From NCBI GenBank assembly GCA_963700985.1, contig OY969554.1, positions 384,001 through 448,000 of the forward strand: a stretch of 64,000 nucleotides of DNA. The letters run 5' to 3'. Origin of the DNA: an uncultured Chlamydiales bacterium (GTDB lineage Bacteria; Chlamydiota; Chlamydiia; Chlamydiales; Rhabdochlamydiaceae). This document shows positions 1 to 64,000 of this stretch, piece by piece (the stretch's first letter is position 1; each line of letters opens with the position of its first letter). The notes below the pieces were generated by a model. That model did no database searches, was not told the origin of the DNA, and saw nothing but the letters and a program-made list of their open reading frames with translations. The position numbers were made by a program, and so were the translations under genes.

Positions 1-830
1 GCCTTACCGGGCTTTTAGTGGGAGCGAATGCAGCCGTGGGAATTCAAGAAGAGCTTTCGCTCTTAAGTGAGCTCTGCGAAGTTTATGCCAAAGATCCAGC
101 GCTTGACGAAGAAGCAAAGGCGCGTGCTTGTCTGGCATTTTTGCAAAACAAGCTGGAGATTTCTTCAGAAGAAGAAGCTGAAATTTTAAAAACAGTTCAA
201 GCAGATATTTCTCTTCTTTCTAATGAAGCACGCATGGGCAAAGCCGAAGAGTTAATTGATACGCTCTTAGCTCGAAAAAATAGCATGTTAAGTCGTGTGC
301 TAGGCGAGCAATGCGTTTCGGATATTCTCGCTGGAAATATGGACGCAGCTCCAGCGCTAATCGAACGTGTTTTTTCCCTAAACCAACAGAAGGTTTTTAC
401 TTCAATTCTCTCACTTGCTCTGTGTGTATTGGGTATTGCGGCTACGTTAATTCCTATCATCACTTCTGTGCCTGCTGCGGCAATTGTAGCAGCTGGGCTA
501 AATGCACTTACTTCTGTTGTCTGGTTTGGATTTGATTTAAACCAACTGATTCAAGCGCTGCGAAATGCGGCTCCCGGAAAATATGATAACTTCCTGCTGG
601 CTACGCTCTCTTTAACCTGCATCGTAGCCGTCAGTCTTTCACTGCTGCTGGCTAATGGAATTGTAATGGATGTTGTGACCGGCAGCTTAGGGCTGCTCTG
701 GTTAATCGTGAATGTGGTTTGTCTTTTCCGCCGTTCTGTGCTTGCAAATCAGCTTGCAGAGAGCGATCTTCCACCCCCTTTAGAAGCTGCTTTAGAATCA
801 GACCCGCAAGCTTTTAGAAGCGCAGTTTAG
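1..830 (+). CDS. Hypothetical membrane protein, Inc-like (two bilobed hydrophobic hairpins); probably 5'-partial
   Basis: Frame is open from the window edge; helical N-part followed by two long hydrophobic stretches (ILSLALCVLGIAA...VVWFGF; FLLATLSLTCIVAV...IVNVVCLF). Confidence 0.6.
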   Translation, partial: LTGLLVGANAAVGIQEELSLLSELCEVYAKDPALDEEAKARACLAFLQNKLEISSEEEAEILKTVQADISLLSNEARMGKAEELIDTLLARKNSMLSRVLGEQCVSDILAGNMDAAPALIERVFSLNQQKVFTSILSLALCVLGIAATLIPIITSVPAAAIVAAGLNALTSVVWFGFDLNQLIQALRNAAPGKYDNFLLATLSLTCIVAVSLSLLLANGIVMDVVTGSLGLLWLIVNVVCLFRRSVLANQLAESDLPPPLEAALESDPQAFRSAV

Positions 831-1854
831 CGCTAACGCTTAGGCCTTGAAACGTCAAGTTTCCACGCTCTCGAATGCCTATTCCGGATGATGTAACCCC
901 TTCTGTTGTAAAGAGATATATCTGATTTTGATTAAACCAAACTGTATATTCCCATCCCGCATCAATCTCAAGCTGGTAGCGATTTTTGCAGCTACCGGGC
1001 TCGAGATGCAAGCCTAGCACTAGATCCACTTCAGGAATGACATCATAAAAATGATCGCTTACATACACATAACGGCCATTTGCTGGGGGAGTAATTGTAT
1101 CGAGAGTTTCGGTGAATTTTTCTGTCTCATGAAATCTTCCGCCCGCTAGACCCGCAGCTAAATTTCCAAATATCCCAAAGTGGGGTGTGATGTACCAGCG
1201 CGAATTGACTCCACCTCTTAAGCCCACTCCGTGAAAGTCATTATTGAACTTTTGTTCATGTGCTTGTGAACCGATGCCATTGCTATAAAGATAGTCAACT
1301 TTGTAATCCTGGTTTATCCACACACCGCGCAAACCAATTTGCGGGCGAAGAAATAAGCGTGGAATGATTTCATAACGACGGCCAAGCTCGAGATCTACTG
1401 TGTCGTAATGTACTTTTATCTTAGCCGAGCTTGTGCGGATCTCTCCGCTGATGAAATTGGGCTGATCTAAAATGGCAAAAAGGGGATTTAAAGCACTATC
1501 TCCTGAATGCGAAGCCGATTTTTTGCCTTCGGTATGAAAGCGCGTCCAGTTTACCCAGATATCCCAAGTGCGTTTGGGGATGATGTAACCTGCGCCCACT
1601 CGAAAGCCTCGATCCCATTTGAAATGAGGTTTAAAGATTTTGCCTTTTTTTACGGCTTCGGGATTCGGATTAGAGGGTCCTTTTACGCCAGAAAGTGCGA
1701 ACTCAAGTCCCTCTTCATGCATCTTCCAATAAAGAAAATCAGCGGTCACAAATACATCAACATGCGTACTGCAAGGCTCTGGCGGAGTAGAATCAGCATG
1801 CACAGCAGCAGATAAGAGGCTTGCTGCAGCAAGTAGAAAAGAGCTATGCTTCAT
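814..1854 (-). CDS. Legionella MOMP-like (Lpg1974-type) outer-membrane porin
   Basis: Signal peptide, ADFLYWK...EGLEFA, WDRGFRVGAGY, DLELGR, GWEY..WFNQ motifs, C-terminal LRF. Confidence 0.8.
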   Translation of the reverse strand: MKHSSFLLAAASLLSAAVHADSTPPEPCSTHVDVFVTADFLYWKMHEEGLEFALSGVKGPSNPNPEAVKKGKIFKPHFKWDRGFRVGAGYIIPKRTWDIWVNWTRFHTEGKKSASHSGDSALNPLFAILDQPNFISGEIRTSSAKIKVHYDTVDLELGRRYEIIPRLFLRPQIGLRGVWINQDYKVDYLYSNGIGSQAHEQKFNNDFHGVGLRGGVNSRWYITPHFGIFGNLAAGLAGGRFHETEKFTETLDTITPPANGRYVYVSDHFYDVIPEVDLVLGLHLEPGSCKNRYQLEIDAGWEYTVWFNQNQIYLFTTEGVTSSGIGIRERGNLTFQGLSVSAKLRF

Positions 1855-1910
1855 TTTAGGTGTCCTGCAAAGAAAATTGAATAATAAGTTGTAACTTAAA
1901 GAAACTTTTT

Positions 1911-2783
1911 ATGAAAGATCTGGTTGCTGATTTTATGAGTTATCTCGCTTCTGAAAAGGGGCTAGCGCGCAACACGATTGTGGCATACACACAGGATCTT
2001 GAACATTTTTTCTCTCTGCTCGACACACGCAAAATTACCAACATTGCGGATGTTAATGAAGAGGTAGTTATTGCTTTTTTAGCCCATCTGAAAGCGCATA
2101 ATTATGCTAGCAGTAGTGTCTGCCGCATGCTTATGGCTGTGAAGGTCTTTTTCCGCTTTTTAAAGCGCGAAAGGCGTGTGGTGCATGACGCTACAAGTTA
2201 CTTAGATACACCTAAGCTGTGGCAATTGATCCCGGAAGTTTTAGCGATTGAAGAGATGGAGCGGCTGCTTGCAGCCCCCAATATAGAAAATGCTCAAGGC
2301 GCGCGCGATAAAGCTATTTTAGAGGTGCTCTATGCATCTGGTTTGCGTGTCTCTGAAATTTGTGGGTTGAACATTCAGGATTTAGATGACGCCAGCGTAC
2401 GTGTAAAAGGCAAAGGTGGAAAAGAGCGCATCGTGCCCATTGCTCAAGTTGCTGTGCAGGCCGTAGATCAATATCTCTTGCAGCACCGCAAAGCACCCGA
2501 AAATGAGCCGGCGCTGTTTGTGAGTTCTACGGGCAAGCGCATCGATCGAATAGAGGTCTGGAAGCGCGTTAAGCACTATGCTAAGCTTGCTGGGATTAAT
2601 CGGCCGATTTCACCGCACACGCTGCGCCACTCTTTTGCCACGCATCTTTTAGAAAATGGGGCAGATCTTCGCGTGATTCAAGAGATGCTCGGTCATGCCA
2701 GCATCGCCACCACCGATCGTTACACCCACATCAGCCAGAAGCATCTACAAGACGCCTTTCAGGCATTTCATCCTCGGCCTTGA
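1911..2783 (+). CDS. xerD: Site-specific tyrosine recombinase XerD
   Basis: LYASGLRVSE, GKGGKERIVP, SPHTLRHSFATHLLENGADLRVIQEMLGH, catalytic Tyr. Confidence 0.92.
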   Translation: MKDLVADFMSYLASEKGLARNTIVAYTQDLEHFFSLLDTRKITNIADVNEEVVIAFLAHLKAHNYASSSVCRMLMAVKVFFRFLKRERRVVHDATSYLDTPKLWQLIPEVLAIEEMERLLAAPNIENAQGARDKAILEVLYASGLRVSEICGLNIQDLDDASVRVKGKGGKERIVPIAQVAVQAVDQYLLQHRKAPENEPALFVSSTGKRIDRIEVWKRVKHYAKLAGINRPISPHTLRHSFATHLLENGADLRVIQEMLGHASIATTDRYTHISQKHLQDAFQAFHPRP

Positions 2784-2793
2784 GCGAGCAAAA

Positions 2794-2824
2794 AAAAGAT
2801 CCACCTTTTTGAGGTGGATCTTTG
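2794..2824. terminator. Bidirectional intrinsic terminator
   Basis: AAAAGATCCACCT-loop-AGGTGGATCTTTT between convergent genes, A/T tracts on both sides. Confidence 0.85.
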
Positions 2825-2850
2825 TTAGTTAAGTGATGAGAATTTTTCGA

Positions 2851-4161
2851 TTACTTGATGCCTAAACGCTTGAAAATTTTATTGAAGTCTTCTTCTAGTT
2901 TTACACCAGTTGGACTAGGTGTAGTTTTTGCAATCATGAGATCGAAAAGTTCATCGAACTGCTTATCAGCATCAGCAGTTTTAGGTCTTCCTTTTTTAAT
3001 CTGGTCTAACAATGTATGCATTTTAGCTGTGGAATCAGCATCCATGCCCATTTTTATAGCGAAGCCATTGATGACTTCTGGTGTGAACTCAGAAGCATTT
3101 TCTTGAATAGATTGTATAAAATTACCTCGGCATCCCGAGCTTCCAAAGCTAGGACTTCCTACCCATCTTAAAGCCCCATCACTATTTCTCATTTTGTGTA
3201 GAGCATCTCTAATTGGCTTTGAACCGAGGATCATTTCAAAATGCTTGAGAGGATGTGCTTTCCTATCTGAATTGGGATCTTTTAGATATCTTTCTGTGGC
3301 CATAAAGTTGCTTTTATAACCTACTAACCAAACAATCCCAGTGTCCGCAGTTTTTATGAGCATAGATGTGATTAGCCTTTTGACATCTTCCTGCATTGGG
3401 GCAAGAGCATCGTAGGCGGCTTTTGCAGTCACAGTTGCCACAGCTAATTCAGCTGCAGCCGGTGCTACGAGAGCAGGGGCTGCTTGCTGGGCTTCAGTTA
3501 CGAGTGGTGCAGCGGGAGCAGCAACGAGGGTTTCGATTTTAATAGCCACAGGAGCAGGATTAATTTGGACTGGAGGAGGAGTCGGAGCGACCTCATTTGA
3601 TCCCCACATTTTCTTGCAGAACATATTTGTTAAAAACCCCACACCAACAGCAGCAGCACCGACCACGAGAAGGGGAGCGCCGATTAGTGATGCAGTAGCA
3701 CCAGCCACAGCGCCAGTTGCAACAGTGAACATGCCGTGAGAGCATGATGGCTCAATTGGGGCTTCAGATGAGGCTTGTGCTGGAGTTTCTAATTCAGTTT
3801 CATTCGCTTCAATCAGTTCTAGCCCTAACTTTTCTGGCTGAGGTGCTTGTTTCGCTTGTTCTTGATCCAATTCTAGATTCTTAATGTGGCTATTTAATTG
3901 TGTGTATTCTTTGACAAGTCGTTCAGCTTGTGATCTTTTGTAGAAGCGCATAAAAGCATAGCAAAAGCTATTCCAGGCATTTGTGACTTTTGACCAGAGA
4001 GATTTGGTGATAATTACGTCTTTTTTCTCATTAATTAAAGACGGGTCGATTTGACAGATTTCCCTCTTTAAATAATTGAGGTGAAGCTTTTTGCTTTCAA
4101 GAGTAAACCCACTGGTTGCTGTAACAGGTGTGGTAGAGGCAGGAATTGATCTTGTTGCCAT
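2851..4161 (-). CDS. Hypothetical protein, candidate secreted effector/Inc-like
   Basis: 436 aa; S/T/P-rich N-terminus, central hydrophobic hairpin, Ala/Pro-rich linker, AT-rich upstream region. Confidence 0.6.
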   Translation of the reverse strand: MATRSIPASTTPVTATSGFTLESKKLHLNYLKREICQIDPSLINEKKDVIITKSLWSKVTNAWNSFCYAFMRFYKRSQAERLVKEYTQLNSHIKNLELDQEQAKQAPQPEKLGLELIEANETELETPAQASSEAPIEPSCSHGMFTVATGAVAGATASLIGAPLLVVGAAAVGVGFLTNMFCKKMWGSNEVAPTPPPVQINPAPVAIKIETLVAAPAAPLVTEAQQAAPALVAPAAAELAVATVTAKAAYDALAPMQEDVKRLITSMLIKTADTGIVWLVGYKSNFMATERYLKDPNSDRKAHPLKHFEMILGSKPIRDALHKMRNSDGALRWVGSPSFGSSGCRGNFIQSIQENASEFTPEVINGFAIKMGMDADSTAKMHTLLDQIKKGRPKTADADKQFDELFDLMIAKTTPSPTGVKLEEDFNKIFKRLGIK

Positions 4162-4302
4162 AATAATTGCCTTAATAAAATATTAATTGTTTCTTAATAA
4201 CTATTTTAAACTAATTTGAATTATCAATCAATATTTAATTTTAATAATATAAATCATTTATATTCAAAGGTTTAATTAGGTGGTTTTTATTAAAATAGAG
4301 AT

Positions 4303-4339
4303 ATAACCTAAGCGGCTTAATATCAGCTTCTTAGGTTAT
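4303..4339 (-). terminator. Probable terminator hairpin
   Basis: ATAACCTAAG...CTTAGGTTAT inverted repeat just downstream of the 4350..6290 gene. Confidence 0.5.
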
Positions 4340-4349
4340 TTTGAAAGAA

Positions 4350-6290
4350 CTAGGATTTTGTGTGGAAAATAGGAAGCTCGAAGACCCCATTACTTTCGAT
4401 GTCTTTAGCGATATTCCAATACTCGTGCAGGGCGTTTTTAGGAATGTGATCTTGCAGGTGTTTTAGTTCAAAATGAAAATCGGCTTGATGGCGCTTTATC
4501 TTAAGCCCATGCCTAAAAAAGATCGATTCATGTTCGTAGATCTGCTTCTCGGATTCATTCCCCCAAGAATAGAGGGAATTATCAACATGAATGTGCTCTT
4601 TAACCCATAGAGGGTAAGAGAGAGCAAAAGGGGAGCTTCTTTCAGGGTTAATCCGGCTTTGAAGGTAGTTTTCCACAGTCGCCGAGGCAATTTCCAGTGT
4701 ATTACCTTCTTTCTGTTGTCTAGTGGGGATGTGATAAGATTCAGAGATAGAAATGATGTTCTCATCGCGAAGATCTTCAATCTCCATGGGAGCAAGGGCG
4801 TATCCGCCTCCATAACGCTCTTGCAAGTCATTTAAGCGATCTTTCGCGATTTCATCTAATCCTTCATTTTCAAGATACCCGCGAAGCATATCGGCTCTGA
4901 ATCCATAATAGGTTCGCGTCATGCGCAATTCTACGGATTGAGCTGAGCGCACCGAAAAGTAGGTTTCAAATTCAGAAGGTTTTTCAATTTGATGCTCTGG
5001 AAGTGTGATGAGCTCAGGGCGCTCTTTTGAGAGCAGCAGGCCGGTGTAGTAGTTAGGGAAATAGTTGTTCTGCAAAGTGCCGCCTTGCAAGCTCATGGTC
5101 GCATCTGCCCAAAAAGGAGTGCCCTCGATTTCTATCTGGATGACCGCGTGGTTGAAAGCAAAGGGTGTAGGGATCTCCTCAGAGAGCAGCTTGCCGCGGT
5201 GTGAATGAACCAGGAGGGGCGAGGAGTCGATTTGCATTAAATGCAGAAGGGCGCGAAGGAGCTGTGTTTTGTCTTTACAGTCGCCAAAGCGTTTCTTGAA
5301 GACCTCGCGGGGGTCATGTGGCCTAAATCCATTTACGCCATCTTCAAGTCCTAAATACCTAACTTCATCTTGCACGAAACGAAGTGCCAGCAGCGCGCGC
5401 TGCATGGGGTCATTTGTAGATTCTTTCCACTCATTGATTAATTCCAGCATCTGCTGGGGATAATCTTCATTAGCGATGGCGGAAAGATCAAAGAGAGGGA
5501 TGAGTTTTTCTGCGACTTCGCGCCAGGTTTGAAACTGACTTAAGTGTACGCGAGCAAGAGGAGAGTACCAAGCTGGTCTATCCGTTTCATAAATATAGAC
5601 AGGGGTTTGGCTGACTTCCCAAGACCACTCGCGTAAATCAGAAGAAAGATCGTTGATTTTAGGCGTAAGTGTTGTGTTGATGGCTTGAATCACAAAGGGG
5701 TGATCGGGATGGCTGAGAAAACGGTAAGAAAGCTTTTCGATCGATGCTGTATGTTGAAGAAAAAAACTATCAGAATAATGAGAGGAAAAGAGAGGGTTTT
5801 CCCCAATTTTTGAATAGGCGTAATCGACAATGTCTCCTACGCGAATGTCGTCTAGGATATAAACCAGTGAAAGATCGCCGCTAAAAATTCCTTGATCGAG
5901 ACCTTCTTCTTTTTGAATTAGATGGTGCTGCGAGCTGTATATCCGTTCCGACCACTCTCCATCGCGAAAGATGCGGATGTCGTGTAAGATGAGTTTCTGA
6001 AACGAGGGCTCAAAGCTGATACTCAATTGAGAAATTCCCTCAACGCCACTTTTAGTCAGCGCCTTGAACACAAAATGGTTGTAAACAGTTTGTTCTGGCC
6101 AATTTCTCTGCTCATCTATTAGGAGGCACTGCACATTTTCTTGAGATGGAAGCACTTCAAGCGGGAAGTCTGAAGGTCTAACCCAAGCAGGTGCAGGCGC
6201 TATGCAGAAGTTGTCACATCCAACTTCTTTTTGAGTGGCTGTTAAAAGAAGCGCTGGAAAGCAGATAAGAAAAAAGAAACGGCGAAGCAT
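4350..6290 (-). CDS. DUF3857 + transglutaminase-like domain protein
   Basis: Signal peptide; DIRVGDIVDYAYS; FVQDEVRYLG; GDCKDK, FNHA, DAT (Cys-His-Asp triad). Confidence 0.85.
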   Translation of the reverse strand: MLRRFFFLICFPALLLTATQKEVGCDNFCIAPAPAWVRPSDFPLEVLPSQENVQCLLIDEQRNWPEQTVYNHFVFKALTKSGVEGISQLSISFEPSFQKLILHDIRIFRDGEWSERIYSSQHHLIQKEEGLDQGIFSGDLSLVYILDDIRVGDIVDYAYSKIGENPLFSSHYSDSFFLQHTASIEKLSYRFLSHPDHPFVIQAINTTLTPKINDLSSDLREWSWEVSQTPVYIYETDRPAWYSPLARVHLSQFQTWREVAEKLIPLFDLSAIANEDYPQQMLELINEWKESTNDPMQRALLALRFVQDEVRYLGLEDGVNGFRPHDPREVFKKRFGDCKDKTQLLRALLHLMQIDSSPLLVHSHRGKLLSEEIPTPFAFNHAVIQIEIEGTPFWADATMSLQGGTLQNNYFPNYYTGLLLSKERPELITLPEHQIEKPSEFETYFSVRSAQSVELRMTRTYYGFRADMLRGYLENEGLDEIAKDRLNDLQERYGGGYALAPMEIEDLRDENIISISESYHIPTRQQKEGNTLEIASATVENYLQSRINPERSSPFALSYPLWVKEHIHVDNSLYSWGNESEKQIYEHESIFFRHGLKIKRHQADFHFELKHLQDHIPKNALHEYWNIAKDIESNGVFELPIFHTKS

Positions 6291-6434
6291 ATTTTCCTGA
6301 ACGTTACAAAATGTTCAAAAAAGCATAACCACACGCCACTTATTTCTCACAAAAAAATGCTGGACAGCAAGAGATTCTGCCAATAGGATGCTTGATCCAT
6401 AAAAAAGTATTGCAAAAAGAATTAGGGCCAAATT

Positions 6435-8492
6435 ATGAAATTCTACATCGCGTTTATTCTTATTTTATGCACAAAGGTCGGTTCCATTTTTGGTGTTGAT
6501 CTAGAATGTCCCCATGGTTGTAAGGGAAAATCGATTAGAAGGGTTGGCGGGCTTTTTGATGATCTTCTGTATGATATAAAATCTACAGCTTTTAAGGACT
6601 ACTTTAATGGTTTAGCTTTTAGTGTTGAAGATTACGCTTTAATTATCCACGTGCGCAGGCCAAAATTTGGTTTGGCTTATGATTTGAAATGGCCTCGCAT
6701 TTACAAACCAGGATTTTGTTGGGATACCGAGGTTTGGTCAGATTCTTACGATCCTAAATATGATAGATGGGGTTTAATCAAAAAATATGATTCTGAAAGC
6801 AATACTTGGGAGGTTTCCTGGGATATTTGCAGAACTTGTTTTGACAATTCCAGCCCGATACAAAATCCAGAGTTGTCGAAATCCGGACCATCGTTTTTTA
6901 CATCCAGCCGTTATTCCAGCTTTGATGCTGCACTCTCCTTGCTCAAAAAAGATCTCGATATTTGTTTTGCTTCCCATTTTGATTTTTTTAAGCGAGCACA
7001 AGAGAAATGTAATAGCGAAATCGAGAGAGTAAGAACGATAATTGAAGAACGAGGAGACCGTTATGTAGATAGCGATTATACGATTTTATATCGTTCCGAT
7101 AGAATTAAAGCTTTTTCTAAAAACATCTCAGACATCGTTAAAGTTTCTCATCTGTTAGATAATCAACATATAAAAGTGGATGCACTCATTGCTAATGCTC
7201 AAATTTCTGCAAGAGCGATCTATTCTGAAATTTATGACGAGTGCATTAAAAATCACCAGGCTCTTAGCGCATTTTATGAGAGAGGACTTTTATGTTTTGA
7301 TGAAGGAAATTTTTATCAATCCTTAGAAAATATCCTAGCGCTGATTGAGAAGGCAAAAGGGGGTGAGAAAGAAACTTCAATCCCCATAGATGCTTATTTC
7401 TACAAAGGCTCTGCGGAATCTGAGCTCGGATTGTATCATGATGCCATTCAATCATTAAGCTACGCCATTGAGAAGAATCCGAAAAACCAGGATGTATATT
7501 TAGAAAGAGCGATCGCTTATTTCGAAGATGGGCAAATGGAATCTTCGCTTAATGATTATTTGCAATCAGGTCTAAAAAGCACGCCACTCCAAGAAGTACT
7601 TAACTCAGAAGGAGCTGACAGTCGTCTTGAATATGCTACAGGGCTTATACAAGCCGGAATGTTCTTGGGTGGAATAGAGGGCGGGGTAGAGGGCTTAATC
7701 GAGATTATACCTTCTCTTCTTCATTCAGCATCTGGTTTAGCAAATGGGCTCTATGCGCTTGCCTTAAATCCCATGCAGGTTTCTGTAGAATTTATCTCTA
7801 GCTGTAAAGAGTGCGTCAACTGTCTTAGGGAAAACCCTGAACTGTTAAAAGAATGCATTCTTGAAGTAAAGGAGTTAGTGGATAACTTTGATAAAACTAG
7901 TGAGTTCCAGAAGGGAGAGCTCATGGGTAAAATCATTGGTAAGTATGGTGTTAATGCATTTGCTGCGGCTAAGATCGCTAAAGCTGGTAAAGCTTATCTT
8001 GATTTGAAACGTGCAAATACTCTTCTTACTTTTGAAGCCTTCAATAAGGCGCCTCCTGAAAAAGCCACGGCTCTTGCACAAGCCTCCCAGAAATGGCGCA
8101 ATCAGCATCTAAAGACTATCGAAGAATTTAAAGCTGGCAAGGAGATGATAAAACCTTTTCAGGGAAAATATTTGGATGAGACCGCTGCTCGAAAAGTTCT
8201 ACATCAGGCTGGGTTTAAGACTTTTCCTCGTTTTAAGGGGTTACCGGAAAATTATCGGGTTAAGCTATCGGGCAAGGGGGGTGGTATGAAGTACGTACAC
8301 CCTAATGATGAGGGAACATATATAAGAGTAATGCCCGGAACTTCGCATAGCCCACATCCCTGTCAACAAAAACCCTATGTAAATCGCCGGATTAATGGAC
8401 AATCTATTGATAAATTTGGCAAAGTTGTAGCCCATGATTCACCCGAAGCGCATATACCCTTAGAGGAATTCACCTTCATAACTGAACCATAA
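6435..8492 (+). CDS. Signal peptide + TPR protein with putative C-terminal polymorphic toxin (nuclease-like) domain
   Basis: TPR helices (AFYERGLLCFDEGNFYQS; AYFYKGSAESELGLYHDAI; VYLERAIAYFEDG), Gly/Ala-rich helical segment, basic tip with IRVMPG...QQKPYV...PEAHIP. Confidence 0.7.
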   Translation: MKFYIAFILILCTKVGSIFGVDLECPHGCKGKSIRRVGGLFDDLLYDIKSTAFKDYFNGLAFSVEDYALIIHVRRPKFGLAYDLKWPRIYKPGFCWDTEVWSDSYDPKYDRWGLIKKYDSESNTWEVSWDICRTCFDNSSPIQNPELSKSGPSFFTSSRYSSFDAALSLLKKDLDICFASHFDFFKRAQEKCNSEIERVRTIIEERGDRYVDSDYTILYRSDRIKAFSKNISDIVKVSHLLDNQHIKVDALIANAQISARAIYSEIYDECIKNHQALSAFYERGLLCFDEGNFYQSLENILALIEKAKGGEKETSIPIDAYFYKGSAESELGLYHDAIQSLSYAIEKNPKNQDVYLERAIAYFEDGQMESSLNDYLQSGLKSTPLQEVLNSEGADSRLEYATGLIQAGMFLGGIEGGVEGLIEIIPSLLHSASGLANGLYALALNPMQVSVEFISSCKECVNCLRENPELLKECILEVKELVDNFDKTSEFQKGELMGKIIGKYGVNAFAAAKIAKAGKAYLDLKRANTLLTFEAFNKAPPEKATALAQASQKWRNQHLKTIEEFKAGKEMIKPFQGKYLDETAARKVLHQAGFKTFPRFKGLPENYRVKLSGKGGGMKYVHPNDEGTYIRVMPGTSHSPHPCQQKPYVNRRINGQSIDKFGKVVAHDSPEAHIPLEEFTFITEP

Positions 8493-8861
8493 ATGAATAC
8501 AAAAAACACTCAAGTTAAAAAGCAAATCCTTGAAGGCTTTTTAAAGAACATTCTTATTTTATCTGATCAGGAATATCAAAGAAGAGTATGGATCGAAGGG
8601 CGTGGTCCTGAAATCCATAGTTTCGATGAAGCTGTTTGTGATTTCTTTGATTTAGGGGAGTATATCTTTGCTCACCCTCAAAGCTATGGCCTTACAGATG
8701 CACAATTCAGGTTGCTCACAAAGTTTCGAGAGCGATTTATAATTTTTGCAGATGATAACGACTTTCCTGAAAAATTTATAGATACATCAGGATGGGAGGA
8801 GATTATACAAATGGCAAAGGAAATCTTAAAATCTTTCAAATATCAAAAGAATTGTACGTAA
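8493..8861 (+). CDS. Putative cognate immunity protein
   Basis: Starts directly after the toxin stop (TAAATG); small, acidic core; LSDQEYQRRVWI..SFDE..CDFFD and W..I...A motifs. Confidence 0.7.
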   Translation: MNTKNTQVKKQILEGFLKNILILSDQEYQRRVWIEGRGPEIHSFDEAVCDFFDLGEYIFAHPQSYGLTDAQFRLLTKFRERFIIFADDNDFPEKFIDTSGWEEIIQMAKEILKSFKYQKNCT

Positions 8862-8912
8862 AATACACCAAGCTATCTTTCGGTGCTGAAAGGTTTGGGG
8901 TGAAACAAGAGA

Positions 8913-9265
8913 ATGATGACTAAAATGCAGTGGATTAAACTCATTTAAGATTGTATTTCAGAGATTGCCGATCCAGATTTTCAAGAACGAGCATGGATAA
9001 AGGGCGACGTTAATGAATATTGTTGCTTTGATGAGACCATGTCCAGGTTATTTAATAATGCAGATTTAAGCGATTTTCTCGATAATTATGTGGTTAAGTT
9101 CAATCTTTCTGCTGGGCTAAAGACGAGTATAGGAAAAAACGGACGTATTATCTTGATATAGAAATCGTCAATGACTCTGAGTGGCACACAATTCAAAAGC
9201 TTGCCCAATCCGCACTTGATGCATTTAAAGACTTTAACTTTTCTGAAGAACCAGGGCCAGTTTGA
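8913..9265 (+). pseudogene. Orphan immunity homolog, pseudogenised
   Basis: Manual translation MMTKMQWIKLI*DCISEIADPDFQERAWIKG...CFDETMSRLF, frameshift near 9120, then IVNDSEWHTIQKLAQSALDAFK; aligns with 8493..8861. Confidence 0.75.
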
Positions 9266-9469
9266 AGCTTCTAATCTGATTTTTTGAATCTGAGCGATTT
9301 GTTAAGCGCGTTTTCAGGAAGAGAAATTGATAGGTGGCTTTTACCTTTTGAGTCTGCGAAGTCTTTATAATTCCTTAAAAAAACTTTTGAGATAAAAACA
9401 TTCTTAGGACTACCATTCGCGCATGCAAAAAAATTTGCAAATCGACATCAATTACAAAAGGAAAATGTT

Positions 9470-38735: not shown

Positions 38736-40333
38736 CTCTCAGTCTCGATGTAAGCGTATTTGAGGTTAAGCTCATTGAGCTCAGAGACGTAGACATCTTT
38801 AAGATGTGGATTTTTGAGGAAGGTTCCAGTGTAGAAATAGATGGGAGCAATGGGCATCTCTTCAATCAAAATTTTTTCTGCTTCTTTAAGTAAAGCCTTG
38901 CGGGCTTCGGCCTCTTTTGTTTTTTCCGCTTGGCTCATAAGCTTACCAAAGCGCGGGTCAAACCATTGCGAGTAATTGCGGTTAGATGAAGCATAGCGAT
39001 AATCTTGTAAAAAGTCAGCAGCATCATTGAAATTGGCGATGCCCCCCAGGCGTGCGATCTGGAACTGATGGTGGGAGAGCTCATCCAAGAAGACCTTCCA
39101 CTCTTTATTTTCTAGATGGATCTGGATGCCAAAAGCTTCATTCCATTGCTGCTGAACTGCCTGAGCAATCTTATGGTGGCCAGCATTGGTATTATAACTC
39201 AATGTTAGCTGGGGAAGCTCTTGCTTTGTGATCTTCATCTCTTGCAATGCCTTTGTAAAGAGACGTTTGGCCTCTTGCAAATCTGCATCTTTAAAATAGT
39301 CAACCTTATCTGGCCACATCGAAGGAGGAATTAGGCCCAAGGCGGGTTTTTGTTTGCCTTGCGTGACGTTATCGATAATTGCTTGGCGGTTGATAGCTAG
39401 AGCAAATGCCTTTCTCAGGTTCGCATTGTTAAATGGAAATTCTTTTGTGTTAAAAACATAGTAATACACCCCAGAAATATCATAGAGGTTAACTTTTCCT
39501 TCTTTTAACAGCGTGGGGAGTGCATCTAGGGGGAGTTGAGAAACAGGGAAGCCCGCCCAATCTAGATCCTTATTTTCGAACATGGCAAGTTCCGTGTTCT
39601 CATCTTCGATGATATAGAGTTCAACGTTCTGTAAGCGGACGGTGTCTGCATCCCAATACTCAGGATTTTTTTCTAGGATGATCTGGTTATAATGTTTCCA
39701 GTTTACCATTCTGAACGGGCCTGAGCTGACATAGTGCGCTGCACTTTCTGGCCAATTAGGATACGTTGATTGAATATGGCGAGGCACTACTGGAAAGAGA
39801 TGAGAGGAGATCATCATGAGAAAGTGAGGGTGGGGATACTCCAGCTCTACGCGCAGAGTCTGAGCATCCAGCGCCTTTATTCCGAGCTGCTCAAGCGGGA
39901 GCGTTCCTTCGCGAACGGCTTTAGCATTTTTTATGATATACAGATCGTAGCCCATTTCTGAAGGAAAGCTGGGGTTTAAAATTGTCTTCCAGCTCTCTTC
40001 GAAATCCCACGCGCTGATCGGCTCACCGTCCGACCATTTGGCTTCCCTTAAAGTAAAGGTGTAGGTTTTGCCATCCTCTGAAAGTGTGAACTCTTTGGCC
40101 AGGCCAAACTCTGTTTCGCCGTTCTTCCCATGACGCATCAGCCCCTCAAAACAGAGGTTAGTGACTGAGACCGACACGCTGTCATAGGCTCTGCGTGGAT
40201 CGAGTGTAGGTGGTTCGCCGTGGATGTTGAAGCGGGCCACTTGCTTCTCTTTTTGATGCACTTTAGAAGAAGAGCCTCCACATGCAGTTATTAACATGAG
40301 AGAGCAGATGACTAGAGCATGCGACAGCTTCAC
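38732..40333 (-). CDS. oppA: Oligopeptide-binding lipoprotein
   Basis: Lipobox LITAC, EPPTLDP, FEGL, KWSDG, SGPF, KNPEYWD. Confidence 0.92.
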   Translation of the reverse strand: MKLSHALVICSLMLITACGGSSSKVHQKEKQVARFNIHGEPPTLDPRRAYDSVSVSVTNLCFEGLMRHGKNGETEFGLAKEFTLSEDGKTYTFTLREAKWSDGEPISAWDFEESWKTILNPSFPSEMGYDLYIIKNAKAVREGTLPLEQLGIKALDAQTLRVELEYPHPHFLMMISSHLFPVVPRHIQSTYPNWPESAAHYVSSGPFRMVNWKHYNQIILEKNPEYWDADTVRLQNVELYIIEDENTELAMFENKDLDWAGFPVSQLPLDALPTLLKEGKVNLYDISGVYYYVFNTKEFPFNNANLRKAFALAINRQAIIDNVTQGKQKPALGLIPPSMWPDKVDYFKDADLQEAKRLFTKALQEMKITKQELPQLTLSYNTNAGHHKIAQAVQQQWNEAFGIQIHLENKEWKVFLDELSHHQFQIARLGGIANFNDAADFLQDYRYASSNRNYSQWFDPRFGKLMSQAEKTKEAEARKALLKEAEKILIEEMPIAPIYFYTGTFLKNPHLKDVYVSELNELNLKYAYIETER

Positions 40334-40336
40334 AGA

Positions 40337-40366
40337 ATAATCTCCTAAAAATTTTTAGAAGATTAT
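40337..40366. promoter_or_regulatory. 30-bp palindrome over the oppA -10/RBS; candidate operator
   Basis: ATAATCTCCTAAAAA|TTTTTAGAAGATTAT (14/15 match). Confidence 0.55.
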
Positions 40367-40464
40367 AGCCAACTGGTTGCAAAAGTCCATATGGAAGAAA
40401 GGACACAAATGACAATAAGGACCTTAACGACAAAAGCTGCTTTCTAGGGTTTTATGAGGTCTTC

Positions 40465-41265
40465 TTAGAGGATGCCGACTTTTTTAAATTGCCTGACAAG
40501 GAACTTGTCTTTGGGGCCGAGTGCAGTAGACGCAGCGGGTGCAGAGGCGGAGGGGGATTCTTTCTCTTCTTTTTTCTCTTGAGGCTTTGAGGTTGTGGGA
40601 AGGGCGGATTCAGGATGAAATGCGATCAGTGAGACTTTGCCCTTTCCATGTGTGCCACTAATGGCAGCAATAGGTTCATCTCTTACATCTGCGTAGCGCG
40701 CTTCGACTTTAAAGCTGTTGTAATTTGTGTTGAGAATTTGAAAAAAAGTTCCCTCAATCCACACAGAAGAAAACTCGCCTCCCGTTTCATCGAGAATCGG
40801 AACAACGCACTCACCCGCTCTTTGTTTTGCTGCAAAAGAAGGGATTGGATGAATAGCATCGACAGGAAGCAAGTTGAGCAAGCCGTCTGAAAAAGATAGT
40901 TTAAACGGGTCTATTCTGGTTAATTGCTGAGCGGCAGTGACAGCCCCTGCACAGCTTCCGAAATAACCCCCTCCGCGTTCAATGAATTTCGTGATTGCTT
41001 GCGCAGGCTTTCCAAGTAGGGTGTTAGATTGGAAATGTGCATGGCCTCCCAACAGCGCCACGACTCCCTCACTTTCTTTTTCCAGACGCTCAAAATAGGA
41101 AGGGTCTGATATTTCTACAATGCGCGAGCTAGCAACTCCATGAGTTTTAAAAGCTGCACACATTTCAGCAATGCAAGAAGGGTTAACCGCATGATACTCA
41201 CCGTATTTACGCGGTGTCGTGTAAACATAAATGGGAAGCTTAGAAGAATCTGTTATGGCAGACAT
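40465..41265 (-). CDS. Divergent BPL-N/class I GATase-like protein
   Basis: LLGG, FIERGGGYFGSCAGA, GKGKV.LIAFHPE; ATG 41265 avoids overlap with the upstream gene. Confidence 0.75.
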   Translation of the reverse strand: MSAITDSSKLPIYVYTTPRKYGEYHAVNPSCIAEMCAAFKTHGVASSRIVEISDPSYFERLEKESEGVVALLGGHAHFQSNTLLGKPAQAITKFIERGGGYFGSCAGAVTAAQQLTRIDPFKLSFSDGLLNLLPVDAIHPIPSFAAKQRAGECVVPILDETGGEFSSVWIEGTFFQILNTNYNSFKVEARYADVRDEPIAAISGTHGKGKVSLIAFHPESALPTTSKPQEKKEEKESPSASAPAASTALGPKDKFLVRQFKKVGIL

Positions 41266-41279
41266 GAATCGCCTATTGT

Positions 41280-43172
41280 TTAAAACCAAGCTTTGGGCAG
41301 ATGGGGTTTTAGTGAGTGCAACACATCCACTAAAAGAGGCATAAATTTATCAAATTTGTGATCTTCAATCGTGCTATTAAGGTCTAACATATCGAAGAGC
41401 TCTTTTTTGGTTTCTTTAGAAAGGCGAGCGAAAACAGCGTGCACCAAAGGCGCAGATTCTTGAAAGAAATAGTCGATTAAGATCGCTTTTTGATTTTGGG
41501 TGGAAACATCCTGTGAGAATCTCTGTCCTGACTGCTTTAAAAACATGAGTTTGGGAAAGTCTGGCGTGTCAGAAGGTATGCGTATCTGAGTCCCCATTAT
41601 ATTGAGTTCCATCAGTGGAAGCGTTTGCAGATTTTTAAGTGTAGCGTCAGTAAGCCTTGCACAACCGTTTAGATCTAGAGTGTGAATCTCTGAAAAGAGT
41701 TTAAGAAGCCCCTCAAGAGCGCTATCATCAATATTCGTTCCTGAGCAGGTGAGAGTTTTCACATTCTCTCTATTTTCTGCTAAATGCCCTAGCACAAAGT
41801 GGGAAGCGCTAAAGCCACGAGGAAAAACGCCATGAGGAAAAACACCATGAGGAAAAACATTGGGTGCTCTCAAAAATAGCTGATGAAAATTGTTTCTAAA
41901 CGTTTGAATAGCAGTATACGACAGTTTGCTCGCTTTTTTTTGGGAGAGTAACTCACTAAAGAATGCGTTATAAAGTTCCTTGGGCTCTGCAATTTCATCC
42001 GCTCCGAAAAAAGACATAACAACACTGTGACTGTCTTTGTCATTGAATTTTAAGTTTTGCAAGAATTTTACAAGCTCGTCCTCAGTAGGAGGGTTTTTTA
42101 CAGGCTCTCTGAGCAGCATAGGTTCAGTCTTTTTAAATAGGGCTTTTTGCAGGGTACGAAGCGTTGCAACCTGTACTTCATCCTTATAGCCAGCTTGAGC
42201 AAGTAGCTCAAAGCTAACTTTGCGTATCAAGCACCAGATTTTTAATGGCACGAGAAATTTTTCATAAGGACTAGGGGTTTGGCAGTCGGTACTGCAAGCA
42301 CGGATTCCGAGTTTTGTAAGCCGAGGTAGTGTTTCTAAAAGGCTAAGCTCCTCTGCTTCTTGATTTGTCATGCTTGAAGCTTTATTCCACGAATCAATTT
42401 TGCATAGCTCAAGGGAGAAGCTCAGCTCGGTTAGGTTTGACAGATGTGATAACACAGCGATATGTCTGGGAATTGCCTTGAGATATCCCAAAGCCAAAGA
42501 TGAGAGTTGTGGCAAGCTAGCCAGTGGCGAGAGATCTAGAAATTTCCCTCCAGATAGGTTTAGTTTTCTAAGCGTTTTGGCACACAGTTGAGCCACAAGC
42601 TTAAGTTCTTTGTCTTCGGCGTATTCAATGGTGATTGAAGGCAGATGTTTAAACGCATATAAAACAGCATCAGCTGCTTTTTCGGATTCAGGCGTTCGCC
42701 TCCAAGTATATTTGTTGGGCACATATTGATAAGAGACTGATAGGTGCTGCAGATTTTTTAGTTTAGTTGCCATTTCTAAAGGCGTAGGTGTCTCACCGCA
42801 GAATGTTTGATAGTCTTCAATGCATGTTTGCAAGCTCGAGACAAACTCAAGCTTATGTTTAAAAGAGAGCTGCATATCGAGTAGATGCCTGGCTTCTTTT
42901 TTGCTGAGGCCTTTTTGGACTTCAAAAAAGGAGATGACGAGATCGAAAATTTTTCGACAGGTGGGTATTTCAGCAACTTCGCCTAAAAATACAGCTACCT
43001 CATCGGAGATAAGCGCAGCTCTTTGCTCTTTTGTTCTATCGCTTCTATCGCTTCTATCTGCGAGCTGCTCCTTAGTTCTTTCCAGAGCTTGAGCTGTATG
43101 AGGTAAGGAAGCTGAACAGAGCGAAGTTGCAGAGAAGGGTTCGGTTAATCCAACGGAAGTAAGAGAAGTCAT
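41280..43172 (-). CDS. Leucine-rich-repeat protein, candidate effector
   Basis: LRKLNLSG, LSSLAL, LTELSF, LTKLGI, IHTLDLNGCARLTDATL; S/T-rich N-terminus. Confidence 0.75.
   Translation of the reverse strand: MTSLTSVGLTEPFSATSLCSASLPHTAQALERTKEQLADRSDRSDRTKEQRAALISDEVAVFLGEVAEIPTCRKIFDLVISFFEVQKGLSKKEARHLLDMQLSFKHKLEFVSSLQTCIEDYQTFCGETPTPLEMATKLKNLQHLSVSYQYVPNKYTWRRTPESEKAADAVLYAFKHLPSITIEYAEDKELKLVAQLCAKTLRKLNLSGGKFLDLSPLASLPQLSSLALGYLKAIPRHIAVLSHLSNLTELSFSLELCKIDSWNKASSMTNQEAEELSLLETLPRLTKLGIRACSTDCQTPSPYEKFLVPLKIWCLIRKVSFELLAQAGYKDEVQVATLRTLQKALFKKTEPMLLREPVKNPPTEDELVKFLQNLKFNDKDSHSVVMSFFGADEIAEPKELYNAFFSELLSQKKASKLSYTAIQTFRNNFHQLFLRAPNVFPHGVFPHGVFPRGFSASHFVLGHLAENRENVKTLTCSGTNIDDSALEGLLKLFSEIHTLDLNGCARLTDATLKNLQTLPLMELNIMGTQIRIPSDTPDFPKLMFLKQSGQRFSQDVSTQNQKAILIDYFFQESAPLVHAVFARLSKETKKELFDMLDLNSTIEDHKFDKFMPLLVDVLHSLKPHLPKAWF
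41815..41859. repeat. 3 x 15-bp in-frame tandem repeat
   Basis: CCAYGAGGAAAAACR x3, encoding VFPHG-VFPHG-VFPRG. Confidence 0.9.
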
Positions 43173-43405
43173 AAATGCCTTAATTATAAAAATTTAATAT
43201 AAAGATTATAATCTATTGTTGTGTTATTGGTAAATAATGAATAAAATTATAATTTATAAATTTTTTTATGCAGAGTAGGCCCTATTTGCGTTACCACAAA
43301 CTCATAAATTTATATTTTAAGTGTGACATTATAAAATCAGACCTAGCATCTGGCAAATAAAGAAAAAGTTCTCTATAATTTTGTCTTTTTGAAAATGAAG
43401 GGATT

Positions 43406-44785
43406 ATGCTGCTAAATTCTGGAAATAAGATTCACTTTACAAGCTTGGGCTGTGCCCGCAATTTAGTCGATACCGAAGTCATGATCGGGATTCTGCTTCA
43501 AGCTGGATATGAAGTAGCGACTTCGTCTCAAGAAGCGGATTTTCTGGTGGTTAACACCTGCGGCTTTTTGGCCGCCTCTCGCGAAGAATCGTTAAATGCC
43601 ATTGGACAGCTTTTCGATGAGAAGAAGGCATCCGCCAAAGTAATCGTGGCGGGCTGCATGGTTCAAAAGCATAAAGACGAAATCAAAGATCGATTTTCAG
43701 ATGTGCACTACTTCATCGGTTCTGGCGATATGGAAAAGGTGATCGATGCTGTCCGAGCAGCTTCACCCGGTGATGCGGTAACTTCTGCACGCAGCTTTCT
43801 GCAGTGGGGAGAAGTTCCACGTGTTACATCTACGCCAAAGCACTACGCCTATTTAAAGATCGCAGAAGGGTGTGCCAAGCGTTGCGCTTTCTGCATCATC
43901 CCTACCATTAAAGGCCCGCTGCGCAGCAAAAGCGTTGAGCAGGTGATGAAAGAGTTTCATGCGCTGCTAAATCAAGGCGCACATGAAGTGATTTTAATCG
44001 CACAAGATCTCGGCGACTTTGGCAAGGAGCGCAAAGAAGTGGGCGCGCTTGAAAATCTTCTGCGTGAGATGCTTCAAGTTAAGAAAGATTTTTGGTTGCG
44101 GTTGCTCTATCTTTATCCAGATGAAATTAGCGACGAGCTGATCGCCCTTATCAAATCAGACACACGCATCTGCCCTTATCTCGATATGCCTATTCAGCAT
44201 ATCAATGACACCATGTTAAAAGCGATGCGCCGCAAAACTTCGCGTGCACAAATCATCGACACGATTGGGAAGCTTCGCGCGCAGGTGCCAGATATCACTA
44301 TCCGAACGAGTTTGATGGTGGGCTTTCCTGGTGAAACAGAAGAGCAATTTGAAGAGCTGGTAGATTTTGTGAAGCTGCATCCGCTAGACAACGTGGGGAT
44401 CTTTAAATTCTCGGCTGAAGCGGGCGCACATGCATCGAAACTACCTGATCAGATTCCAGATGATGTAAAAGAAGCGCGCTATGTACGTCTTGCCAATGCA
44501 CAGATGGAAGTAGTGGAGCAGCGCACAGATCGCTTTATCGGTAAGCGTCTTAAGGTGATGGTAGAAGGTTACCATCCTGAATCTGAGCTGTTGATGCGCG
44601 GACGTTTCAATGGTCAATGCCCAGAAATCGATGGACAAGTGATTATCAACGATGGCCGAAAAGTAACGGCCTTTGGACAGCTTTATGAAGTGGAGATCAC
44701 TGATGTTGCCGGATACGATTTAATCGGCCGTGTGATCAAAGCTTGCTCAACGCCTGTGCCTGAGAAGAAGTTGGCGCTTGTATGA
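43406..44785 (+). CDS. rimO: Ribosomal protein S12 methylthiotransferase
   Basis: SLGCARNLVDTE, NTCGF, AYLKIAEGCAKRCAFC, RLLYLYP, PEIDG. Confidence 0.96.
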   Translation: MLLNSGNKIHFTSLGCARNLVDTEVMIGILLQAGYEVATSSQEADFLVVNTCGFLAASREESLNAIGQLFDEKKASAKVIVAGCMVQKHKDEIKDRFSDVHYFIGSGDMEKVIDAVRAASPGDAVTSARSFLQWGEVPRVTSTPKHYAYLKIAEGCAKRCAFCIIPTIKGPLRSKSVEQVMKEFHALLNQGAHEVILIAQDLGDFGKERKEVGALENLLREMLQVKKDFWLRLLYLYPDEISDELIALIKSDTRICPYLDMPIQHINDTMLKAMRRKTSRAQIIDTIGKLRAQVPDITIRTSLMVGFPGETEEQFEELVDFVKLHPLDNVGIFKFSAEAGAHASKLPDQIPDDVKEARYVRLANAQMEVVEQRTDRFIGKRLKVMVEGYHPESELLMRGRFNGQCPEIDGQVIINDGRKVTAFGQLYEVEITDVAGYDLIGRVIKACSTPVPEKKLALV

Positions 44786-45960
44786 TCGACACAAAACGTG
44801 CAGCTGTTTTAAAGCCGGGCAAAGAGCGTGCGCTTATGCAAAGGCACCCCTGGATTTTTTCTGGGGCGATCGCTTCGCTACCTCAAATCGACCCAGGTGA
44901 AGTATTGCCGGTGCTTAGCTCTTCCGGTCAATTTCTAGCACACGCTTACTTCCATCCCGACAATTCTCTATCTGGACGCGTGATCACTTTTGAAGATGAA
45001 CCTGCTGAAATCGCTGTGCGCAGGTTACTGCACGAAGCGCATGCCTTGCGAAAAGCCCACTTTCATCCTGAAATTTCTAATGCCTTCCGACTAATCAATG
45101 CTGAAGGCGATGGCCTTCCTGGGCTCATCGTCGATTGTTACAGTGATGTAGTTGTTATCCAAGTTAATACCTGCGGCATGGAAAGGTTGAAGCCGCTGAT
45201 TGTGGAAACCATTAAAGAGCTCATCCACCCTAAAAGCATTTATGAAAAATCTCTTTCGGGTGCAAGGCGCTTGGAAGGGTTAGATGACTCTCAAGGCCTA
45301 CTTTTTGGCGAGCCTGTGCAAGAAGTAGAAATTGTAGAGAGGGGAGTGCGCTTTATTGTTTCAATCGCAGAAGGTCAAAAGACCGGCTTTTTCCTCGACC
45401 AACGCGAGATGCGCGCGCAAGTAATGCGTTTTAGTGCAAATAAACGCGTGCTAAACTGCTTCTCCTATACAGGTGGTTTTGCGCTCTTTGCTCTGAAAGG
45501 TGGAGCTTCGCATGTCGAGAGCTTAGATAGCTCTGCTTCTGCACTCGCCATTGCGCAAAGAAATACGCAGCTTAACGGATATTCTTCTAGTCAGCATAGC
45601 TTAGTCCAAGAGGACGCATTCGCATACCTTAAGCGCTCTTCGATGGATTTTGATCTGGTGATTTTAGATCCCCCGGCTTTTGCTAAAAAGCGCAGCGATG
45701 TGGATGCCGCATGTAAAGGCTACAAGGAGATCAATCGTCTCGTTCTGGAAAAATTACCTCCGAAAACTTGCTTGCTCACGGCTTCATGTTCACACTATAT
45801 CAGTGATGAGCTCTTCCAAAATCTGCTCTTTCAATCTGCCTATGAAGCGCATCGCCGTGTGAAGATTCTATCTCGTCATGCCCAAGCGCTCGATCATCCC
45901 ATCTCTCTCTATCATCCCGAAGGCAGCTACCTCAAAAGCCTCTTCCTCTTTGTTGAATAA
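44782..45960 (+). CDS. rlmI: RlmI-like SAM-dependent rRNA methyltransferase
   Basis: HPWIFSG, EGDGLPGL, GQKTGFFLDQR, LDPPAF, YLK. Confidence 0.8.
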   Translation: MIDTKRAAVLKPGKERALMQRHPWIFSGAIASLPQIDPGEVLPVLSSSGQFLAHAYFHPDNSLSGRVITFEDEPAEIAVRRLLHEAHALRKAHFHPEISNAFRLINAEGDGLPGLIVDCYSDVVVIQVNTCGMERLKPLIVETIKELIHPKSIYEKSLSGARRLEGLDDSQGLLFGEPVQEVEIVERGVRFIVSIAEGQKTGFFLDQREMRAQVMRFSANKRVLNCFSYTGGFALFALKGGASHVESLDSSASALAIAQRNTQLNGYSSSQHSLVQEDAFAYLKRSSMDFDLVILDPPAFAKKRSDVDAACKGYKEINRLVLEKLPPKTCLLTASCSHYISDELFQNLLFQSAYEAHRRVKILSRHAQALDHPISLYHPEGSYLKSLFLFVE

Positions 45961-46062
45961 GCAGCAACTTTTTCGTAAATATTTGAACAGGATCTGTTTC
46001 GCTAGCAGGATCCTGTTATTTCCAAATACAAATGCTCTTCCGGAAGAAATTTATCTGCAGAA

Positions 46063-46108
46063 TATCTGCATTTTATCGGCATAAGGTTATGCCGATAAAA
46101 TGCAGATA
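46063..46108. repeat. Perfect 22-bp inverted repeat with 2-nt spacer
   Basis: TATCTGCATTTTATCGGCATAA-GG-TTATGCCGATAAAATGCAGATA. Confidence 0.9.
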
Positions 46109-46213
46109 AATCTCTTTGCTCTAGCAAATCTTTGTAGATGAGATGTTTATGCTGTCGGTTAGTCGCTGGCTTTTTTTCAGAGCAAAAAATCGAATTTGTG
46201 ATAGTTTGCAGAA

Positions 46214-46648
46214 GTGATAAAATTTCGCTTTATTACTCCTGCTGACCCAGAATACCCTCACGAGCTCATGCTGCGTTGGGAGGTGCTCTTAAAACCTTTG
46301 GGCTTACCGCCTGGGAAAGAGCAAACTTCCGAAGAGACTGAGAGCTTGCATCTGATTGCTTTGGAGAAAAAAAAGATGATCGGCTGCGTGCTCTTTTGCC
46401 CAGAAGGAGACGTCCGCGGAAGATTGCACCAACTAGCGTTAAGCGAAGAGTATCACGGCCAAGGTTTCGGGCGAAAAATGATCTCAACTCTTGAGCAAGC
46501 ATTAATCACAAAAGGCTTTAAAGAGGTCTATTTGCTTGCACCGGCTGAAAATGTGGGTTTCTATGCGCAAATGGGTTACGAAAGCGAGGGTGATCTTCGC
46601 AGTGAAAAAGGCACTTTCTGGCAACCCATGAAGAAAAATTTAGGATAA
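46214..46648 (+). CDS. GNAT N-acetyltransferase
   Basis: LRWEVL.KPLGL, YHGQGFGR, GFYAQMGY. Confidence 0.88.
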   Translation: MIKFRFITPADPEYPHELMLRWEVLLKPLGLPPGKEQTSEETESLHLIALEKKKMIGCVLFCPEGDVRGRLHQLALSEEYHGQGFGRKMISTLEQALITKGFKEVYLLAPAENVGFYAQMGYESEGDLRSEKGTFWQPMKKNLG

Positions 46649-46654
46649 TATTTA

Positions 46655-48022
46655 ATGGATTTACATTTACATACCCGTGAAAAGCTCTCTACATATGGCT
46701 TACTTACTGTCTTGGTTGTAGCTTTTGGAGCCTTTTTATTTGGCTATAACTGCTCGGTTATTTCAGGGGCCTTAGGCTTCTTGGAACAAACATTTTCTCT
46801 CGGTCCATTCCAAGCAGGCATGGTGGTTAGCTTTCTGCTTTTAGGTGCAGGCCTGGGAAGTCTTTTTGGAGGATTACTTTGCGATCGTTTTGGCCGCAAA
46901 CGCACGATTATCATCACTGCGCTAGTCTTTACGCTCGGTGCAGCGCTTGTGGCTACTGCAGCCAACTTAGAGATGATTCTCTTTGGCAGATTTTTGACAG
47001 GACTTGGCGTCGGATTCGTCTTTCTGGTTGGCCCGCTTTATCTCGCAGAGATTGCGCCTCCGCATTTGCGTGGTTCGATTGTGGCCGTATTCCAGCTCAT
47101 CGGCGTCATCGGGATACTAATGGGGTATGTGATAAACTATCTATTTTTCGATGCAGGTAATTGGCGCGCCATGTTTGCCGTCAGTATGATCCCGTCCAGC
47201 ATAATCATGTTTGCCATGTGTGCGTTTCCTGAAACTCCGGAGTGGCTTCTTGCTCATGGAAAAATTGAAAAAGCCAAGCACGTTTTACAGCGTATTCGCC
47301 AAGATAAACTTTGGGAGTCACATCTAGGTGAAATGAAAAAAAGTGCATCACCCGCAAACGATGCTTCATGGCATCGCCTACTTCAACCCTCGGTTAAATT
47401 TGCGCTCTTTATTGGTATCATGCTCAATGTGTTTCAACAGATCGTGGGGATCAATGCTGTGATCTACTTCGCTCCAAAGATTTTTGGTGAAGCTGGGTTT
47501 GGTTCCGGTTCGGCTTCGATCGTTCCCACACTCGGCATCGGGCTCATTAACGTTTTGATGACTTTTGTAGCGCTGCAACTTCTCGATCGAGTGGGTAGAC
47601 GTCCGCTTCTACTTACCGGCGTTATTGGCATAGTTGTGAGTCTTTTACTTTTCACTGTGACTTTCTTTTTAGATGTTCCAGCCAAAGGCATAATCGCAGT
47701 GATCACCTTGATAAGTTATGTCGGTTTTTTTGCTTTGAGTTTGGGGCCCATTCCCGGGCTAATCGTAGCAGAAATCTATCCGCTTTCTGTCCGTGGAAGA
47801 GCCATGAGTTTGGCTCTGGCCGCCAACTGGATTTTTAATTTTTTAGTCGCACAAACCTTCCTTCCGCTGGTTGCAATTCTGAAAGTCGAAGGTGTCTTTT
47901 TACTCTTTGCTATAATCTCAATTTTTGCTTTTTTCTTTATTAAACGCTTTGTGCCAGAAACAAAGGGAAAAAGCCTTGAGCAGATCGAATTGAGCATGGC
48001 TGCACTTAAGATGAAAAAATAA
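46655..48022 (+). CDS. Sugar porter family MFS transporter
   Basis: [45 protein letters not shown]. Confidence 0.93.
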
Positions 48023-48035
48023 AGGAGATAGATTT

Positions 48036-49091
48036 ATGTCTGATTCGAAAATTCGTTCTCTACTCGGAAATAAAGCCGATCTTCTACTCAATCACGTTTG
48101 CAAAACTGTCCCGAAAGAAAAACTCCATATTCCTGGTGCAGATTGGGTCGATCGCATTTTTTCGCCTTCCGATCGCAACATTCGTGTGCTAAGAAGCCTC
48201 CAGACACTGTTCAATCACGGAAGACTAGGTGGCACAGGCTATATGTCTATTCTGCCCGTCGATCAAGGGATTGAACACTCAGCCGGTGCTTCCTTTGCGC
48301 CCAATCCTGAATACTTCGACCCAGAAAATATTGTTAAATTAGCCATCGAAGGCAATTGCAATGCCGTAGCTACCACCTTAGGTGTGCTAGGTTCTGTAGC
48401 GCGCAAATATGCGCATAAGATTCCTTTTATGCTTAAGCTTAATCATAACGAGTTTTTAACTTACCCAAACAAGTATGACCAGATCATGTTTGCCTCAGTT
48501 GAGCAAGCATATGAGATGGGCTGCGTTGCCGTTGGCGCCACGATCTATTTCGGCTCTGCTGAAAGCGATCGCCAGATCGTCGAAGTCAGCCAAGCATTTG
48601 CGCATGCGCACGAACTCGGTATGGCCACTGTTCTCTGGTGCTATTTGCGTAACGAGGCATTTAAAACTCCAATTGCTGATTACCATTTTGCAGCCGACTT
48701 AACCGGTCAGGCGAACCATTTGGGAGCTACCATCGGGGCTGACATCGTTAAACAGAAGCTGCCTATCAACAATGGCGGTTTTAAAGCCCTCAAATTTGGC
48801 AAGCAGACCGCTGATATGTATACCAAACTCTGCACCGACCATCCTATCGATCTCTGCCGCTATCAAGTGATTAATGGGTACATGGGACGCATCGGCCTAA
48901 TCAACTCCGGTGGTGCCTCGGGTGAAAATGACCTGGGTCAAGCCGTTGAAACAGCCGTCATCAACAAGCGCGCAGGCGGCATCGGTCTCATCACGGGCCG
49001 CAAAGCCTTCCAGAAGCCCATGAAAGAGGGCGTAGAGCTCCTCCATGCTGTGCAAGACGTCTACCTCAGCAAAGAGATCACGATCGCCTAA
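48036..49091 (+). CDS. fbaB: Class I fructose-bisphosphate aldolase (DhnA type)
   Basis: [41 protein letters not shown]. Confidence 0.95.
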
Positions 49092-49126
49092 ACTAGCTTT
49101 GATTAGACTCTCTTCTCAGAAGAGCT

Positions 49127-49450
49127 TTACTCAGTGCTGAGATAGCGATCGGCAATAAGACGGGTGTGCCTTCCATTCCCATCTTTGAAAGGATGAATGG
49201 CAACAAGACGGTGATGAATACGAGCGGCTTGCTCCAGGATAGTGAGATCAATTGGCTCAGAATTCCAATTAGCAACTTCCTGGCATAGTTCTTCAAGTTG
49301 TAGTCTGATGAGAAAAGGCTTAACTCCGATATTTGTCTCTTCTTGTCGTAACTTACCTACCCATTCCCAGACTGGCGATAACATATCACGATGTACCTTC
49401 AAGAGAAAAGGAACGTTAAACCATCGTGTCGGGGATGAAACAACAGGCAA
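49127..49450 (-). pseudogene. Fic-domain (mobile mystery protein B-like) internal fragment
   Basis: VWEWVGKLR..ETNIGV, HHRLVAIHPFKDGNGRHTR; lacks the native N- and C-termini. Confidence 0.8.
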
Positions 49451-49781
49451 GAGATTCGATTACCTCGCCCAAGTCTTGACCTGCAATTTTGCTTTGAATT
49501 TGATAGTTCAGTGGAATCTCGTTTTTGCTGAAATTTTCCACCAAAATGTCCGGCACTTTAATGCCTAAAGCCTTGAATTTAGGGATGTGATCATGAGAAC
49601 CCATCAAGAATCTATCAAAAGGGCTGAGGCGGACAATGACTTCCCTATCTTTTAAGCCCACTTCATATACTTCATTGCAAATGCCGATAACGATTCGCCT
49701 GATGAATTTTGGCAATTGCATAAACTGAGAGGCAATAATCGTCTCTATCATTTGTTCATGAGATTGCTCCAAAATTCCCAT
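49416..49781 (-). pseudogene. Aminoglycoside-phosphotransferase/kinase-like N-terminal fragment
   Basis: GICNEVYEV, VIVRL, GIKVPDIL, KIAG.DL N-lobe; no catalytic HxDxxxxN lobe. Confidence 0.6.
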
Positions 49782-49804
49782 CCTCTTATTTGAGCTTTTA
49801 TGTT

Positions 49805-50524
49805 TTAGGGAATTGTAAGGATAGTTCCTGTGCCGATCTTGAAGTAGTTGTCTTGATAGGCTTCTTGGAATTGGAGCAGGGCCTGGTCGCCTGAGCAGTG
49901 GCAGGGAGCAACTTTTTCAACCTTTAAGGCGCGAAATTGCTCAACTGTTTCATTTAAGTTCTTTTGGCTTTCGCGAAAGAGGTGAAAGCCGCCAAGGACG
50001 CAATGGATAGGGCCCGGGAGCTGCTTTTGCGTGGCTTTGATAATGTCTACAATTCCAGGGTGTGCACAACCGGTAATGATGACAATTCCTTTAGTTGTTT
50101 TAAGAAGGAGGGCTTGCTCATGGAGCATGAATCCACCTCTGAGCACCAGCGAGAAAATCGTTTCATCGATCTGGGTGAAGCCTTTAACCACGTTAAGTTT
50201 TAAGTGTGTAGGTGTTTGCTTTAAGAGCGAATTAGGAAAGCCACGCGGTAGATAAATTTGAGTCTGGTTAGGGAGCTTTTCTAAAACCTGGGCAAAGCCT
50301 TTGGTGTGATCCCAATGTTTGTGTGAAAAGAAAAGATGCGTGAGTTCTTCGCATTGAATTCCGAGTTTCTCAGTATTAGATACAAAAGCGTCGTGATCTC
50401 CCCCGGTATCAAAAAGGATCTTTTGGTCCTTTTGTTCGATTAGAGCGGAAAATCCCCAGCCCTCTTTGAGATCGCAGTTATGTTTGCGATTGTCATAGAT
50501 GATGGTGATCTTCGTTAAAGACAT
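49805..50524 (-). CDS. MBL-fold metallo-hydrolase
   Basis: WGFSALIE, LFDTG, SHKHWDH, TGCAHPG, GGFHL, PCHCSG. Confidence 0.9.
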   Translation of the reverse strand: MSLTKITIIYDNRKHNCDLKEGWGFSALIEQKDQKILFDTGGDHDAFVSNTEKLGIQCEELTHLFFSHKHWDHTKGFAQVLEKLPNQTQIYLPRGFPNSLLKQTPTHLKLNVVKGFTQIDETIFSLVLRGGFMLHEQALLLKTTKGIVIITGCAHPGIVDIIKATQKQLPGPIHCVLGGFHLFRESQKNLNETVEQFRALKVEKVAPCHCSGDQALLQFQEAYQDNYFKIGTGTILTIP

Positions 50525-51555
50525 CGCTTTAGCTCGGAGATAAATTGTTCGATGAATTCAGGTTGCGTATCCCAGGTGGTCATCCAGCGCGCAATTGATT
50601 GTTCTGCATCCCAGATCCAGAAGAAGCATTTCTCTTGCAGTTTATGAAGTGCATGAGGAGGGAGTTGCACAAAAAGCGCGTTGGCTTCAACAGGGTAGAG
50701 AATGCGCAGCTGAGGAAAGTCGCACCGCAGCTTCTCTTCGAGCAACTTTGCCATGGCATTCGAATGGCGCGCGTTGCGCAGCCAGAGATCGCCTTCTAAA
50801 AGGGCGATGAATTGTGCAGAAAGAAAACGCATCTTGGAAGCGAGCTGCATGTTCTGCTTGCGCACATATTCGAAGTCTTTTGCCAAGCCAGGCTTTAGAA
50901 AGACAATCGCCTCTGCTCCCATGAGGCCATTTTTTGTGCCTCCAAACGAGAGGATATCTACACCCACATCCGTAGTGAGCGCCTTTAAAGAGATGTTTAG
51001 AGCGGCGGCGGCATTGCTAATTCGGGCGCCGTCCATCAGAAACAGTAGGCCATTTTCTTTGGCGAACTTAGAGATCTGCTTTAGCTCGTCTAACGTATAA
51101 ACGGTTCCCAGTTCTGTTGATTGCGTAATCGAGATAGCTGCAGGCTGAACATGGTGCTGATTGCCGCGGTGATGCAAAAAGGGGCGCAGTTTTTCTAGAT
51201 CTAATTTTCCTTCTTTGCTGGTTAGTGGGATCAAGCTGCAGCCAGTAATCGATTGAGCTGAGCCACACTCATCTGTCCAAATATGTGCATTCTCAGGGCA
51301 GAGGACGGATTGCCATGAAGAAAGCGCATGTTTTAAAGTGCATACATTTGCTGCGGTGCCATTCATTACAATAAAGGCCTCGGCCGTAGGCCCAAAAACG
51401 TGCTTAAAGAGCTCCTCAGCGCGTTTGGTCCATGGATCGCTACCATATGCCATAGCATGGCCTACATTGGCCTGCTGAATGGCTGTTAGAACTTCAGGGT
51501 GGATGCCAGAGAAGTTGTCGCTGGCAAAAGAATTAAAAACAGGAATATCTTTCAT
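50515..51555 (-). CDS. ltaE: Low-specificity L-threonine aldolase
   Basis: FASDN, AYGSD, NGTAAN, TELGTVY, DGARISNA, SFGGTKNG, SKMRF. Confidence 0.9.
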   Translation of the reverse strand: MKDIPVFNSFASDNFSGIHPEVLTAIQQANVGHAMAYGSDPWTKRAEELFKHVFGPTAEAFIVMNGTAANVCTLKHALSSWQSVLCPENAHIWTDECGSAQSITGCSLIPLTSKEGKLDLEKLRPFLHHRGNQHHVQPAAISITQSTELGTVYTLDELKQISKFAKENGLLFLMDGARISNAAAALNISLKALTTDVGVDILSFGGTKNGLMGAEAIVFLKPGLAKDFEYVRKQNMQLASKMRFLSAQFIALLEGDLWLRNARHSNAMAKLLEEKLRCDFPQLRILYPVEANALFVQLPPHALHKLQEKCFFWIWDAEQSIARWMTTWDTQPEFIEQFISELKRCL

Positions 51556-51601
51556 AGTTATTCAGACAATGTAGCGTATTTTGCAATGCGCTGTCTAGAG
51601 T

Positions 51602-51904
51602 CTAGCAAAATCGCAACTGAAGGCCCATGGCTTGAATTAGGGCAGTTAGTGTTTTTAATCCTGGATTTCCTTTCGAAGAAAGAGTTTTGTATAGACTTTC
51701 ACGTCCAAGGTGAGCTTTCTTTGCCACTTTTGCGATTCCGCCTTGAGCTTCAGCAACATCTCTTAAAGCCAGGAGAAGAAGTTCTTGTGATTCGGCATCC
51801 CCTTTTAGGCTTTCCTCTAAGGCGGCGTTAAGATATGCAACGGCGGCATCGTGGTCTTTTAAAGATTCGATTAGCCACTCTTCGTATTTTCTGCTTTTGG
51901 GCAT
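51602..51904 (-). CDS. Addiction-module antidote (HTH antitoxin)
   Basis: AYLNAALE, ALRDVAEAQGGI, GRESLYKTLS.KGNP. Confidence 0.9.
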   Translation of the reverse strand: MPKSRKYEEWLIESLKDHDAAVAYLNAALEESLKGDAESQELLLLALRDVAEAQGGIAKVAKKAHLGRESLYKTLSSKGNPGLKTLTALIQAMGLQLRFC

Positions 51905-51905
51905 A

Positions 51906-52239
51906 TTATTTTCCTCGTCTGCTAACTTCTTGGAAGTATTCCTTCGCTATTTTAATGTCCTTTTCCTGGGAGCTTTTATTTCCCCCACAAAGCAGAAGGA
52001 TTATTCTGTGGTCAACTTTTCCATAGTATACTCTATAACCTGGCCCAAAGTTGATTCGAAGCTCGTTTACTCCGCTTCCCACAGACTTACTATCTCCTAA
52101 GTTACCCAATTTAATCCTGCGCAGGCGGACTTTGATTGCCGCCACGCCTTGATAGTCCCTTAATCTGTTGATCCAAGTCTCGAAAGGTCTTTTTCGCAGC
52201 CTGAGTTTCATAGATTTCAACTTCATATTCACTATTCAT
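51906..52239 (-). pseudogene. RelE/HigB-type killer protein with +1 frameshift near the 5' end
   Basis: ATG 52239 gives MNSEYEVEIYETQAAK; one extra base near 52191-52197 before RPFETW...GNLGDSKSVG...GPGYRVYY. Confidence 0.7.
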
Positions 52240-52240
52240 G

Positions 52241-52269
52241 ATTGTATCCTATTAGATACTAAAATTCAA
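52241..52269 (-). promoter_or_regulatory. TA promoter (TTGAAT-17-TACAAT) with operator GTATC-N6-GATAC
   Basis: Read directly; palindrome at 52244-52259. Confidence 0.5.
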
Positions 52270-52355
52270 TGTCTAGAATTTAAATAACTGAAGTTTAATT
52301 GATTAAAAGAAAATCTTATTAGATTTTTTTGACAAGACTAGCTTGCTGATAGCGG

Positions 52356-53849
52356 CTAAGCAGCTTTTCTTATGGTGGCTTGGCTTTTTTTTGCGGAGAT
52401 TTTTTTAAGCGCCTGTGCGGCGTTGCGGATGATCTCAGCTTGTGTTGGGAAAACATGAATCGCTCGAAGGAGAGCTAATAGACCATTTTCGCTATTCATG
52501 GCAGTTGTGATCTCTGAGATCATTTCGCCCGCGTGGCTTGCTACAAGCGTTGCCCCGACAATCTGATCGCTGCCGGTTTTGATTAGCAGCTTTAAGAATC
52601 CGTGGGTCTCTCCATCTAGGATAGCTCGATCGATGTGGTCCAGCTCGAGCGTGAGTGTCTCAACAGAAACTCCTTTTGTGCGTGCCTCTTTTTCGGTGAG
52701 ACCGACATGCGCAACTTCCGGGTCTGTGAAGGTGCACCAAGGGATGATCAATGAGCTGGCTTTTGTTCTGTTTAGGCCAAGCGCATGCTCAACAGCGATC
52801 TTTCCGAGCTCTCTTGAGACGTGCGTGAATTTGTAGGGCGATGAGCTATCACCAGCCGCATAGATATGGGGGTTGCTGGTCAAAAGATACTCGTCAGCAA
52901 ATATACCCTTTTGATGGTCATACTGGATGCCTGCCAGATCGAGGCCCAAACCTTCAACTGCAGGCGTTCTGCCGATGGACACAAGGAGTGTATCGACCGC
53001 AAGGCGCTTTGATTTCTTATTCAAATAAAGAATTTTTTTCTTTCCCTTTTTTTCCACGCGTTTGATTTGGGTATTTAGAAGAATTTCAACACCATCTGCT
53101 TCAAGCGCGGCTTTTAATTGTTCAGAGGCTACAGTTTCTTCTCGAGGTAGAATAGAGGGGCCGCGTGTGATGAGGGTGACCTTTGAACCTAGCCGAGCAA
53201 ATGCTTGAGCTAATTCACAGCCGATTGGTCCGCCACCAACCACAGCCATTTGAGTGGGTAGTTTAGTGAGATGGAATATTTCATTATTAGTCAGATAATC
53301 AGATCTATCCAATCCAGAGACATTTAACGCAATAGGTTGCGTGCCAGTGGCGATGATCGCTTTTTTAAAGGTCAAGATTTTGCCATCTATTTCAAAGCGA
53401 TAAGTGCCGGTGAACCTACCTTTGCCAAGAAATATGTCTACGCCCATTTTTTTGAAATGCTTTGCTGCATCGAAAGCAGAGATATCAGTCTGGAGCTGGT
53501 GCACTCTTTGCATGATTGCTCCAAAATCCACCTTCCAGCCTTTGGGAACTTTAATGCCATACTTGGCAGCGTTGCGAATCTCAGCTGCGGTTCTGGAAGA
53601 GCGAATCAGAGCTTTTGAGGGGATGCAGCCGGAGGTTACACACTCGCCACCTAAGTGCTCCTTTTCAACTAACGCAACTTTTGCATTATGGCTTCTGGCA
53701 ATTGTGGCTGCGGTCATACCGGCAGGACCTCCGCCGATGATAAGAAGATCGTAAAGTTCAGCGGGCTTAGGATTTTTCCAGCCACGTGGAAAAAGGTTGT
53801 GCTGAAATTTTTGCTTGATTTTGACTTCTTTTGAACGACGAGTTGCCAT
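52356..53849 (-). CDS. Mercuric-reductase-like / dihydrolipoamide dehydrogenase family flavoprotein
   Basis: IIGGGPAG, GGECVTSGCIPSK, GGGPIGCE, FTDPEVAHVG, HVFPTQAE; no C-terminal CC. Confidence 0.85.
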   Translation of the reverse strand: MATRRSKEVKIKQKFQHNLFPRGWKNPKPAELYDLLIIGGGPAGMTAATIARSHNAKVALVEKEHLGGECVTSGCIPSKALIRSSRTAAEIRNAAKYGIKVPKGWKVDFGAIMQRVHQLQTDISAFDAAKHFKKMGVDIFLGKGRFTGTYRFEIDGKILTFKKAIIATGTQPIALNVSGLDRSDYLTNNEIFHLTKLPTQMAVVGGGPIGCELAQAFARLGSKVTLITRGPSILPREETVASEQLKAALEADGVEILLNTQIKRVEKKGKKKILYLNKKSKRLAVDTLLVSIGRTPAVEGLGLDLAGIQYDHQKGIFADEYLLTSNPHIYAAGDSSSPYKFTHVSRELGKIAVEHALGLNRTKASSLIIPWCTFTDPEVAHVGLTEKEARTKGVSVETLTLELDHIDRAILDGETHGFLKLLIKTGSDQIVGATLVASHAGEMISEITTAMNSENGLLALLRAIHVFPTQAEIIRNAAQALKKISAKKSQATIRKAA

Positions 53850-53986
53850 GGTATCACTCTTGGTTTCTTTTTTTCACACTAAGTAGAATTTGAATTTATT
53901 TGTCAATAGAATGCCTGGTTAATAAAAGAGCTCTAAGATATTCTTTTTGCGCTTCTTAATTATCTGTTTAATCAAAAAGGAGAATA

Positions 53987-54484
53987 ATGAGTGCTAGGAT
54001 TTCGCTTGCAAGCCTTTCTGGGGAAGTGCACCGCTGTTACATTTGTCTTAAAACAGACAAGAGCTTTTTTTTTGCGCATAGCATAGGCGGGGAATTAGAT
54101 CATTATGTCCATCAGGAGTGCCAAATTGCTTGGGCACAAGAGAAAAAGAGGTACTGTTGCGTTGGATGTCAAAAACCCTATCCAAAATCATCAATCTATC
54201 CCTTAGAAGTAGATGTTTTTGAATCTGTGAAATTGGGTCTTATTTCTGCAACTGCGACCACGATTTTAACGGGAATTGCAGCAGCGAGCGCAATCATCTA
54301 TTTCAAAAGTGAGCTACCAGATCCCGCTTTCTTGGCAAGCCTAGGTCATTTATGGTCACCACTTGTTGCGACAAACTCATTTATTGCTTGTATAATCAAA
54401 AGATGTTGGATAAACGAGGGACCTCCTGATGGCGGTCGGATGAATCATAGAGCGCACAAGGCGCTCTATATCAATAAGAATTAA
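53987..54484 (+). CDS. RING-variant zinc finger + two hydrophobic helices
   Basis: CYIC...H...HYVHQEC...W...CCVGC followed by TM-like segments; AGGAG RBS. Confidence 0.7.
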   Translation: MSARISLASLSGEVHRCYICLKTDKSFFFAHSIGGELDHYVHQECQIAWAQEKKRYCCVGCQKPYPKSSIYPLEVDVFESVKLGLISATATTILTGIAAASAIIYFKSELPDPAFLASLGHLWSPLVATNSFIACIIKRCWINEGPPDGGRMNHRAHKALYINKN

Positions 54485-54894
54485 GGGTTCACATCTAGTT
54501 TGATGTAACCGTCAGCTAAACCAGGTGCAGAACCCCACCAAGGTTGGCCTGAAAAGAATACTGTATCACCATGTCGAAAGACGCGGTATCCACCATCTTG
54601 TGTCTCCAGCACCATCTGATATCCTTTAGTGTAAAAGAAGAAGGTAATGGCTGGATTGTCTTTAGCAATCTTGCAAGCTTCGCTAAGCGAGATATTTCTA
54701 GCGATTCCAACTACGTTGCTCCAATCGGCGTTTTTATATTGAGCCACATTCTCTACTTTCTGATACCCAAGGATGGCAGAAATTTCGATCTCTGGAATTT
54801 CGGCGGTGATGTCTTGTTTCAATTCTGCAGGCTGATAAGCGTAAGCTGTGAGTGTGAGAACAAAACTTGAGATTATTAGCGCTAGTTTTTTCAT
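54481..54894 (-). CDS. Small exported hypothetical protein
   Basis: Signal peptide MKKLALIISSFVLTLTAYA; GGAG RBS. Confidence 0.7.
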   Translation of the reverse strand: MKKLALIISSFVLTLTAYAYQPAELKQDITAEIPEIEISAILGYQKVENVAQYKNADWSNVVGIARNISLSEACKIAKDNPAITFFFYTKGYQMVLETQDGGYRVFRHGDTVFFSGQPWWGSAPGLADGYIKLDVNP

Positions 54895-55045
54895 AAGAAC
54901 TCCATTTGGTGTTAAAGAGTGCTATGAAAGTAGGTCACAGATCAGAATATCTGCAAGAGTACACTTTTTTTGAAGAACTCCTCCAATCGGTATAGATATC
55001 TACCTGAGAGATAGCTTGCCTAGACCGCCACTAAAAGCGGCCCGT

Positions 55046-56500
55046 TTACTTTTGACAATTGAAGTTGATGAATCCGCGAGGGATGTTGACGCTGACTAGT
55101 TTAAGTGTAACTTTGTCGCCCACATCTAGTTTTTCGAAGCCCTGTAGAATTTTACCTTCAACGGGGGGAGTAAAAATGCGCGCCCAGGTGCCGGATTCGC
55201 TTGCGCCGGTTACAATCCCTTTAAATATGGCTCCAATCTGCGAGGATAGAAGCATAGCTGCTGCCACTTTGCTCATGTGCCTTTCAACTTTTGTGACCAC
55301 GTCTTCTTGAAGTGTGCAGTGATCGGCAAGTGTTTTGAGGGTTGCAAATGAATAGGGGCTTTCCTTGCCCGCAATCAGTGCCTTGCACTGGCGTTGTGTG
55401 ATCAGATCGGGGTAACGACGGTTGGGTGCAGTTGAATGCGTATATTCCGATACGGCAAGTCCGAAATGGCCAACGGGTTTGTCCGTGGGAATCTCGACGA
55501 TGTATTCGCCACGACCTAAGAGTTTAATGATTGTAAGAGATAGATCTTGAAAGGTGACAGGATCGATCTCTTTTCTTTTCACCAAAAAATTCTCTAGTGC
55601 AACGGGATTAGGCTCTAAAGGGAGTTTGGTTCCAAGCCGCCCTGCAACTTCGATGATGCGATCCCAGCGTTTTGGCACGCGCACCACACGTCTTAAACTG
55701 GGAATTTTGGCATCGCGCAAAGTGCAGGCCATCACATAATTGGCTGCGATCATGAAGTTCTCAATGAGTTCGTCGGCACCGGTATGTGCGGAACGCTTTA
55801 AGACAACTTCTCCCTTATCAGACACTTTGGCTTCTACGTTAGGGGATTCCAAAGTCAAAGCCCCTACAATGTGGCGCTCGCGTTTTAAGATCTGCGCGAT
55901 CGCATGCTGACATTTAAGTGCTTCTTCTAGGCCAGGCACACGCTTTACCTTCTCGGGAATTTCTCCTTTCCCATCTAGCCACGCGCCTACGAGTTTGTAG
56001 GTGAGCTGTGCATAGTTATGCACCTGTGCTTCGAAGATCGAAGAATCCTCAATTTTGCCATCTTGGTCTATGTTGATCTTTATCACTACCGCCATGCGAT
56101 CTTCATTCGGATTTAGCGAGGTAAAATCCGTAGAGAGTTTATCTGGAAGCATGGGGAAAATTTTAGAAGGCGTATAAACTGAAGTTGTATTGATCTGTGC
56201 ATGCTGATCGATCGGGGAGTCTTTTGGCACGAGTACGTCGACATCCGCAACAGCAACCCAGATGGTTATTTTTCCATCAGATTCGTATTGCGCAAAAGTC
56301 AGCTGATCTAAGTCTCGCGAATCATCATTATCGATCGAACACCACAATAGATGGCGGAGGTCTTCAACCTGTCCATTAGGGGCGGCGGGTTTTTGAATTT
56401 TTTGCAGCTGTACGGTTGCATCAATCGAGAGATCGGCCTGTAAACCGCGCGCTTGCATCAACTCTTTGGCTAGTAGGAGTAAGTTTGTATGTGAGTCCAT
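55046..56500 (-). CDS. RNB-domain (RNase II/R family) exoribonuclease
   Basis: SIDNDDSRDLDQ, AVADV, LIENFMIAAN, HFGLA...YTHSTAPNRRYPDL, S1-like C-terminus. Confidence 0.9.
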   Translation of the reverse strand: MDSHTNLLLLAKELMQARGLQADLSIDATVQLQKIQKPAAPNGQVEDLRHLLWCSIDNDDSRDLDQLTFAQYESDGKITIWVAVADVDVLVPKDSPIDQHAQINTTSVYTPSKIFPMLPDKLSTDFTSLNPNEDRMAVVIKINIDQDGKIEDSSIFEAQVHNYAQLTYKLVGAWLDGKGEIPEKVKRVPGLEEALKCQHAIAQILKRERHIVGALTLESPNVEAKVSDKGEVVLKRSAHTGADELIENFMIAANYVMACTLRDAKIPSLRRVVRVPKRWDRIIEVAGRLGTKLPLEPNPVALENFLVKRKEIDPVTFQDLSLTIIKLLGRGEYIVEIPTDKPVGHFGLAVSEYTHSTAPNRRYPDLITQRQCKALIAGKESPYSFATLKTLADHCTLQEDVVTKVERHMSKVAAAMLLSSQIGAIFKGIVTGASESGTWARIFTPPVEGKILQGFEKLDVGDKVTLKLVSVNIPRGFINFNCQK

Positions 56501-56559
56501 TCCTCACTGCTATATCAAACTTTGAGCCTATCTAGTAAGCAAAATTATTTAGAGGTTGT

Positions 56560-58131
56560 TTATGCGTGTTCTAAAATTTCACTCAAATGAGCTGTATCGA
56601 AGGGGATTTCTGTAGATGCTTGTTCGTCGGTATTTGCACAGAAACATTGATAAAAGAGGGCGCTGATCTGTGCATAGATGATTTGTGCAGTGATCACCGT
56701 AATGAGGACAAGTGCGATTGGAACGCTAAAAATTTGGTGCACAACGTTGGAGATAATACGCCAAACGCTCTGATTCTCCCAAACCGTTGCAACTCTTAGC
56801 AAAATGGTTTTTTCACCACCATAAGTGCGAACATGAGATATATAAAAGTTAGGCGGGTTATCGCGAATGACTTTAACAAAATTTGGTCCTTCTGGGTGAT
56901 AACCAACCATGCTCACCCAATCGTTTGGGTCGACATAGATGTTTCCTTCAATTTGCTCTCCAGCTAGATCCGCCTGATTTCTTGGAAACACACCTGCAGG
57001 AGCATATACGTGGATTTTCACCTGGTCAGGGTTTTCTGAAGCCGTAAGGTAGGCAACTCCACCTCCCTGACTATAGGCATGGATCTCGACCTTAGAGTTT
57101 ATATCAACTTTAGCTTGAGCTTCTACTTTAGGAACTTGCCTGATCCAATTATTGACTTTATCTCTTCCTGCCCACCAGATTACTTCTCCAGCGCCCGCGC
57201 CAGGCACGACATCGGCTAGAAGAGAAACAGGCCCACGCGTACCTTTATAAAGTAAAAGACGCGGGGCATCTTGTCTTGAGATAGGCGTTAAGGCAACTGC
57301 TTCTATGACTTCGGGCATCCAGGTTGGAGTAAGGGGGATTACTTCAATTTTGTAATCGATGAGTTCCCAAGAATCGTTGATCTTTTTTGGAACTTTAACA
57401 GTTTGGGTAACATTAGGATCGAGACCATCTGTTCTGTAATACTGGCCAAAAAGACATAGGGAGTAGCCGAGAAACATCTCAAGTACAGGAGAATGTTCGA
57501 GATAGTTTTTTTTAAGAGTATCGAACAAGCTTATCATGACGAATTGTAGCTCATTTCTAAACTCATCGCGCTGCTCTGGTGTCGAATCAACCAAAAGAGC
57601 ATTAATCGTATCCCCATTGATCACCCGGGAATCTAAAGGAATGTCGTGAAAGGCAAATTTTAAGATGTTACGGATGTGCTGGCCTTCAACAGGTTCGCTG
57701 GTTCCAAAAGGAAAAAAACCATTTGGTTCGACATCGACGATAATCTGATTGAGTTCGTTGAAAATGTCTCTAACTTTTGAGACTTCTAAAAACATCCCCG
57801 GATCAGAACTACTTTGGCCGATATTGACGCATGCCTGAGTGAAAATGGTCTGCCAGTGTTTTTGAATCAGATCCTGAGATGGTTTATCTCCTTGATATTG
57901 TTCGCACACACGAGATTTAAAGAGGGTTTCTACTGCCAGGTGGATGCGCTCTCTTTCTTGACTCTCTTCAGCAGAGTAGCAGATCCATGACCAACAGCTA
58001 GGTGTAATCCCTTCAAGAGTCGAAGAAGAAATTTTTGCAGGGGCATCTTCTTGTTCGAGAATTTGAGCAAGAGCGCGCCAATCCTGGAGAACATCAATAT
58101 CAATAAAATTATTTAATACTCGGCCAGCCAT
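56560..58131 (-). CDS. Alpha/beta-hydrolase (lipase-like) with C-terminal TM, candidate effector
   Basis: LLYKGT oxyanion-like motif, HAYSQGG nucleophile elbow, NDWVSMVG, later His; hydrophobic C-tail. Confidence 0.6.
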   Translation of the reverse strand: MAGRVLNNFIDIDVLQDWRALAQILEQEDAPAKISSSTLEGITPSCWSWICYSAEESQERERIHLAVETLFKSRVCEQYQGDKPSQDLIQKHWQTIFTQACVNIGQSSSDPGMFLEVSKVRDIFNELNQIIVDVEPNGFFPFGTSEPVEGQHIRNILKFAFHDIPLDSRVINGDTINALLVDSTPEQRDEFRNELQFVMISLFDTLKKNYLEHSPVLEMFLGYSLCLFGQYYRTDGLDPNVTQTVKVPKKINDSWELIDYKIEVIPLTPTWMPEVIEAVALTPISRQDAPRLLLYKGTRGPVSLLADVVPGAGAGEVIWWAGRDKVNNWIRQVPKVEAQAKVDINSKVEIHAYSQGGGVAYLTASENPDQVKIHVYAPAGVFPRNQADLAGEQIEGNIYVDPNDWVSMVGYHPEGPNFVKVIRDNPPNFYISHVRTYGGEKTILLRVATVWENQSVWRIISNVVHQIFSVPIALVLITVITAQIIYAQISALFYQCFCANTDEQASTEIPFDTAHLSEILEHA

Positions 58132-58221
58132 TTTTAAGTCCTGAATTATAAAAATTGGCATAATTATAATTCAAACAGTAGCAGTAATCTACTAAAATAA
58201 GTTTTTAGTTAATAAGATCTT

Positions 58222-64000: not shown

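Follow-up and report, generated by a model that had tools for sequence, protein, structure and literature searches.

Is the gene at positions 6435..8492 (+ strand), which encodes a protein of 685 aa, the toxin gene of a polymorphic toxin/immunity system, and if so, against whom would its product be directed? Chlamydiae are obligate intracellular bacteria and their usual theme is the manipulation of the host, not inter-bacterial warfare. An earlier note, made from the sequence alone, had interpreted the locus as such a system, with a toxin tip on a TPR carrier, an adjoining immunity gene and a decayed homolog of that gene further downstream. We analysed the locus within the window, that is, the whole stretch of 64,000 nucleotides from an uncultured Chlamydiales bacterium. 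The coordinates of the features are collected in Table 1.

Table 1. Features of the locus, with positions in the window and residues of the 685-aa protein.
Feature	Position	Strand	Remarks
Putative Sec-type signal peptide, residues 1-21	6435..6497	+	Hydrophobic leader, then conserved ECPxGC motif; read from sequence
N-terminal region, residues 22-230	6498..7124	+	Conservation limited to close relatives
TPR region of the carrier, residues 231-390	7125..7604	+	Pfam TPR models; conserved alignment block
Gly/Ala-rich helical segment, residues 391-545	7605..8069	+	Best-conserved carrier part; ends at the junction LDLK.AN.LLTFE
Putative toxin tail, residues 546-685 and stop codon	8070..8492	+	Two predicted helices, then PT7-like core
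PT7-like core of the tail, residues 596-676	8220-8462	+	Profile match and predicted structure
Putative cognate immunity gene, 122 aa	8493..8861	+	Acidic, all-helical, without signal peptide; adjoins the toxin gene as TAAATG
Decayed second immunity gene, different subtype	8913..9265	+	In-frame TAA at 8946-8948, one frameshift

A carrier with exchangeable tails

Regarding the carrier part of the protein, the leader reaches a Kyte-Doolittle mean of 2.06 in a 19-residue window, and the layout of leader plus ECPxGC motif is alike in the homologs P0004-P0006, where C25, G28 and C29 are invariant. The N-terminal region that follows can be aligned with P0004 and P0005 and partly with P0006, and the Pfam scan gave no family match for it. 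The TPR_1 model matched residues 319-351 above its cut-off (4e-07, 30 bits), TPR_16, TPR_2, TPR_17 and TPR_11 matched within residues 319-384, and an extra TPR was seen further upstream in P0004, which is 47% identical to the 685-aa protein. The Gly/Ala-rich segment has a G+A fraction of 0.21 versus 0.14 for the whole protein, a mild hydrophobicity and no Pfam family match; a language-model look-up placed it near clusters bearing MafB, PT-TG and EndoU (scores 0.83-0.86), which we take as a lead only. The TPRs were the only Pfam families found in the protein, the rows for DUF677, DUF6950 and Peptidase_M6 being far under the cut-off, and the scan revealed no Rhs/YD, FHA, LXG, PAAR or HINT module. 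The C-terminal 140 residues have a basic pI of 9.65. Thus, the earlier note had described the protein well: its length, Sec-type leader, Gly/Ala-rich helical segment and basic C-terminal tip, as well as the lack of the five modules, agree with our results, and its count of about 3 TPRs is fair, considering those at residues 319-384 together with the upstream one of P0004.

At the nucleotide level, the stretch 6001-9500 has a G+C of 0.36-0.42, which is below that of its flanks (0.45-0.49). A promoter and terminator scan of positions 6000-9600 was uninformative, with 11 promoter-like signals versus 8.8 expected and 4 terminator-like signals versus 2.9 expected.

The homologs of the protein diverge in their tails past the junction, and the carrier HMM stops at residues 545-548 in all loci. 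Three full-length homologs already illustrate this: the first shares the tail, the second ends in a short, unrelated one and the third in a Pfam Ntox50 domain (2.9e-24). Leaving our own locus aside, the 29 best carrier loci comprised 12 with the tail studied here, 16 with an Ntox50-type tail and 1 with another type, and 20 further carrier loci added LHH/Col-Pyo DNase, DUF6883 and weak Ntox35-like tails. One carrier is therefore found with at least six tail classes, namely this tail, Ntox50, LHH/Col-Pyo DNase, DUF6883, an Ntox35-like class (below the cut-off) and an unnamed one, and the PT7-like tail is a common tip of the carrier family, not a rare one. Tail replacement at one fixed locus was not demonstrable, as the genes that neighbour the locus here (for a DUF3857 protein and GatB) are not found beside the carrier genes in two genomes of the same genus (G112 and G031). 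The carrier model matched in 183 of 400 Chlamydiota genomes, often several times per genome, a count to be read as an upper bound, since the model includes TPRs and may thereby pick up unrelated TPR proteins with weak E-values. Most of these matches in the phylum begin at model positions ~170-290.

The tail is also reused by other carriers. The TPR carrier was present in 90 of the best 150 tail representatives, and a second leader-bearing carrier was found among the remaining 60; moreover, it stands behind a TIGR03696 Rhs core (9.3e-12) in P0134 and behind a PT-TG pre-toxin domain (9.8e-09) in P0203.

In public records the homologs are named only 'tetratricopeptide repeat protein' or 'hypothetical protein'. 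Such names, and the fact that Pfam finds TPRs alone, would suit an ordinary TPR protein of the periplasm or envelope whose C-terminal domain is conserved and whose small neighbour is unrelated, in which case no toxin system would exist. We find this hardly credible, because homologous carriers end in Ntox50 and LHH/Col-Pyo DNase toxin domains, the same tail stands after an Rhs core and after PT-TG, the tail resembles a validated toxin and the neighbouring gene switches with the tail, as described in the following sections.

The tail domain and its relation to PT7

A profile search with the tail matched 810 representatives at E<=1e-3, and in nearly all of the best 150 of these 810 the match lies at or near the C-terminus. 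In an alignment of 35 members (36-58% identity) R631 is invariant and Y620, S639, Q644, Y648 and H673 are near-invariant. The AF2 model of the tail has a pLDDT of 95.7, and a structure search with it (VIA) gave PDB 8OWU, the toxin PT7, with a Z of 8.3, the next match having 4.0. The superposition with 8OWU aligned 73 of 76 residues with an rmsd of 2.5 A and 27% identity, and Foldseek gave the same entry with probability 1.0, a target TM of 0.70 and an E of 4.4e-3. Regarding the sequence level, the tail profile reached 8OWU in the PDB with a marginal E of 2.4e-4 (24.2 bits, 63 profile positions), whereas the tail as a single sequence did not match 8OWU and retrieved designed beta-trefoils by chance only. 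According to these models, PT7 is the one clear structural relative of the tail, a divergent one with the same fold.

The tip had been thought in the earlier note to resemble the His/Arg-dependent RNase tips of Rhs-type toxins. Our searches did not bear this out: the only clear relative is the PT7 nuclease, and no structure of the BECR fold appeared among the listed VIA matches, where all but 8OWU had Z<=4.0, or among the listed Foldseek matches. We also considered a kinship between the tail and Ntox50, which is counted among the BECR-fold RNases together with barnase, EndoU, colicin E5-D and RelE and with which the tail has the H-I-(V)-P ending in common; this was ruled out by hhalign, which gave a probability of 0.2% against the Ntox50 tails.

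PT7 is reported to kill E. coli and yeast and to be neutralised by PIM7, and mutation of D37 or H47 abolished its toxicity (Nachmias et al., bioRxiv 10.1101/2021.10.19.465003). The same preprint reports Mg-dependent DNA degradation in vitro by PT7 point mutants, and a later article reports that the wild-type toxin degrades plasmid DNA and total RNA (PMC13675652); PT7, whose fold is distinct, is described as a DNase with an additional action on rRNA (bioRxiv 10.1101/2021.10.19.465003; PMC13675652). As a divergent relative of this validated nuclease toxin, the tail most likely kills by cutting nucleic acid, and we infer a nuclease activity for it.

Nevertheless, the chemistry may differ from that of PT7 and the tail may fall outside the PT7 family proper, since the residues mutated there, D37 and H47, are apparently not conserved in the tail. 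In the HMMER alignment to 8OWU, D37 stands opposite the near-invariant Met of R-V-M-P-G and H47 opposite a variable or Gln position, a placement that assumes that chain index and PT7 numbering differ by 17 and that comes from aligning sequences, not structures. The tail could then be an inactivated domain that has retained the fold and the immunity partner and lost cleavage, serving as a binding or recognition module, e.g. in kin recognition. This seems quite improbable to us, because the tail has a (near-)invariant polar set of its own (R, H, Y, Y, S, Q) across the 35 members, an immunity gene is retained beside it in 79 of 80 loci, and the predicted immunity interface covers exactly these conserved polar residues. 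Such a pattern is typical of an enzyme that is active but whose catalytic site differs somewhat.

The downstream genes

The stop codon of the toxin gene (TAA, 8490-8492) is followed without a gap by the ATG at 8493. The 122-aa product encoded there has a pI of 5.20, and its AF2 model is an all-helical bundle with a pLDDT of 93.6. A Foldseek search of this fold against the PDB retrieved only generic helical bundles, the best with an E of 1.2 and none at E<=1e-3. The profile of 26 immunity homologs had nothing under E 0.02 in the PDB and no 8OWU chain among its matches; thus, the protein is unrelated to PIM7. All 26 aligned homologs match NCBIfam NF047838 (SCO4402_fam) at E<=0.01 over nearly the full length, the best at 2.2e-09. 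The 122-aa protein itself matches with residues 18-114 on profile positions 12-117 of 119 (E 2.3e-06), its score of 27.8 bits lying, like every homolog score seen, below the family cut-off of 50 bits. SCO4402 is not mentioned in the literature searched, so the family name carries no function.

Further downstream, the decayed copy reads in one frame from ~8913 to the TAG at 9159-9161, and its C-terminal part continues in another frame to the TGA at 9263-9265. A tblastn search with the 26 immunity homologs gave 48% identity over 67 aa (E 2e-20) as the best match and an E of 1.6e-16 for the two-frame match. Its identity to the intact neighbour is only ~29%. An intact paralog lies elsewhere in the genome (G000:C1:1122840-1123169); it is 52% identical and no toxin gene adjoins it, and the two genes that flank it have no Pfam match.

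The link between tail and downstream gene is seen when loci are compared. All 12 carrier loci with the PT7-like tail have an immunity homolog beside it, and none of the 37 carrier loci with other tails has one; 9 of the 26 sequences of the immunity model come from these 49 loci, so that 9 of the 12 positives match by construction. In a separate set of 80 independent loci from public genomes, none of which was used as a model reference although some database proteins of the model may lie on those contigs, the homolog was found at -60 to +400 bp from the tail in 79, the sole miss having a flank of 70 bp. The Ntox50-type tails have a downstream family of their own (~100 aa), and the other tail classes are also accompanied by other families; Pfam found nothing in the immunity genes of the other tail classes, except TPRs in one. 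Immunity arrays reach 10 copies (L048), four tandem immunity genes are found at two Ntox50-type loci (L024 and L028), orphan tail pieces in L012, L014 and L019, and, in L117, an orphan cassette in which the tail is joined to the end of the carrier. Ntox50 is listed in chlamydiae by Zhang et al. 2012, with no immunity family in its table row (PMC3482391), and the chlamydial Ntox50 tails are now given one.

Finally, the tail was modelled in complex with the product of 8493..8861. The ipSAE was 0.85 (0.86, 0.85 and 0.85 in the three runs), the best of 3 controls being 0.00; the mark of 0.85 is attained by 58 of 80 solved complexes and by 2 of 110 mismatched pairs, counts that are approximate here because we used our own alignments. 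The three runs share at least 96% of contacts, and the pLDDT of the partner is at least 90. On the side of the tail, the predicted interface covers the conserved residues (76, 78, 83-86, 88-89 and 117-118), and on the side of the immunity protein residues 32-46. The models thus support binding of the 122-aa protein to the tail over its conserved face.

These results bear out several proposals of the earlier note. Its small acidic gene directly 3' of the toxin gene has the TAAATG junction and the acidic pI, and its decayed homolog was recovered by three-frame translation and tblastn. Two of the checks that it had suggested also came out in its favour: N-terminal homologs do carry different tips, each with its own small downstream gene, and complex modelling supports binding of the tip by the adjoining gene product.

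Proposed role and comparison with known systems

Four of the features by which Zhang et al. 2012 recognise polymorphic toxins were found here, i.e. exchangeable tails, a tail-specific downstream gene, orphan cassettes and reuse of the tail by other carriers. Together with the complex model, tail swapping and matched downstream genes favour the interpretation first given in the earlier note. We regard it as strongly supported, by sequence comparison and modelling, that the whole locus represents a polymorphic toxin/immunity module from an uncultured member of Chlamydiota, with a PT7-like tail, presumably a nuclease, and cognate plus orphan immunity (probability of about 0.8).

According to this explanation, the 685-aa carrier, with its leader, variable N-terminal region, TPRs and conserved Gly/Ala-rich helical segment, would be exported by the Sec route. 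Its last ~140 residues would be the exchangeable toxin tail, which most likely cuts nucleic acid in the cytoplasm of the target. The 122-aa helical protein would stay in the cytoplasm and bind the conserved face of the tail, thereby protecting the producer and its kin, and the decayed gene and the 52%-identical paralog may represent orphan immunity against related tails of other strains. Regarding the delivery, no dedicated set of export or injection genes adjoins the toxin gene, no T6SS sheath gene was found in the genome, and its ShlB-type transporter lies ~470 kb from the toxin gene. The targets would presumably be other bacteria in the same host cell, not the host.

Alternatively, the protein could be a nuclease effector secreted into the inclusion or the host cytoplasm, and the adjoining gene would only shield the producing cell until the toxin is exported, in the way that barstar keeps barnase in check. 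PT7 is reported to be toxic to yeast besides bacteria, which leaves room for a host target, many toxin-like domains on TPR, ankyrin or Sel1 proteins of intracellular bacteria are read in this way by Zhang et al. 2012 (PMC3482391), and no interbacterial delivery machinery was found. However, one immunity gene would do for such an effector, and here a decayed second subtype and an intact orphan paralog exist as well; at related loci up to 10 immunity genes form an array and tails occur as orphan cassettes, all of which is typical of inter-strain conflict. Furthermore, host-directed toxins are recognised in Zhang et al. 2012 by having no immunity genes (PMC3482391), whereas this locus carries putative ones. 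We therefore consider a host-directed effector unlikely and prefer the polymorphic toxin/immunity module.

Tails that can be swapped, immunity genes that go with them and arrays with as many as 10 copies are the genomic signature of ongoing strain conflict, which in chlamydiae would have to occur inside host cells. The locus thus suggests that intracellular chlamydiae fight one another, and Zhang et al. 2012 had already remarked on toxin plus immunity pairs in Simkania, an intracellular chlamydia (PMC3482391). More tentatively, and at less than even odds in our opinion, the leader-TPR-Gly/Ala-helix carrier might be an undescribed delivery class, spread over much of Chlamydiota and independent of T5, T6 and T7 systems, that arms attacks on co-resident chlamydiae or other bacteria in the host cell or inclusion by means of tail and immunity families unnamed in domain libraries. 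No paper describing the carrier family appeared in the article texts searched; chlamydial TPR-Ntox50 proteins may have been catalogued earlier, in Additional file 1 of Zhang et al. 2012. In any case, three handles are gained: a carrier whose export or entry route is open to study, an unannotated toxin domain with 810 representatives that is now tied to the solved PT7 nuclease, and an unannotated immunity family tied to the uncharacterised SCO4402 family.

Compared with the Rhs/CdiA systems, the locus is similar in the replacement of tails at a conserved junction, in the cognate immunity and in the orphan tail/immunity cassettes, but the 685-aa protein has no YD/Rhs shell, TPS domain, VENN or DPxGL junction. 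The MafB/MafI systems of Neisseria, like Sec-dependent polymorphic toxins in general, begin with a signal peptide and a conserved carrier, end in a variable toxin and are accompanied by an immunity gene next to the toxin gene and by orphan cassettes. Our locus resembles them in its leader, in a conserved carrier without Rhs, FHA, PAAR or LXG, in the variable toxin end, in the adjoining immunity gene and in the orphan cassettes, although Pfam did not find the MafB (DUF1020) domain in the 685-aa protein, and the language-model scores that tie its helical segment to MafB and PT-TG clusters (0.83-0.85) are a lead only. The class 'T2SS/Sec-dependent' in Table 1 of Zhang et al. 2012 already includes TPR among its repeats (PMC3482391).

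Regarding PT7, the B. cereus toxin is reported (Nachmias et al., bioRxiv 10.1101/2021.10.19.465003) to be joined to an LXG domain, a sign of export by a T7SS in Gram-positives, whereas the chlamydial tail is carried by a leader and TPR protein. The extra pair of N-terminal helices belongs to the chlamydial tail and not to PT7, and the helical 122-aa immunity protein differs in origin from PIM7. Nevertheless, the two toxins share a central-strand Arg as well as the motif G-N-I-V...S-P-(D/E)-A-H-I-P at the C-terminus, and in both an immunity protein lies over the conserved pocket, as solved for PT7/PIM7 and predicted for the chlamydial tail. Both are small C-terminal toxin domains with an immunity gene directly downstream.

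The probable toxin gene and its neighbourhood

The 685-aa protein encoded by the toxin gene opens with a strongly hydrophobic stretch at residues 1-21 (Kyte-Doolittle mean over a 19-residue window up to 2.06), after which comes a Cys motif, ECPxGC, that is invariant in the alignment of homologs. TPRs are the sole Pfam recognition in this protein (residues 319-384, TPR_1 4e-07), residues 391-545 are Gly+Ala-rich (0.21 versus 0.14 for the whole protein) and the last 140 residues are basic, with a pI of 9.65. The stop codon TAA is immediately followed by the ATG of the immunity gene, whose 122-aa product is acidic (pI 5.20) and has no leader. Further downstream lies a second, broken immunity gene, in which an in-frame TAA stands at 8946-8948 and the frame shifts ahead of the C-terminal part. 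In tblastn, the immunity homologs of other genomes match it at 48% identity over 67 aa (E 2e-20) and in a two-frame match at E 1.6e-16, but its identity to the intact neighbour is only about 29%. The leader, the TPRs, the Gly/Ala-rich segment, the basic tip, the abutting acidic gene and the decayed homolog that the earlier note had described are all present. The G+C of 6001-9500 is 0.36-0.42, below that of the flanks (0.45-0.49).

Regarding the other neighbours, the 436-aa protein matched no Pfam or NCBIfam family, and we take its layout to resemble that of chlamydial inclusion-membrane proteins. The divergent neighbour has 52%-identical orthologs in same-genus genomes, located apart from their carrier genes. 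The MORN-repeat protein is rich in Ser at its N-terminus and in Cys at its C-terminal end (…CCCAKYHPLSCDE…CCAQK…CLCCVIL). The genome to which the window belongs (G000) is a single contig (C1) of 2,067,302 bases and is 99% complete.

Coordinates of the module, its neighbours and related features (positions without prefix are those of the window)
Feature	Position	Strand	Basis or remark
436-aa protein	2851..4161	-	extended hydrophobic segment of Gly, Ala and Val (…GMFTVATGAVAGATASLIGAPLLVVGAAAVGVGFLTNMF…); also Ala/Pro-rich repeats
Divergent neighbour of the toxin gene, 646 aa, leader-bearing	4350..6290	-	DUF3857 (4e-31) and weak transglutaminase-like core
Toxin ORF, 685 aa	6435..8492	+	ORF call
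Immunity gene, 122 aa	8493..8861	+	
Broken second immunity gene	~8913-9265	+	tblastn
269-aa protein	9470..10279	+	five MORN repeats, 7.8e-19
ShlB/FhaC-type outer-membrane transporter	G000:C1:863676-864683	+	1.5e-18, 569-aa ORF; ~470 kb from toxin gene
Intact orphan immunity paralog, 116 aa	G000:C1:1122840-1123169 (= L003 1492..1842)	-	52% identity; ~730 kb from toxin
Orphan cassette	L117 3840..4674	+	runs from within the carrier's Gly/Ala helical segment to a second DUF6883-type tail at its end

Tails are exchanged on a conserved carrier and paired with their own downstream gene

A word-based search with the full 685-aa protein returned three homologs. The alignment of the four proteins shows conservation as far as about residue 545, closing with the motif LDLK.AN.LLTFE, and divergence after it: P0004 has the same tail as the 685-aa protein, P0005, whose tail is encoded in the same-genus genome G112, has an unrelated one of 96 residues, and P0006 ends in a full-length Pfam Ntox50 (2.9e-24). 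A relation of the 685-aa protein's tail to the Ntox50 tails was rejected, the profile comparison giving a probability of 0.2%.

The carrier profile made from these four proteins matched 183 of the 400 genomes of the phylum in which it was searched, often 2-6 times each; with TPRs in the profile, 183 is an upper bound. In one family of the phylum the profile matched 0 of 29. The best 150 places all had E <1e-31, nearly all of them spanning part of the helical segment and two of them tail positions only. Among the tails extracted from the 29 best loci (own locus left out), 12 were of this type, 16 of the Ntox50 type and 1 of the P0005 type. Another 20 loci, picked because the profile match stopped at the carrier end, added three more kinds of tail, namely LHH / colicin-pyocin DNase (over the cut-off at 6.8e-08 and 1.4e-06), DUF6883 (9.5e-20) and a group whose similarity to Ntox35 is weak and below the cut-off, as well as divergent Ntox50 tails.

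In the carrier loci with this tail, the next same-strand gene always encodes a homolog of the 122-aa protein and either abuts the toxin gene or overlaps it, with a gap of -14 to +6 bases where the ORF was called. The immunity family, detected with HMMs built here, was found in 12/12 carrier loci with this tail, whereas it was found in 0/37 with other tails, and in none of the 27 loci with Ntox50-type tails; 9 of the 26 sequences in the model were drawn from the carrier loci, so that 9 of the 12 positives were bound to match. A second set consisted of 80 loci fetched from public genomes using the tail alone, none of them in the model as a locus reference, with some of the model's database proteins possibly lying on the same contigs. 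In 79 of these 80 loci the family starts -60 to +400 bases from the tail end, and the one miss has a 70-base flank. One copy was present in 64 loci, two in 8 and three in 4; five, six and ten matches behind one tail were seen once each, in the poly-immunity loci L039, L050 and L048 (Chlamydiales/Chlamydiae records).

The Ntox50-type tails have a downstream family of their own, of about 100 aa, which forms tandem arrays of four in L024 and L028. In L006, L010, L013, L017 and L033 this immunity gene is fused in frame to orphan C-terminal Ntox50 pieces (…IVDFKEKIG…TSWGVIHY…), giving ORFs of 259-289 aa. The table row for Ntox50 in Zhang et al. 2012 (PMC3482391) gives no immunity family. Each of the remaining tail types is followed by a further, different downstream gene. 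N-terminal homologs with different tips, each with a different small downstream gene, which the earlier note had proposed to look for, occur in the 49 carrier loci, and its polymorphic toxin/immunity reading is supported by both the tail swapping and the tail-specific downstream gene.

The orphan cassette of L117 sits about 870 bp behind a full-length gene. This layout is as expected if recombination within the conserved carrier end replaces tails, and the cassette could be a substrate. In L012, L014 and L019, the first immunity gene is followed by orphan pieces of the main tail. In the window's own genome, the intact immunity paralog lies 100 bp behind the gene of a leader-bearing 314-aa protein in which no Pfam family was found; there is no toxin beside the paralog and no second copy of the tail in this genome.

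The tail is also found on other carriers. A HMMER search of 1.84 billion representatives gave 810 matches at E<=1e-3, 378 at <=1e-10 and 51 at <=1e-30. In nearly all of the best 150 of the 810, the match reaches the C-terminal end or stops no more than about 20 residues from it; P0127 is the clearest exception, its match stopping 136 residues short. Ninety of these 150 have the TPR/helical carrier, and the rest include short fragments. A second, leader-bearing carrier of 450-600 aa (P0007, P0011, P0030, P0043, P0045, P0049, P0068 and others) is conserved in a block around …SYDE.L.LL..IE.GELEKRC… and contains a hydrophobic stretch (…K.HK.A.IIGAAI…); no Pfam family was found in the two proteins scanned, P0007 and P0011, and no NCBIfam family in P0007. 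Furthermore, the tail follows a TIGR03696 Rhs-associated core in P0134 (9.3e-12, over the cut-off) and a PT-TG pre-toxin domain in P0203 (9.8e-09). The sources name the tail proteins only 'hypothetical' or 'TPR repeat protein'. Nearly all named records with tail relatives are Chlamydiota MAGs (Parachlamydiales, Rhabdochlamydiaceae, Simkaniaceae, Neptunochlamydia), and a few are labelled as other phyla.

Fold of the tail and its predicted complex with the immunity protein

Across 35 aligned tails, 36-58% identical to that of the window, R631 (full-protein numbering) is invariant and G617, Y620, M633, P634, G635, S639, Q644, P647, Y648, G662, H673 and I674 are near-invariant. The AlphaFold2 model from this alignment (pLDDT 95.7, pTM 0.88) places a pair of helices before a small core rich in beta structure. 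The tail profile had one match among the PDB sequences, 8OWU chain B (E 2.4e-4); 8OWU was also the top Foldseek hit of the model (probability 1.0, target TM 0.70, E 4.4e-3), and in a structural search against 48,161 chains 8OWU_C reached Z 8.3 (rmsd 2.5 A, 73/76 residues, 27% identity), the next chain having Z 4.0. The tail, which the earlier note had likened to RNase tips of Rhs-type toxins, is reassigned to a probable PT7-like nuclease.

8OWU is the Bacillus cereus polymorphic toxin PT7 in complex with its immunity protein PIM7; PT7 was discovered as a new C-terminal toxin domain on LXG, its fold was reported as unlike any known, and it is toxic in E. coli and yeast and neutralised in cells by PIM7 (Nachmias et al., bioRxiv 10.1101/2021.10.19.465003). 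For the mutants D37A and H47A the same preprint describes DNA degradation that is Mg-dependent and EDTA-sensitive, with tRNA not cut, and wild-type PT7 is reported to degrade plasmid DNA and total RNA (PMC13675652, 2026). PT7 and the tail have in common the central Arg and the ending G-N-I-V...S-P-(D/E)-A-H-I-P. However, when PT7 numbering is taken as chain index minus 17, which places the mutant Ala at D37 and His at H47, D37 is aligned with the near-invariant Met of the tail's R-V-M-P-G and H47 with a variable/Gln position. The tail is a divergent branch of the PT7 fold, and because of these two positions its active site may be built differently. It is probably a nuclease, acting on DNA or RNA.

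The predicted fold of the immunity protein is a bundle of helices only (pLDDT 93.6), for which the structural search gave no clear relative, and a profile of 26 homologs gave no sequence relation to PIM7. All 26 aligned homologs match the NCBIfam 'SCO4402 family' below the cut-off (best 2.2e-09), a name of which we found no mention in the literature searched. With a separate alignment for each partner, the complex of tail and immunity protein was predicted at 0.85 (runs 0.86, 0.85 and 0.85), while the best of three controls scored 0.00. In calibration, this mark is reached by 58 of 80 solved complexes and by 2 of 110 mismatched pairs, counts that hold only roughly here as our own alignments were used. 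The runs share at least 96% of the contacts, with partner pLDDT of at least 90. On the tail side the predicted interface comprises residues 76, 78, 83-86, 88-89 and 117-118 of the 130-residue piece, where the conserved Arg, Met, Ser, Gln and His lie, and on the immunity side the loop 32-46 with the invariant Trp33. These models support binding of the immunity protein over the putative active site.

Working model and known systems

We estimate at about 80% the probability that the module is a working toxin/immunity pair. Judging from its leader, the 685-aa protein would be exported by Sec across the inner membrane; by homology, the tail would then cleave nucleic acid in the cytoplasm of the target and the cytoplasmic immunity protein would block cleavage in the producer and its kin. 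The target is somewhat more probably bacterial than not, and other chlamydiae in the same host cell would be the most plausible ones, because immunity genes occur as orphans and arrays, here as a decayed copy of another subtype and the intact paralog. Regarding export, the window's genome has three secretins and the ShlB/FhaC-type transporter and no T6SS sheath gene, and Pfam found no TPS domain in the 685-aa protein. The conserved Gly/Ala-rich helical segment is the most evident candidate for a membrane-active or translocation part; a language-model look-up, whose scores are a lead only, placed it near clusters with MafB, PT-TG and EndoU.

In the literature searched, no paper deals with the carrier family, with how widely it occurs in the phylum, with the main tail's link to PT7 or with the immunity families; supplementary lists, outside this search, may name some of these proteins. 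MafB/MafI is the usual example of Sec-dependent polymorphic toxins, and the window's module works like this class. Zhang et al. 2012 (PMC3482391) count TPR among the repeats of the class, place Ntox50 in chlamydiae and present the URI-nuclease toxin of Simkania, with immunity encoded next to it, as a rare instance of such systems in intracellular bacteria; the sole remark in König et al. 2019 is that Protochlamydia encodes classical polymorphic toxin domains. The module follows the known logic of polymorphic toxin and immunity; its carrier, its branch of the tail and its immunity family are not yet described, and conflict among bacteria has received hardly any attention in this phylum.
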